NCBI GenBank assembly: GCA_963663405.2
Contig: CAXXSM010000110.1
Span: forward strand, 96,001 to 160,000
Length of the DNA: 64,000 nt
DNA from: a bacterium
Lineage (GTDB): Bacteria > Hinthialibacterota > Hinthialibacteria > Hinthialibacterales > Hinthialibacteraceae
Direction of reading: 5' to 3'
The position numbers and the translations under genes are program-made. The notes under the pieces are model-generated. The model did not search any database. It was not told where the DNA came from and saw nothing but the letters and a program-made list of their open reading frames with translations. Below, piece after piece: positions 1-64,000 of this stretch (the first letter of the stretch is position 1; every line of letters starts with the position of its first letter).

Positions 1-467
1 ACAATAACCTTTTTTGACCCTCTGGGAGGATCGAGACGGGCAATAAACGTTTTATGTTCCGGGGATTCAAAAAAAGCCCGGAAACGCGCCAGAAATACTT
101 TTCCGTCTTGCCTATCGAGATAGTCATTGAATGGTTTCATATACACATCCGTCAGATCCACACCCAGCATGTTCGCAAAGGTTTGATTGGCGTGATAGAT
201 CATGCCGGAACGGTTTAATGTCAGATATCCAACCGGCGCGTTATGAAAAAGGTATGTATAACAATTCCGGGAAATTTCCAATTCGTGTTGCGTGTCGCGA
301 AGTTCCTCGTTTTGAATTTCCAACTCGGCTTGATGAACCTGCAGTTCATGAAGAAGTTCTTCGACTTCCTTGGTTGTCGTATTACGATCGCTCTTTGGCG
401 ATTGGTTGATAAGTTGCTCCGCCATATCCCGTAATTTTTCGAGCGGAGTGTTCATTCGGCTAGACAT
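1..467 (-). CDS. PAS-domain signalling protein (probably a histidine kinase), N-terminal part only; runs off the window edge
   Basis: Not in the ORF track. Hand translation from ATG 467 (SD GAGGAG upstream) gives MSSRMNTPLEKLRDMAEQL...LLHELQVHQAELEIQNEELRDTQHELE...YLFHNAPVGYLTLNRSG, open to base 1. This coiled coil + PAS start is typical of genes downstream of CheB/CheR fusions. Confidence 0.85.
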   Translation of the reverse strand, partial: MSSRMNTPLEKLRDMAEQLINQSPKSDRNTTTKEVEELLHELQVHQAELEIQNEELRDTQHELEISRNCYTYLFHNAPVGYLTLNRSGMIYHANQTFANMLGVDLTDVYMKPFNDYLDRQDGKVFLARFRAFFESPEHKTFIARLDPPRGSKKVI

Positions 468-562
468 TGTTACATTCTCCTCATATCAATCAAATTGCTA
501 TTGTGTAGAATAAAGATCAAACGGAATCAACTGATTGTATCGCATGCATGAAAAACAGGGAT

Positions 563-3500
563 TCATTGGGATGATCCCGGATTATAGAAATCGTGGGTAG
601 ATGAATTCGAACCGGCGATTTGTTTGCTCACGACTAAGGCGCCGATCAGCTTGGCGGAAGTGTGCAATCGTTGTTTTGCGATATCGATTATAAATTTCGA
701 GCGCGATTCATATTTATGCGCTCTTTCTTTTAATTCATGGATACTCAACTGATATCGCTCGGCAATCTCCTGGAGTTTGCTTTCATCTTTTGGAGGATCC
801 CCATACCCAAAATTGATGGAGCCGATCGCTTTTTCTCCTGCGAAAATAGGAAGGGCGTAGATGCGAAGCCCGCCCCGGCACTCGATATCCACCTCATTTC
901 CCGTTTCGATGGCGATCTTAGAAGCGTCCGACCAACAGGATTCATGGCAGTGCCAATTCCCAGAGGCAAGAGCGGCCGCATTATCACTGGTTTTACATAA
1001 ATTCCGAGACTGATTATCCAATAACCGGCACCAACCGGAAGACATGATTCCCAGCGCATAATCACCGTTGCTTTCATAAATTGCGGCCGAAGTCTCCAGC
1101 AGGTCATGAATATCCTTAACAATGTCTTTCAATACATTTTCACCCACACCGTCATAGATCAACCGGTTGGTGTTAAGGGCGGCAAGATCACCGTAGGGTT
1201 GCTCTTTGATTTCAATATGAGCGCCTTCAGAACTCACATTTTTAGTGAGTTGCCATTCCAATCGTTTCAATTCATGCTGCGTTTTCTTTAGTTGAGTGAT
1301 ATTGATAAAGGTGAGAATCACTCCGGAAAAAACTTCGGGAGAAATGTGATAGGGAAGAATCCTGAGTAAATACCAGTCGTCCTCGTTTGTCTGTAGTTCT
1401 CGTTCAACCGATAAATTCGATCGCAACACTTGGTTAATCATCACAACAAGATTCCCGCATCGAAGATTGTGAGACAAATGGTGGAATGGCCGGCCAATAT
1501 CGTTGTCTATAATTTTGAAAAGATTTGGTATCAAAGGTGTGAATTTACGGACATTCAAATTTTCATCTAGAAAAATCGTGCCGATTTGAGTGCTCGCCTG
1601 TAAATTATCCATATCGTTGTTGAGTTCCGTCAACTCGATGATTTTCCGTTGGTGTTCCGCGTTGACGGTATACAATTCTTCATTGACGGATTGAAGTTCT
1701 TCATTCGTGCTTTGCAATTCTTCGTTGCTGGATAGCAGTTCTTGATTGGTCGCTTGCAACTCTTCATTCGCGGTTTCCAACTCTTCGATAGTGGCTTGCA
1801 GATTTTCCCGTGTGAACTGGAGTTCCTGTTCCAAATCCTGGATGCGCTGCTCCGCTTCCTGGGTAATATCGTAGGTGTCGTGTTCGTTATCTGTAAATGG
1901 TGTTACGCTCTTTTCATGGATTTCAAAAATGATGGCGATCAGTAAATCCCGCCCTTTCTTCACGGGCAGTGGTTTCATCCGCATATGAATGGTTTGTGAC
2001 TTATCATCCCGCTGAACGCGGATATTTGAATACTTGATTTCCACTTGCTGTTTGAGAACTTTTTGTATCCCGGTTGAAAGCGGGATCGCAATATCCTTGC
2101 TCGCCATTTTGGTGATATCGTTAATCATTTTCCCCGTTGGAATACACAACAATTCGTTTACGTTTCCGAAAGCATGCAGCAATTCCAATTGTTCATTCAC
2201 TATTAAGGCCGCTGGGAAGTAATCATCCGACATAGCTTGGATGAATCGTTCGAGCACGCGCTCTTCTTCCTGGGAACGCTGATACTGTCCATAAATTCGG
2301 GCTGGTCTGTATAAAGGATTTCTGGCTTTCTCGGAGACCTGGAATTCGGGTGTATTGGTTAAGTGTTTTCGTTTTCCTTTTAAACGGTAGATTTTAAGTT
2401 TGTGATGAACCGGTTCATAATAATCCGTCATTTCACCGATGGTTTCACTGGTGCCCAAAATTAAAAGGCCATCTGGATTGAGAGAAAAATTAAACATCTC
2501 CAATGCTTTGACTTGTAAAACGGGTTGCAAATAAATCAGGAGATTACGGCAGCTAACCAGGTTGATATTCGTAAACGGTGGATCTTTGATCAAATTATGC
2601 TGCGCGAAAACCACCATTTCCCGGATACTGCGGACAATTTGAAAGTTATCTTCTTTGCGAATGAAATATTTCGATAACAAGCGGGGCGACACATCGGAAA
2701 CGATACTTTCTGGGAAACTGCCGATCCCCGCCTTCATGATGGCGTCCCCATCCACGTCGGTGGCAAAGATTTTGATATCGTGTGTCTTGCCCAACCGTTC
2801 CATACATTCCTGACAGTAGATGGCCAGGCTATACGCTTCCTCCCCGGTTGAACATCCCGCCACCCAAAACCGGTGTTCTCTTTGTTCCTCTGGGGCCAAG
2901 AGTTTGGGAAGCCAATTTTCTAACAACACCTCGAACAGTTCCGGATCGCGGAAAAAATTGGTCACCCCGATCAACATTTCCCGGTAGAGAGTCGTGGCTT
3001 CCCGCGGATTGCTCTCGATGAAATGTACGTAATCCCGCAATTCATTGATCTGGTTGATGGTCATACGGCGTTCGATGCGGCGGACGACGGTGCTGGGTTT
3101 GTAAAATGTAAAATCGACTTTCGTTTTTTCCCGCAACACAGCGAAGATGCGGTTCAACCCGTCTTCATTCGTCAACAGAGAATCAATCAGTTCCGTTCGA
3201 GCCGAGTGAGGGTGTTTAACGAAAGCGAGCAATTGCTTTGGCATGTCCGATGGCGGCAGTATAAAATCAGCCAACCCAGTGGAGATGGCGCTGCGAGGCA
3301 TCCCGTCAAATTTGGCGGATTCCTCATCCTGCACGATTACCATTCCACCGGATTCTTTGATCTTCCGAATCCCCCGCATCCCATCGCTTCCCGTTCCGGA
3401 GAGAATGACGCCAATCGATTTTTCTCCTTGGTCTTCCGCCAGCGAACAAAGAAAAATATCGATCGGCAAGTTCAATCCTTTCGAATGGTCGTAATCATTG

Positions 3501-3820
3501 AGAAGCAATTTCCCATGAAAAATGGTCAAATTCTTTTTGGGGGGGATGAGGTAAATCGTATCCGGATTGACCCGCATTCCTTCTTCCGCGCGATAGACTG
3601 GCATTTCGGTCCGTTTCGACAACAATTCGACCATCATGCTTTTGTAATCGGGAGATAAATGTTGGATGACGACAAAGGCTAATCCGCTTTTTGAGGGCAT
3701 CTGCGTAAAAAACGATTCCAGCGCCTCCAATCCTCCGGCTGAAGCCCCGATGCCCACATAAAAAAGAGGTTCCTTGCTATTTTGTGTCTCGTTTTTACGG
3801 TTTCGATTTTGATCGTTCAT
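563..3820 (-). CDS. CheB methylesterase-CheR methyltransferase fusion with coiled coil, PAS and C-terminal PocR-like domain
   Basis: CheB motifs GIGASAGG, QHLSP, LSGTGSDG; CheR motifs WVAGCSTGEEAYS, ATDVD, SCRNLLIY; EELQSTNEEL heptad repeats; PAS; C-terminal SGWCRLL...WHCHESC...ECRGGLRIYALPI. Confidence 0.92.
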   Translation of the reverse strand: MNDQNRNRKNETQNSKEPLFYVGIGASAGGLEALESFFTQMPSKSGLAFVVIQHLSPDYKSMMVELLSKRTEMPVYRAEEGMRVNPDTIYLIPPKKNLTIFHGKLLLNDYDHSKGLNLPIDIFLCSLAEDQGEKSIGVILSGTGSDGMRGIRKIKESGGMVIVQDEESAKFDGMPRSAISTGLADFILPPSDMPKQLLAFVKHPHSARTELIDSLLTNEDGLNRIFAVLREKTKVDFTFYKPSTVVRRIERRMTINQINELRDYVHFIESNPREATTLYREMLIGVTNFFRDPELFEVLLENWLPKLLAPEEQREHRFWVAGCSTGEEAYSLAIYCQECMERLGKTHDIKIFATDVDGDAIMKAGIGSFPESIVSDVSPRLLSKYFIRKEDNFQIVRSIREMVVFAQHNLIKDPPFTNINLVSCRNLLIYLQPVLQVKALEMFNFSLNPDGLLILGTSETIGEMTDYYEPVHHKLKIYRLKGKRKHLTNTPEFQVSEKARNPLYRPARIYGQYQRSQEEERVLERFIQAMSDDYFPAALIVNEQLELLHAFGNVNELLCIPTGKMINDITKMASKDIAIPLSTGIQKVLKQQVEIKYSNIRVQRDDKSQTIHMRMKPLPVKKGRDLLIAIIFEIHEKSVTPFTDNEHDTYDITQEAEQRIQDLEQELQFTRENLQATIEELETANEELQATNQELLSSNEELQSTNEELQSVNEELYTVNAEHQRKIIELTELNNDMDNLQASTQIGTIFLDENLNVRKFTPLIPNLFKIIDNDIGRPFHHLSHNLRCGNLVVMINQVLRSNLSVERELQTNEDDWYLLRILPYHISPEVFSGVILTFINITQLKKTQHELKRLEWQLTKNVSSEGAHIEIKEQPYGDLAALNTNRLIYDGVGENVLKDIVKDIHDLLETSAAIYESNGDYALGIMSSGWCRLLDNQSRNLCKTSDNAAALASGNWHCHESCWSDASKIAIETGNEVDIECRGGLRIYALPIFAGEKAIGSINFGYGDPPKDESKLQEIAERYQLSIHELKERAHKYESRSKFIIDIAKQRLHTSAKLIGALVVSKQIAGSNSSTHDFYNPGSSQ

Positions 3821-3935
3821 ACTCTCTTTTCCTGCGTATCAACAGAGTGAAGTAAATGGAATGTATGTTATGATTGAATTGTATAATCACACTGGATTTC
3901 TCTTTACTATCGAATCTCGAATTCAAAAACTGCTA

Positions 3936-5070
3936 TTAATGGGAATCCAAAACCTCACGGACTTTCATCGCCAGCGTCTCCGGCATGAGCGGCTTTTGCA
4001 GAAAATTCACACCTTTGTCAAGGATACCGTGATGGGCAATCACATTATCCGGATAGCCGGATAAGAATAAAATTTTCAGGTTGGGATACTGCGCTTTCAA
4101 CGTATCCGCCAAATCCCGTCCGTTCATTTCGGGCATGATGACATCCGTCAACAATAAATCAATTTCGCCCGAATGGTTGTCCGCCAGTTCGATGGCGTGC
4201 ATTGGATTACTAGTGGTGAGCACTCGATAGCCAAGTCTTTCCAATATCTTTGTCCCGAGTTTTTGTAGAGAGGGTTCATCCTCGACAAATAACACGGTTT
4301 CAGAGCCCCTGCTCTCCGGTTTGATCTCTCTTTTCACCTGAAGCGCCTCTTCATCACCTGTATGCCGGGGGAGATAGATTTTGAACGCCGTTCCCTGGCC
4401 CGGTTCGCTATATACATTGATAAATCCACGGTTCTGTTTGACAACGCCATACACTGTCGCCAATCCCAATCCCGTGCCTTCGCCTTGCTTTTTCGTTGTG
4501 AAAAAGGGATCGAATACCTGCGCAAGCGTTTCTTTATCCATTCCGCAGCCGTTGTCACTGACGGCCAGTTGCACGTATTCACCCATGGTAAATCCCGTAT
4601 GTTCACTGCAATATTCTTCATCAAAACGAACGTTGCCGGTTTCAAGCGTGACCTTGCCGACTCCCGCAATGGCGTCGCGGGCGTTGACGCATAGATTGGC
4701 CAGGATCTGATCGATCTGGCTGGTATCCATTTTGACCTGCCATAAATCCGTTCCTGGCGCCCAGGCCAGGTCAATATCTTCACCGATCAATCGTTGCAAC
4801 ATCTTGAGCATGCCCTTAACGGTGTCATTGAGATTTAATACTTTGGGGGAAACGGTCTGTTTCCGGGCGAAGGCCAGTAATTGACGGGTGAGATCCGCCG
4901 ATCGCTCCGCGGCTTTTTTGATCTCCTGTAGACTTTCGTAGAGTGGTTGGGAAGATTCCACATTCGTTTGAGCGATTCCCACATGTCCGATGATCACCAT
5001 CAGCATATTGTTAAAATCATGCGCGATTCCACCGGCCAACCGTCCAACGGCTTCCATTTTCTGAGCCTGA
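3936..5070. repeat. Kinase-receiver module, copy A (duplicated at 9842-10976)
   Basis: Collinear with copy B at a constant offset of 5906 bp; long identical nucleotide runs. Confidence 0.9.
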
Positions 5071-8000
5071 TGATACTGTTCTTCAAGCCGCGAGTTCTCC
5101 TCCTGCATCTGGCGATACTCGCGGTTCGAAACGGCCAAAGCCACCTGGTCGGCAAGGTGGCAAGCGAAACTGATCTCGTCCTCTTCCCAGTGGTGGGATC
5201 TATCCACATGCTCGAAGCAGAGTGTTCCCAGATTCCGGCCCCCCCGGCGGATCACGGCGTCCAGCAAGGCGGTGATCCGGTTCGGTTTCAGGTATCCTTC
5301 CACATATCCCGCAGTACGCGGATCGGTCAACGGATCGCCGGCGTCCACATACCTAGATTCCTTCAGCGTATCAAATTCATTCCGATACTCGCGCTCCAGC
5401 AGCACGGCCCCGGAGGAATGCTCTCCTGTAGAAAACACGTAATTATCCACGTTGACCAGTTCGCTTTGTTCTTTATCGAAAAGCCAAACACCCGCCCTCT
5501 CCACCTTGAGCGCGCGCGCAGCCGCCTCAGTCAATTCCCGGGCCAGTTCCGGCACGGCGCCCTGGGATAGATGCCCGCTCGACGCCACGGCGGCCATTAC
5601 CTCCGCCTCCCGCTCCCGGCGTTCCAACGTCAGGCGCTCTTTTTCCTCCGCACGCTTGCGCTCGGTGATATCCTGGTTGACGCCATAGGTTTTGATCGTG
5701 CGTCCTTGACTGTCCTTGACGATGAAGAATCGTACCGAGATATGACCAACTTCTCCATCGGCGTAGAGTATCCGGTGCTCGATCTGGCGGCTGTAATTGG
5801 AATCGGTGGTTTGGATGATTGCCCGGTTCTCCTCGGCTACAAGATGGGCGTCATCGGGATGACAGAAGCGTCTCGCGTACTCGGAAGAGGACATTTGATA
5901 CCCGCCGGCCTCCCCGGCTGTCGTTCTGAAGATCTGATAGAAATTGTCGTTGAACGTGAAGGTATCGCTGTCCACGTCGTAATCCCAATAGCCTGCACGG
6001 GCCATTTTCATGGCTTCGGAAAGCTGATTCTCCCTTTTTCGCAGCGCTGCCTCGGCTTTTTTGCGCTTGGTAATATCGGTGGCGATACCGGCCAGGGCCA
6101 GTGGTACACCATCTGTATCATGAATCAACTGGGTACGACAGTCCATGACAATCTCGCTTCCATCAGCGGCGAAGTTAATCACTTCTCCTCGCCACTGTCC
6201 GTCTTCAAGCGTTCTTTCAAGTATTTTCTTCTGTGCCGCCCCACGTTCGGGATCCTCGCCGTATTTCTCGGTCGTACCGCCGATGAGCTCGTTGCGGCTA
6301 TATCCCAACGATCGCGTTCCCGCTTCGTTGATATACGTAATCACGCCCTTCAGATCCGTTATCGTTACGCGATCCTCAATCTGGTCGAGTACCAGAGCCT
6401 GGAGGTGGATCCGCTCTTTGGCCTTTCTTTGTTCCGTGATATCCTGAGTAAAACCAACCGCGCGAATACAATTTCCAGCGCCGTCATACTCCAATTCCGC
6501 TTTTTCCCGCACCCATTTCACTTCACCCTTGACGAGCAGACGATGCTCAATGTCATACGTTCCTGTATGCAGGGCTGTTTTCCATTGCGCATCTACATAA
6601 TCTCGATCGCCGGGATGGACACATTCCAAGAATGTTTCATATGTTAGTTCGGCGCCTAAAGGCGTCCCAAAAATCCGGTAATTCTCATCCGTCCACACTA
6701 ATTTATTTTGATTGATATCTAGTTCCCAAGTCCCAATTGTTCCAATTTCTTGCGCTTTTTGAAGGTAATAGCGCTGCTTGTCGAGTTCCATTTCTATCCG
6801 CTTACGGTTAGTGATGTCATGAGCCACTCCTTCGACAGCGATGATTTGTCCACTTTCACCGGGCACAGCTGTTTCCGACACTTCCAGCCAGTGGACGTCT
6901 CCATTTTTCGAGAAAATTTCAACTTCGTACCTGGGTTGTACTTTTCCTTGAAGGCACAGCGCCGTGTTTTCAACTGCTTTTTGATTGATTGGATTGCCGG
7001 TCAAATACGTCGTGAAATGGGTGAGAAATTCCTCCGGTTGATAACCGAGCACTTGTGTGATGGATGGTGAGACATACTCGAAAATCCCATCCGTATCATG
7101 GCGGTATAAAAAAGTTCCGGTCAAGTTGCTCACAAGGCGCTTGTATTTCTCGTTGCTTCGGCGTACTTTCATTTCGGCTGTTTTGCGCTCTAGCAAATGC
7201 GCGAACATTTCGCCGACCCTGCGCAGCGCGTCTTGTTCGCTTGCCGACCAGGTTCGACATTCAGTTACCGCATCGAAGCCAAGGAAGCCCAGAATCGAAT
7301 TTCCCGACTGCATCGGAACGGCTATCAGAGACTTGATGTGTTGTGATTCAAAGTGCTCACGTTCGAAGCGGGCTTCGGGCGGCAGGGCTGCTACATCCGG
7401 GACGTGGACGTTCTCTCCAGTGTTGATACATTCTGTAAACCACGGCAGTTCTTGTTTAAAGGATATATCTTGGAGGCGCATGCGTTCTGATGTGACGCCT
7501 TCGGCGCACCATTCATGCGTATTGTCCATGTGGACATTATCCTCTCGGAAGAGAAACACGTAAGCGCGGTCCGCATGCGTGAAAAGCGCGATGGAAGCGA
7601 GCGCGTCTTCCATTCCAGCGTCCAATTGCTCTATATTTAACCGGACCAGGTTCGATGAGACGTCATTAATGATCCGGTCAAAAGCAACGCGTTGAGTCAA
7701 TGTGTCTTCGAGCCGTTTTCTTTCAGTCATATCGCGCACAGCGGCGATAATCCCTATCATCTCTCCTTTGGCATTCCGTAACGGACTGCTTGTGTCAGAG
7801 GTCCAACCAGAACGGCCGGTTATGGTTGAATAATAAGGAAAATCAATTGTTTCCGGCGATTCTCCGGCGAGTATTCGTTCTAACCGTTCTATGACTCCCG
7901 CTTCTTGCAAAAAAGGAAAGAGTTCCAAAGGATGGCGGCCCAAGACCTTAGATGCGGGAATACCGGACAAGCGTTCCATGAAAGGATTCCAGAGTTGATA

Positions 8001-9431
8001 GCGCAAATCGCAATCATAAACAATCACTCCTTCCTGGACGCTGTCGATGATATCACCGATCAGCTGATTCTTCTCTTCTAATGCGATTTCATATTGTTTC
8101 TGCCCAGTGATGTCCTCACCAATTGACTGGTAACTAATAATGGTTCCCTTTTCATCGAAGAGCGCGCGATTCGTCCAACGTTGCCAGCCAATATCTCCCG
8201 AAGGTTTGATGACTCGATGTTCATACGACTGCGTTGATGAATTCACCGACATGGTGTTGATGTTGGCCATAACGGTCTCGCGGTCTTCCTCCGGGATGAA
8301 CGAGAAGATTGATGCGCCGGTTAAATCCTCCAATGTTTTACTGAAATACTCACAATAGTTCCGATTCGCAAACGTAATTTTTCCTCCAGGTAAAAAACAA
8401 CAAATCAAGACGGGCATGTCTTCCGCAATCGCTCGATAGCGCTCTTCACTCTTCCCCAGCGCATTCTCGAACTGTTTACGCTCTGTGATATCCGTTCCAA
8501 TGCAGAGGATTTCCATTGGCGAATCAGTTTCATCAAGAATGACTTTGTTCGTCCACGACACCCAAACCCGCTCGCCGTTCTTCCGCAGGTTCTCATTTTC
8601 ATTCAAGGAGTATTTTTCCGGATTTTCGGTTATAAGTTGGATAATATCCTGAAGATTACGTCCGGTACTTTCTTTTTCCGGGACGATGCTTCCAACGGCA
8701 GAGCGGCCAATGATTTCTTTTTCTGAATAACCAAAGAAACGTTGCGCATATTCATTAAAAAAAGTGATTTTTCCTTCTCTATCCATTCTCAGGATGATGC
8801 TATTGGCGTTTTCCACGAGTTCGCGGTATTTCTCTTCACTTTTTACCAAAGCCGCCTTGGTGGATAACGACCGGATCTGTTCTCGAAGGACTCTCTCAAA
8901 AATGATTGTACAGACCGGGAAAAAAATCATGACAGGCAATGCGATTGTGGAAATGACGGACCAAGCCTCCCCCTTAGGCAATGTAAACATCCACAATAAC
9001 ATGTTGACGTGGACCAGAACGCCAAAACCGAAAAGGTAGAGAGGACGGCTGAATTCCGGCTTATCGCGTCCTATATAGCGGTACAATACGCCGAAGCCTG
9101 CGGAGGTCACCAGAACGCAAACACCGGTTAACACGCCAATGCCTCCCACTCCCCACACCCGGTACATGCCACCGATGAGAACGACAAGAACCGCTGTGAT
9201 GGACCCTCCTGCGAATCCGGCAATACTGGCGACAAACGACCGGCCATCAAAAATAATCCCTTCGGTCAGCACAAATGGATTCATCATTCCCGCAACCGTG
9301 ATACATCCGAATAAGATACCACAGCTGATTTGATAGGGAATCGAATCCGGTTTCCATCGCTTCACAATAAAAAAGTGACAGACGCTCAACGCCAGCAGGA
9401 GTGAGATGTTGTTGATGAAGGATATAAACAT
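3936..9431 (-). CDS. Hybrid sensor histidine kinase: LytS/YhcK-type 5TM receptor, 7 PAS, 2 GAF, HisKA, HATPase, REC
   Basis: Hydrophobic N-terminus with IFDGR motif; repeated DITERK PAC ends; H-box GGIAHDFNN; DPFFTTK and GTGLGLA; receiver FVEDE...LLTDVIMP...KP. Confidence 0.93.
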   Translation of the reverse strand: MFISFINNISLLLALSVCHFFIVKRWKPDSIPYQISCGILFGCITVAGMMNPFVLTEGIIFDGRSFVASIAGFAGGSITAVLVVLIGGMYRVWGVGGIGVLTGVCVLVTSAGFGVLYRYIGRDKPEFSRPLYLFGFGVLVHVNMLLWMFTLPKGEAWSVISTIALPVMIFFPVCTIIFERVLREQIRSLSTKAALVKSEEKYRELVENANSIILRMDREGKITFFNEYAQRFFGYSEKEIIGRSAVGSIVPEKESTGRNLQDIIQLITENPEKYSLNENENLRKNGERVWVSWTNKVILDETDSPMEILCIGTDITERKQFENALGKSEERYRAIAEDMPVLICCFLPGGKITFANRNYCEYFSKTLEDLTGASIFSFIPEEDRETVMANINTMSVNSSTQSYEHRVIKPSGDIGWQRWTNRALFDEKGTIISYQSIGEDITGQKQYEIALEEKNQLIGDIIDSVQEGVIVYDCDLRYQLWNPFMERLSGIPASKVLGRHPLELFPFLQEAGVIERLERILAGESPETIDFPYYSTITGRSGWTSDTSSPLRNAKGEMIGIIAAVRDMTERKRLEDTLTQRVAFDRIINDVSSNLVRLNIEQLDAGMEDALASIALFTHADRAYVFLFREDNVHMDNTHEWCAEGVTSERMRLQDISFKQELPWFTECINTGENVHVPDVAALPPEARFEREHFESQHIKSLIAVPMQSGNSILGFLGFDAVTECRTWSASEQDALRRVGEMFAHLLERKTAEMKVRRSNEKYKRLVSNLTGTFLYRHDTDGIFEYVSPSITQVLGYQPEEFLTHFTTYLTGNPINQKAVENTALCLQGKVQPRYEVEIFSKNGDVHWLEVSETAVPGESGQIIAVEGVAHDITNRKRIEMELDKQRYYLQKAQEIGTIGTWELDINQNKLVWTDENYRIFGTPLGAELTYETFLECVHPGDRDYVDAQWKTALHTGTYDIEHRLLVKGEVKWVREKAELEYDGAGNCIRAVGFTQDITEQRKAKERIHLQALVLDQIEDRVTITDLKGVITYINEAGTRSLGYSRNELIGGTTEKYGEDPERGAAQKKILERTLEDGQWRGEVINFAADGSEIVMDCRTQLIHDTDGVPLALAGIATDITKRKKAEAALRKRENQLSEAMKMARAGYWDYDVDSDTFTFNDNFYQIFRTTAGEAGGYQMSSSEYARRFCHPDDAHLVAEENRAIIQTTDSNYSRQIEHRILYADGEVGHISVRFFIVKDSQGRTIKTYGVNQDITERKRAEEKERLTLERREREAEVMAAVASSGHLSQGAVPELARELTEAAARALKVERAGVWLFDKEQSELVNVDNYVFSTGEHSSGAVLLEREYRNEFDTLKESRYVDAGDPLTDPRTAGYVEGYLKPNRITALLDAVIRRGGRNLGTLCFEHVDRSHHWEEDEISFACHLADQVALAVSNREYRQMQEENSRLEEQYHQAQKMEAVGRLAGGIAHDFNNMLMVIIGHVGIAQTNVESSQPLYESLQEIKKAAERSADLTRQLLAFARKQTVSPKVLNLNDTVKGMLKMLQRLIGEDIDLAWAPGTDLWQVKMDTSQIDQILANLCVNARDAIAGVGKVTLETGNVRFDEEYCSEHTGFTMGEYVQLAVSDNGCGMDKETLAQVFDPFFTTKKQGEGTGLGLATVYGVVKQNRGFINVYSEPGQGTAFKIYLPRHTGDEEALQVKREIKPESRGSETVLFVEDEPSLQKLGTKILERLGYRVLTTSNPMHAIELADNHSGEIDLLLTDVIMPEMNGRDLADTLKAQYPNLKILFLSGYPDNVIAHHGILDKGVNFLQKPLMPETLAMKVREVLDSH

Positions 9432-9548
9432 GGTTGTATCCTCTGCTTGCTCGATTCAGCGATCGGAATTGTCCTCGATCATAATTCACTCTTCAAGTCG
9501 AGATTCAGATATTCCTCAATCTTTTGGAGTATATTTTTAATGGCCTTT

Positions 9549-9779
9549 TTATACGTGATGAGACGAGAGCGATCCTTTGCAACCATTATTTTGAAGCCCT
9601 TGCGCCACCAACTTGGTTTGTTCGACCAGATCCTCGCGCATGAAACGGTCCGCTCGCCGTATCGACCCATACGTGACCAGAATCCCGGCCACAACAATCA
9701 GGCCCAGTACGGTCAAAGCGGATGTAGTCTCTATCCATTGTAACAAGGGCTTCATCTCAAATGGAAACTGTAATTTCAT
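9549..9779 (-). pseudogene. Probable 5' remnant of a membrane sensor gene
   Basis: One TM helix followed by RRADRFMREDLVEQTKLVAQGL, resembling the start of the kinase at 15848-21205; stops after 76 aa. Confidence 0.45.
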
Positions 9780-9841
9780 TCTCTACGATTCCTTCCCATA
9801 CTACGGTCATCCGTTTCCCCGGGTAGAGATTTACATGGCTG

Positions 9842-10976
9842 TTATGGACTATCCAATATTCCCCGGACTTTCATTGTCAGCGATTCCGGCATAAACGGTT
9901 TCTCGAGAAAATTCACGCCTTTGTCGAGGATCCCATGATGATCGATCACATTATCTGGATAGCCGGACATGAACAAGATTTTTAGGTTGGGGAACTGCGC
10001 TTTCAACGTATCCGCCAAATCCCGGCCATTCATTTCGGGCATGATGACATCCGTCAATAACAGGTCGATCTCGCCCGAATGGTTCTCCGCCAGTTCGATG
10101 GCGTGGAGGGGATTGCTGGTGGCCAACACTCGATAACCAAGTCTTTCCAGCACTTTGGCGCCGAGATTTTGGAGGGAAGGTTCATCCTCGACCAGCAACA
10201 CCGTTTCAGAACCACGGCTATCCGTTTTGATGTCTCTTTTTACCTGGAGAGCGTCCTCCTCACCGGTATGACGGGGGAAGTAAATTTTGAACGCCGTTCC
10301 CTGGCCCGGTTCGCTGTACACATTGATAAAACCACCATTCTGTTTCACTACGCCATATACTGTCGCCAATCCTAAGCCCGTGCCTTCACCATGTTTTTTC
10401 GTAGTGAAAAATGGATCGAATACCTGCGCGAGAGTGTCTTTATCCATCCCGCAGCCATTGTCACTGACGGCCAGTTGCACGTATTCACCCAAGGTAAATC
10501 CCGCATGTTCACTGCAATATTCTTCATCAAAACGAACGTTGCCGGTTTCAATCGTGACCTTGCCGATCCCTGCAATGGCGTCGCGGGCGTTGACGCATAG
10601 ATTGGCCAGGATCTGATCGATCTGGCTGGTATCCATTTTGACCTGCCATAGATCCGTTCCTGGCGCCCAGGCCAGGTCGATATCTTCACCGATCAATCGT
10701 TGCAGCATCTTGAGCATGCCTTCAACGGTGTCATTGAGATTTAACACCTTAGGAGAAACGGTTTGTTTCCTAGCGAAGGCCAGTAATTGCCGGGTGAGAT
10801 CCGCCGATCGCTGTGCGGCTTTTTTGATTTCCTGAAGATTTTCATAAAGTGGTTGGGAGGGAGACACGTTGGTCTGAGCGATCTCCGCATGCCCGTTAAT
10901 CACCATCAGCATATTATTAAAATCATGCGCGATTCCACCGGCCAAACGTCCAACGGCTTCCATTTTTTGCGCTTGC
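9842..10976. repeat. Kinase-receiver module, copy B
   Basis: Near-identical to 3936-5070. Confidence 0.9.
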
Positions 10977-13900
10977 CGGTACTGCGCTTCGAGTTTTTCA
11001 TGCTCCTGTTTCTGGCGATTCTCCTCCAACAATGCGCTTAATACGGGAGCAGTTTGTACCGCCACGCTTTCCAACAATGCCTGGTCTTCTGGACTATAGC
11101 CCCCCGGTTTATTGGCGATGAGATAATGACCGATCAGTTTATCGCGGTGAATGATCGGCTCCGACAGTACATTTTCCAACTCCATATTTCCAACCGGTGA
11201 ATGGAGAGACTCATTTTTCAGAAACGGTTTCTTTTCAATCAGGGACTGTACCCAAAAACCGCCCCATGAGGATTTCGGGTAAACGAAATGTTTGTTGTTC
11301 TTTTGAGATGAATTCCAACCATCCCGTGTGACGGATGGACAGATCAAGTCACCGGAATCATCGATATAGCCAAAATAGCCGAAACGGCTTTCCAGCGCGT
11401 TAAGGATCACGTCCAGCGCTTCCGCATACATGTCTTCCTGCCCGGACGTCAGAAAAACATTCGCGATGCGATTGTTCAACGAAATCGTTCGTTGATGGTA
11501 TAGCAATTCTTTTTCGGCGTGTTTGCGATCTGTGATGTCTCGGATAAATACAACAAATCGGTCTTTTCCAAAGTGCGAAAAGCTGACGCTGACTTCCACA
11601 TCGATTAAATTACCGTCTTTATGTCGATGACGAGTCTCGAATCGTTGATATCCTTGATCTCGTAAATAGTCCATACGCCTTTTCGTATCATCGCAGGTTT
11701 CGAGCGGATTGATATCACCGATCGAAAGTGCTTTCATTTCCTCGACACTATACCCCAGCATCTTGGCCGCGGCGGGATTGGCTTCCAGCACACATCCCTC
11801 TTCATTGACGATCCAGAAGCCATCGTTAGTTGTTTCAAGAATCTTGGCGTAGATAGTTTCCCGCTCAACCTGGTCAGAAATATCAAAGGCGATAGCCAGA
11901 ACGATCCGTTTTCCACTAAGAATGACCGCGCTGCGGTAAATTTCAGTGGGGTAGCGCGAACCATCTTTTCTTGTGTGTTTTGTTCCAATCATCCTGGCTT
12001 GTCCTGTCTTGAGTTTATGCCAAAGATCGATCCGGGCGTCTCTCGAAAGACTGGAATGATCTATATCGTTTACAGTCATGCTCAACAGTTCGTCCCTTGA
12101 GTAACCTGTGTCTTGGCAGGAGACTTCGTTAATCAGGATCAAGCGGCCATCCATGTCATGCGCGAAGACGCCAACCGGCAAGCTTTCGATAATCATTCGA
12201 AAACGCAACTCACCTTCTCGTAACGCTTCCTCAGCCCGCTTCCGGTCCGTGATATCCCGGGCGAAGCCCATAAACTGTATTGTGTTTGGGATTTCCATAC
12301 GAGAAATCGTGATCTCCACTGGATAGAGCGCGCCATCTTTTCGCTTGTGATACGACTCAATAGCCACTGGCTGGTCTGGCGCAATGGATTCATAAAATTT
12401 CGTGAGAGTATCAGGAGTCGTTTCGGAATCAATATCAGTAACGTTCATACGAAGGAGTTCCTCACGGGTATAACCCGTCACACGGCATGCCTGCTCGTTC
12501 ACTTGAATCAGCTGGCCATCCAGTTTCGATATGTAGATTGGATCCGCGGCTTTTTCAAACAAAATTCGCAGCCGTTCTTCACTTTCCTGTAGTATTTCTC
12601 CGGCTTTTTTATTCTCCGTAATATCCCAAAAAATGCCTTGCAGACCGATCATGGCTCCTTCTGAATTCCGCAACGGAGATTTGATTACTTGAACAAATGT
12701 TTGTTCCCCCCCGGTCGATACATTTTCTTCAACAGTTTCAAACAATTCTTCTGATTCCATGACCCTTCGATCATCTCGCTGATACTTCTCCGCCAGTTCA
12801 GAAGGGAAAATATCGAAGTCAGTACGGCCGATGATGTCGCCTTTCGACAATCCCACGATTTGACAGAAATTATTGTTTACATAAGTAAATCTCCCTTTTA
12901 CGTCCTTGCGGAAAATATTCTGAGGCAGGTTTTCAACCAGGGAGGAATAGAGCGCCTCTGAGTTTTGTAACGATTGCTCCGCCTGTTTCCGGTCTGTAAT
13001 ATCACGAGCGATCCCCCACAAAAACTCAATCCCCCCATTTTCGTTTGTCGCTACATACGACTGCAATTCGACCGGAAAAAAACGTCCATCTTTGCGGATG
13101 TACTCTTTTTCATAGATGCCAGAATGATGTTTTTTCAGCAACCGCTGTTCCCATATCTCTGTTCGTTCCCATTCACGCCAACGAGCGGGAGTAATCTGAT
13201 AGAAATTCTCTAAATCTCTAAGTTCGTCCAGAGAATAACCCAGCATGTCACAATAGGCCTGATTCGCATCGATAATACGACCGTTCGTATCGACCATCAC
13301 ATACCCATCCCGGCTACTTTCAAAAATCTCTCGATAGCGCTTCTGGTTAACGTGGAACCGTTTCTCGATTTCAATCTTATGTAGCGCAAAAGAGAGATCA
13401 TCAGCGATTTCTTTTAGGAGTCGCTGTTCTTCTGTGTCAGAGGCATACGTTTTGGGAACCGATACGACGAGAGTTCCGGATACATGGCCTTCAAAAGCGA
13501 GACGGCTAGTCAGCCCAGCCCGATCCGCATAGGTGCAGGCCAGTGGGCAGTTGAAACATTCAGAGGATGGATCCTTCACAATTATAAGATCGTCTTGTTT
13601 TTGTGCTTGGGTTATACAAAAAGGGAGTTCTCCTCGTTCGAGACATTCCTTCATACCATTAAAATCTCCGTTGAATCCAGAGGAAACCACCTCTTTCACT
13701 GTAGAGCCGGTTTCGTTAAATAGAACGATCCAGGCGTTATAGAATCCTCGCGTTTCAGTCATATTCGCGCAGGCTCGTTCCACCAACCGTCTTGGCTCGC
13801 TCTCGTTGACAATGAGTTGATTGATGTTGCGAATCGCCGCGAGCACTCGATTCTGGTGGTTTAAACGTTCGGTAAGATGGGCTCGTTGTCTGATAAAGCG

Positions 13901-14713
13901 CGCGATGATCACTGCACCGATGAGTGATATGATCACATACAGAAACCGCATGATGAATTCATGCTGTCCCGCCTCAAGAATGGCCACTTTCCAAAAGGTT
14001 TTCCCCGGACTGAAAATAAGGTAATCAATGACTGAATCGATTAACCATAAAATGGCTCCGGCTAGTATGCCGTAAGTGATTATCAATGTAGTCTCAGACT
14101 GACCGGGCCTTGCCCGCAATCCAAAGAAGCGGCGTACAGGGCCTAAGTTAATCGTGGCATAGGCGGTCAAAAGCAAAATATAAGCCGAGAGAGAATGTTT
14201 TATGACGACCGTGTGAATCCAGGCGCTAGGAACATCATTCAAGATAATCGCTGGATTCCAGGGGGGTGGATTTAAGGAGACGAGCCAAGGGAAAACCGTA
14301 TAGAATCCGAATTCGATGATAAGCCGGAAAGGGATTTCCACGACCAGCGCGGATTCATACCAGGGATGATTCTCTTGACGGCGATCGGCCCACCAACCAT
14401 GCCACAGTATCCATAAGGTGAATACCGGCACAGCATACAAAATCCCCCAGCCGTCGGATTTCCAAAGCCACCACATACTCTGACAACCACCGGCCAATGC
14501 GGATAAGAAACCATAACGCCACCCCCATGCCAGAGCCACAATCAAGGGGAAAAAGAGACCGGCTAATATACTGACTTTAAAATCAGCGGATTCGAACAGT
14601 TTCAAATCCAAGAAATTGACGGCGAAGCCGATAAGGCCAAACAAGACGGAGATAATAAGCCGATAGTAAGAAATTGTATTGCCATTGTTTGGATGGCGAT
14701 TTATACTCTCCAT
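9842..14713 (-). CDS. Hybrid sensor histidine kinase: multi-TM N-terminus, GAF, 5 PAS, GAF, HisKA, HATPase, REC
   Basis: ~275 aa hydrophobic N-terminus; PAS/PAC repeats; AHDFNN; DPFFTTK; receiver LVEDE...LTDVIMP. Confidence 0.93.
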   Translation of the reverse strand: MESINRHPNNGNTISYYRLIISVLFGLIGFAVNFLDLKLFESADFKVSILAGLFFPLIVALAWGWRYGFLSALAGGCQSMWWLWKSDGWGILYAVPVFTLWILWHGWWADRRQENHPWYESALVVEIPFRLIIEFGFYTVFPWLVSLNPPPWNPAIILNDVPSAWIHTVVIKHSLSAYILLLTAYATINLGPVRRFFGLRARPGQSETTLIITYGILAGAILWLIDSVIDYLIFSPGKTFWKVAILEAGQHEFIMRFLYVIISLIGAVIIARFIRQRAHLTERLNHQNRVLAAIRNINQLIVNESEPRRLVERACANMTETRGFYNAWIVLFNETGSTVKEVVSSGFNGDFNGMKECLERGELPFCITQAQKQDDLIIVKDPSSECFNCPLACTYADRAGLTSRLAFEGHVSGTLVVSVPKTYASDTEEQRLLKEIADDLSFALHKIEIEKRFHVNQKRYREIFESSRDGYVMVDTNGRIIDANQAYCDMLGYSLDELRDLENFYQITPARWREWERTEIWEQRLLKKHHSGIYEKEYIRKDGRFFPVELQSYVATNENGGIEFLWGIARDITDRKQAEQSLQNSEALYSSLVENLPQNIFRKDVKGRFTYVNNNFCQIVGLSKGDIIGRTDFDIFPSELAEKYQRDDRRVMESEELFETVEENVSTGGEQTFVQVIKSPLRNSEGAMIGLQGIFWDITENKKAGEILQESEERLRILFEKAADPIYISKLDGQLIQVNEQACRVTGYTREELLRMNVTDIDSETTPDTLTKFYESIAPDQPVAIESYHKRKDGALYPVEITISRMEIPNTIQFMGFARDITDRKRAEEALREGELRFRMIIESLPVGVFAHDMDGRLILINEVSCQDTGYSRDELLSMTVNDIDHSSLSRDARIDLWHKLKTGQARMIGTKHTRKDGSRYPTEIYRSAVILSGKRIVLAIAFDISDQVERETIYAKILETTNDGFWIVNEEGCVLEANPAAAKMLGYSVEEMKALSIGDINPLETCDDTKRRMDYLRDQGYQRFETRHRHKDGNLIDVEVSVSFSHFGKDRFVVFIRDITDRKHAEKELLYHQRTISLNNRIANVFLTSGQEDMYAEALDVILNALESRFGYFGYIDDSGDLICPSVTRDGWNSSQKNNKHFVYPKSSWGGFWVQSLIEKKPFLKNESLHSPVGNMELENVLSEPIIHRDKLIGHYLIANKPGGYSPEDQALLESVAVQTAPVLSALLEENRQKQEHEKLEAQYRQAQKMEAVGRLAGGIAHDFNNMLMVINGHAEIAQTNVSPSQPLYENLQEIKKAAQRSADLTRQLLAFARKQTVSPKVLNLNDTVEGMLKMLQRLIGEDIDLAWAPGTDLWQVKMDTSQIDQILANLCVNARDAIAGIGKVTIETGNVRFDEEYCSEHAGFTLGEYVQLAVSDNGCGMDKDTLAQVFDPFFTTKKHGEGTGLGLATVYGVVKQNGGFINVYSEPGQGTAFKIYFPRHTGEEDALQVKRDIKTDSRGSETVLLVEDEPSLQNLGAKVLERLGYRVLATSNPLHAIELAENHSGEIDLLLTDVIMPEMNGRDLADTLKAQFPNLKILFMSGYPDNVIDHHGILDKGVNFLEKPFMPESLTMKVRGILDSP

Positions 14714-14809
14714 TTTAATTCCTCATTACAAACTCCTGCGAATCTATCCATGAATCCGTTGCTTCCCATTTGGCATCGTATGAATCAACTTCGCATTCTT
14801 CCCGATATT

Positions 14810-15445
14810 TTATTCCTTCATGGCCTGCTGATACTTACGATTTGGATTGAGCAAGTGCGAGTAATGCTTCTCCGCGCATTCCGGACACAGGCTATGGCTC
14901 AACATCACATCCAAATTCTTGCTCAAATAATCCTCCAACCGTTCCCAACATTCATGGTCGTTGCGGATTTTATGACAGTGCATACAGATCGGTAAAAGGC
15001 CCTGGAGAGTTTTGATATGCTCCATGGCTTCTTCGAGTTCCTGAATGCGTTCCTCCAGCGCCATTTCTAAAGCGACGACCTGCTCGCCGACTTGGATCCT
15101 CGACAACAATTCCTGGATATCAAACGGTTTCGTAATGTAATCGTGCGCGCCCGCTTGTAGCCCATGAACAATGTCCGCTTTGTTATCGCGGGACGTGACA
15201 AGTATCCGGTAGGGAATATTCCGGGATGACGCCTGCGCGATATTTCGGCAGATTTCGATCCCCTCCATCCCCGGCATCATCCAGTCGATGATCGCCAAAG
15301 GCGGAAACTCGTTATTCTCATAGAGAGCCCAGGCGGCTTCACCCGAAGCGGCTTCAATCACCTCATAACCCCATTCCGTCAGCTTTTTTTTGAGCATATG
15401 GCGAATCGAACGGCTGTCATCCGCGACTAAGATCTGTTTCCGCAT
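14810..15445 (-). CDS. Response regulator: REC, coiled coil and Cys/His-rich putative zinc-binding tail
   Basis: VADD, IIDWMMP, ITKP; tail LLPICMHCHKIR...SHSLCPEC. Confidence 0.9.
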   Translation of the reverse strand: MRKQILVADDSRSIRHMLKKKLTEWGYEVIEAASGEAAWALYENNEFPPLAIIDWMMPGMEGIEICRNIAQASSRNIPYRILVTSRDNKADIVHGLQAGAHDYITKPFDIQELLSRIQVGEQVVALEMALEERIQELEEAMEHIKTLQGLLPICMHCHKIRNDHECWERLEDYLSKNLDVMLSHSLCPECAEKHYSHLLNPNRKYQQAMKE

Positions 15446-15836
15446 ATTTTTTTCCTGCTGATTCGTTTCCCTGTAATCGTTTTGTAATTTGGGCTCTGAA
15501 ATAGGAGGGCGAATACGGTTTTTTGATAATATCCGTCACTCCATTCTCGATCGCGCGTTCGATTTTTCTTTCGTCCGACTCGTCCGTGCAAAGAATGATG
15601 GGCTGAATAAATCCTCTTGCCCGGAGAATGACCGTAGCTTCATATCCCGTCAGTTCCGGCATATGCCAATCGGTTAACACCAAGTCGAACGGTTTGGACA
15701 ACGCTTTTTCAAGCAATTCTTTTCCATTACACGCTTCCTCGATTTCAATAATTCCACATTGTCTCAAATTGTTGCTATGGCATTTCCGAATATCCTCAAA
15801 ATCATCGGCCACCAAGATTCGATAGGGATTTGACAC
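15417..15836 (-). CDS. Single-domain (CheY-like) response regulator
   Basis: ILVADD, LTDWHMP, IKKP; start re-called to GTG 15836 after SD GAAGGAG. Confidence 0.88.
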   Translation of the reverse strand: MSNPYRILVADDFEDIRKCHSNNLRQCGIIEIEEACNGKELLEKALSKPFDLVLTDWHMPELTGYEATVILRARGFIQPIILCTDESDERKIERAIENGVTDIIKKPYSPSYFRAQITKRLQGNESAGKKYAETDLSRG

Positions 15837-15847
15837 GATTTCTCCTT

Positions 15848-18800
15848 CTAATTTTGATCGGACTCGTTCTCGTTGAATTGGTCTTGAATAGCGCCGCACA
15901 ATTCCTGACAGGCGGTTTCGAGCCGCTTTACCTGTTTCTGGACTTGATCCATCGCATTCTCCCGCGCATTGCGTTCCATTGTTTGAGCGATCTCTCGCAA
16001 CAAACTCGCCCCAATATTGGCCGCCTCCCCTTTGATCGTATGCGCGTAACGTTCCACGTCTTTTTTCTCGTCCCGATCTAAGCTTGTTTTCAAGGCCTGC
16101 ACGATTTCCGGAAGATCCTCCAATACCAAAGAGATGACTTCCCGGGCGGTTTCTTCATCGCCTCCCGCATTCCGTACGGCTTCCTCCCAATTTAGGACTG
16201 GTTGGCTGGATGTATTTTTTCCTGTCATACTGTCATCACGCGTTCTCAATTTATCAAACTGATCCAGGGGAGAATCCGGAGAGATTTTCTCTGTTATAGA
16301 TGCCGATTGGAGGGAAATCGGAGAAACTTCATGATTGGTTTGTTTCAAAAACGATTCGATCTTTTCAACTAAATCGTGGGGATTCACGGGTTTGGTCAAA
16401 AAATCATCCATCCCAGCGCGGATGCATTCATCCCGGCTTTCGTCCATGGCGTTCGCCGTCATTGCGATAATGGGAATCTGATGATTGAGGACCGGAGACT
16501 CCGTGCGCCGGATCGTCCGCGTGGCTTCGTAGCCATCCATGACGGGCATTTGACAATCCATGAGAACGATTTCATAGGAATGGGCGCTTAAGCGATCGAT
16601 CGCTTCCTTGCCATTCGAAGCGATCTCCACCTGAAAGCCATATTTTTTCAGGATCGATGAGGCGACCAGCTGGTTGGTCCGGTCGTCTTCGACGAGCAAA
16701 ATACGGCGGTGTTGTTTTTTCGCTTCGGCGATTGTGTGTTTGGTGATTATGCCATCTCTTACTTCCGGCCGCTCTTGTTTTTGTAAACCCAGCGCCAACG
16801 CCAGGCAATCGTGAAGTTGAGTTTGACGAATCGGTTTGGGGAGATAACCCGTAAATCCAATCCGTTCGAATTCTTTGGCGTCTCCTCTCCCGGCGATCGA
16901 GGTCAGCATGATCAATATGGTTTTCTCGATCGCCGGTTCGGATTTGATTTGAACGCCCAATGTTTTCCCATCCATGACCGGCATTTGATAATCAATCAGA
17001 GCAACTTGATACGGGATTCCCGATTCGGCCGCTTTTCGAAGCTGGGTAAGCGCTTCCTCGCCGTTCACCGCTTCGCCGTATTGACAGCCCCAGGACTGAA
17101 GCAGTGTCGAGACTAAAAGCCGGTTCGATTCATGGTCGTCAATAATTAAGACTTTGACGCCGCGGAGTTCAGAAAAATGGGATTCGCTGGTTGGTTCCTT
17201 CTCTGTCTGTTTCTCAAACACCGCCGTAAACCAAAAAGCCGATCCGTTTCCTTGCTCGCTCTCCACGCCGATCTGCCCCCCCATCAGCCGGGTTAATTCT
17301 TTGGAAATGCTGAGCCCCAATCCCGTCCCCCCATGTTTACGCGTCGTGGATTGATCGGCTTGCGTGAAAGGGGAAAACAACGATTCCCGGCGGTGAAGAG
17401 GGATGCCAATCCCCGTATCCGTGATCGTGAAACGCACAGTGACCGATTCCGCGGTTTCTTCTTCTAATTCCACCGCTAAAGAAACTTCCCCAACAGACGT
17501 GAATTTTATTGCATTGCCGCATAGGTTAATCAGAATCTGCCGTAACCGGCCTGGATCCCCACGGAGAAGGGAAGGAATTTCAGGTTTGATTAGATATGTA
17601 AACTCCAATCCTTTTTCCTGCGCCCGCAAGGCCTGCATCTCCACCACGTCTTCAATGGTAAGCCGAAGATCGAAATTCAAAGTCTCCAATTCGATCTTCC
17701 CCGCTTCAATTTTTGAAAAATCTAGAATGTCGTTAATCAGCCTCAGCAGCGATTCGCCGCTGGAGCGCACGATTTCGGCGTAACGATATTGCTCCTTGGT
17801 GAGTTCTGTTTCCAGTAATAAACCCGTCATCCCAATGACCGCGTTCATGGGGGTGCGAATCTCGTGGCTCATATTGGCTAGGAACACACTCTTCGCTTGA
17901 GTCGCTTTTTCCGCCTTGTTACGCGCATAATCCAATTCGATGTTTTTCAATTCCATTTCGCGCGCAAACGCGTCCAGGTTCTGAGACACCTTCTCCGCTT
18001 CTTCCCGCGCCTCGACCAATTCCGTCACATCGATGAAGGATTCAATCCCCCCTGTACTATGCCCCGCTTCGTCATGGATCAGATCCGCGTTTTTAAGGAT
18101 GATCAGACGGCGGCCGTCTTTCGCGCGAATCGAGCATTGTTTGCGGTAGATCGGATCTATACGATCGGGATTATAAAGTCCACACATCGTCATGCAGGGC
18201 TCTCCCCTTAACATCTGGCAATGCCGCCCTACTGTTTCTTCTTCACTGTATCCCGTCAGGGTAGAGAACTCACGATTGACGCTTGTGATGATCATGTTAG
18301 GATCGACTGTGAAGACGGCTGTGGCGGCGGTATCCAGTATGCGCCGCTGAAAATTCTGCGCGGCGCGGCGCTCATGCTCGATACGCTTGCGGTCCGAAAT
18401 GTCACGCAGGATACCGATGGCGTGCCATTGGCCTTTGATTCGGGCCGCTGAAAGAGAGAGTTCCACAGGGATTTGTGCGCCGTTTTTGTGCAACCCGTAC
18501 AGTTCCACTGTTTTCCCAATGGCCGCGCCCTGACCACTAACGCGGAATTGGGCGAAGGCTTCTTGATAGGCCGATCGGTAGTTATCTGGAGCGAGAACCT
18601 CGTGGAGAACCAGATGCAGCGTTTCTTCCGCGGTGTATCCGAAAATCCGTTCAGCGCTCTTGTTCCAATGGATGACTTTGCCATCGTTGTCAATCATCAC
18701 AATCGCTTCCTGCGCCGATTGGCTAATCGCGGATAATACCGTTTCCCTCTCCCGCAGTTCCTCCTCGGCTCGTTTACTCGCTGTAATATCTTTGTCTACA

Positions 18801-21205
18801 CCGCGATACCCCATAAGGTTTCCTTCGTTGTCAAAACGAGGAACGCCGTTTGTCAACAGGTAGACTTCCCGTCCATCTTTCGAACGGTTCAAATTCTCCA
18901 ATTCAACAATAGGTTTTTCTTCTTCTATAATTTGTGTGTATATCGTGGATACGCGCTCGATCTCTTTTTCCGGCATGAAGTCAAATGGCGTTTTCCCTAA
19001 CAGTTCTTCGGGCGCGTAGCCCATGATTGTATCCATTCCACTCGAGACATAGGTATAACGGCCTTGCGCGCCGGTTTCCCAGATCCAATCCGAGGTGCTT
19101 TGCGCGATATCCCGAAAACGCTCTTCGCTCTCGCGTAATTCTTTCTCCACTTGTTTTCGTCTTGTGATGTCCACCGCGATCCCCAGAAATCCAGTGATTT
19201 CCCCTTTTTTATTGCGAATGGCCGTCACGTTCAGGCTGACATAGATCAACTCCCCATTTTTTTTTCTATAAGTCCACTCGCTTTCCTCACTACCGTTTTC
19301 CCGCGCTTTCAAAACAAAGACTTCGAAACCGGTTACAGGCCGGCCGTACTCCTGGCTCAGTTCCCTCCCACGAGTTCTGATTTCCGATTCCAGATGAAAA
19401 ATGGCGGGGGTCTGTTTGCCGGCCATTTCATCCGCGCTGTACCCCAACATACGTTCTGCGCCGGTATTGAATATTGTGATCAATCCCTCCGGATCAGACG
19501 CGATGATTGAAACCTGCAAAGCGGAATCGAGAACACTCCGTAAACGTCTTTCGCTCTCGGCTAACTCGGTTTGTTGTTTTTGGATCCCCAGATCCGTTCG
19601 GCGCAACACGATATACAGAAAACACATCAGAGCTGAAAAAAGAACAAGCGCTCCCCCCGGCACGATGGCAAGAAGCTGGTTTAAGGTTTTTTTTTCTTGG
19701 CTGATATCATACAGGACGATCAGATCCCCCACTGCGGCGCCGGAGACATCCTCGATCGGGCTGACCATGACGCGCCATTGTTTATCGTTGAATTCAGTTT
19801 CAACGTTCACAGTCCGATGGATATGGCCTTCTTCATCAACGAAACGATCGCATGCGGATGGAAAATGCGGCAGGGATGAATAGATGAATACAACATCGGG
19901 GTACCGATCCCAATCGGCGTCCCGTCCGAGCATCTTCATCCCCTTTTGCCACTGCTCTCGATGCAATGCGGTCTTTCGAATAGCCACCGCCAGTTCGAGA
20001 TCCGGTTCGGCGTGAATACCGGCCAAAGCGTCCTCGATCTCTTTACCCAGTTCTAAGTATCCTAGGAGAGCGCCACCGTCGAAAACGGGCCGTACGGCTC
20101 GCAGTGTAAAAGTGCCCAATGGCCCCAATTCGATACCGGAAACCGTTATCCCAGTATGCTCCGCCTCAAGCGCTGTGTAACGTTCGATCCGGTCGCCGTA
20201 CGTTTCCGGTTTATGAACGCGGAGCAGGTTGATCCGGCCGGGAGAATGGAAATAGAAATGTGTAATACCATAGTGTTCTCGTAACTGAGCGAAAAGCGGT
20301 TTGTATTCCGCAAGCAGCCGTTCCCGATCCTGCGCTTTGAGCGAGCCGCGCAGTTTATTTTCGTTGACCAGAACCTGCCCCAAGGCGGACAACTCTTCCG
20401 ATTGATTCGCGAGTGATTTCTTCAGCTGGGCTGAAGTGGTTTTCAATGTTTGTTGGCAAGATTGATCCAGATTTCTGTACTGTAACTTGATTAAAATGAT
20501 GCCGAAACCAGCGACGAGAAGAAACAATACGGTTGATAACGGGATCAGTAAACGGCGTTGAACCGGCTTGACAGAGATAGAAGCGCTGGATTGTGGAGCC
20601 ACGAGTCCAGAAGCCAACAGAATCAACACGATCAACACCAAGCCGGCAGGCGGAGATATACGAGCGGCAATATCCCACATCCAGTCCTCCGCCTTGCTCT
20701 CCATGACGAATATTGCCATCGGCTCGCCGGTTTCTGGATCGAGTAGAGGGATCTGCGCCGCGATCCACGTCCCTGATCGATCGGTGACAGGACCTGCCAC
20801 ATACGCCGTTAGAGTATCGCCGGTATGATCGGTTTCTGGGATTATCCCTTCGTGAATCTGTCCGGTGGACGAATCTTCTTTCGAATTCTCCGGTTCACTG
20901 TCCTCGATGAAGTAAGCCTTCCCATCCGGTTGAAGGCCCAGGAGATAAATAAGCCGGCATTTCTCATTCGCTTGTTTGGCGCGCGCTAATCGTTCCTTGA
21001 GTTTTAAATAATCCGGTGAGTTAAGGTCAACCGTTGCGCCGGATAGCGTCTGGACACGTTTTAGATCCACGGCTCCCACGGCGGCCCGCGCCTCCTGGAG
21101 CGCTTCCTTACGCAGTTGCCGGCCGGTTATCTGAACTTGCCAACAAATAAAGAGCCAACCCGTTATAACTATTAGAAAAAAGAATCCTCTTTGCCGCCAA
21201 TTCAT
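15848..21205 (-). CDS. Unorthodox hybrid kinase: TM/periplasmic region, dCache_3-like domain, 4 PAS, HisKA, HATPase, 2 REC, Hpt
   Basis: HFYFH...LLRVHKP..YGD..RYT Cache motif; FLANMSHEIRTPMN; GGTGLGL; two receivers; Hpt AHTIKGEAANIGA. Confidence 0.93.
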   Translation of the reverse strand: MNWRQRGFFFLIVITGWLFICWQVQITGRQLRKEALQEARAAVGAVDLKRVQTLSGATVDLNSPDYLKLKERLARAKQANEKCRLIYLLGLQPDGKAYFIEDSEPENSKEDSSTGQIHEGIIPETDHTGDTLTAYVAGPVTDRSGTWIAAQIPLLDPETGEPMAIFVMESKAEDWMWDIAARISPPAGLVLIVLILLASGLVAPQSSASISVKPVQRRLLIPLSTVLFLLVAGFGIILIKLQYRNLDQSCQQTLKTTSAQLKKSLANQSEELSALGQVLVNENKLRGSLKAQDRERLLAEYKPLFAQLREHYGITHFYFHSPGRINLLRVHKPETYGDRIERYTALEAEHTGITVSGIELGPLGTFTLRAVRPVFDGGALLGYLELGKEIEDALAGIHAEPDLELAVAIRKTALHREQWQKGMKMLGRDADWDRYPDVVFIYSSLPHFPSACDRFVDEEGHIHRTVNVETEFNDKQWRVMVSPIEDVSGAAVGDLIVLYDISQEKKTLNQLLAIVPGGALVLFSALMCFLYIVLRRTDLGIQKQQTELAESERRLRSVLDSALQVSIIASDPEGLITIFNTGAERMLGYSADEMAGKQTPAIFHLESEIRTRGRELSQEYGRPVTGFEVFVLKARENGSEESEWTYRKKNGELIYVSLNVTAIRNKKGEITGFLGIAVDITRRKQVEKELRESEERFRDIAQSTSDWIWETGAQGRYTYVSSGMDTIMGYAPEELLGKTPFDFMPEKEIERVSTIYTQIIEEEKPIVELENLNRSKDGREVYLLTNGVPRFDNEGNLMGYRGVDKDITASKRAEEELRERETVLSAISQSAQEAIVMIDNDGKVIHWNKSAERIFGYTAEETLHLVLHEVLAPDNYRSAYQEAFAQFRVSGQGAAIGKTVELYGLHKNGAQIPVELSLSAARIKGQWHAIGILRDISDRKRIEHERRAAQNFQRRILDTAATAVFTVDPNMIITSVNREFSTLTGYSEEETVGRHCQMLRGEPCMTMCGLYNPDRIDPIYRKQCSIRAKDGRRLIILKNADLIHDEAGHSTGGIESFIDVTELVEAREEAEKVSQNLDAFAREMELKNIELDYARNKAEKATQAKSVFLANMSHEIRTPMNAVIGMTGLLLETELTKEQYRYAEIVRSSGESLLRLINDILDFSKIEAGKIELETLNFDLRLTIEDVVEMQALRAQEKGLEFTYLIKPEIPSLLRGDPGRLRQILINLCGNAIKFTSVGEVSLAVELEEETAESVTVRFTITDTGIGIPLHRRESLFSPFTQADQSTTRKHGGTGLGLSISKELTRLMGGQIGVESEQGNGSAFWFTAVFEKQTEKEPTSESHFSELRGVKVLIIDDHESNRLLVSTLLQSWGCQYGEAVNGEEALTQLRKAAESGIPYQVALIDYQMPVMDGKTLGVQIKSEPAIEKTILIMLTSIAGRGDAKEFERIGFTGYLPKPIRQTQLHDCLALALGLQKQERPEVRDGIITKHTIAEAKKQHRRILLVEDDRTNQLVASSILKKYGFQVEIASNGKEAIDRLSAHSYEIVLMDCQMPVMDGYEATRTIRRTESPVLNHQIPIIAMTANAMDESRDECIRAGMDDFLTKPVNPHDLVEKIESFLKQTNHEVSPISLQSASITEKISPDSPLDQFDKLRTRDDSMTGKNTSSQPVLNWEEAVRNAGGDEETAREVISLVLEDLPEIVQALKTSLDRDEKKDVERYAHTIKGEAANIGASLLREIAQTMERNARENAMDQVQKQVKRLETACQELCGAIQDQFNENESDQN

Positions 21206-21229
21206 AGTAAGACAATCCTGATTGAATGG

Positions 21230-22390
21230 TTATCCGAACACCTGCTTCTCTTCTGTTTTTGGCTTCAGCGCGCCTAATTCCTTGATTAAACTGGTGGCGC
21301 GTTTTCCGGCTTCATCGATTTGGATGAGTTTTTGATAGGTGGGGCCGTTTTCATGAACATCGTTCATCGCGAGACAGGTATAGCCTAAAATCGCAGTCAA
21401 TATATTATTTAAGTCATGAGCGATTTTCCCGGCCTGGTTACTCCTCGTCTCCATCTCCTGGGGATGGAGTGGAAGAAATTCATGTTCGATTCCGCCCGGG
21501 ACGCCGCGGCCTACTTTGACATAATAAATAATCGCGCCCGTCCGATTTCGAATGGGCGCGATTACGGCTTCTTCTTCGTAAATGGATTGATCCTTTTTTT
21601 TATTTGCGAACCAACCTCTCCAAATCTTTCCCTGCGCAATCGTATCCCACAGAGCGCGCCCAAAGGATTCGTCGTGTTTTCCACTCCGAAAAAGATACGG
21701 TGTTTGGCCTGTCAGTTCATGGAGAGAGAATCCTGTCATGCGCTGGAAGGCAGGATTGACATATTGGATCACTCCGTTGGAATCAGTGATGACGATCGTG
21801 TCTGAAATAAACTCAGCCACCTCTAATAGCCCCCTCCATTTTTCTTCGATTTGTTCCTGCGCTTCAAGTTCTTTATGTAATTGCTGTAATTTGGCGGTAG
21901 TATGCGCTAAGCCAGCGATGCCTTCTTCCTTCCGCCGTACTAATTCGTCAAGCGCGATTCGCAGCGCTTTTTCGGCGAACTTTCGGCGAATAATATTCCT
22001 CAAACGTATCCGCAGTATCTCCCGCTCGACAGGTTTCGTGATGAAATCATCCACACCTTCTTGGATGATTTTCAAGGACGAATGACAATCGTCCGCATTT
22101 GCCAGTATGAGAACGGCGCTGTTCTTCGCCGTTGGGCTGGCGCGCAGCCGGCGGCAAACCTCGTACCCGTTCATCTCCGGCGCCGTCACGTCCAGCAAGA
22201 CCGCGTCAGGCGAAAACGCTTCTGCGTTTCGCAGCGCTTCTGATCCGTTGGCCGCAAAGACGAGATTGTAATTCTCTTCCTTGAGCATCGATTCGACCAT
22301 TCCTCGTGAATTCCGGTCATTGTCCACGATTAGAATGGAGCCGTTGGATCCGTGATTGGATTGCGTTATCGCTGTCTGTTCCACCGGCAT
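21230..22390 (-). CDS. REC-PAS-HisKA protein lacking the ATP-binding domain
   Basis: Receiver (IVDND, LLDVTAP, ITKP), PAS, H-box IAHDLNNIL, then stop ~50 aa later; start re-called to ATG 22390 after SD GAGGAGG. Confidence 0.8.
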   Translation of the reverse strand: MPVEQTAITQSNHGSNGSILIVDNDRNSRGMVESMLKEENYNLVFAANGSEALRNAEAFSPDAVLLDVTAPEMNGYEVCRRLRASPTAKNSAVLILANADDCHSSLKIIQEGVDDFITKPVEREILRIRLRNIIRRKFAEKALRIALDELVRRKEEGIAGLAHTTAKLQQLHKELEAQEQIEEKWRGLLEVAEFISDTIVITDSNGVIQYVNPAFQRMTGFSLHELTGQTPYLFRSGKHDESFGRALWDTIAQGKIWRGWFANKKKDQSIYEEEAVIAPIRNRTGAIIYYVKVGRGVPGGIEHEFLPLHPQEMETRSNQAGKIAHDLNNILTAILGYTCLAMNDVHENGPTYQKLIQIDEAGKRATSLIKELGALKPKTEEKQVFG

Positions 22391-22670
22391 AATTTCCTCC
22401 TCTACGAGCAGCGTCTTGTAAAAAGCGTGGAACGATGAATTCATCCATACTGAAAACCCGGCTGAATTCGTTCCTCATGCCCATCAGATTTTTTACCGGG
22501 AGGAAGCGTTTGCTCATATTGACGCTCTCTCCTGGTTCCAAAGTGCGCTCTCTTCACATCGAATGACTTCTTGAACTTGAAACTGTCAATTGAGATGTGT
22601 TAATCGTCATCTCCATTTTTGACTTTCTCTTTCTTTTAAAGAAAAACAACAACAATGAGAATGCCCTCGT

Positions 22671-25600
22671 TTAAACACTCTTGAACTCATCATCAAATGT
22701 CGATTCATGGGTTTTGGAGGAAGATGATCGGTCTGGTAATGGCGCAGTTGTTTCGCGCGTAAACGATTGCGCGTGAATCAGTTCTCGATTCGACGGGGTT
22801 GACGCCATACTCTGCTGACCACTCCCATTGTGGATCTTAAATTGGCTGACCAATTCCTGTAGAGCCGCCGCCTGCGCGGAGAGTTGTTCGCTGGCTGACG
22901 CGCACTCTTCACTCGTCGCCGAATTTTGCTGGGTCACCTCATCCAATTGCGTAATCGCGGTTCGAATCTGATCGGCTCCATTCGCTTGTTCCAGACTCGA
23001 GGCTGTGATATCCCGTACAAGAGTCGACGCTTCATTCAACGCTTCGGCGACTTGTTTGGCGCTCTCTTGAATCGCCGACAAGCCCGCGTTGGACTCGTCC
23101 GCCATCTGACTGCCTTCATTGATGATTTCGGAGGATTTTTCGATTTTCTGAGCGATATCTTTCGCCGCGATCTGGCTGCGTTCCGCCAATTTTCGGACTT
23201 CGACGGCTACAACAGCGAATCCTTTTCCCGCCTCCCCCGCTCGAGCCGCTTCAATCGCCGCGTTCAACGCCAAAAGATTTGTTTGATCCGCGATATCAGT
23301 AATTAGATCGATTACATTCACGATCTCTTTCGAACTCTCCTGGATCTCTTTCATCGAGAAGCCTAATTTCTGCACTTGCTCGATCCCTTTTTTCGCTGTT
23401 TCCAGGGATTCATCCGAAAGTTTGCTCGCTTGATTTACACGATCGTCTGTATTTCTCGCGTTCTCCGCGTTTTGCTCGATCGCAGTGCTCAACTCTTCGA
23501 TCGAAGCCGACGTCTCTTCCAAACTCGCCGCCTGCTCCGTCGCCGCATTGGAGAGATTTTGGGATGACGCGGCAAGTTCCTCCGAACTCGATGACACTTG
23601 CTCGGTCGCTTGGCTGACGTTTAACAACGTCTCACTCAATTTTTCCCGCATCCGGTTTAACGCTTTTGAGAGCGCGCCAATCTCGTCTTTACGATTGGCG
23701 TCTACGTGCTGTGTAAAGTCTCCCTCTGCAATAATCTCCGCGAACCGCACACCATTAACCAGAGGAGACGAGATACTATTGGCGATAAAGTACGCGATAC
23801 ATAAAATCAATATGGCGAAACTCAAAGCGACGATCAGCGCCCAACCCAAGAGTCCGATTTGCTTTCCATACGTATCACGGATGGCAAGGTTAGAGAACGC
23901 TTCGGCCTGATCGATTTCCGCTAGAACCACCCACTTTGTATCTCCCAAAGTGATAGGCGCATAAGCCGAAAGCACAGGATTCCCATTGTAATCGATGATG
24001 ATTTTTTTACCTGTTTTCCCTGCGATCGCCTCCTTCGATCCTTCTGTGTCCACTTTCCCTAACGACGGATTTTTAAACGAAGCGGCCACGGTATGATTCA
24101 CGGGATCGAGGAAAGAATCTGACCGCATCAGCTGATCGCTTCCGACAAGATATGTCTCTCCCGTCACTCCCATGCCACTGCGTTCCTGCATAATGGAATT
24201 GATCGCTTCGAGAGACAGTTGCAGGGCCACAACGAGCTCCACTTTTCCATTAATGACTACTGGTTGCGCGATAAAAGCGGCTGGTTCATTATTGCTGGGC
24301 GCGTATGGTTCAAAATCCGCCAATGCGAATTGTTTCGACTGGAGAACTTTCCTTGCAAGTTTCCCGAGCCCTGAGTCTTTATACTTACCACTCACCATGT
24401 TCGTCTGATAATCGGCTTCTTGCGTGACGGTGTAGAAAACATACCCATCCGGATTCATCAGAAACAGGTCATAATAACCATACGCTTCCGTATATTTTTT
24501 AAAGAAATACTCTCCGCTTGAATCTTTTGGACTAAAGGCTTCAGCGACATCGATCTCCGCCAAGAGAGCCCATACAAAATTTCCCACACGTACGGGAATC
24601 CATGCGGAAAGCACAGGATTGCCATTGTAGTCCATAATCACATCCGCCCCCGTTCCACCGGCAAGAGCGGATTGAACCGCCATTGTATCCACTTTGTTTT
24701 TCGTGGGATTCTTGAACGCGGCCGTCACCGAGTGATTCTCCGGATCGAGATAGGAATCGGAGCGCATCAATCCATCCGGTCCCACCAGATACGTCTCACC
24801 CGTTTCACCAAGACCCGCGCGTTCGCTCATGATCGTGATCAGGCGATCGATGGGCATTTGAAAAATGGCCACACCCACTTTTTCTTCACCATCAAATATT
24901 GGAGACGCGATAAAACTGGCCGGCGCTTCATAGGAGGGTTTATAGGGCATATAGTCGACTAAAAAAACGGCGTCCTTGTCCGTGGCGGCATTGGCCATGC
25001 GAAACGCTTCACCGAAATTGGTCTGCGCGTAGGGACCATCGATCAGTGACGTGCTGTAATCCAGTTCTTTGAAAACAGAATAGACAATATCCCCTGTTTC
25101 TGGATCAACGAGGAAGATATCATAATACCCAAATTTTTCCAAGTAATTCCGGACGATCGGATGGATTTGAGCGTGCAACTCACTATACCGGGATCCATCA
25201 TCAGCGGAATCCAGAAGATGTTTGGATCCAAGTGGATTCCGGTTGGCCCGGATGTAACGGTATTGAAGCGCAATGGATTCTCGATCGAGCTGCTGGACAA
25301 TGGATTGCGCTCCCGGTGAATTCCCCTCATTCTGCCGCGCATATTCGTCCCTGAATTCCCCCGTATAATAGGTGGCAAGCTGCTGTTTCATGCTTTCAAT
25401 ATCTGTATCCATGATTGAATTCTCATCATAGTAGTTATTAAAAGCATCTCGAAATTGCTGGACAGCGTCGACCACCATTTTATTTTCTGAAAACGTATGG
25501 ATCTGATCGTGGATGGTTTGGAAATAACGTTCCACTGCAGACCGCTTAATCTCCCGAACGGCGGTCAACTTCGCGAACGCTTCCTCCCGCAGGGTGTTAA

Positions 25601-25826
25601 CGGTTTCCGTCAGAACCTGCATATCCCCCTGTCGTTCCCCGAAAAATTTTTCAATCTGCGCTTTTTTGATATCCCTTACGCCTTTTAATTGATTAAACGC
25701 CTGCGCTTGAATCGCCGCGCTTGAATTACGAAACGAAATCCAAACGGCGATCGCCAAAGGAATAATGCCAACCATGAGAAACAAGCTGATTAATTTCGGT
25801 TTCATCCGGATATCGTTTAAATTCAT
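22671..25826 (-). CDS. Methyl-accepting chemotaxis protein (MCP-A) with two dCache-like modules, HAMP and signalling domain
   Basis: [34 protein letters not shown]; HAMP RKDEIG; repeated GYYD(I/L)FL and GETYLVG..LMRSDS; start re-called to ATG 25826 after SD AAGGAG. Confidence 0.95.
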
Positions 25827-25940
25827 TATGACCACTCTCCTTGTTTCATCTGAATTACCTCCATTAAGATCGCAACCTGCAAATGAAAATGAGCCACGAT
25901 AAGCATTGTGAAGGATAAAGTCGTCGAGACTCATTTTCAT

Positions 25941-25962
25941 AGAAAAGGAATGGACGTTCCTT
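25941..25962 (-). terminator. Weak hairpin plus T-run after the MCP-B stop (similar copy at 28946-28967)
   Basis: Minus strand AAGGAA-CGTCCA-TTCCTT-TTCT. Confidence 0.3.
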
Positions 25963-28846
25963 AGACGCTTTTAAATGCGTTCTCGAATTCCGTTTCACAA
26001 GTCTCTGGTTCTGAGTCAAACTTGTGAGGCCGATTGGGCAATGAGGGAACGGTTTTGTTAGTAGCCGTTCTCGCTTCAATGTATCCCGGAGTTCTCCCGC
26101 TCTGCATTGAACTGGGATCACCGTTTCCATTGTGAATTTTAAATTGGCTGACCAGTTCCTGCAGAGCCACCGCCTGCGCGGAGAGTTGTTCGCTGGCTGA
26201 CGCGCATTCTTCACTCGTCGCCGAATTTTGCTGGGTCACCTCATCCAGCTGCGTGATCGCGGTTCGAATCTGATCGGCCCCATTGGTTTGTTCCACACTC
26301 GACGCGGCGATATCTTGCACGAGTTGTGATGTCTCTTGAATCGCTGGAACAATCTGCTGAATCAGTTGTCCCGCGTTTTCCGCTTGACTCACACTGTTCT
26401 TGGCCAGTTCGCTGATCTCTTTCGCCGCCTGCTGGCTGCGTTCCGCCAATTTGCGCACTTCCACGGCGACTACGGCGAATCCTTTACCCATCTCGCCTGC
26501 GCGCGCCGCCTCGATGGCCGCATTTAACGCTAACAAGTTGGTCTGATCGGAAATATCACCGATGATCCCGATCTGTTCCGCGATCTTTTTCATCGCTTCC
26601 ACGGTTTTCAGCACCGCGCCCCCTCCTTCTTCCGCTTCACTGGCGGCCTTGGTGGCAACCGTGTCGGCCTTCACCGCATTGTCGGAATTCTGTTGGATGG
26701 AACTGCTCAACTCTTCGATCGAAGCGGACGTCTCCTCTAGACTCGCCGCCTGCTCCGTCGCCGCATTCGACAGATTTTGGGAGGAGGCGGAGAGTTCCTC
26801 CGCGCCGGACGCGACTTGTTCCGACGCCTGGCTGACATTCAACAAAGTATCACTCAGTTTCTCCCTCATCGAATTTAACGCTCTTGCAAGAGAGCCAATC
26901 TCGTCTTTCCGGTTGACTTCGACGTGATGCGTAAAATCACCATCCGCGACGATCTCCGCGAATCGTACGCCTTCGATCAAAGGCGCCGAGATGCTATTAG
27001 CGATATAATAGGAGATCAATACAATCAGGATTCCGAATGATAAGGCGACAATTAACGCCCAGCCCAGCAATCCGATCTTCTTGCCATAGGTGTCACTGAT
27101 AGCGAGGCTGGAAAACGCTTCGGCCTGATCGATTTCCGCTAAAATCGCCCATTTAACATCTCCCAGTGTTATAGGCGCGTAGGCGGAAAGCACGGGATTC
27201 CCATTGTAATCAATGATGATTTTTTCACTCGTATTCCCTGCGATCGCCGCTTTTGATCCTTCCGTGTCGACGGCGCCTAATGTGGGATTCTTGAACGACG
27301 CGAGAACGGTATGATTCACGGGATCGAGGAAAGAATCCGACCGCATCAGCTGATCGCCTCCGACAAGATATGTCTCTCCCGTCACCCCCATGCCACTGCG
27401 TTCCTGCATAATGGAATTGATCGACTCCAGCGAGAGCTGCAGGGCGACAATGAGTTCAACCTCCCCATTATTGATCACCGGTTGGGCAATGAACGAACAT
27501 GGCTCCCCGTTGCTGGGCGCGTACGGTTCAAAGTCCGCCAATCCGAACGCCTTGCTTTGTATAACTTTTGCCGCCAGTTTGCCCAATCCCGAATCTTTAT
27601 ACTTCCCCGATAGCATATTCGTCTGATAGTCCGATTCCTGCGCCACCGTATAGAATACATAACCATCCGGATTCATCAGGAAGAGATCGTAATAGCCATA
27701 CGCGTCTGTATATTTTTTAAAGTAATACTCTCCCTCCGCGTCCTTTGGACAGAAGGCCTCGGCGACATCGATTTCACAGATTCCCACCCATGTAAAACCA
27801 TCGAGTTCAATCGGCGCATAGCAGGAAAGCACGGGATTGTTGTTGTAATCCAAGATGACTTCCGTACCCGCCTTTCCCGACAGCGCCTCGCGAACCGCTT
27901 TTGTGTCCACACCGTTTTGACCTACGGTTCCATTTAAGGATGTTTTGACATTGTGATTTGTTGGATCTAAATACGAATCTGATCGCATCAGTTTATCCGG
28001 ACCGACCAGATAGCACTCACCCGTCTCTCCCAGGCCGCTTCGTTCCTGCATGATGGTATCGATCGCATCAAGGGAGATTTGACACGCGACAACACCAATG
28101 AGGGCGCCGGATGAGTCAGAGATCGGCCCCCCCGCAAACATGGCGGGGGCATTGTTACTCGGCGCATAGGGCGCCATATCCACGAGACAAACCTGCTTCG
28201 TACGGACGACTGTACGCCAGAGTTCAGCGAGATTGCTGTCCTTATAGGGCCCATGCGCCAAGTTCGTCCCTAGATCGGCCTCCTGTTCACCCGAATACAT
28301 CACATGGCCGTGGGCGGCGCAGATAATGAAGAGATCGTAATACCCATAGGTTTGTTGATAGTGGAGCAGATTCGCCGCGTTGGCTTTTCTTAATTGTTTG
28401 TATTTCTCCGTATTGACCTCCAAAGGTCCATCCGGCGGCGTATTCATCTCGTCATGGTATTCTTTCATGACGTCAAACATGACATGCGTATCCTCACTCC
28501 GGGCCAGGACTTCCATATCCCCTTTCCGCTCCGCGAAGAATTGCGCGATCTGTTTTTTCCGGACCGCCTGGACGGCGGTCAACTTTGAGAAGGCTTCCGT
28601 CCGCAGTGTATTGACCGTCTCGACCAAAACCTGCATGTCTCCCTGGCGTTCGGCGAAGAATTTCTCAATCTGCGCTTTTTTGATATCCCGCGCGCCTTTC
28701 AACTGGTTGAAAGCCTGCGTCTGGATTGCCGCGCTTGAGTTGCGAAACGAAATCCACACGGCGATCGCTAATGGGATAATACCAATCGCGAGAAATAGAC
28801 TGATTAATTTTGGTTTCATTCGAACATCGTTTAAATTCATCATCAT
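25961..28846 (-). CDS. Methyl-accepting chemotaxis protein (MCP-B) with two dCache-like modules
   Basis: MCP hairpin-tip motif, HAMP, Cache repeats; start re-called to ATG 28846 after SD AAGGAG. Confidence 0.95.
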
Positions 28847-28965
28847 TGTTCTCCTTGTTTCATCTGAACCATCTTCATTGAGATCGCAACCTGTAAAGCC
28901 GCGATAGGCATTGTGAAGGAAAAAGTCATCGAGACTCATTTTCATAGAAAAGGAATTGACATTCC

Positions 28966-31476
28966 TCAGATGCTCTTAAACTCGTTTTCGAATTCCGTTT
29001 CACAAGCCTCTGGATCTGAGTTAATCTTGTGAGTCCGATTGGGCAATGATGGAACGGTTTTATGATTAGCCGTTCTCGCTTCAATGTAGCCCGGAGTTTT
29101 ACCTCTTTGCATCGAACTGGGATCACCGTTTCTATTGTGAATCTTAAATTGCGCAACCAGTTCCTGCAGAGCCACCGCCTGCGCGGACAGTTGTTCGCTG
29201 GCTGACGCGCATTCTTCACTCGTCGCTGAATTCTGCTGGGTCACCTCATCCAGCTGCGTAATCGCGGTTCGAATCTGATCGGCTCCATTCGCTTGTTCCA
29301 GACTCGAGGCTGTGATATCCCGTACAAGAGTCGACGCTTCATTTAACGCTTCGGCGACTTGTTTGGCGCTCTCTTGAATCGCCGATAAGCCCGCGTTGGA
29401 CTCGTCCGCCATCTGACTGCCTTCATTGATGATTTCGGAGGATTTTTCGATTTTCTGAGCGATATCTTTCGCCGCGATCTGGCTGCGTTCCGCCAATTTT
29501 CGGACTTCGACGGCCACGACGGCGAATCCCTTACCCGCCTCCCCGGCGCGAGCCGCTTCAATCGCCGCGTTCAACGCCAACAGATTCGTTTGATCCGCAA
29601 TATCGGTAATAAGATCGATTACATTCACGATCTCTTTCGAACTCTCCTGAATCTCTTTCATCGAGAAACCCAATTTCTGTACTTGCTCGATCCCTTTTTT
29701 CGCTGTTTCCAGGGATTCATCTGAAAGTTTGCTCGCTTGATTTACACGATCGTCTGTATTTCTCGCGTTCTCCGCGTTTTGCTCGATCGCAGTGCTCAAT
29801 TCTTCGATCGACGCCGACGTCTCTTCCAAACTCGCCGCCTGCTCCGTCGCCGCATTGGATAGATTTTGTGACGAAGCGGAAAGTTCCTCCGAACCAGACG
29901 CCACTTGCTCGGCCGAATGTCTAATATCCGCCATCACATTTTGTAAGTTCTTTGACATGGAATTCAGTGCTTCCACCAATTGACCGATTTCATCTTTTTG
30001 AACGAGCGTAATTTGTTGGGTTAAATCCCCATTCGCGACCGATTCCGCAAATTTAACTCCCATCTGAAGGGGCTTGACAATCATGCGGGTAATAAACACC
30101 GCCAAGGCGACGCCGATCAACACCGCAATGACAAGGCCGATGACGACTGCCTGGGACGCCGCGGTTAATGAATCCAACGTTTGAGACGCGATATTCGTGG
30201 TTTGATCGATCCCAGCCTGCGACATGTCTTGCGCTTTCGCGAGAACGGTATTTCCTGCTTGCACCCGTTTCGTACCCAATTCCTGGACGGCCAGCCAATT
30301 GGTCAGCAGCGCGTTCATGGCGGTCTTGTAACCTGCCGCGGACGCTTTCGTATTATCGATCCGGTCGAGATCGACTTGCAAATGCGTGATTTTACGGAGG
30401 TCTTCAAATTTCTTGTCCATGGCTTTAAAGTTGGATTGCGCGTTCTGAATCAACTCGGGAGAGCGTTCGGCTTGGGACCGCCATGCGGCCAACCGGGTCG
30501 CATTCCCTAAATCGATGATGTCATTGACGTACGTGATCTTATCGTGACGTTCTGTGAGCGTTGTTTTGAACGCCGCAATTTCCTTGTCCAGTTTCTGGTT
30601 CTGCCCTTTGATGAAATCATTGCAATTCGTCATATACGCTAACGCTGAGTCTTCCAACTGCTTTTTCACGCTTTCTGTGCTTCCATCATTGATGAGTTCG
30701 TTAATCGCTTCCTTATATGAGTTCGCGGCATTCTGGGTATTTTCGATACGATCCAAATCCTCCTTGAGATGTGTGATTTTTGTCAATTCCCCCATTTTTT
30801 TGTCTGTCTCAGGGAACAGAACTAATGCCTGCTTGGCCAAGTCAGGATTCTGCTCCGCTTGCGACTTCCATACGGCTAAACGAATGGCATTCCCCAAATC
30901 GATTATCTCATTGACTAGGTTGATTTTTTGCACTCGCTCATGAATTAAAATAAAATTGGCCTCAATTTCTTGTGCCATGTTATCGTTCTGGTCCTGCAAA
31001 AAATCTGAACAATTCTTCATATACGCCGCCGCGGTATCATCCATCTGTTTGCGATTGTTCGAAATCTCTTTGTTTTTTTCTACGGTTTGATTGGCGTATT
31101 GATCGTATTCATTGACTTGCGATTCCACCTCCTGAATCGAGGCCGCCAGTTTGACCAGATGAGGCGATTCTTCCGCCAGTTGTTTCGCTTCGGTTAAATT
31201 TTTCTTGACTTCAGATAAGTATTTTTGGCCTTCCTGCAGATACGCATTCTCCTCTGTCAAACCATACCCGCGCATGTTGTACATGGTCAGTAACGAATTC
31301 CGCTCGATTTCATTCGCGATTTTGACTTCGGGAACGTATTCATTGGCTAACACGGCCGCTTCTGTTTTGACTCCCCCCATCTTAACAAACGCAAGGCCGC
31401 CGACAAAAATAGAAATGAGCAGCAGACATCCAAATCCGATTCCGATCTTCAGACCGAGTTTCATGTTTTTAAACAT
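28966..31476 (-). CDS. Methyl-accepting chemotaxis protein (MCP-C) with repeated all-helical (4HB/HBM-like) sensor region
   Basis: MCP hairpin-tip motif; internal repeat ER..KI..VN.IIDLGNA.RLA.W.SQAE; start re-called to ATG 31476 after SD GAGGAG. Confidence 0.95.
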
Positions 31477-31550
31477 TCTTTTTCTCTCCTCTTTTTTTTC
31501 TATTTCAGCTCTTTTTTTGTGTCCTCTTTCTTTGTTAGTTGCAAATCCAA

Positions 31551-32033
31551 TCACGCGGCTGTTTTGGCGATCTCTTCACGCTCTCTGGCGCTAAACATAT
31601 GATCCAGTTCGAGCAGGATGATCAGCCGGTCTTCCAACTTCCCCATCCCCGAAATAAATTCCGTATCGATGTCCGCTCCCATCGGAGGAGGCGGATCGAT
31701 ACAATCTTGATCCAAGGTTCGCACCTCACTCACCGCATCCACAATGAGACCCATCACTTCCTTTTTGATCTCCACAACAATAATCCGCGCGGTATGATCG
31801 CTTTCATTTTCAGGTAATTCAAACCGGCGCCGTAAATCTACAACGGGGATCACCCGTCCCCGCAGATTAAGAACGCCCTCAATAAACTCCGCCGATTGAG
31901 GGATCCGGGTCAGTTTTTTATACCGGATAATCTCCTGCACCCGCAAAATGGGAATCCCGTATTCTTCCCTCGCCAACGTAAAACTGACAAATTGCATTCC
32001 TGCATGCTGGCTCTCACTTGCGCTTTTCATCAT
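31551..32033 (-). CDS. cheW: Chemotaxis coupling protein CheW
   Basis: [49 protein letters not shown]. Confidence 0.96.
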
Positions 32034-32066
32034 GAATTCCTTTCTCCTTCTAATGGATTCATCACA

Positions 32067-32483
32067 TCATGATTCGCTTAACATGTTCTGCTTCGTTGCT
32101 ATCTTCTGGATGACTTGAAACATATCGCTGATATCCTGTTCCTTACGGCAAACTATTTTGGGCCGCAGTTTTTGACAGGCGTGTAACAAGGATGAGTCTG
32201 GAGAAGACAAGATGACAAATAGTGGAACATCGGATATGAGGTTTTTAATCGACGCAAACTCCTCAATATCACTTTTCTTATCGATGTACAAAACCAGGAC
32301 GCTTGGAGATTGAAGATTGAAAAGCATGTCTCGAACGCAAGCCGCGGGATGTTGATAGATGTGGAGATCCGATATGGAATTCTTTTCTATAACCTTAGCT
32401 AGAAATCCGGGATCATACATTATTGTTTCAGGTTTGAATAAATAATAGTTCATAGGCTCCTTCCTTTTCTCAATCGCCTGCAT
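32067..32483 (-). CDS. Hypothetical protein, possibly a degenerate receiver-like fold
   Basis: Alternating beta/alpha pattern (VLVLYID...VPLFVILS...LRPKIV) without canonical phosphoacceptor motifs; first gene after the sigma54 promoter. Confidence 0.6.
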   Translation of the reverse strand: MQAIEKRKEPMNYYLFKPETIMYDPGFLAKVIEKNSISDLHIYQHPAACVRDMLFNLQSPSVLVLYIDKKSDIEEFASIKNLISDVPLFVILSSPDSSLLHACQKLRPKIVCRKEQDISDMFQVIQKIATKQNMLSES

Positions 32484-32500
32484 CCCGTTATAACCCTATG

Positions 32501-32516
32501 GCAAGATAGGGACCAA
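32501..32516 (-). promoter_or_regulatory. Sigma54 (-24/-12) promoter
   Basis: Minus strand TTGGTCCCTATCTTGC = TGG-N8-TTGC with exact spacing; adjacent to an enhancer-binding protein gene. Confidence 0.75.
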
Positions 32517-32531
32517 ATAATCAATTATTGA

Positions 32532-32544
32532 TAAGTTCTTGATA
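32532..32544 (-). promoter_or_regulatory. IHF-type binding site 1
   Basis: TATCAAGAACTTA matches WATCAA-N4-TTR; lies between the promoter and the enhancer boxes. Confidence 0.6.
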
Positions 32545-32599
32545 ATTAAGGAGTTATAGAATTTCGAGATTAACGAAACCCTTCGAAACGATCGAAGGT

Positions 32600-32772
32600 T
32601 GTCTACGATCGTGGACAGGATTCACAAAAAGGACAAATTTGAAATGAGGGAAGGCTGCAGAAAGATATTAATAAGTTATTGATTATTCATAACTTACAGA
32701 AATCTAAACTGGATTGAATCCCGAAAAATAGAGGTTTGTCTACGATCGTGGACTGAGTCTACGATCGTAGAC
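32600..32772. promoter_or_regulatory. Three palindromic enhancer-like boxes GTCTACGATCGT(G/A)GAC
   Basis: Copies at 32601-32616, 32738-32753 and 32757-32772; the last is a perfect 16-bp palindrome. Confidence 0.75.
32672..32684 (-). promoter_or_regulatory. IHF-type binding site 2
   Basis: AATCAATAACTTA matches WATCAA-N4-TTR. Confidence 0.55.
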
Positions 32773-32803
32773 AAGTGTGAAATGAAGGAAGAATGAAGTG
32801 GGA

Positions 32804-34201
32804 TTAAGAATCATCTTTTGTTAAATGATATTTGTGGAGGAGTTTATACAAGCCCGAACGGGATACACCAGAAATCCGGCACGCCTCTGGAATATCCCCT
32901 TGACATCGTTCCATCACAATTCGTAAATACTCTTCTTCCATCTTGTTCTTATAATCCGATAAATTCATGATTTCTTCGCTGGCATGGTTTCCGACTCGAA
33001 AAGTATCGTCTTTGTTTTTTGGAGAATCAAACGACCTTTTTTTTAGCGCAAGCCGAATTCGATCGGGCAGGTGTTGTGGGTATAACCGGGGGGCGTCGAG
33101 AGAAGAAAAGAAGGCCTTCTCAATCGCATTCTTCAATTCTCGTATATTACCCGGCCAATGATAAGCCATTAATGTTTCGAAAAATTCGGATGAAAAAGAT
33201 TTCAATTCGACGCCGGTTTGTTCGCTCAGTTTGGATGCGTGATGAATGGAGATATCCCGGATATCCTCCTTCCGCTCGCGCAATGGAGGTAACCGCATAA
33301 TAAATGTTTGTAACCGGTAATACAGATCGTTTCTAAAACTCCCCTCCTGAACCATGTCTTCAAGATTCTTATTCGTCGCTGAAACCAACCGGAAATCACA
33401 TGGGATTTCTCGTGCGCTTCCCACAGGCCGGAAGCGCCGTTCTTGCAAAACACGCAAAAACGTTTTCTGGAGATCGGGGGTTAATTCGCCGATTTCATCC
33501 AAAAAGAGTGTGCCACCGTTCGCCTGCGCGATTAAGCCTTCTCTTCGTTTCTCCGCCCCGGTAAACGAACCTTTTTCATGACCGAATAAGAGACTCTCGG
33601 CTAAGGTCTCAGGAAATGAGGCGCAATCGACCGTGACAAAATTACCCGCGATCCGCCGGCTATTATTATGGATCGCCCAGGCGAACAGTTCTTTGCCCGT
33701 GCCGCTTTCTCCGGTGATTAATACGTCCGTTTCGCTGCTGGCGGCCATGGCCAATTGATTTAAACACTGCTTGATTAACGGACTGTTCCCGATGATCCCT
33801 TCCCGGTCCAGAGGAATCGTTTTCTGTTTCTGTTTTTCCTCATGGTGCTGTAACGCCCGCAGAAGCGGAAGTTGGATTGTTTCGATTTCTGCTCCTTTTT
33901 CAATGTAATCCCATGCGCCATGCTGAATCGCTAATTCGGCTCCATCGGAATCGGCGTATCCTGTGATGATAATGATCTCCGGCGAGGAAGCGGTTTCTTT
34001 GATTTGTGGCAGGATCTCCAACCCGTTCCCATCCGGCAACACGACATCCAAAAAGACCACCTCATAGGCATTATTCTTTGCCTTAGTCAGGCCTTCGGAG
34101 AGTGTTTCCGCACAATCACAATCCAATCCCATATTGTTAACAAGATTGGATAGAAACGCGCGCATTGTCTTATCGTCATCGAGAACTAAAATTCGTGGCA
34201 T
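32804..34201 (-). CDS. NtrC-family sigma54-dependent response regulator (REC-AAA+-HTH)
   Basis: ILVLDDD, FLDVVLP; Walker A GESGTGKE; GSFTGA variant of GAFTGA; LFLDEIG; WPGNIREL; C-terminal HTH. Confidence 0.95.
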   Translation of the reverse strand: MPRILVLDDDKTMRAFLSNLVNNMGLDCDCAETLSEGLTKAKNNAYEVVFLDVVLPDGNGLEILPQIKETASSPEIIIITGYADSDGAELAIQHGAWDYIEKGAEIETIQLPLLRALQHHEEKQKQKTIPLDREGIIGNSPLIKQCLNQLAMAASSETDVLITGESGTGKELFAWAIHNNSRRIAGNFVTVDCASFPETLAESLLFGHEKGSFTGAEKRREGLIAQANGGTLFLDEIGELTPDLQKTFLRVLQERRFRPVGSAREIPCDFRLVSATNKNLEDMVQEGSFRNDLYYRLQTFIMRLPPLRERKEDIRDISIHHASKLSEQTGVELKSFSSEFFETLMAYHWPGNIRELKNAIEKAFFSSLDAPRLYPQHLPDRIRLALKKRSFDSPKNKDDTFRVGNHASEEIMNLSDYKNKMEEEYLRIVMERCQGDIPEACRISGVSRSGLYKLLHKYHLTKDDS

Positions 34202-34212
34202 AGCGGTTTTAC

Positions 34213-37200
34213 TTATTCGTTTCCACTCTTTTTGGTTAACAATTTTGATAATACTTGGGACAGTTTCTCTATCGTCAATGGTTTGTACAGCATTTCTTTA
34301 ATTCCCGCCGTCAGGGCAATTTCCGGCGTAATGCGTTCATCATAACCGGTATAAAGAATGATGGGAATGGCAGGTCTGATTTTCAAGATTTCCTTCGAAA
34401 GGTTTAATCCCGTCATGACCGGCATCGTTTGATCGGTCAAGACAAGATCAAACGTGTTGGGAGAATCCCGGAAGGTTTCCAGCGCCTCCATTCCGTTGTG
34501 ACAAATCACGGGGCGATAACCCAATGTTTCGAGCATCCGTCCGACCATCTTGCGCAGCATTTCTTCGTCATCCGCGAATAATATCCGTTCCTGATTCCCC
34601 TGTACAATTGAAGAATCTTCGCGGACCGTTTCTTCTTGGTTCTTCGATGTGGGGAAATAAATGTTGAACGCAGTTCCTTCGCCCAGCGTACTCTCAAATT
34701 CGATTCCACCTTGATGATTCTTCACAATGCCCAATACGACCGAAAGGCCCAAACCAGCGCCTTCGCTTTTGTCTTTGGTCGTAAAGAAGGGATCAAAAAT
34801 CTTCGTCTGGATCTCCTCCGGAATTCCATCTCCCGTATCCCGAATCGATAAACGAACGTACTCACCCGGTTTTAATTCCGCAAGCAGCAATTGTAGTTTT
34901 TCACGGATGACGTAGTCCCGCAATTCGATTTCCAAGATCCCGCCGGTCTCCCGCATCGCATGGGCGGCGTTCGTGCAAAGATTCATGATCACTTGATGGA
35001 TTTGATTTAGATCGGCTGAAATGGCCGCTTCGCTAGCGATTCGCTGTTGGATTTCGATGGATGAAGGCAAGGTCGAGCGCAGCAGTTTAATCGCCTCTTT
35101 TATGACGGGCGCGATGGCTAATGAACTTTTTCGCGTTTCACTCTTCCGGCTGAACGCCAGGATCTGTTTCACCAAGTTTTTCGCCCGCTTTGAAGCCTCC
35201 AGAACGGATTGTAAATTATCTTTTAATTCCTCCCGATCGTCTGTATTCATCGCCAATTGCGTGAATCCCATGACACCCGCGAGTATATTATTGAAATCGT
35301 GAGCGACTCCTCCCGCCAACGTTCCCAGCGCCTCCAATTTCTGCACTTGCAGGAACTGTTTCTCCAATTCCGTCCGTTCTTTTTCCACTTGCTTGCGATC
35401 CGTGATATCCCGGTTGCTGGCTCGATAGCCGATATATTTTCCATTATCGTCATACACCGGCTGACATACATGTTCCAGCCAGCTTTCATTTCCATCCCGC
35501 CGTACGATCCGGAACTCGATGAAATAGTTCGTTTTCTTTTCTTCCTGTTCGCATCGATGGTTCACCCATATTTCCTTATCCTCTGGATGCACTATCTTAT
35601 CGATTAACGCAGGATTATTGATATACTCTTCCGGTTTATACGATGAGATTCGTTCACACGAAGGAGAAATGTAGGTCACGCTTCCATCTGGCGATATCCA
35701 ATATTCCCAGTCAAATGTGAAATCAGCGACCGTGCGAAATTTGCTTTCGCTATCATGTAATTCTTGTTCGTATCTCTTTTGCTCCGTGATATCGTCAAAA
35801 ACAGCGATGACCTCGCCGCTAGGCAGTTTGAAGAGATAGTTTTCAACCCAAATTTGTATAATATCGTCTTCATATTGAGTGAGTGGCAGTGTTTCCGGTT
35901 TCCCGGTTCTCCACACTCGTTGTAACGCGTCAAAAATCCCCATCTCTTTGACACTGGGATACATCTCATGAATACTCTTGCCGATATGATCTTCACGGGT
36001 TCTTTTTCCAATTCGACACCCAGCGATGTTGATGTCTTTGAAAGTGAAATCGTTCCCGTTATCAATCGCTTCGTACACAGCCACCCCGGATGCCATATGA
36101 TCGACGATCTCATGAAATTGCCGCTCACTTTCGCGCAGCGCTATTTCGGCTTTCTTGCGCTCGGTTGTATCCAGTCCAAATTCAACCAACGCGGTGACGG
36201 CTCCCTTCTCATTTAAGACTGGATACCCACGGATATGCCAAAATCGTCCATCCGGAGTTTGCGTATCGCTTTGCTGAGGAGTTTTTGTATCCCGCGCTTT
36301 TAACACAGGACAATCTTCGCAAGGCTCACTGCGTTGACCCCAAATTTCATAACAATGAAGTCCAACCAATTCTTTTTTCGTTTTGCCGACCGATTCACCC
36401 GCGGCGCGGTTGGCCCAGATGACGCGTAAATCGAGATTGTAGTAGGCTACCATTTCGGAAGTGGAGTTTAAGATGATATTCTTCTGCCGTTCACTTTCCC
36501 GAAGGGACTCCTCAGCCTGCTTGCGCTCTGTGATGTCGTAATTGATTCCAATCATCCGGACTGGATTGCCCTCTTCGTCCTCTATCACGAGGGCGTTCGC
36601 CTTGATGTAACGAATATCGCCATCAGGCCGAATTATACGGAATTCCGTGTCAAATTCTTGCCCTTCCTTGACCGCCGCTTCAACTTCCTCATTCACTCGT
36701 TCTAGATCTTCCGGATGAACTCCCTTTTGCCATTCTTCATATACGTCTTCAAAATTCTCCGGAGAAATTCCATACAGCTGGAACATCCAATGATCCCACG
36801 TCAATCGATTATGAACGATATCAAGATCCCATACGCCAATCCCCGCGGAATCTGCAGCCAGTTTCATCTTTCGAGTCTCGTGCAATAAGGTTTCTTCCGC
36901 CCGCCTGCGCTCGGTGATATCTGTTAATGCCGCAACCATGCCGATAACCGATCCCGTAAGGTCTTTTAGAGGCGCGGCATTAATGGAAAGTAAGACTCGA
37001 CGGCCACCAGGAAACTCGATCGCGTGTTCAATTTCATAGACGGGCATGCCTGTCCTTCGGACAATGTTAAATGGCAGTTGCTCCTCCGGAAAGTCTTCCC
37101 CTTTAGGATCAGAAATCCTCCATTCGGGGTCGTTATAAGCGCGTTTTGTGATTTTATCCTGAGTCAAACCCAGCAAAGTTTCTGCCTCGGAATTCGCAAA

Positions 37201-40200
37201 GTTGATCCGTCCTTCGATATCGACGAAGGTGATTGCGACCGGGCTCGTAGTCGTGATCATTTCGAGCAAGTTATGTTTTTCACGAAGTTCATCCATGGTC
37301 AACCGCAACTGCGCGGCTGTTTCTTTCTCCCGCTCCTCCGCTCGTTTGCGGTCCGTGATGTCTTGGAAACTTCCAATTAACTTGACTGTTTTTCCATCTT
37401 TGATTTGAGGTTGGCAAATGGTGCGAGTCCATAACTCATTCCCTTTTGCGTTAATGAAGCGTAATTCCATGTCATAAGGTTCACCATGGTCTATAGACCG
37501 TTGAATCGCTTGTGATAATCGGTCACGATCGCCGGGATGGAAAAAGTTAATGGCTTCTTCTAATGGAGGAATGTGATCCATGGGGACTTCATGTATGCGG
37601 TATGTCTCATTTGTCCATTGAACTTCAAGCGTTTGGATATCGACTTCCCATCCACCCACGCGCGCCATACGGCCGGTCGCATCGAGGAGTGCTTCACTTT
37701 TTCTTAATGCCTCTTCGGTTTGCTTACGCTGGGTTACGTCGCGAAAGATACCCATGGCGCCTTGTATATCATTTATCGTTAGGAGAGAACAATTGATATC
37801 CGCATAAAAAACAGAACCATCTTTTCTTTTTACGGGCATATCTATGGCGAGTTGAATCTCTCCATTAACTTGTTTTCTAAACTGCTCGAGAACATACTCT
37901 ACACTGTCCTCTGGATGAATATCTTTAACGCTTAGTTCCAACAGTTCAGCGTGGGAATAGCCAAGCATTTGACACATGGCGTGATTGGCGTCAAGAAATT
38001 TTTCTGTTTTTGGATCGGCCAGTAGAAAACCATCCATCGCGCCGTCGTAAATCGATTTCAATCGCGCTTCACTTTCTTGCAAAGCCGTTTCAGCCCGCTT
38101 GTTATTTACAACACTATTTACACTTGTTAGGAAAGAAGTAACTTGAGAGACATCATCTTGATTGTAATTCGATCGGCAGTTAGCCACACCCGCAACAGAG
38201 ATGATTTTTCCACTGGCGATATAAGGAACGACCAATAGATTGGTTAACGGTACGTGACCGTCTGGTAATCCCATTTTTGCTGGATGGCTGGCGGGATAAT
38301 CATTTAATATAAAAGGCTTTCTATGCCGGATCGCCTCTGCCCACACACCAGCTTCGCCGATAGGAAAGTCGACGGGCTTATCCACCATTGTACATTGTTC
38401 CATGGCGGCGCCATTCCACGAGTGGATGGTCATTACCGTTTCATCCGCATTGAGAAAACCGTAAAATCCAAATTGACTGCCGGTCATCTCCACAATTGTT
38501 TGAAGGACATGATCGCAGATTGTTTTAAAATTAGACTCTGATAAGGAAGCGACGCTCCAGAGCGCTCTTAATCGCGCTTCGCTTTTTTGTAACGTGAATT
38601 CCGCCTGTTTCCGCGCGGTGATATCCTGAGCGAAGGCGAATTCCAATTCTTCCTCCTCGTAGTTGATATAATGGCCTATCACTTCTCTATAAATCGTTTT
38701 CCCACTAGAGGTTTGATGCTTCGTTTCAAAAATCAGCGTACCTTCCTTTTTTTGCCTTTCCCAATGCGCTTGTCTCGCTTCTTCCGGATAATTCGGATCA
38801 ACGTCGTGTACGTTCTTTCCAATAAGTTCCTCAAGGGGATAACCGAGTTCTTCCGCAGCCTTTTTATTCACATGTAAAAACCGGCCTTCCGGTGTAATCC
38901 AAAAAATACTGACAGAAGCGTTTTCAATACAATACTCCATCAAATGCTTGGATCGTTCCGCCGCTTTTTTCTCGGTGATATCGGTGGCGAGGGAAAGTAT
39001 ATAAGATTGACCTTCCATTTCAATCAATTCAGCGGAATAGAGGCAGATTCCCGTAGATCCATCCGCTCTCGTAAAATCTAATTCTAGATCCTTGACGCGT
39101 CCTTCCGCTTCCAGGAGTGTAAAAAACATCTCCCTATCTTTGGATTTCAATAATCCCAATTCGGTGGATGTCGCGCCAATAGTCTGATCGCGGCTGTAAC
39201 CGGTGAAACGAACGAAGGTGTCGTTTACGTCTAGACAGCGTCCATCTTTGAACGAACTGATCACCATTAGAATTGGCGCGTTGTGAAAAGCCTTTGAGAA
39301 TTTCTCCTCTGAAGATCGTAACTCATTCTCAATTTTTTTACGATCAGTGATATCGGTTAACATCGCAAATGAGCCAACAAAATCTCCTTGTTGGTCATGC
39401 TGCGCCGTAGCCGAAACATTTGCCCAAAGAATCGATCCGTCCTTCCGCTTGAATCGCCTCTCATAAACACTGTCTTGACCATTCACCCGCAAGGTCATTT
39501 GTTCTTCATGATCGGCTAGATCCTCCGGAAGCATAAAACTACTCAATTGCCTGCCCAGCATTTCCTCTTTTTTATACCCTAACATCTCAGTCATTCGGTG
39601 ATTGACGTACGTCGTACGTTGCTGCGTGTCTATAACCCAAATCCCCTCGTGGGCGGTCTCCGCTATTTGACGATATTTCTCTTCGCTGGCTTTCAATGCG
39701 TTCCGGATCTCTCGATCGCGATTAGCCAAACGTTCCGCCCAGATCATCGCCCCGCAGGTCTGAGTCAACGGTCTAACAAACTCAGCGATTTCTTCGGTAT
39801 AGCCCTCCGGACGATTGGCGACACCCGCCACACCTATGATTTTTCCGGCGAAAAATAATGGGATTCCCATGAAACTGGTTATGGATGGATGCCCTGGGGG
39901 AATTCCTCGAAAACGAGGATGCTGCGGAGCCTCGTTGGCGATTATGGTCTTTCCTTCAAGTACCGGCGCTCCAGCAAGATTGTCCAAATTCCGAAATTCC
40001 AGGTTCCGTTCAACCAGTTCTTTATATATACGGTGAGAATCATCATCCCAAGAGATAGCAGATAGGGCTAAACTTAATTTGTACGGGGAACCGTCGGAAT
40101 CAAACAACACTTCATCCAAAAAACCATATTCGCTGTTTGTCGATTCGACCAGAATATGCAATAACTCTTGATAGACCTTACGAGGATCCTCCCCCGAAAT

Positions 40201-42195
40201 AAACAGATCCTGGGCTGCGCGGATTGAATTCGATAAATTTCTTTCTTTTTGGAGTGTATCCTCAGTCTGTTTATATTGAGTGATATCATGAGCAAAAATC
40301 GCCAATCGGGATACTTGTCCAAGGTCATTGGGAATGGGAGCTGAATAACTACTGAAATATATGCCCTTTCGGATATCTTCGAAATGGTGAGGCTTTCCGG
40401 AATGAATAACTTCTTCCATGTGTTTACGCCTGACACTAGCAATTTCCGGCGGTAGAAAATCATAAACACAATGATCAATCAAATCTTCGCTCTGGAGTCC
40501 CATGCGATCAGCAAAAACACGATTGCAATTTAAAACGACGCCTTGCGTGTCTATCAAAAACGCGGATTCCGGACTGGCGTTGAGCAGAGCGGAGAGTGAA
40601 TTTTCGCTTTCCCGCAGCGCCTCCTCCGCTTGCTTGCGTTTGGTGATATCGGTATTTATCCCCACCATTCCAACCGGTTGATTTTTGTCATCCCGTACGA
40701 GTTGAACCCGGCAATCAAAAATGATTTCCTGACCGTCATCCCGGTAATTGACGATTTCACCGCTCCACTCCCCCTGTGCCAATGTTGTTTCAATAATCTC
40801 TTTCTGCGTGGCTCCACGTGCTGAATCCTCTCCATACAATTGAACGTGTTGTCCAATAAGCTCTTCCCGGGTTTTTTCAAACTTCATGCACTGCGCTTGA
40901 TTGACGTAGGTGATATTGCCTTCTAAATCCGTCGCCGTAATTGCGTCTTGTATCTGATCCAACAGCATGGATTGGAAACGAAGTTCTTGTTCCTTCTGCT
41001 TCCGTTCAGTGATATCCCGCGCGACACCAATGATTTCTTTTAACCTTCCATTCTCGTCAAATAGGGGGGTAGTACGGATCTCAGCATTAAATTTTGTTGC
41101 GTCTTTTCTTGTACAAATGAGTTCCATGGAAATGCCTTGATCGCCGAATTTCCCATCAATTCTCTGTTGAATCGATTCTCTGGCTAGCGCCGCGCTCTCG
41201 TTGTCGAGTATCAAATCTATCGGTTGTCCCGTCACCTCGCTTGGCTCAAAGCCGAACATCTTTCTTACGGAATGGCTGGCAAAAATAATCATGCCGTCCG
41301 GAGCAATTTTCCATACCGAGTCACTCGTATTCTCAACGAGAGTACGATATCGCTCTTCACTCATCCGCAATTCTTCGTCGAGCCGGCTTTTCCCTGTGAT
41401 ATCCCGTACGATTCCCATCACCGATTCGACTTTTCCGGATACAACCTTGGGAATCGCATTGACCTCTACATCCATTTCTCTGCCAGTTTTGGTGAGCAGC
41501 CGGTTGCGGTAGTTCTGTATTTTTTCTCCTTGCAAAACTTGATTTAATTTTTCACGAGTCCTTTCCTGATAATCCGGGTGTACAATCTCAAGGAGATGTT
41601 TCCCGATATACTCTTTTTTTGTATATCCCAATTGATCCAGTTCGGATTGGTTGGAATCAATGATATATCCCTGATCGTCAATGATATGTATCATTTCAAC
41701 CGCATTACCAAACAAAGCGCGGTATGATGAATTAAGATCGTTTAATTTGTTGACGGTAGCCAGCTCTCTTTTTCGGCTTCGATAGATAACCTCCGATGTC
41801 AAAAGGATCGTGAGAATAAAGATCGTAGCCGTTTGAGACTGCGTCACAAAAGCGCCCCCTATAATATAAAGCGTTCCAATACAGGTCAGATAAAAGATCA
41901 CTGAGGCGCTAACATAATAAAATCGGGTGAAATGATAAGAGAAATATAGAATGGGAGGGATTAGTAAAATTAGACACTCATCCAGTATCGAGAATTTCGT
42001 CAATCTCCATAGTAGAATCAATAAACAGGCAAATGTGATGGAATACAGTAGATAATAGAACAAGACCCAGTTTTCAGAATTTCGAACTTGATTCGTTTCT
42101 CGCTTTTTTTCAATGTCCATGGTGATACGCTCCCATTCATCGATGCAATTTCCAAGACGCAGAAATCCAAAGCGTTTCATTTTTACCATTAACAC
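34213..42195 (-). CDS. Giant hybrid sensor kinase: TM region, 14 PAS, 2 GAF, HisKA, HATPase, REC (start may be ATG 42120)
   Basis: 14 PAS/PAC units counted by D(I/V/T)T ends; GGVAHDFNN; DPFFTTK; receiver FADDE...LTDQTMP. Confidence 0.93.
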   Translation of the reverse strand: MLMVKMKRFGFLRLGNCIDEWERITMDIEKKRETNQVRNSENWVLFYYLLYSITFACLLILLWRLTKFSILDECLILLIPPILYFSYHFTRFYYVSASVIFYLTCIGTLYIIGGAFVTQSQTATIFILTILLTSEVIYRSRKRELATVNKLNDLNSSYRALFGNAVEMIHIIDDQGYIIDSNQSELDQLGYTKKEYIGKHLLEIVHPDYQERTREKLNQVLQGEKIQNYRNRLLTKTGREMDVEVNAIPKVVSGKVESVMGIVRDITGKSRLDEELRMSEERYRTLVENTSDSVWKIAPDGMIIFASHSVRKMFGFEPSEVTGQPIDLILDNESAALARESIQQRIDGKFGDQGISMELICTRKDATKFNAEIRTTPLFDENGRLKEIIGVARDITERKQKEQELRFQSMLLDQIQDAITATDLEGNITYVNQAQCMKFEKTREELIGQHVQLYGEDSARGATQKEIIETTLAQGEWSGEIVNYRDDGQEIIFDCRVQLVRDDKNQPVGMVGINTDITKRKQAEEALRESENSLSALLNASPESAFLIDTQGVVLNCNRVFADRMGLQSEDLIDHCVYDFLPPEIASVRRKHMEEVIHSGKPHHFEDIRKGIYFSSYSAPIPNDLGQVSRLAIFAHDITQYKQTEDTLQKERNLSNSIRAAQDLFISGEDPRKVYQELLHILVESTNSEYGFLDEVLFDSDGSPYKLSLALSAISWDDDSHRIYKELVERNLEFRNLDNLAGAPVLEGKTIIANEAPQHPRFRGIPPGHPSITSFMGIPLFFAGKIIGVAGVANRPEGYTEEIAEFVRPLTQTCGAMIWAERLANRDREIRNALKASEEKYRQIAETAHEGIWVIDTQQRTTYVNHRMTEMLGYKKEEMLGRQLSSFMLPEDLADHEEQMTLRVNGQDSVYERRFKRKDGSILWANVSATAQHDQQGDFVGSFAMLTDITDRKKIENELRSSEEKFSKAFHNAPILMVISSFKDGRCLDVNDTFVRFTGYSRDQTIGATSTELGLLKSKDREMFFTLLEAEGRVKDLELDFTRADGSTGICLYSAELIEMEGQSYILSLATDITEKKAAERSKHLMEYCIENASVSIFWITPEGRFLHVNKKAAEELGYPLEELIGKNVHDVDPNYPEEARQAHWERQKKEGTLIFETKHQTSSGKTIYREVIGHYINYEEEELEFAFAQDITARKQAEFTLQKSEARLRALWSVASLSESNFKTICDHVLQTIVEMTGSQFGFYGFLNADETVMTIHSWNGAAMEQCTMVDKPVDFPIGEAGVWAEAIRHRKPFILNDYPASHPAKMGLPDGHVPLTNLLVVPYIASGKIISVAGVANCRSNYNQDDVSQVTSFLTSVNSVVNNKRAETALQESEARLKSIYDGAMDGFLLADPKTEKFLDANHAMCQMLGYSHAELLELSVKDIHPEDSVEYVLEQFRKQVNGEIQLAIDMPVKRKDGSVFYADINCSLLTINDIQGAMGIFRDVTQRKQTEEALRKSEALLDATGRMARVGGWEVDIQTLEVQWTNETYRIHEVPMDHIPPLEEAINFFHPGDRDRLSQAIQRSIDHGEPYDMELRFINAKGNELWTRTICQPQIKDGKTVKLIGSFQDITDRKRAEEREKETAAQLRLTMDELREKHNLLEMITTTSPVAITFVDIEGRINFANSEAETLLGLTQDKITKRAYNDPEWRISDPKGEDFPEEQLPFNIVRRTGMPVYEIEHAIEFPGGRRVLLSINAAPLKDLTGSVIGMVAALTDITERRRAEETLLHETRKMKLAADSAGIGVWDLDIVHNRLTWDHWMFQLYGISPENFEDVYEEWQKGVHPEDLERVNEEVEAAVKEGQEFDTEFRIIRPDGDIRYIKANALVIEDEEGNPVRMIGINYDITERKQAEESLRESERQKNIILNSTSEMVAYYNLDLRVIWANRAAGESVGKTKKELVGLHCYEIWGQRSEPCEDCPVLKARDTKTPQQSDTQTPDGRFWHIRGYPVLNEKGAVTALVEFGLDTTERKKAEIALRESERQFHEIVDHMASGVAVYEAIDNGNDFTFKDINIAGCRIGKRTREDHIGKSIHEMYPSVKEMGIFDALQRVWRTGKPETLPLTQYEDDIIQIWVENYLFKLPSGEVIAVFDDITEQKRYEQELHDSESKFRTVADFTFDWEYWISPDGSVTYISPSCERISSYKPEEYINNPALIDKIVHPEDKEIWVNHRCEQEEKKTNYFIEFRIVRRDGNESWLEHVCQPVYDDNGKYIGYRASNRDITDRKQVEKERTELEKQFLQVQKLEALGTLAGGVAHDFNNILAGVMGFTQLAMNTDDREELKDNLQSVLEASKRAKNLVKQILAFSRKSETRKSSLAIAPVIKEAIKLLRSTLPSSIEIQQRIASEAAISADLNQIHQVIMNLCTNAAHAMRETGGILEIELRDYVIREKLQLLLAELKPGEYVRLSIRDTGDGIPEEIQTKIFDPFFTTKDKSEGAGLGLSVVLGIVKNHQGGIEFESTLGEGTAFNIYFPTSKNQEETVREDSSIVQGNQERILFADDEEMLRKMVGRMLETLGYRPVICHNGMEALETFRDSPNTFDLVLTDQTMPVMTGLNLSKEILKIRPAIPIILYTGYDERITPEIALTAGIKEMLYKPLTIEKLSQVLSKLLTKKSGNE

Positions 42196-42488
42196 CGGTT
42201 TGACGCCGATTTATGTGATGAATTCACCATCAAAGAAACACAGGAATTATAATGTTTCAGTTTATAGAAAACGAAGGTTGAGTTTCAAGTATACAAGGCC
42301 TGGATGCGTCTGAGGAAGCGGTTCCCAGGGAACCTACCTCAAGATTGGATTATAGCACGGTATGGATAGGTCACGGTCAGTTAATCCTCTCGAATGACCA
42401 CGGTTCCTTTTCTCCGAATGAAATCGTAGTAGAGTTAATGCAAGACTCATAAGAGATCGGAGGTCGTTCAATCTTCTTTCAGACATTC

Positions 42489-42806
42489 TGCAGCTGTTAT
42501 GGGCGAATCGGTCCACTGCTAATCGCTTGACGTTATTGATGTTATATCATATGATCCCTTTTCAATACAGACTCGTATATGGGACCTTGATGGACGTAAT
42601 TCATGTAGCAATTCCATTGATTCTCAAGGATCTTATACTCTCAACTCGTTGAGTAGGAAGGAATCTGATCCAAAGATTACGTAATTTCTTTGGACAACAT
42701 GAGTAAAGGGAAGATGAGATTCGATTTTTACATGATCGAATTTTCCAGTTGGAAACGGAATTGAAAATTTACAGCGGCCAACGAAAGAGAAAAATCATAA
42801 ACCACG
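42489..42806 (+). mobile_element. IS481-like left-end remnant 1
   Basis: Left IR TGCAGCTGTTATGGGCGAATCGGTCCAC; decayed frame MDVIHVAIPLILK...HDRIFQLETELKI with stops, homologous to the element at 51411. Confidence 0.8.
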
Positions 42807-42868
42807 TGCTTATGACGGTTGAAAAAGCGTCTTTTAAATCCAGTCCGAGAACACTTTCTCATTTTTAT

Positions 42869-42891
42869 TTTGCCCAAATTTTGCCCAAATT
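42869..42891 (+). repeat. Tandem TTTGCCCAAAT repeat (integrase arm-type-like), left of the tRNA-Trp fragment
   Basis: TTTGCCCAAATTTTGCCCAAATT; near copy at 43115-43136. Confidence 0.6.
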
Positions 42892-43013
42892 CCGGGGAAC
42901 AATAAGTAAACAAGGGTAAAAATGGTGATATTCAGAAGAAGGAGAATTGGTCATAATGTTTTGAATTTATTTACTTTAAACTACTTATTGTTACCTATAG
43001 TTACTTGCTGGTT

Positions 43014-43063
43014 ACGGACTCCAAATCAGTAGGTTGGAGATTCGAGTCTTTTCACACCTACCA
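43014..43063 (+). pseudogene. Degenerate 3' half of tRNA-Trp(CCA), att-site scar
   Basis: ACGGA-CTCCAAA-TCAGT anticodon arm, TTCGAGT T-loop, ends ACCA; no 5' half; T-stem mutated. Confidence 0.65.
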
Positions 43064-43114
43064 CTGAATTTACTCGACTTCATTATAATCAATCAATTAT
43101 AGGCAATATGATCC

Positions 43115-43136
43115 TTGCCTAAAATTTGCCCAAATT
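43115..43136 (+). repeat. Tandem TTGCC(T/C)AAA repeat, right of the tRNA-Trp fragment
   Basis: TTGCCTAAAATTTGCCCAAATT. Confidence 0.6.
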
Positions 43137-43244
43137 ATTGCTCCCTATTATTACTCCCTATTATTACTCATTTATCATTGGTAAAAAACTATCCAAGTTA
43201 TCACGAGAGCGTAACAGGGCCAAAATCCCCACCTCTTTTCAATC

Positions 43245-43409
43245 GTCCAGCGAGCAACAATATAATAGCCTTCAAGATCAATGAAAACGCCACTTGAATT
43301 CCATCCATAGTGATCCCATTTACGAGTATTTATCAGAATGTGACACTATGACATAACGATAATGTTGTCAAGCATTTAGTGGTGGTCCGATTCGCAGTTG
43401 ACAGGTACA
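43245..43409 (-). mobile_element. IS481-like left-end remnant 2, abutting and truncating remnant 3
   Basis: Minus strand TGTACCTGTCAACTGCGAATCGGACCAC, TTGACA, then ATGGATGGAATTCAAGTGGCG. Confidence 0.75.
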
Positions 43410-44050
43410 GATGGTTCCCCTGGTGGATAAAGTCGTTGCAGGATGTTGCGAACCGTCGAGGCCGCCAAGAAAATGTTAAGAAGGGACAACTGGAGAGAAA
43501 TCCGAATACGTCCCCAATGCGGATTGGCTTTGGCAATTTCCCAAACGAGTAGGGCTACTTCGATAGGAGTTTTGTTTGCTGGTTCGTTTTTGTTCCCACT
43601 TTGATTTTCGATATTCTTCAGCCATCGATTAATCGTTGATCGAGCCACACCGAGTCGTTTCGTCATCTCCCGAGTGGAAATTTGGAAATATTCCTTGTAC
43701 CAGAGAATCCATAACCGTTCTCGAATTGAATAGCGTGGTTTATGATTCTTATCTCTTCCTTGTTTGCGCAAAATTTCCAGTTCCGTTTCCAATTGAAAAA
43801 TGCGATTCCGTAGAAATTGGTTTTCGACTGCGGGATTGTTCTCCTCTTCAGCAAGATTTTTCATTTGCGTGAAACGAGTAATTCCCACCCATCGAGTTGA
43901 CAAGACGAGAGTCTACAAAATTAAAGGAATTGCCGCTTGAATTACGTCCATAGTGGTCCCGTTTATGAGTATTTATTGAAATGGAATCATATGTATTAAA
44001 ATCAATATTGTCAACGGTTTATCTGTGGACCGATTCTTGGATCAGCTACA
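43410..44050 (-). mobile_element. IS481-like remnant 3 (left end plus N-terminal half of transposase)
   Basis: Left IR TGTAGCTGATCCAAGAATCGGTCCAC; protein nearly identical to 51599-52070; TAG at 43913-43915; cut after YPPGEPS. Confidence 0.88.
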
Positions 44051-44232
44051 AACGGATCCATTTTCAAGGTAGGAACATCTAATGGTCCGAAAACTAAGTC
44101 TTGAGGATTCAGATATGCTGACAATTTCGAATCGTACGATGGTTTAGCGGTGTAAATAGGTTTTTTCCAGTATCGTTCTATATACCAATAATGCGATCCG
44201 TAGGGTATTTGACGGTTTGGTCCGAAATGCAT
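44051..44232 (-). pseudogene. Possible gene start interrupted by the IS end at 44050
   Basis: ATG with GGAG upstream; the frame runs into the IS; no family recognised. Confidence 0.3.
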
Positions 44233-44661
44233 TGTTATCTCCGGCTAGTAGTAATACCTATGGCTTTATAAAATTTTCGATTCTCAATTTGCAGTCGAAA
44301 ATTAAAAAGCGAAACAAGATATTTCCATATCATGTCACACACAACAGATTATAGAAACATACATCAGGATTGTTTATTGAAAAACAATCAATTTACTCGA
44401 TTTATCCGAGGATCAAAGTTAAAAGAGATGGGAATTAGTGTTGAGATTGAAATGATAGGATTTTTTATTCAACCTTAGGAATATCGATAGTGAAGTACTG
44501 AAAGTCGTGTTAACAGGTTATAGATCAACTGAAAGGATCGGCATTTCTCCGCACGTCTTCAAATTCCTTTGAGTATATTGTTGAATCCAAGGCCCAACCC
44601 GCCATGAACAAACTCCAAAATGAAGGCTACCCAAAGAAGTTGAAAAAGTGTAAAAAAAGGA

Positions 44662-44691
44662 TTGACAATACTGTGATCGCAGTATTAAAAT
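44662..44691 (+). promoter_or_regulatory. Sigma70-type promoter with overlapping operator palindrome
   Basis: TTGACA-N18-TAAAAT; AATACTG-TGATCG-CAGTATT at 44667-44686 fills the spacer; directly upstream of a BlaI-family repressor. Confidence 0.75.
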
Positions 44692-44738
44692 AACGGTGTA
44701 GTAGACCTCAAATGGACCCGACGTTCTGGGATTGTGTC

Positions 44739-45152
44739 ATGGCTCAAAAGGGATTTGACGATCTTGGGCCTCTTCAGCAGGCCATCATTCAAGCAATATG
44801 GGAGCATGACCACGCGACTGTCTACGAGGTGCTTGACCGCCTAAACGAAAACAGGAAGAAGCCACTAGTCTATACATCGGTTCTGTCCATTATGCAGCGG
44901 TTAGAGAAGTTAGGTTGGCTGAAACACCGGAGGGAAGGCCGCAATTATGTCTATTCAGTTACAAGAGGCCGTGAACAAGAGACCAGGCGATCCCTGAGAG
45001 GCTTCATCGACCGTGTTTTCGGTGGCGACTCGCGGCTCTTACTGCAGTATTTCATCGAGGACCAGGAGCTGGACGACGAAGATCTTCGAGAGTTAACCAA
45101 AATGATCAACGCGAAGCGGAAGAAGAAGTCTAATGTTTCCCACTCTCCTTGA
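44739..45152 (+). CDS. BlaI/MecI/CopY-family transcriptional repressor (alternative start 44712)
   Basis: LGPLQQAIIQAIWEH..ATVYEV, LVYTSVLSIMQRLEKLGWL, EGRNYVY, FIDRVFGGD. Confidence 0.92.
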   Translation: MAQKGFDDLGPLQQAIIQAIWEHDHATVYEVLDRLNENRKKPLVYTSVLSIMQRLEKLGWLKHRREGRNYVYSVTRGREQETRRSLRGFIDRVFGGDSRLLLQYFIEDQELDDEDLRELTKMINAKRKKKSNVSHSP

Positions 45153-48063
45153 TCTGACTTATCTATGGAAGTGCGTTTGGCAAACCACATTGTGCCTTGG
45201 GCTCGGGATTGGAGCAAGTTTTCTTTTCTTGTCCCGGCCCGCCAGAGCTCACCGGGTGTTAATGTTTGCGCTTGTGACCGCGTTCGTGACTCCATTGCTA
45301 AGCCAGACCGTTCACCACTACGGCTGGGGTTTACTGAGGAGCCCAACTATCTGGATTCCATCGGCTTCACAACCCGCCGATGTTGACGTTTCGCTTCAAT
45401 CCACCGGTTCGGAATTGATGAAACCCATATCCACATATCCAGAATCGAACTCAAAACAAGAATCTGTTCCCAGAATTCCCCAGCGATCCTTGCCATTCTC
45501 ATGGCTGGGCTATCTGGTTTCAGTATGGGTTGCGTTGAGCGTTCTTGCGTCAATTCGATTAGTCCGCATCTTTATCCTTGAGAATCAAATCCTTAGAGAA
45601 ACAAAGCCCTGCGAGAATCCCTCATGGCGAAAAATTGTCGAACAAGCAACAGCTGAACTGGAACTCAGAACGATTCCCCGGGTGGTTGAATCGGATCGAA
45701 TTCACTGCCCGGCAATGTGGTGTTGGGGGCGTCGTCCCGCATTGTTAATACCGAAATTGGCAAATATCAAAAAGCATCCCAGGGAATGGCAGGGAATCAT
45801 CCTCCATGAACTCGCGCATTGGAAACGCCGGGACCATATCGCACAGTTGCTGGGAGAATTCTTCATCTGCGTGTTCCCATGGAATGCGGTTGGCTGGTAT
45901 ACACGAAGACGTCTGATTCAATTAAGCGAACAGGCATGTGATGATTGGGCACTGGCAAAAGGAGGTTCTGCGGACGTTTACGCAGAATCGCTTCTGGCAC
46001 TTGTACCACATCGGAGACCGGCCCTGATCCTTGCGACGGGAACTACACGCCATGGGCTGCAGCAGCGTATCCGCCACATTCTGAGAAGTAAGTGGAACGA
46101 TCCAACGCCTGGGCGGCTTTGGACCTTCTCAGCGGTTGTGATCATGATCTGTATTACAACAGCGATTGCCCTTACTCAAACAGTGACAGACTTTCCTCCA
46201 CTCCGTGGGCTGTCAGAGGAAATAGTGTTCGGGCTTGGAGAACTAGAGGCTGTTGCGCTCAGCCCCGATGGCCAATACGCTCTAACTGGGAGCAGAGCCG
46301 GGGCGTTCATGTGGGATACCACCAGTGGTGAGATGGTGCGCACATTCTGGCTTGCTGAAGCATGCGAAGGGCTTGATTTTCTGGGCTTTTCACCCGACGG
46401 AATACTAGTAATAGCAAAAACCAGAATATGGATGCAATCTACAATCACAGTATGGGATGCAGAAACAGGAGAAAAACTCTATACCTTTGACTGGGCCGAT
46501 GGAATAGATTTCTCTCCGGATGGCACTCGAATTGTGACTTCAGGCCATTATGGAAATGTGACACTGTGGGATGCTAATACTGGCGAGCAACTTCGAGCCT
46601 ATAATCTGAGAGATCTAGGTCCTTGGGGGTGGGGAGCGGTGGCGTTCTCACCGGATGGTACGGAAGTCTTGATCAGAGGTCGAGTGCTCGCGGTGTGGGA
46701 TCCGTTGAGTGGTATGGTGCTTCGAACATATGACCACATAAATGCACAAGGCCGAGTCGCCTATTCTCCCGATGGGGCGCAGATCCTAACCGGACACGAA
46801 GGAGGTTTCGTCACGTTGTGGGATGTCGCCACCGGCGAGAAGATCCGAATCTTTGGGACCGGGTATGAACGTATGGTCATGGTGGCGTTTTCTTCTGATG
46901 GTGCAAAGGTTTTTGCTGCTGAAAGAGGAGGCAGAGCCTCATTGTTCGACACTGCTACAGGGAAAAGGATCCGCAGTTTTGATGGTAAAGGATGGTGCTG
47001 GAATGCTGCGTTCTCCTCGAACGGGTTGTACGTTCTAACTGCAGGGCGAGAGGCAGCAATACTGTATGACGCGGTTACAGGAAAAGAGGTTCGGAAGTTT
47101 TTAGGCCATACCTCAGGCGTAACGTCTGCGGTCTATTCACCCGGTGGAGAAAAAGTCTTATTAGCGAGTGAACCTATATCATTATGGGAAAGTATTTCTG
47201 GGCGATTTCTCAAATCGTTTGGGGAAAGCAGGGCGTGGTCCTTAGCCTTTTCACCTGACGGTTCTGCGTTTGCAGCCGGGTATGATGGGACGGTTACATT
47301 GTGGAATACATCCAATGGGCAGGTGCTGCGAGAGATTACCGTAGGTGGGAGTCGAGACCGTGTCATGGGTTTGGCTTTTTCTCCGGATGGGGAAAAAATT
47401 GTTTCGGCTTGTGGCTGGCGCTCTTCTCAACAGAAAGCAGCCATCCTCTGGGATGCTGTCGATGGCCGGAAAATCCGCGAATTTAACCATCGAAGCCACG
47501 TAACGGCTGCGGTGTTTTCAACCGATGGAAGGAGACTTCTGACCGGTTGTGCAAATGGAACGGCGACACTATGGCATGTCGAGACCGGTGAAGAAATCCA
47601 ATGCTTCACTGGTCACACGTGGGCAGTCATGTGTGTAGCACTTTCGTCTGATGGAACGAAAGCGCTTACAGGTTGTGGCTTAGACGGCAGCTCAATAAAA
47701 GATCGAAGCGCCAAACTGTGGGATACCGCAACCGGCATTGAGATTCGCACCTTCATACATGAAGACGAAAATGGGAATAACTCCGACGTGTACGCAGTGA
47801 ATTTTTCTACTGATAGCAAGATGGTGGTAACGGGCAGCAGCTCGGGGACTGTGAAACTGTGGGAGACCACTACCGGTGCGCTTCTTCAAACCTATGCACA
47901 CGGTGGAGAAGTATGGTCCTCGGTGTTTTCTCCGGATGGAAAACATGTGCTAACTGGAAGTTGGGACGGGACAGCTCGGATCTGGGATATTTCAGAGATC
48001 GTCCCTTCGACACGAGTAAGGGAATTCAGGCTACATGAGGGAGAAGGCGCTTTCAGGCCTTGA
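45133..48063 (+). CDS. BlaR1/MecR1-type peptidase M56 fused to a large WD40-repeat domain
   Basis: TM helices; HELAH zinc motif; EQACDDW; ~14 repeats of FSPDG...LWD..TG. Confidence 0.92.
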   Translation: MFPTLLDLTYLWKCVWQTTLCLGLGIGASFLFLSRPARAHRVLMFALVTAFVTPLLSQTVHHYGWGLLRSPTIWIPSASQPADVDVSLQSTGSELMKPISTYPESNSKQESVPRIPQRSLPFSWLGYLVSVWVALSVLASIRLVRIFILENQILRETKPCENPSWRKIVEQATAELELRTIPRVVESDRIHCPAMWCWGRRPALLIPKLANIKKHPREWQGIILHELAHWKRRDHIAQLLGEFFICVFPWNAVGWYTRRRLIQLSEQACDDWALAKGGSADVYAESLLALVPHRRPALILATGTTRHGLQQRIRHILRSKWNDPTPGRLWTFSAVVIMICITTAIALTQTVTDFPPLRGLSEEIVFGLGELEAVALSPDGQYALTGSRAGAFMWDTTSGEMVRTFWLAEACEGLDFLGFSPDGILVIAKTRIWMQSTITVWDAETGEKLYTFDWADGIDFSPDGTRIVTSGHYGNVTLWDANTGEQLRAYNLRDLGPWGWGAVAFSPDGTEVLIRGRVLAVWDPLSGMVLRTYDHINAQGRVAYSPDGAQILTGHEGGFVTLWDVATGEKIRIFGTGYERMVMVAFSSDGAKVFAAERGGRASLFDTATGKRIRSFDGKGWCWNAAFSSNGLYVLTAGREAAILYDAVTGKEVRKFLGHTSGVTSAVYSPGGEKVLLASEPISLWESISGRFLKSFGESRAWSLAFSPDGSAFAAGYDGTVTLWNTSNGQVLREITVGGSRDRVMGLAFSPDGEKIVSACGWRSSQQKAAILWDAVDGRKIREFNHRSHVTAAVFSTDGRRLLTGCANGTATLWHVETGEEIQCFTGHTWAVMCVALSSDGTKALTGCGLDGSSIKDRSAKLWDTATGIEIRTFIHEDENGNNSDVYAVNFSTDSKMVVTGSSSGTVKLWETTTGALLQTYAHGGEVWSSVFSPDGKHVLTGSWDGTARIWDISEIVPSTRVREFRLHEGEGAFRP

Positions 48064-48075
48064 TATAGGTGGTTC

Positions 48076-48705
48076 ATGAAAATGAAGGCCTTCACGTTGA
48101 TCGAATTGCTGTGTGTCATAACCATTCTCGGCTTGCTCGCGGCCATCGCTATTCCGAATTTCCTCCAAGCTCAAACCAGGGCAAAAGTGGCTCGCATGCG
48201 CAACGATACAAGAATACTGGGGATGGCCATCGAGAGTTATCGTGTGGATCATGGATGGTATCCCTATGGAAGAAACTGTGATCCGATGAACTTTGTTTGC
48301 AGTGTTCGAGGAACACCGCAGATCGTACAAGAAAACAAACTACCGCATTTGATCAATCCCATTCGATACATTTATTCGATTCCGTTCGATGTGTTCCACG
48401 GTTTTCATGTCCCAGTCACAGGAGAGGAAGTCAGATACTCGATTTCGTATGTGTTTGTGTATCAGCAGGCACTGGAACGCGATCCATGCAACGGGAAGTA
48501 CAAGACCAGCCCCTCCGTTGACAGGGATCTATGGCAGTGGAGTGTGTACAGCATTGGCCCCGATAAAATGGAGAGTCAATTCTTCGATCTCGCAACGTGG
48601 AGGGTAATGCCATACGATCCATCTAACGGGATCCTGAGCAATGGCGATATCCAATGGAGTACTCAACCGCCACTGGTGTGGGATGGTACTGGGCAATCCT
48701 CCTAA
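48076..48705 (+). CDS. Prepilin-type N-terminal cleavage/methylation protein (GspG-like pseudopilin)
   Basis: KAFTLIELLCVITILGLLAAIAIPNF class III signal; YSIGPD; YDPSNG..SNGDI. Confidence 0.9.
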   Translation: MKMKAFTLIELLCVITILGLLAAIAIPNFLQAQTRAKVARMRNDTRILGMAIESYRVDHGWYPYGRNCDPMNFVCSVRGTPQIVQENKLPHLINPIRYIYSIPFDVFHGFHVPVTGEEVRYSISYVFVYQQALERDPCNGKYKTSPSVDRDLWQWSVYSIGPDKMESQFFDLATWRVMPYDPSNGILSNGDIQWSTQPPLVWDGTGQSS

Positions 48706-48820
48706 ACGTCTCGCAACATAGTTTTATTAACATGAATTAATGAAAATCTACATGATAAAACCACTTTCTAAACGAACTAACTTTTTGGAATTTTCCTATT
48801 TAGAATAAAAGGAGAGAACC

Positions 48821-49986
48821 ATGAAGATACGATTAGTGACAACACTTTCATGTTTATTATTACTATCAAACGTAATATGCAATACACAGGAAATTGTGAA
48901 ATTGCCCGAATTAACTGGGGCATATGCTGTTGGTATTGTAGAAAAATATCTAGTTGATGAATCAAGAGAAGAAAAATACACAACAGATCCGAATGATAAA
49001 AGAGAAATTAAGGTACAAATCTGGTATCCTGCAGTAACAACTGCAAATGTAAATACCGGACGATATTGGCCCTCACCCGACTTAGAAGCTTATATGGAGG
49101 TATATAAAGAAGGACTTAAGAAAATATATCCAAATTGCCCACCTGATTCTTTTTGGGATCAATATGATAAAGTATATGCAAATGCCATCCCTGATGCTTC
49201 CTTTTTAAATTCAATTCTACATTTTCCAGTACTGATATATAGTCCAGGTTGGGTTGGCACTCCTCGTCTTTGTAATACTTATTTATTAGAAGAACTTGCT
49301 AGTCATGGATATTTAGTAATTGGTATTGAACACCCTTATGATGCTGCAGCTGTCACGTTTCCCGATGGTCGAGTTGTGATAACGAACCAGGATTTTAATC
49401 CAACATTACGATCTCAAGATATTCTGTTTGTTCTTAACGAGTTAGAAAAAACTAATAACACCATATTAGATAATAGATTTGAAGGGAAAATTAATCTTTC
49501 AAAAATCGGAGTTCTTGGACTATCTCTTGGTGGAAAAGCTGCAGCAATAACATTAAAAACAGATAGAAGATTTAAGGCTGGGCTCACACTCGATAGTTCT
49601 GAATTGTATGGTTTTGATCAGCCTATTATGCATATTTTACGTCAAGAGAGAAACATCTCTGATCGAATGGCAGATAAGGTTTCAAAATGTGGTGGATATC
49701 AGTGCACAATCAATGATACTATGCATTGGGATTTTTCTGAAGAACCATTAATTTGGAAATTGCTTGGTATGTATGGTAGATTTCCAATTGAAAGCCATAC
49801 TGATGATCCTATTCGTATACATCGAATCATTGCAGATTATGCGATCGCCTTTTTTGATCTTATGTTAAAAACCAGAACCACCAATTGCTTAATGGACCTT
49901 CACATTACTATCCGGAAGTTGATTTTAAAATTTTTGGTGATCCCAAACCATTTAGTTCAATTCTAGACTATGAGATTTATAAGTAA
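48821..49986 (+). CDS. Secreted alpha/beta hydrolase (PAF-acetylhydrolase-like) with a 1-nt frameshift near 49860
   Basis: Signal peptide; LPELTGAYAVG, ELASHGYLVIGIEHPYD, GLSLGG; the family-type C-terminus YVKNQNHQLLNGPSHYYPEV continues in the -1 frame to TAA 49986. Confidence 0.85.
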
Positions 49987-50125
49987 CATAACTATTTACA
50001 TGATAACAAGGGCTATTCCACTTATAAAAATTGCCCAATTGTTCTTCTCTCCATTCTATCAAAAAGATAGCTCTTGATTTATCTGGTTTATTCAGGGGCT
50101 TAACTGCCTCTACAAACCAAATGAA

Positions 50126-50422
50126 TTATTTTGAACTGCCCTCTTTTACTCGGACTTTGTAACGACAATGGATCAGTAGATTATTACCAAGTTCTCCATT
50201 GTTCGCCATGTCAAGCGTTTCCAAGACCTCGATTGGTTCAATCAATTCCATTGTCTCCGATATCGGAATTGATTCCTTGATCAACTCGTAGATAAATTTT
50301 TCCGATCCGTGTTTGGCGTAGTCGGTTGATGAGATTTCAATTGATTTTCCAACATAGAAGATTTCATCTTCTTCTAAAAATGGATAATGGACGTATTCAA
50401 TTTTTCGCTCAGTAATTCCCAT
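50126..50422 (-). CDS. Hypothetical acidic protein
   Basis: 98-aa ORF with GGGAG upstream; no family recognised. Confidence 0.5.
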   Translation of the reverse strand: MGITERKIEYVHYPFLEEDEIFYVGKSIEISSTDYAKHGSEKFIYELIKESIPISETMELIEPIEVLETLDMANNGELGNNLLIHCRYKVRVKEGSSK

Positions 50423-50527
50423 CTTGATTAATCTCCCACATATTGAAGCCCATGCATTTCAGAATTCTCACGGGTGGATTTAAAATAGATCGAAACAGTT
50501 AATTTCGTCTTGAGCACATTTAATGAC

Positions 50528-51250
50528 ATGCTTACAGAACTACAAGGTCTTATAGAACGTATTACGTATTTTAACGAAGAGACAGGTTACACCGTCGCTC
50601 GAATAAAAGTCCATGGCCGCCATGATTTAGTCACCGCTGTTGGCAACATGCATGAGATGAATCCCGGTGAGATCATCCAGATGAAGGGAGAGTGGAGCAA
50701 TCACCCCAAGTTTGGTGAGCAATTCAAAATCCAATATTACGAATCAAAAGTTCCTGCCTCTGTAACCGGTATCCAGAGATATTTGGGATCGGGCTTGATT
50801 AAAGGGATCGGGCCGGTGATGGCCAAAAGGATCGTTAAGAAATTCGGAGACAAGACACTCGACATAATCGAAGAGGATGTAAAGCGACTGATCGAAGTCG
50901 ATGGGATCGGCAAGAAACGAGTGGATATGATAACCAAGGCATGGGAAGAGCAAAAGGAGATCCGGCAGGTCATGCTCTTCCTCCAATCCCACGGGGTGAG
51001 TTCCACTTACGCCACAAAGATCTTCAAGCAATATGGAAACGCCGCCATATCCATCGTCAAGGAAAATCCCTATCGATTAGCGACGGATATCTTTGGGATC
51101 GGTTTTATTACCGCCGACCGGATTGCCGAAAAATTGGGATTCGCCAAGGATTCTGAACTAAGGGCGCAAGCAGGGATTCTCTATGTTCTCAACCAATTCG
51201 CAGACGAAGGCCATGTCTATTATCCTCAGGACGACTTAGTGATCACGTAA
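50528..51250 (+). pseudogene. recD2: RecD2-like helicase, N-terminal third only
   Basis: GLIERITYFNEETGYTVAR, HPKFGEQF, YLGSGLIKGIGP, NPYRLA.DIFGIGF.TAD; ends before any Walker A motif. Confidence 0.88.
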
Positions 51251-51357
51251 AAATTAATTCCCATTTTCAGAGGAATGTAAAGTGTAGTTCAATTTACATA
51301 AATTTTGATTCTTGACAATGTTCAATTGTTTCATTTGTTCATTGGTTACAGTTTTTC

Positions 51358-51410
51358 TGCTGGTATCGCTCAAAAAGTGAGCCATTTCGCGTTTTATTTT
51401 TGAGCCACTT
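51358..51410 (+). mobile_element. Probable IS21-family terminal remnant
   Basis: Starts with TG; tandem AAAGTGAGCCATTT / TTTTGAGCCACTT repeats resembling IS21 ends. Confidence 0.45.
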
Positions 51411-51448
51411 TGTAGCTGTCATCCAAGAATCGGTCCACCGATAAAGAG

Positions 51449-51477
51449 TTGACAATATTGATGTTAATACATATGAT
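51449..51477 (+). promoter_or_regulatory. Transposase promoter inside the IS left end
   Basis: TTGACA-N17-TATGAT; similar in the other left-end copies. Confidence 0.65.
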
Positions 51478-51598
51478 CCCAATTCAATACATACTCATAA
51501 ACGGGACCACTATGGACGTAATTCAATCGGCAATTCCTTTGATTTTGAAGACTCTCGTCTTGTCAGCTCGATAGGCGGGAGTTACTCGTTTCAAGCAA

Positions 51599-52702
51599 AT
51601 GAAAAATCTTGCTGAAGAGGAGAACAATCCCGAAGTCGAGAACCAATTTTTACGTGATCGCATTTTTCAATTGGAAACAGAACTGGAAATTTTGCGCAAA
51701 CAAGGAAGAAATAAGAATCATAAACCACGCTATTCACTTCGAGAACGGTTGTGGATTCTTTGGTACAAGGAATATTTCCAAATTTCCACTCGGGAGATGA
51801 CGAAACGACTCGGTGTGGCTCGATCAACGATTAATCGATGGCTGAAGAATATCGAAAATCAAAGTGGGAACAAAAACGAACCAGCAAACAAAACTCCTAT
51901 CGAAGTGGCCCTACTCGTCTGGGAAATAGCCAAAGCCAATCCGCATTGGGGACGGATTCGGATTTCTCTTCAGTTATCCCTTCTTAACATTTTCTTGGCG
52001 GCCTCGACGGTTCGCAATATCCTGCAACGACCTTATCCACCAGGGGAACCATCTCTGGCGCCCAATCCGGCTGGAGAAAATAGTGATCAATCCTCCCAGC
52101 GGTCCATCCCGGCTTGGTATCCCAATCACGTGTGGAGTGTGGATCGAACAATTGTGTTTCGGTGGGGATTGTGGCCAACATACGTTCTTGTTGCAATTGA
52201 CCATTATTCCCGGAAGGTGGTTTGCTGCTCTCCCCTGGAAGGCCCCAATGCTGGTTGGACAATTGAAGCCTTGGAACAAGCAATTGAAATCCATGGCTCT
52301 CCGAAGCATATTATCTCTGATCAAGAACCGATTTTTACCAGCGACGCTTTCGCTGAATTTGTTGATAATTTTAACATGAAGCAGCGTTTGGGCGCGGTTG
52401 GAAAACATGGTTCGATCGCTGTGACCGAACGAGTGAACAAGACGCTAAAATATGAATGGTTGAACCGGGTAGCGATTGTCAAAGGATTTGATCATCTGGA
52501 ATCTCTTTGCAATTCATTTACGGAATGGTACAACGAATGGCGGTCACATTATCGATTTGAGGGAAAAACTCCCAATGAAGTTCATGCAGAACGCCAAAAA
52601 GATCAATTAAACAGAGACGAGAAAACAGTCCCCTTCCCTATTGAACGACGCCGGTTCGAAGAAACAAATACTATGGCTTTTCGTCTTTCAAAAGCGGCTT
52701 GA
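51599..52702 (+). CDS. DDE (rve/integrase core) transposase; ancestral start probably ATG 51512, now cut by TAG 51572
   Basis: HTH LGVARSTINRW; NPHWGRIRI; D (WSVD), D (IISDQ), E (TERVNKTLK). Confidence 0.88.
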   Translation: MKNLAEEENNPEVENQFLRDRIFQLETELEILRKQGRNKNHKPRYSLRERLWILWYKEYFQISTREMTKRLGVARSTINRWLKNIENQSGNKNEPANKTPIEVALLVWEIAKANPHWGRIRISLQLSLLNIFLAASTVRNILQRPYPPGEPSLAPNPAGENSDQSSQRSIPAWYPNHVWSVDRTIVFRWGLWPTYVLVAIDHYSRKVVCCSPLEGPNAGWTIEALEQAIEIHGSPKHIISDQEPIFTSDAFAEFVDNFNMKQRLGAVGKHGSIAVTERVNKTLKYEWLNRVAIVKGFDHLESLCNSFTEWYNEWRSHYRFEGKTPNEVHAERQKDQLNRDEKTVPFPIERRRFEETNTMAFRLSKAA

Positions 52703-52903
52703 AATTGTATTGACCTATAATCATGTAACGATTCATCAGGGAAGGTGTATCCCCCAGACATCAAACCTAAAACGTTATTGTTAAAACAATTAAAGAACAT
52801 CTGTTACTGGCTTCATTCACAACCTAAAAAACTGCTAAAATCTCTTTTTCCAATCGGTATTATGTGGCCCGATTTAAGCATAACAGCCACAGGATGTTCG
52901 ATC

Positions 52904-53140
52904 ATGAAAACAATTGAAACGATTGCCAATGTCACGCAAGACGGAAAACTGATTGCCGCGGTACCGCCGGATATTTTACCCGGCAATCATGTCGTCGTGC
53001 TGGTGATCGATGATGCTTCTTCACCGCAGAGTGAAAAATTATCCAAACCTCCTCTTCAATTAAAACCGGTTCGATTGGAAGGCTGGCCAAAGGATTGCAC
53101 ATTCAGGAGGGAAGATATTTATGGCGCTGACGGACGTTAA
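52904..53140 (+). CDS. Putative antitoxin
   Basis: 78 aa MKTIETIANVTQDGKL...TFRREDIYGADGR, overlaps the PIN gene start; start re-called to lie outside the IS. Confidence 0.75.
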   Translation: MKTIETIANVTQDGKLIAAVPPDILPGNHVVVLVIDDASSPQSEKLSKPPLQLKPVRLEGWPKDCTFRREDIYGADGR

Positions 53141-53573
53141 TCGCCTTTTCCTTGATACCAACATATTAATTTATGCCACGGATGAATCATCTTCCTGGCA
53201 TAAATACGCAATCCATTCATTGTCGGTCGCCAGAGCCAATGGGATTGAATTGATTGTCAGTCCACAGATTTTACGGGAATATTTATCGGTTACAACTCGA
53301 CATCATGCAATGCAAGGCACGACTCAATTTGACAATATATTTAATAACTTTCAAGAATTCACGAAAGAATTTCATATTGTTGACGAAAATCGAAATGTTT
53401 TAGATAAACTCGTTCGCGAGATCCTTATTGCGGGGAAACAAATCCATGATGCAAATATTGTGGCAACCATGCAGACTCATCGGATTCAACTTTTATTGAC
53501 GCATAATTTAGATGATTTTAAGCGATTCACAAATCTTATTACGATCATTTCTTTGGAATCCGTTCAACAATAA
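53121..53573 (+). CDS. vapC: PIN-domain (VapC-like) toxin
   Basis: FLDTNILIY, QILREY, IHDANIVA, LTHNLDDF. Confidence 0.9.
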   Translation: MALTDVNRLFLDTNILIYATDESSSWHKYAIHSLSVARANGIELIVSPQILREYLSVTTRHHAMQGTTQFDNIFNNFQEFTKEFHIVDENRNVLDKLVREILIAGKQIHDANIVATMQTHRIQLLLTHNLDDFKRFTNLITIISLESVQQ

Positions 53574-53584
53574 ATCAAATCCAG

Positions 53585-53942
53585 TTCGACTGTCAACCAT
53601 GAATCGATCCACGGCTAATCGCTTGACGATATTAATTTTATATCATACGATCCCCTTTTAATACAGACTCGTATATGGGATCGTTATAGACATAATTCAC
53701 ATAGCAATTCCATTGATCTTCAAGGCTTTTTTTATTGTCTACTGGTAGGTCAGGTAGGAATCGGATCCGAAAAATTCAAAAACTTCTATGGCCGATATGA
53801 GGATCGGGAAGTTGAGATTCGATTTCTACACGATCGAATTTTCCAATTCGAAACAGAATTGGAAAATTATCGGAGTCATCAAAAAGAGAAAAACAACAAA
53901 CCGACTTATTCACTATGAGAACGGTTGTGGATTCTTTGGTAA
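53585..53942 (+). mobile_element. IS481-like left-end remnant 5
   Basis: Degenerate left IR ...CTGTCAACCATGAATCGATCCAC; decayed HDRIFQFETELE...ERLWILW. Confidence 0.78.
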
Positions 53943-53947
53943 AATAA

Positions 53948-54218
53948 TCCTTGGCAAAATCCTCAGGTCGAACAGCTTAACGAGAGCGTTCGCCGCGAGT
54001 GCACTGATCATGTCATTGTCATTGGTGAAAACCGTCTACGCAGGATCCTTTGGTCCTATTTCAAGTACTATCATCAAGACCGAAAACATTTGGGCCTCAG
54101 CAAAGAAACACCCATGGGACGTACAGTATCAAATCGTGCATTGCCATCTGCCAAACTGGTTGCTTAACCTCGAGTGGGTGGACTTCATCATCGATACGAG
54201 TGGAGCTTAGCCGCGTGA
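53948..54218 (+). pseudogene. C-terminal fragment of a different integrase-core transposase
   Basis: Hand translation PWQNPQVEQLNESVRRECTDHVIVIGENRLRRIL...YYH...PRVGGLHHRYE with an internal stop. Confidence 0.75.
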
Positions 54219-54299
54219 ATTCCTCGCGATTGTTTTTGTCGCGTCGCTCCGCCGAATTCCACGCTTGCAGAGGACTTAGATAAAGAAAAGACGTTAACA

Positions 54300-54953
54300 A
54301 TGAACGCGAAAGCACCACAACAATCTACCTCCCGTATACGCTGGCAAGGCCAAATCGAATCGATCCAGTGCCGCGCATGGGTATGGCGTTATAAGAAGGA
54401 CAATCGAACGCACCACCACCTCGGATTCAATCTGTTCTTGAAAGGTGAGGCAAGTATACGGCAGTGGCGTTTTATCGTTGCCGTCAGCGATATGCAGCAC
54501 ACAAAGTTAAAATTCCGCATTGGCGATGTATTCAAAGGTACGGCTTAGCCTTGTATCAAGACCAAGCATGACATTGCCGACTTCTATCGTGCGGGTGGAT
54601 TCAAAGTTGTGTCCCGTGTGAACGAACATGCTGACAGCTCCGGTCCGCCATTTGCGGGACTCCTGCCACCCATAGATGTATTTGAGTGGCGTGGCGCCCG
54701 TACGCTTGATGCCAAGCTTTGGCGGAAGCGGTGTTTCGCCTGTATGTGGGCCAACAAGTCGGCGGTTGAGATTGAGTATAAGTTTGGCAAAGTGAAGCGC
54801 TATCGAAAAGAGACCTTTTGCTACGTCCCACGATCGTGCCCGTTATACGACATGGGCCCTGCCCGGCAAGTTCCATATTTCGATTCCTTCCCAAGGGGTG
54901 GATGGATGATCTATGCACGGAACGGTGCGGTGATACGGATTGCCTGCGGATAG
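54300..54953 (+). pseudogene. Cys-containing hypothetical gene broken by an in-frame TAG (54546-54548) and probably a late frameshift
   Basis: ORFs 54300-54548 and 54609-54953 share a frame with no other stop between them; CFAC and ETFCY..RSC motifs. Confidence 0.65.
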
Positions 54954-55160
54954 AACCGCTCGTAGGTTCCAAAAACTCAGTCGAATTATAAATCCTTGAT
55001 TTTCAATAAGCCGGATCATTTTTTTTCACAATTTCATCCAACATTCGATACGGTGCTAATGAGGAATTCGGTTTCACTGCTTTAGAATTGAAATTAGATT
55101 ATTATGTCTGATGCTGTTTGAGAATTATATCGAAAGGATAAGGTTTTCATCCCCAATTTC

Positions 55161-55183
55161 TTGTCCACCCTTTGTCCACCCTT
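55161..55183 (+). repeat. Tandem TTGTCCACCCT repeat (arm-type-like)
   Basis: TTGTCCACCCTTTGTCCACCCTT, ~130 bp left of the tRNA-Gly fragment. Confidence 0.6.
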
Positions 55184-55311
55184 TCGAGGGTTTCTAAGGG
55201 CGCGAAAGGGTGTCTTAGGGATTCAGACCACGGATTCCTCGATCTCGAAAAGGCTTGAAAGTACACAATTTAGATCGATATTCCGTCTACTTCCCTCAGT
55301 GCCACCCCCTA

Positions 55312-55353
55312 TTCCCAAGCTGAGGGTCGCGGGTTCGAACCCCGTTTCCCGCT
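55312..55353 (+). pseudogene. 3' half of tRNA-Gly(CCC), att-site duplication
   Basis: TTCCCAA anticodon loop, GCGGG-TTCGAAC-CCCGT T-arm, TTCCCGCT acceptor strand; 5' half absent. Confidence 0.85.
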
Positions 55354-55392
55354 TTGATTTTACTAGACTTACGAAACTGCAAGAAAAGAACT

Positions 55393-55413
55393 GTACCGTA
55401 AAAAGTACCGTTA
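55393..55413 (+). repeat. Tandem GTACCGT repeat (arm-type-like)
   Basis: GTACCGTAAAAAGTACCGTTA, ~40 bp right of the tRNA-Gly fragment. Confidence 0.55.
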
Positions 55414-55649
55414 CCAATCCAAGAACCCGAAAATCACACTCATAATTCAGGTCTCCTTTAGGTTACTCGTACAGCGTAAAAGCTCAAATTCGTTTTTGCG
55501 GGAATCCATCACATGGTTATCTCGCTAAACCGCCGTTTTTCGTGTAATATGAACAATGTTGAGCGCTTTTTATTAAGCGATCTTTGCAATAAATTCAATC
55601 CTATGTCCACTCGATTTTCTACTCGTGATTCTCAAGAAGAGGTAATGGA

Positions 55650-57788
55650 ATGAATGGGGCTTCCCATAATACAATCGTAAATTTTATCTGGAATATTGCG
55701 GACGATGTACTTCGTGATGTCTACGTTAGGGGTAAATATCGTGATGTGATTTTGCCGATGACCGTTATCCGCCGCTTGGATAGTCTTCTTGAATCTACGA
55801 AAGATGATGTCTTAAAGCAGAAAGAACTTCTCGATAAAGCAGGGATTGCGAACCAAGAAGCCGCTCTGCGCCAAGCCTCCGGTCAGGCTTTCTACAATAT
55901 GTCTGAATTCACCCTCAAAACGTTGTTGGATAATCCCAAGCAACTCCGCTCCAACTTTAACGCCTATCTTGATGGTTTTAGCGGGAACGTTCAAGAAATC
56001 ATCGATAAGTTTGATTTCCGCAACCAACTCAAAAAACTCGAAGACGCCGATGCTTTGGGGTATCTGATCGAAAAATTCATTTCTCCAGCGATCAACCTAA
56101 GCCCTAAACCCGTCATGGATGGCGCCGGAAACGAGAAATTCCCCGCTTTGGACAACCACGGCATGGGGTATGTCTTTGAGGAATTGATCCGCCGGTTCAA
56201 CGAAGAAAACAACGAAGAGGCCGGAGAGCACTTTACACCACGTGAAGTGGTCAAACTCATGGCCAATTTGATCTTCATGCCGATTGCGGACAAGATCGAA
56301 AATAGCACCTATCTTGTTTATGACTGCGCTTGTGGAACGGGCGGGATGTTGACCGTATCTGACGCGGTTTTGAGTGAACTTGCCGAAGAACATAGCAAGA
56401 ATGTTTCCATTCATCTTTACGGTCAAGAGATCAACGCGGAAACCTACGCGATTTGCAAAGCCGATTTGCTGCTGAAAGGCGAAGGCGCCGAAGCGGATAA
56501 TATCCGGTTTGGCTCTACGATTTCATCGGATAATTTCCCATCGAACGAATTTCATTTCATGTTGGCCAATCCACCCTATGGTAAAAGCTGGAAGACAGAT
56601 TTAGACCGCCTTTGCGGCGGAAACAAGAAAGAAATCAAAGATCACCGTTTTGTGGTCGAGCATGGAGGAGACAGTGAGTTCTCACTTGTAACCCGCTCTA
56701 GCGACGGACAACTTATGTTTCTTGTGAATATGTTGAGCAAGATGAAATCACCGGAAACAACACCTTTTGGAAGCCGTGTGGCTACGGTTCATAATGGATC
56801 TTCTCTTTTCACGGGGGACGCCGGTCAGGGAGAATCCAACATCCGCCGTTGGATCATCGAAAACGATTGGCTTGAAGCCATTATCGCCCTGCCTGAGAAC
56901 ATGTTCTACAACACGGGCATAGCAACCTATATTTGGTTGCTGTCCAATAAGAAAGACAAGAATCGGAAAGGCAGAGTGCAACTCATTAACGCTACGGAGT
57001 GGTATTCCCCTCTCCGCAAGAATTTGGGTAAAAAGAATTGTGAATTTACGGATGACCACATTCAGAAAATATGTCAATTGGTCTCAAAGCCGAAAGAAAC
57101 GGAACAATCCAAGATTTTCCCTAATGAGGCGTTTGGGTATTGGAAATTCACAGTAGAGCGGCCTTTGCGTCTCAAAGCCGATTTTTCAAAAGAAAACATG
57201 GAACGTTTTCGTCAATACTGCGAATCCGTCAACGATGAGCCACTCGCTGAATTCGTTGAGCGAGTGGTTAAACGTTTTGGTGTTGGCCCTCATCTGAATT
57301 TCAATGATTTCTTACGTTCAATCAAAGAAGACGCGGAAGAGCAAAACATCAAACTCACGACCAAACGGTTTAAAGCAATTCGTTCGGAACTCACAATCAT
57401 TGATGAAGGCGCGGAGCCGGTTATCAAGAAGATTCATAAATCATCCAAAACCGTACCCAATCCCAAATACGGCCTGTTTGAAACGGTAATCGATGGGAAG
57501 ATCCGTGTCGTTGAATATGAACCGGATACGAACTTAAGGGATTCGGAACAGGCGTCATTGTTGGAAGAGGGAGGGATTGAAGCGTTTTTCGAGCGTGAAG
57601 TCCTGCTCTACGTTCCTGACGCTTGGATTGATGAATCAAGTACGAAAATCGGTTATGAGATTTCGTTTACCCGGTATTTCTACAAACCCGTTCCATTGAG
57701 AACGTTGGAAGAGATTAAGGCGGATATCTTCGCATTAGAATCAGAGACGGAAGGATTGCTTGAAGAGATTATTGGGGAGGCAGATTAA
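55650..57788 (+). CDS. hsdM: Type I restriction-modification methyltransferase subunit
   Basis: FIWNIADDVLR, AGEHFTPREVV, YDCACGTGGML, ANPPYG. Confidence 0.95.
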   Translation: MNGASHNTIVNFIWNIADDVLRDVYVRGKYRDVILPMTVIRRLDSLLESTKDDVLKQKELLDKAGIANQEAALRQASGQAFYNMSEFTLKTLLDNPKQLRSNFNAYLDGFSGNVQEIIDKFDFRNQLKKLEDADALGYLIEKFISPAINLSPKPVMDGAGNEKFPALDNHGMGYVFEELIRRFNEENNEEAGEHFTPREVVKLMANLIFMPIADKIENSTYLVYDCACGTGGMLTVSDAVLSELAEEHSKNVSIHLYGQEINAETYAICKADLLLKGEGAEADNIRFGSTISSDNFPSNEFHFMLANPPYGKSWKTDLDRLCGGNKKEIKDHRFVVEHGGDSEFSLVTRSSDGQLMFLVNMLSKMKSPETTPFGSRVATVHNGSSLFTGDAGQGESNIRRWIIENDWLEAIIALPENMFYNTGIATYIWLLSNKKDKNRKGRVQLINATEWYSPLRKNLGKKNCEFTDDHIQKICQLVSKPKETEQSKIFPNEAFGYWKFTVERPLRLKADFSKENMERFRQYCESVNDEPLAEFVERVVKRFGVGPHLNFNDFLRSIKEDAEEQNIKLTTKRFKAIRSELTIIDEGAEPVIKKIHKSSKTVPNPKYGLFETVIDGKIRVVEYEPDTNLRDSEQASLLEEGGIEAFFEREVLLYVPDAWIDESSTKIGYEISFTRYFYKPVPLRTLEEIKADIFALESETEGLLEEIIGEAD

Positions 57789-58025
57789 TGAAATTGTCTC
57801 CTTATCAAAAATACAAAGATTTGGGCGTAGAATGGCTTGGAGAGATTCCTGAGCATTGGGATAAGAGAAAAGTCAAATATCTTTTCAAGGAAAGAGTTGA
57901 AAAGGGGCATCCAGATCAACCTCTACTTGCCGCAACGCAAGTTAAGGGGGTTATACTAAAATCGTTATATGAGAATAGAACAGTATTAGCACAAAAGGAT
58001 TTACATCTACTTAAATTAGTGAAAA
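57788..58025 (+). pseudogene. hsdS: Type I R-M specificity subunit, truncated after ~79 codons by the adjacent element
   Basis: YKDLGVEWLGEIPEHW; start overlaps the hsdM stop; the frame enters the element at 58024-58026. Confidence 0.88.
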
Positions 58026-58277
58026 TAGATAGGAGTTTTTATCGAGCGAAGCCGAGATACAAACTCTATTGGACGAAGTGCGGGGGGAATGTGAGAACCA
58101 ATAACACGCCATTTATTCGCGAAACGGCTTAATTGAGGAAGAGAAGTTGATAGTTTAGAAAGAGAAAATCCTCTTGAAGCTATAGAAATCCCCTCACGGC
58201 AAGAAAAGTAAAAAATCTTCCCGCGTAAAGTTATAATTTCTTTATATTACCATCGCGATGCTTACAATCGGAATCGA

Positions 58278-59444
58278 TCAGGGGCTTCGATTCCGATTGA
58301 GGGTTTCAATGACAATCACGTTACAGCTTTTGCAACGCGGACATTTAGGCCATTCCGGCGCCGATTCTTGGCCGGTCCGATCGAATACTGCTTTGTCGTT
58401 GGTCTCTTTTGAAACGATGGAATTCTCAACCGATTCGGGAATAGAAACGCTCTCCGCCTTGGGGGCGAGGAGCAAACGGATTCGATTGCGTGTGTCCCGA
58501 TGACAGTGATGCCACAGCCCATAGTAGCGGACTTTATGGAAGCCGCGGGGGAGCACATGCATCACGAAGCGCCGCAGAAATTCTTCGCCCGGCAAGCGGA
58601 GAGTTCGCCAATGCTTCTCTTTGAAGGTCTTGTAGCGGAACGTCACGTGGGTAGCGTCCATTGCCAGAAGCCGGTGGTTGGAGATCGCGATGCGATAGAC
58701 ATAGCGCCCCAGGTAATTCAAGATGGCTTTCACGCCTTTGCCATACGGTTTGCAGAACGAGTTCCAGCCTCTATTCCAGACCTTGGTCTCGATGCCTTGG
58801 AAGATCTCCGGCGCCGCTTTTTCGAGCCGTTCTTTAAAGCGCCGGCGAACGAGTAAGCTGAGCGTTCCCACATGGAGAAGCCATTTCGGGTGGCGGAGTT
58901 CCATCCAAGAGTGGCCGTCCTCACTCACGGCGCCGGCGCTGACCAACAGATGGACATGTGGATGCAATTCCAGATCTCCCCGCCAAGTGTGCAGCACGGC
59001 CAGGATCGCCGGGGTCCCGCCAACGACTTGGGGATTGCGCATCAGATCCATGATACAGGAAGCAGCCGTCGTCATCAGCAACCCATAGAGAATCTTTTGA
59101 TGAGCCAAGAAAGCCGCCCGGATAGACTGCGGAACTGTTACGATTACATGAAAGTAACGGCAGCCAAGCATCTGGTCTTCCCGCTTCTCGATCCATTGCC
59201 GCATCGCCTGGGAATGACAGGACGGACAGGATCGATTGCCACACCCGTGATACACCCAGAAGTCTTCGCCGCAGTCCTGACAGTGATAACGATGCCCTCC
59301 CAGTTCCGCCGTATGACAGGCCATGATATCGTGCAGCGCTTTACGCTGGGAGGGCAAAAGGCGCTTCCCTTGCTGCCGGATATAGGCCGGGCCAAACCGG
59401 CGAACCACATCGCCGAGTTCGAGGTTCGATGAAGTGCAATTCAT
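58278..59444 (-). CDS. IS91-family (Y2/HUH) rolling-circle transposase
   Basis: N-terminal zinc motifs CQDC and CGNRSCPSC; LHTW...HPHVH; YLGRY; HVLPRGFHKVRYYG; CPRC. Confidence 0.95.
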   Translation of the reverse strand: MNCTSSNLELGDVVRRFGPAYIRQQGKRLLPSQRKALHDIMACHTAELGGHRYHCQDCGEDFWVYHGCGNRSCPSCHSQAMRQWIEKREDQMLGCRYFHVIVTVPQSIRAAFLAHQKILYGLLMTTAASCIMDLMRNPQVVGGTPAILAVLHTWRGDLELHPHVHLLVSAGAVSEDGHSWMELRHPKWLLHVGTLSLLVRRRFKERLEKAAPEIFQGIETKVWNRGWNSFCKPYGKGVKAILNYLGRYVYRIAISNHRLLAMDATHVTFRYKTFKEKHWRTLRLPGEEFLRRFVMHVLPRGFHKVRYYGLWHHCHRDTRNRIRLLLAPKAESVSIPESVENSIVSKETNDKAVFDRTGQESAPEWPKCPRCKSCNVIVIETLNRNRSP

Positions 59445-59453
59445 GATTCCTCC

Positions 59454-60301
59454 TCACATCAGATCGGCGAACACGGCGTTGATCCGATCCTGAGCCTCGT
59501 GGCGAAGCGGCTCAGTCAAATGAGTGTAGATCTGTGTCGAACGAATACTGGAATGGCCGAGAAGAATCTGGACAACGCGCAGGCTTTCGCCGTTCTCCAG
59601 CAATCTGCTGGCAAACGAATGACGCATCGAATGCGGCTTCACATCGTCTGTCAGCCCGGTAGCGTTACAGGCCAAGCGAAACGCTTTGCCGAGTGTCGAT
59701 GAGGGAATGTGGTTGGAGCCTTGTTGGTTGGGGAATAGCCAGGTGGGATGGCGATGCATCAACCAGAGTTCACGCATCGGCTCCAACAAGGTGTCCGGGA
59801 GAGGAACGATTCGCTCTTTATCGCCCTTCCCAATAATCCGTAAACTCATTTGGTTGGAATCGATCTGCCGCACCGGAAGAGAGATGACTTCACTGGTCCG
59901 AAGGCCGCACGCATACATCAACGTTAGAGCCAACCGGTAGGGCGTTTTCCTGACGGCGGCCAGGAGGGCGCGAACTTGGGAATGGGTTAATGAATGCGGC
60001 AGGCGCTTTTGGCGAGGCTTACGAATCTTTTTTTTGCAAACAACGGCCACCCCAGATCCAGCGTGGTTTGATAAAGAAATTTCAGCGCGCTGTAGTGGAC
60101 CTGAAACGTTCCGAGAGCGACTTTCTTCACGTCTCGCAAATTCAGTAAATAGACCCGGACGAGTTCCTCGCTAATGCATTCTGGCGAGCAATCAAATTCT
60201 AGAGCGAATGAGGCGACGGCTCGGACGTATGCTTTTTGCGTGCCTTCGCTCAGTCCTGCTAACGTCATGTCTTCGATCATGCGTTTCCGTAATGATTTCA
60301 T
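59454..60301 (-). CDS. Tyrosine recombinase in two overlapping frames, joined by a -1 shift at the A8 run (60028-60035)
   Basis: N-terminal SAM-like part LRKRMIEDM...TQKAY; catalytic residues in GLR, GKG.K.R, HSMRH, LLGH, TQIY. Confidence 0.88.
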
Positions 60302-60400
60302 GATCTTTCTCCTGTAAATAAGTAGTGGTTGGCAGTCTTACAGCCACTGCCTTCTCAGAAGAAATACATGACAACTCAGGAGATTTCGCAAGGGGATTGT

Positions 60401-63400
60401 TCAACTAGAAAATTCGGCGTACGACACTCTGCGGCGGAGCCGCTTCGTCCAAGCATCCTTTTTAATCGGCAGTTTTACAGTGAATGTAGTTCCATTTTTT
60501 TCTTCGCTTTCCACAGTTATCGTTCCACCATGTTGCTCAATGATGCTGTATGAAAGGGATAAGCCCAATCCGGTTCCCGATCCAACCGGTTTGGTCGTAA
60601 AGAATGGATCGAAAACCTTTGATAGATTTACTTGGGGAATTCCTTTGCCGTCATCCTGGATGTGTATAATCACATGCTCATTTTCCATACGAGTATATAT
60701 CCAGATGTTTCCTTTGTCTTCGATGAATTCGATTGTGTTTTTGAGAACATTCATGAAAACCTGATTGATCTGGCCAGGAGAACAAGTGATTTTTGGAATG
60801 TCGCTGTAATATTTGTGAATAGTGATACGGTCTCGGCATTGATTTTCGAGAAAAGATAGGGTTGAATCAATGGCGTTATGAATATCGTAAGATGATTGAT
60901 GCGTTTGGTCAATGCGGATGTATTGTCGAAGATCTGAGACAATATTGGCAATACGCAATGAACCTTCTTCGAAGGATTGAAAGATTTTATCGCTATCCTG
61001 AGTGACAAAATCTAGATCGGCTTCTTCAAAAATGGATTCATAGTGCATGCGTATTGATTCAGGAAAGTGCTTTTTGTCCTCACGAACCGTGTTCACAAGA
61101 TTACATAAACCATGCATATACTCTTTCAACGGCTGGATATTGCTTTTTATGAAATTGATGGGATTGTTGATCTCGTGGGCGACACCGGCGACGAGTTGAC
61201 CAAGCGACGCCATTTTTCCCGATTGGATAAGTTGGTTTTGAGTTTGACGGAGTGTTTTGTAACTCAGGCGCAGTTTGAAATGACGGTTGAAAGCATAGGA
61301 AACGGATAGAATCGCTAATAGCAGAATGGTAATAATTCGATAATCCAGATACCATGGTAAATCAACTGTGAAGTTCCATGACTCTGGTTCGCTTTTATTC
61401 CAATTCCGATCCATGGCTCGAACCTGAAAACAATGGTCACCCGGCGTTAAATTACTACACTTTGCAACAGTATCATCTTTGAATTGTGACCATGAAGCAT
61501 CATCAATTCGATAAGAATAATAGAGCCGGTTTGAAGTTGTGTAATTCCATTTGTCAGTTCCTGAATAATTAAAATTGACTTCACCGCCTGATGCAATTTC
61601 ACGAACATTTTTAGGATCGATGATGGCTTTGGGCGGATCTTGATCCGCTGTCGTGTCGAACTTCCCGATTCCTTTCGTCGTACATGCCCATATATCACCA
61701 GTACGATCAATCAGCACATCATTTACATAAGAACTGGGCAAGCCATCTTCTTGATTAAAAGTGTCCCAACTTCCTTCAGAATAACGGTGCAGGCCTGATC
61801 CTGACGCAATCCAAATCGTCCCATCTTGTCCTTGTGTCATTGATCGAACCTGATCGAATGACTCATATTCTGATTCAACTTCAGACCATTTCTTTCCATC
61901 GTATTTAGAGATTTTATCGCGACCACCAAACCAAATTTTTCCGTCATGTAATTGTAAAATACTCAAGACTCCCCCATCTTTAATCTCATCGATATGTCCA
62001 AAAGTCTGATATTGTTCATTCGAACGATATACCGCTAAACCATCTTCTCCCGTTCCTCCGAACCATACATTTCCATCTTCATCTTCATAGATACAACGTA
62101 ATTCACCAATTTTCCAATCACTTCCTTTATCTAAAAAAGGGTGAAATTGCGTCCCATCATAATATTCTATGCGAAAATGTTTATAATAGTCTTCCCGTTT
62201 AAATTGAATCCAGCACGTCTGATTTTTTCGCGGAGCAATTAAACCAATTGTTTCACTTACCGCCTTGACATGCTCTGATTTGTGGGTTTTAGAATCAAAC
62301 AATTGTAAATAATCTTTCGCGTTAGTCCCAATTGCAATACGGTTATTTGGAAGTTGTACTATAGAATCTGTCTGAAATGATTTTGTTTCTATATCATCCT
62401 CTAGTTGGATTGTTTCCCATTTGCCATTTTGATACGTTTCAAGCAAATTCCCACAGGAAAACCATAATTTACCTTCATTATCCTCAAAAATACTATTAAT
62501 ATTAGATCGGATTTCCTTGATCTCTTTCGGCGCACTCCATATAGAAGGAGAACAACGGGCGATTCCCAGTGAAGTAGATATCCAGAATTTTCTTTCGGAT
62601 TCAATGGAAACGTCTAAAAATTTCCCCGATAAAACTCCCTCGCCGGGTATCATATTTACATCGTATCCGGTTCCATCTCTTTTAGGATATAGCCGCATAA
62701 GTTCATTTTTCGACATCACCCAAATACAATCTTGATCACCTCTCCAACCAGCTATGATGTTAATATTGCTGTTATCGTCAGCTGGATAAATTCTCTCCCA
62801 ATTCTCATCTTGAAAGCGTAGTAAAATTTTTCTTGTTTTCTCTATTTTATGTCCTACTACAAACAGTTCACCAGATTTGCTTTCGATGGGAGAGTGCAAA
62901 TCTTTTATGTTCCACTCTTTATCCAGTATACTTTCAATATAGTTTGTGCACTTTTCCTTTTCTTGAAGATCTATATCCAGTCTTGCAATCCCTTTTTCTC
63001 CTGTTAGCCAGAATCCACCCTTGCTATTCTTCGCGATCTCAAGAAACCGGCCTAGTCTTGTATTGGTTGCCGATTGAATCTCTGACGACATTTTTGTCTT
63101 CGCGTTAAATCCAATTAGACGATCTGGTAGTAAAAAGATAAATTGATCCTCTTTGTAAGGTAAAAAAGGTAAGAGATAAGAATTTTCGTCGATTCCGGCA
63201 ATTTTTACGGAATGAGATATGTCATCAATTTTAGTATCTTTAAGCGCTTCTATAGAATAAAATTCCCAATGATCTTGATCTTTCATGTACTTTTGAATAC
63301 CATTCCAATTCCAACTTCCATCATGGTGTTGAGCCCAAATATGGCCTTGAACGTCTTCATACACATGTAGAAATGAGCCTGGACTTTTGATTCTATTAAT

Positions 63401-63700
63401 TTTGTAACCATCATACCAACTCATTTCTCTAACATCCCCATGATTTATCCAAACATTACGATTTTCGCTGAAAGAGATGAATGGTGTATACGATTCTTTT
63501 AATCCATCTGAGGCTCTCCAAAAACGCCAATTCATATTTTGCTGAGCCCATAGAGATTGAAAAGACGATAAGATAAGCAGTAAAAGAAGAAATAATCGAT
63601 AGGAATACACCCTAATCTGTTCTTGTTCAGCGTGAGATGGAATCGTTATTACACGGAAAGTGAGAGTCGAAGATAATTTTGTATGAGTTATTTTAGGCAT
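60401..63700 (-). CDS. Sensor histidine kinase with extracytoplasmic beta-propeller and Y_Y_Y domains
   Basis: Signal/TM segment; repeated ED..G.(L/V)WF blades; YYSYRID...LTPGDHCFQVRAMD; TM; GVAHEINNP; DPFFTTK; GTGLGL. Confidence 0.92.
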   Translation of the reverse strand: MPKITHTKLSSTLTFRVITIPSHAEQEQIRVYSYRLFLLLLLILSSFQSLWAQQNMNWRFWRASDGLKESYTPFISFSENRNVWINHGDVREMSWYDGYKINRIKSPGSFLHVYEDVQGHIWAQHHDGSWNWNGIQKYMKDQDHWEFYSIEALKDTKIDDISHSVKIAGIDENSYLLPFLPYKEDQFIFLLPDRLIGFNAKTKMSSEIQSATNTRLGRFLEIAKNSKGGFWLTGEKGIARLDIDLQEKEKCTNYIESILDKEWNIKDLHSPIESKSGELFVVGHKIEKTRKILLRFQDENWERIYPADDNSNINIIAGWRGDQDCIWVMSKNELMRLYPKRDGTGYDVNMIPGEGVLSGKFLDVSIESERKFWISTSLGIARCSPSIWSAPKEIKEIRSNINSIFEDNEGKLWFSCGNLLETYQNGKWETIQLEDDIETKSFQTDSIVQLPNNRIAIGTNAKDYLQLFDSKTHKSEHVKAVSETIGLIAPRKNQTCWIQFKREDYYKHFRIEYYDGTQFHPFLDKGSDWKIGELRCIYEDEDGNVWFGGTGEDGLAVYRSNEQYQTFGHIDEIKDGGVLSILQLHDGKIWFGGRDKISKYDGKKWSEVESEYESFDQVRSMTQGQDGTIWIASGSGLHRYSEGSWDTFNQEDGLPSSYVNDVLIDRTGDIWACTTKGIGKFDTTADQDPPKAIIDPKNVREIASGGEVNFNYSGTDKWNYTTSNRLYYSYRIDDASWSQFKDDTVAKCSNLTPGDHCFQVRAMDRNWNKSEPESWNFTVDLPWYLDYRIITILLLAILSVSYAFNRHFKLRLSYKTLRQTQNQLIQSGKMASLGQLVAGVAHEINNPINFIKSNIQPLKEYMHGLCNLVNTVREDKKHFPESIRMHYESIFEEADLDFVTQDSDKIFQSFEEGSLRIANIVSDLRQYIRIDQTHQSSYDIHNAIDSTLSFLENQCRDRITIHKYYSDIPKITCSPGQINQVFMNVLKNTIEFIEDKGNIWIYTRMENEHVIIHIQDDGKGIPQVNLSKVFDPFFTTKPVGSGTGLGLSLSYSIIEQHGGTITVESEEKNGTTFTVKLPIKKDAWTKRLRRRVSYAEFSS

Positions 63701-64000
63701 GAGGAATACTCGAAATAATTTGATCAGGTAAGGTGAAAAGTCAGTTTTTCACCTTGGCAACCTATCGCCGCATATCCAACCGGTTATTCCTTGTGGATTG
63801 TGGCGCCACGAGTCCATGTCAATTTTACTAGTTAATTTTTATCATGCAAAAAATATTGAATGACGTCAAGATAACTCAAGTCATAATGACGAACTTTCTT
63901 TCGTTCCCTTGCTTTACGTAATTTCTGATCTCGATCTTTAAAAATCGATTCGTAATGATTCCCTTTGACCTAAGCGGTTATGTTGATTTCAAACAAAATC

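Follow-up and report, generated by a model that had tools for sequence, protein, structure and literature searches.

An IS91-family insertion sequence with an integron-like tyrosine recombinase and terminal sequences that form a hairpin at their joint

According to the description of the IS91 family in PMC13181058, IS91, IS801 and IS1294 encode a Y2 HUH transposase whose N-terminal domain binds zinc, the oriIS subterminal palindrome is located downstream of tnpA and the terIS palindrome upstream, and in IS91 an accessory ORF lies upstream of tnpA. The same description gives a single-stranded circle with abutted ends as the intermediate, states that the transposase (TnpA) alone inserts this bottom-strand circle, and notes that the short target motif beside oriIS resembles the cleavage motif formed by the last bases of terIS, with no target duplication (PMC13181058). 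Recombinases carried by IS91 elements are placed in an integron-like subgroup as the closest homologues of IntI, as stated in 10.1101/542381. The element described here shares with the IS91 family the type of transposase, both palindromes, an accessory gene upstream of tnpA and the relation between target and terIS, apparently without duplication. Unlike the family, it has a tyrosine recombinase in place of orf121 or of nothing, its target is AA (WAA^T, the caret marking the border or joining point) and not GTTC/CTTG, and true inverted repeats form its ends (10 nt here, against 22 nt in relatives), the oriIS hairpin being located outside the repeat.

The consensus of the integron boxes is RYYYAAC and GTTRRRY. 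The element resembles the IntI/attC system in that its recombinase belongs to the integron-like subgroup, as outlined in 10.1101/542381, and in that its joint is an imperfect hairpin with RYYYAA and TTRRRY boxes, after which come an unpaired segment and another stem, and its targets are minimal. It differs in that the recombinase lacks the IntI-specific insertion and scores below the integron cut-offs, the hairpin comes from two transposon ends and not from a cassette site, and a HUH transposase is present; within the 2.4 kb of the element, neither attI nor a cassette promoter or array was noticed. In the CTX phage type of XerCD recombination, a single-stranded phage is integrated at dif by host recombinases. 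A Xer-like recombinase could likewise use a folded single strand here, exchanging one strand only; however, the enzyme is element-borne and the targets are many. Helitrons are eukaryotic elements with a Y2 Rep-type transposase and a fused helicase, and insert at AT or TT without duplication. The present element, in contrast, is bacterial and has a recombinase, whereas Helitrons have the fused helicase and no recombinase. The two have in common a Y2 transposase, a hairpin located subterminally, a few bases inside the 3' end, and insertion at a dinucleotide (for the comparison see the Replitron paper, PMC10288648).

The window, i.e., the whole 64,000-nucleotide stretch of DNA that was analysed, contains at 58026-60452 one 2.4-kb copy of an IS91-family insertion sequence (Table 1). 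It belongs to a catalogued but uncharacterised branch in which a Xer/integron-like tyrosine recombinase is located directly upstream of the Y2 HUH transposase. A BLAST search of the element against its own genome detected 13 full-length copies, 11 with 99.3-100% identity and two with ~95%, besides two copies interrupted by other insertions and some fragments (~15 copies in total). Since 11 copies are at least 99.3% identical, the element has been recently active. All 13 full copies end with ...GCGGCGGAGCCGCTTCGTCCAA (window 60452) and start with (A/T)AA-TAGATAGGAG, giving the border plan AA^TAGATAGG ... CTTCGTCCAA^, and the flanking sequences vary between copies. The initial annotation had described a mobile element with a recombinase and a HUH protein, and the domain matches confirm its two genes, one for a tyrosine recombinase and one for an IS91 Y2 HUH transposase. 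Its borders were confirmed by the 13 copies, except that its left position, 58024, is the first A of the AA, the element itself beginning with TAGA at 58026. In gene orientation, the terIS end (TTGGACGAAG and the small hairpin) is followed by the recombinase, the transposase and the oriIS end, which consists of the GTCCAA repeat, a 45-nt hairpin and TCTATT. The interrupted fragment on the left lies directly after hsdM; it had no Pfam or NCBIfam match and is presumed to be hsdS from its position after the 712-aa methylase-like ORF. On the right, the element supplies the last 17 codons and the stop of the histidine kinase gene (60452-60401).

Table 1. Features of the element and its flanks (positions in the window)
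Feature	Position	Strand	Basis or remark
Putative hsdS (type I restriction specificity), left flank, first ~79 codons, interrupted by the element	57788-58025	+	ORF list
Target AA, abutting the oriIS end	58024-58025	+	Precedes TAGATAGG in every copy; either part of the target or a 2-bp duplication
oriIS-side end	58026-58078	+	Read directly; fold; compensatory changes in relatives
TAGA	58026-58029	+	
5-nt bulge TAGGA	58030-58034	+	
Inner stem	58035-58043 / 58056-58064	+	
Loop with GCGAAGC	58046-58052	+	
TCTA	58065-58068	+	
Subterminal inverted repeat TTGGACGAAG	58069-58078	+	
IS91-family Y2 HUH transposase, 388 aa, intact	58278-59444	-	NF033538, PF04986, PF14319
Tyrosine recombinase catalytic domain, -1 frame relative to the N-terminal ORF	59454-60050	-	PF00589, 140 bits
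Tyrosine recombinase N-terminal SAM-like (core-binding) domain	59987-60301	-	PF13495, 64 bits
A8 run, coding strand; putative -1 frameshift/slippage site	60028-60035	-	Heptamer A_AAA_AAA in 0 frame, 60035-60029
terIS-side end	60431-60452	+	Constant right border in all copies
Small hairpin GCGGC-GGA-GCCGC	60431-60443	+	
Terminal inverted repeat CTTCGTCCAA	60443-60452	+	
Sensor histidine kinase gene, right flank	60401-63700	-	ORF list; border 60452 by copy comparison

The transposase scored 343.8 bits against NF033538 (cut-off 125), 164.6 bits against PF04986 and 98.6 bits against PF14319. In an alignment of 25 sequences including this copy, H161, H163, Y244 and Y248 were invariant; we take them to be the HUH histidines and the catalytic tyrosines, respectively. 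In the recombinase, the stretches GLRTSE, HSMRHSFA, LGHSS and QIYTH align with the catalytic motifs of XerD and are presumably the R, H-x-x-R, H and Y motifs. The best NCBIfam match of the N-terminal half was the integron integrase model TIGR02249 (27 bits, below the cut-off). The catalytic half of this copy scored 127.2 bits and a full-length in-frame relative 157.6 bits against the same model, whose cut-off of 265 was not reached; the relative scored less with XerD (147.8) and XerC (141). The TIGR02249 matches were split in two stretches, as was that of PDB 2a3v, and comparison with both indicates that the IntI-specific extra segment of the catalytic domain is absent. The scores were also below the equivalog cut-offs of the XerC/XerD chromosome dimer resolvases (XerD, 150.5 against a cut-off of 329.6; XerC, 148.7 against 335).

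The N-terminal and catalytic halves of the recombinase are encoded in different frames, and the N-terminal ORF would yield a 104-aa product if no frameshift took place. Programmed -1 frameshifting is known in IS3 and IS1 transposases and in dnaX, and IS3-type regulators follow a two-product logic. The split gene looks like these cases in having A_AAA_AAG or A_AAA_AAA in the 0 frame at a domain border, with a short DNA-binding product and a longer fusion predicted, but the site here is in the tyrosine recombinase gene of an IS91-type element. The A8 run (GCA AAA AAA AGA in this copy) was identical in 13/13 copies, including the two 95% copies, all in the -1 frame. Among 69 relatives, which represent many phyla, 61 had the break at this domain border as well, in every case at an A run (A7-A9); the second half followed in the -1 frame in 49 relatives and in the +1 frame in 12, whereas eight had both halves in frame. 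When the -1 cases including this copy were tabulated, 31 had AAA AAA AAG, 17 another in-phase A heptamer and two an A7 run in a non-canonical phase. A recombinase gene split at a conserved, putative A7-A9 frameshift site is new here. For the minority clade, whose A7 run calls for a +1 change, transcriptional slippage is the better fit. No indel at the A8 run was found in the contigs of runs X1 and X2, and short-read and long-read assemblies agree at the split.

A natural head-to-tail tandem is present in the same genome (C118:28165-33022), with the joint CGTCC-AA-TAGATAGG containing a single AA; thus the joint that had been proposed as hypothetical exists in DNA. The 65-nt joint folds with -17.1 kcal/mol on one strand and -16.3 kcal/mol on the other (z -6.9 and -5.9; -5 to -7 overall), and none of 200 shuffled controls folded as well. 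The fold reproduces every part of the predicted hairpin: a 14-bp outer stem, a 5-nt bulge, an 8/9-bp inner stem and a GC-triloop-GC tip, GCGAAGC, which is an unusually stable DNA mini-hairpin. By itself, and with its integrated surroundings, the left end has a weak fold (-5.0 kcal/mol with z -1.1, and -5.6 kcal/mol with z -1.9). The idea that the full hairpin exists only in the circle needs correction for GC-rich relatives, whose 3' hairpin is already stable while integrated (mean -17.7 kcal/mol vs -31.2 for the joint). As to the boxes at the joining point, which we take to be the same place as the integron crossover, GTCCAAT and ATTGGAC each match the integron core in 6/7 positions, and GTCCAAC and GTTGGAC of an alphaproteobacterial clade match in 7/7, being exactly RYYYAAC and GTTRRRY. 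Rfam yielded no match, and a contig carrying the joint was not found among the contigs of public runs.

Relatives were collected by fetching 80 loci, in 69 of which both recombinase halves adjoin the transposase; ends were set independently in three multi-copy genomes by copy comparison. The end plan of TTGGAC ... GTCCAA, hairpin and terminal TT recurs in 44 related loci, which belong to many phyla. Each of the 37 distinct joints folds, on average with -31.2 kcal/mol and z -8.4. Their consensus has 23 pairs with 789 of 850 cells paired; in 14 pairs both partners are altered, each of the two stems shows compensatory changes, and the bulge keeps its place and side in 37/37. A Herpetosiphon copy has TTGAAC/GTTCAA in place of TTGGAC/GTCCAA, and the terminal repeat is 22 nt in planctomycete relatives vs 10 nt here. 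Throughout the family, GCGAAGC forms the tips of two hairpins, both times on the same strand. The shared AA is invariant across the family and not peculiar to this element. Both AA borders and covarying end complementarity, for which the initial annotation had suggested looking in homologous elements, are present. Conservation across phyla, with compensatory changes, extends to the end plan as a whole, including the TTRRRY/RYYYAA boxes where the ends join.

Six paralogous empty sites read ...CTAAAA^TCTC, and TAGA...GTCCAA is what the filled site has in addition. With a single AA in the empty site and nothing else duplicated, this agrees with insertion without duplication, although a 2-bp duplication of AA would look the same. 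Targets end in (A/T)AA; T is at +1 in 11/14, and TTTT lies within 16 nt in 7/14, vs 7.7% of random AA sites (p 3e-5). In the alphaproteobacterial clade, G precedes TT in most targets. At terIS, the element ends in the same two bases as the target, AA. This, with no other duplication, is the ordinary IS91 rule; insertion had been described as unlike that of canonical IS91, and this is not supported. The GTTC/CTTG target tetranucleotide of characterised IS91 members is absent, (A/T)AA being found instead, so the analogy rests on layout. Since the IS91 transposase alone inserts the circle, the recombinase is unnecessary to explain the borders. The earlier interpretation is thus supported in part, and integration by the recombinase is possible. 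Insertion orientation had no link to local GC skew (11 negative-skew sites, six + and five -, a weak test), and these data do not point to the strand bias that insertion into a single-stranded fork would be expected to produce.

The element probably moves in an IS91-like manner, with the recombinase as an accessory on the boxes of the joint. On the bottom strand (the window + strand, which bears GCGAAGC), the HUH transposase would cut on the 3' side of AA where target and oriIS meet, and on the 3' side of GTCCAA at terIS. The bottom strand would thus be released as a single-stranded circle with the hairpin as its joint. Reinsertion would take place on the 3' side of an AA, with a preference for AA^T ahead of a T run. 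Full-length recombinase may be made at a low level by -1 frameshifting, the product otherwise being the 104-aa DNA-binding domain, and may act on the repeat boxes in strand exchange of the folded joint, tandem resolution or termination control, the last being the role of Orf121 in IS91. As caveats, besides the different target motif and the missing link to GC skew, one protein that binds both ends as duplex DNA also gives covariation of terminal repeats, and a purely dispensable accessory would not be predicted to persist, as the recombinase does, in nearly all relatives.

It is quite possible, although we lean against it, that the recombinase is a housekeeping accessory and the transposase does all end cutting and joining. 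It would then resolve head-to-tail multimers or cointegrates of rolling-circle transposition, joint by joint, like Xer at cer/dif, or its N-terminal domain would set termination accuracy and damp transposition, as Orf121 does in IS91. Tandems do occur, and two identical joints would give the sequence identity that a tyrosine recombinase needs; however, no usual duplex core (two inverted arms, 6-8 bp) is evident by eye at the joint, and one tandem remains unresolved in the genome. The gene occupies the position of orf121, upstream of tnpA beside terIS, and is coupled by a 9-nt gap with GGAGG; frameshifting would give the two-product logic of IS3-type regulators. The default product of 104 aa compares with the 121 aa of Orf121, but the latter has zipper and zinc motifs and, in the description in PMC13181058, no stated likeness to recombinases. 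We consider the hybrid route of the initial annotation rather unlikely, in which the HUH transposase only makes the circle and the recombinase then brings the folded joint, as a proto-attC, into a minimal N^TT (AA^N) target by single-strand exchange, as IntI does with attC and attI. The placement of these recombinases in the integron-like subgroup, given in 10.1101/542381, and the higher score of the full-length relative with the integron model than with XerD or XerC argue for such a route. So do the joining point, exactly N^TTRRRY/RYYYAA^N within the stem before the 5-nt bulge and second stem, the G before TT in most targets of the clade with GTTGGAC/GTCCAAC, and the targets themselves, which with T at +1 and a T run resemble the joint on its oriIS side. 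Moreover, the ends share only AA, so a joint made by the recombinase cannot use a 6-8 bp duplex overlap. Against it stand the missing IntI-specific insertion, the scores below the integron cut-off and the invariant HUH motif and tyrosines of the transposase. The AA rule is also an ordinary HUH rule, the IS91 transposase alone inserting the circle in the account of PMC13181058.

An improbable reading is that the hairpin has no role as a fold and that the complementarity reflects terminal inverted repeats and a palindromic operator bound as duplex DNA. Inverted repeats bound by one protein covary without folding, and the two strands have similar folding energies, with no clear asymmetry between them. 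However, HUH enzymes act on single strands, IS91 uses a single-stranded circle as described in PMC13181058, and the family-wide position of GCGAAGC and of the bulge argues for a fold. That the recombinase gene is a frameshift pseudogene, irrelevant to the recent burst, is very improbable. Its two overlapping ORFs are in different frames, and the break is common to all 13 copies, which means that it was in place during the burst. Nevertheless, the break recurs in relatives at the same border and always at an A run, nearly all 49 -1 cases have a slippery heptamer, both halves retain full-length domain matches and catalytic motifs, and the two types of assembly agree.

In conclusion, we offer as a tentative and rather unlikely proposal that these widespread two-gene elements move by copy-out by the HUH transposase and paste-in by the integron-like tyrosine recombinase, with the folded terIS-oriIS joint of the circle as a proto-attC, single-strand exchange at N^TTRRRY with minimal targets and the dose of recombinase set by frameshifting. 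If this is true, these elements would be living relatives of the integron ancestor.

The element is an IS91-type insertion sequence in which a tyrosine recombinase gene, split into two overlapping reading frames, precedes the gene of a Y2 HUH transposase. The transposase gene starts 9 bases downstream of the recombinase with GGAGG in front, and across 25 aligned homologues the HUH histidines and both tyrosines of its product do not vary. The recombinase can be aligned to XerD at the GLR, HxxR, GH and Y stretches. The left flank of the window copy (57788-58025) holds the first ~79 codons of an hsdS-like gene behind hsdM, and in the right flank (60401-63700) a histidine kinase gene runs on the opposite strand with its 3' end towards the element, which supplies its final 17 codons. 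These mismatched flanks suggest an inter-copy deletion or rearrangement, or a one-ended event, not a simple insertion.

Features of the IS91-type element (window positions)
Feature	Position	Strand	Remarks
IS91-type element, 2,427 bp	58026-60452	both genes on minus	ends TAGATAGG...CTTCGTCCAA
Tyrosine recombinase, N-terminal SAM-like domain ORF	60301..59987	minus	PF13495
Tyrosine recombinase, catalytic domain ORF	60050..59454	minus	PF00589; overlaps N-terminal ORF
IS91-family transposase, 388 aa, intact	59444..58278	minus	NF033538, 343.8 bits (cut-off 125); Y2_Tnp and IS91 zinc-binding domain

The genome that the window comes from comprises 8.4 Mb in 170 contigs. In it we found 13 full copies, 11 at 99.3-100% identity and 2 at about 95%, in addition to 2 copies split by other insertions and to fragments. 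All 13 full copies start with (A/T)AA-TAGATAGG and end with GCTTCGTCCAA between unrelated flanks, which confirms the borders read in the initial annotation. The element has been recently active. In four public sequencing runs, examined as assembled contigs, the contigs over window 57800-60700 break at 58024 and 60452, and the end-to-end joint was not found in them; contig depth was higher on the element than on its flanks, a depth that is not a copy number here. Several copies show peculiarities. Two copies on contig C103 (19126-22064 and 40328-45045) are split by insertions ~0.5 kb and ~1.8 kb in length, an end fragment with its flank is duplicated close by, and ~70-bp repeats form a long array over the surrounding 10 kb. 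In two copies on C27 (38902-40017 and 42008-43123), separated by 675 bp, one A has been added towards the end of the transposase gene, equivalent to window 58333, which alters the final ~16 residues. A lone stretch of 36 nt on C77 (18133-18168), with no element attached, matches the beginning of oriIS, the element end downstream of the transposase, at 92% identity, including the AA and the hairpin start; this may represent a remnant or mimic a target.

One copy is inserted in an IS481-like repeat on C103, at CTGCTAAAA|TCTC, and six uninterrupted paralogues of this repeat provide an empty site reading ...CTGCTAAAA|TCTCTTT. Thus, the insertion added TAGA...GTCCAA after a pre-existing AA. This is consistent with insertion that does not duplicate the target, although a 2-bp duplication of AA is formally possible. 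Targets in the own genome end in (A/T)AA, and T is the next base in 11 of 14 sites. A T run lies within 16 nt in 7 of the 14 targets vs 7.7% of random AA sites (p = 3e-5), and the target sequence weakly echoes the start of oriIS. The orientation of the 14 insertions showed no pattern relative to GC skew or gene direction, which is a weak test. A search of 30 relatives for empty sites found no shared flanking DNA. Most copies lie between genes, and joining their flanks in silico to follow the reading frames was accordingly of no help. The window itself contains a copy of this IS481-like repeat, which is also present on five or more other contigs; its 367-aa DDE transposase ORF (51599-52900), of integrase-core type and IS481-like by eye, lies just after a truncated helicase-like ORF (50510-51250).

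In the portions of PMC13181058 consulted, IS91, IS801 and IS1294 are described as inserting with no duplication, with a short target motif adjoining oriIS, a similar motif at the cleavage site of the opposite end, terIS, and subterminal palindromes at both ends. The present element has the same layout of target motif, ends and palindromes. The initial annotation regarded the insertion as unlike that of canonical IS91; this view cannot be maintained, because the borders fit the IS91/IS801/IS1294 layout. The borders follow the IS91 rule, so the recombinase is not needed to explain them. Under this rule, cleavage by the HUH transposase is predicted 3' of AA on the window + strand, once where target and oriIS meet and once behind GTCCAA. 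The same enzyme would copy out the bottom strand by rolling circle, and the resulting circle would retain one AA.

In contig C118 of the same genome, two copies lie head to tail, and their joint, that is, terIS joined to oriIS, reads CGTCC-AA-TAGATAGG with a single AA. The circle junction with a shared AA, which had been predicted from the ends alone, is thus present in DNA as a tandem joint. Such a tandem may arise by insertion beside the AA at the end of a resident copy, or by failed termination. Folded as single-stranded DNA, the 65-nt joint reached -17.1 and -16.3 kcal/mol on the two strands (z -6.9 and -5.9), and none of 200 shuffles was as good; the attC-like hairpin proposed for the joined ends was obtained on either strand. 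When integrated, the left end of the window element folds weakly. Across the family, GCGAAGC, a mini-hairpin motif, is found at the tips of both the oriIS and terIS hairpins on one and the same strand, the window + strand. An Rfam search with the tandem joint gave no match.

Homologues of the transposase are numerous: 5,366 were found at E<=1e-30 among 8,000 candidates scored, many of them on ~2.4-kb contigs. A scan of genome contigs with a single transposase sequence found no relative, and an alignment-based scan of species-representative genomes was used instead. This gave 80 loci with transposase identities of 41-54%, mostly in Planctomycetota but also in Alphaproteobacteria, Acidobacteriota, Gemmatimonadota, Ignavibacteriales and other groups. 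In 69 of these loci the transposase is immediately preceded by the two recombinase halves, and the remaining 11 are cut by contig ends or disrupted. One locus with a transposase and no recombinase upstream, L064, lacks a 5' end that can be recognised; being truncated, this copy has no bearing on the need for the recombinase.

In three multi-copy genomes, comparison of copies with differing flanks set the ends, in gene orientation, as TTGGACGAAGCGGCTTCGCCGCG ... CGCGGCGAAxCGCTTCGTCCAA, a ~40-nt hairpin and (A/G)TCT(A/G)TT. By motif search, both ends were placed in 44 loci, with element lengths of 2,406-2,677 bp, and all 44 end in TT. This set was selected by the TTGGAC/TCCAA motif, so that the presence of TTGGAC in all of them is partly circular, and the copy comparisons in the own genome and the three multi-copy genomes constitute the independent support for the ends. 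Joints of 37 distinct elements, built by script, folded with a mean of -31.2 kcal/mol (mean z -8.4), vs -17.7 kcal/mol for the same relatives' 3' ends with their real flank. The consensus fold has 23 pairs, with standard pairing in 789 of 850 cells; both partners vary in 14 pairs, 3 of them in the outer stem spanning the joint. Plasmid pHAU01 from Herpetosiphon aurantiacus DSM 785 carries a copy (Haur_5165 and Haur_5164) in which TTGAAC pairs with GTTCAA, so that the box that is invariant elsewhere covaries there. Because Herpetosiphon has TTGAAC, the motif search for ends found nothing in two plasmid loci, and the ends there were read by eye. In the alphaproteobacterial clade the boxes are GTCCAAC and GTTGGAC, which we take to be the integron consensus RYYYAAC/GTTRRRY. 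In two relatives the 3' end is tandem-duplicated just outside the element, with the last 111 nt (L055:5302-5522) or the last 20 nt (L119, ~2640-2680) repeated and again ending in TT; these duplications may have been left behind when initiation at oriIS was aborted or occurred more than once.

Reading through from one recombinase ORF into the other requires a -1 shift at a run of eight A (window 60028-60035), a site that the initial annotation did not mention and that is new here. In the 0 frame the run reads GCA AAA AAA AGA, which contains an A_AAA_AAA heptamer. It is present in all 13 full copies, including the two at 95%, and no indel was seen at the run in contigs of two public runs. Of the 69 relatives, 49 have the halves offset by -1 and 12 by +1, and 8 keep both in one frame. 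When the window copy and one further locus were added, the 50 -1 cases comprised 31 with AAA AAA AAG, 17 with another in-phase A heptamer and 2 with A7 in a non-canonical phase. The +1 cases, mostly alphaproteobacterial, have A7 in 9 of 12 and A6 or A8 in the others; they would need a lost base, which fits transcriptional slippage. In-frame cases have A6 in 2 and no run in 6. The pattern is common to short-read and long-read assemblies, and its simplest reading from sequence is programmed frameshifting or slippage. The default product would then be a 104-aa DNA-binding protein, and the full recombinase would be made rarely. A comparable short default product and rare full enzyme are known from IS3-type elements, and frameshifting from IS3 and dnaX. 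In the complete plasmid pBs162S2b of Bradyrhizobium septentrionale (L130), the recombinase that precedes an IS91-family transposase is matched in two separate pieces and has no annotated gene, which is in keeping with pipelines that discard such frameshifted genes as pseudogenes.

IS91 elements with an integrase are reportedly covered by the ISfinder/TnPedia text. The catalytic half of the recombinase scored 155.7 with XerA/'integron integrase', 150.5 with XerD, 148.7 with XerC and 127.2, in two stretches, with the integron model, all below every curated cut-off; L056, a full-length in-frame relative, scored 174.6 with XerA, 157.6 with the integron model and 147.8 with XerD. Matches to both the integron model and PDB 2a3v fall into two parts, which shows that the recombinase lacks the IntI-specific insertion. 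The sections consulted of a tyrosine recombinase survey place enzymes 'found in IS91 and IS3 transposons' in an integron-like subgroup, the closest IntI homologues, without the IntI insertion (10.1101/542381), and our score pattern and the missing insertion agree with this placement. Likewise, 245 IS91-XerD gene couples across 15 phyla are reported in the part consulted of PMC9208149, so that, going by these two sources, the gene pair was already known. The literature searched describes the gene association, and the joint hairpin, the role of the recombinase and the frameshift are not described there; relevant elements may be listed in the supplements to PMC13181058 and to the survey.

We infer that the joint hairpin is the site of action for the element's proteins. 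It is possible that the recombinase is an accessory that resolves tandems or controls termination and dose; in the portions consulted of PMC13181058, TnpA alone inserts the bottom-strand single-stranded circle that is the IS91 substrate, and Orf121, encoded upstream in IS91, damps transposition and sharpens termination. The route of the initial annotation, in which the HUH protein makes the single-stranded circle and the recombinase integrates the folded joint by single-strand exchange at AA/TT, is only slightly less likely. The conserved fold and the integron-like kinship are consistent with it, and the borders can be explained by the transposase. The two ends share only AA, so any joint made by the recombinase would be of the integron/CTX type, not the product of a duplex exchange with a 6-8 bp overlap. 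It is improbable that the fold is irrelevant or the recombinase gene dead: covariation of terminal repeats cannot by itself tell folding from duplex binding, and the gene is interrupted in most relatives, but the interruption recurs at A runs and both halves persist upstream of the transposase.

To our knowledge, integron integrases are the only tyrosine recombinases that routinely use folded single-stranded sites, and the origin of these integrases and of attC sites is an open question. IS91-type transposases produce single-stranded circles, and the ends joined in such a circle would form a hairpin that is conserved and covaries, with TTRRRY/RYYYAA boxes at the joining point across many phyla. 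In the sections consulted of the survey, the closest catalogued IntI relatives are located in IS91-type elements (10.1101/542381). With the joint hairpin, what had been a loose link between neighbouring genes would become a specific mechanism open to testing, in a family of thousands whose hosts include at least one in culture (Herpetosiphon aurantiacus DSM 785). Were it to act merely as a resolvase or regulator, the recombinase would not lessen the interest of the finding, which would still account for an accessory gene in a family linked to the spread of resistance genes and would provide a new class of recoded genes.
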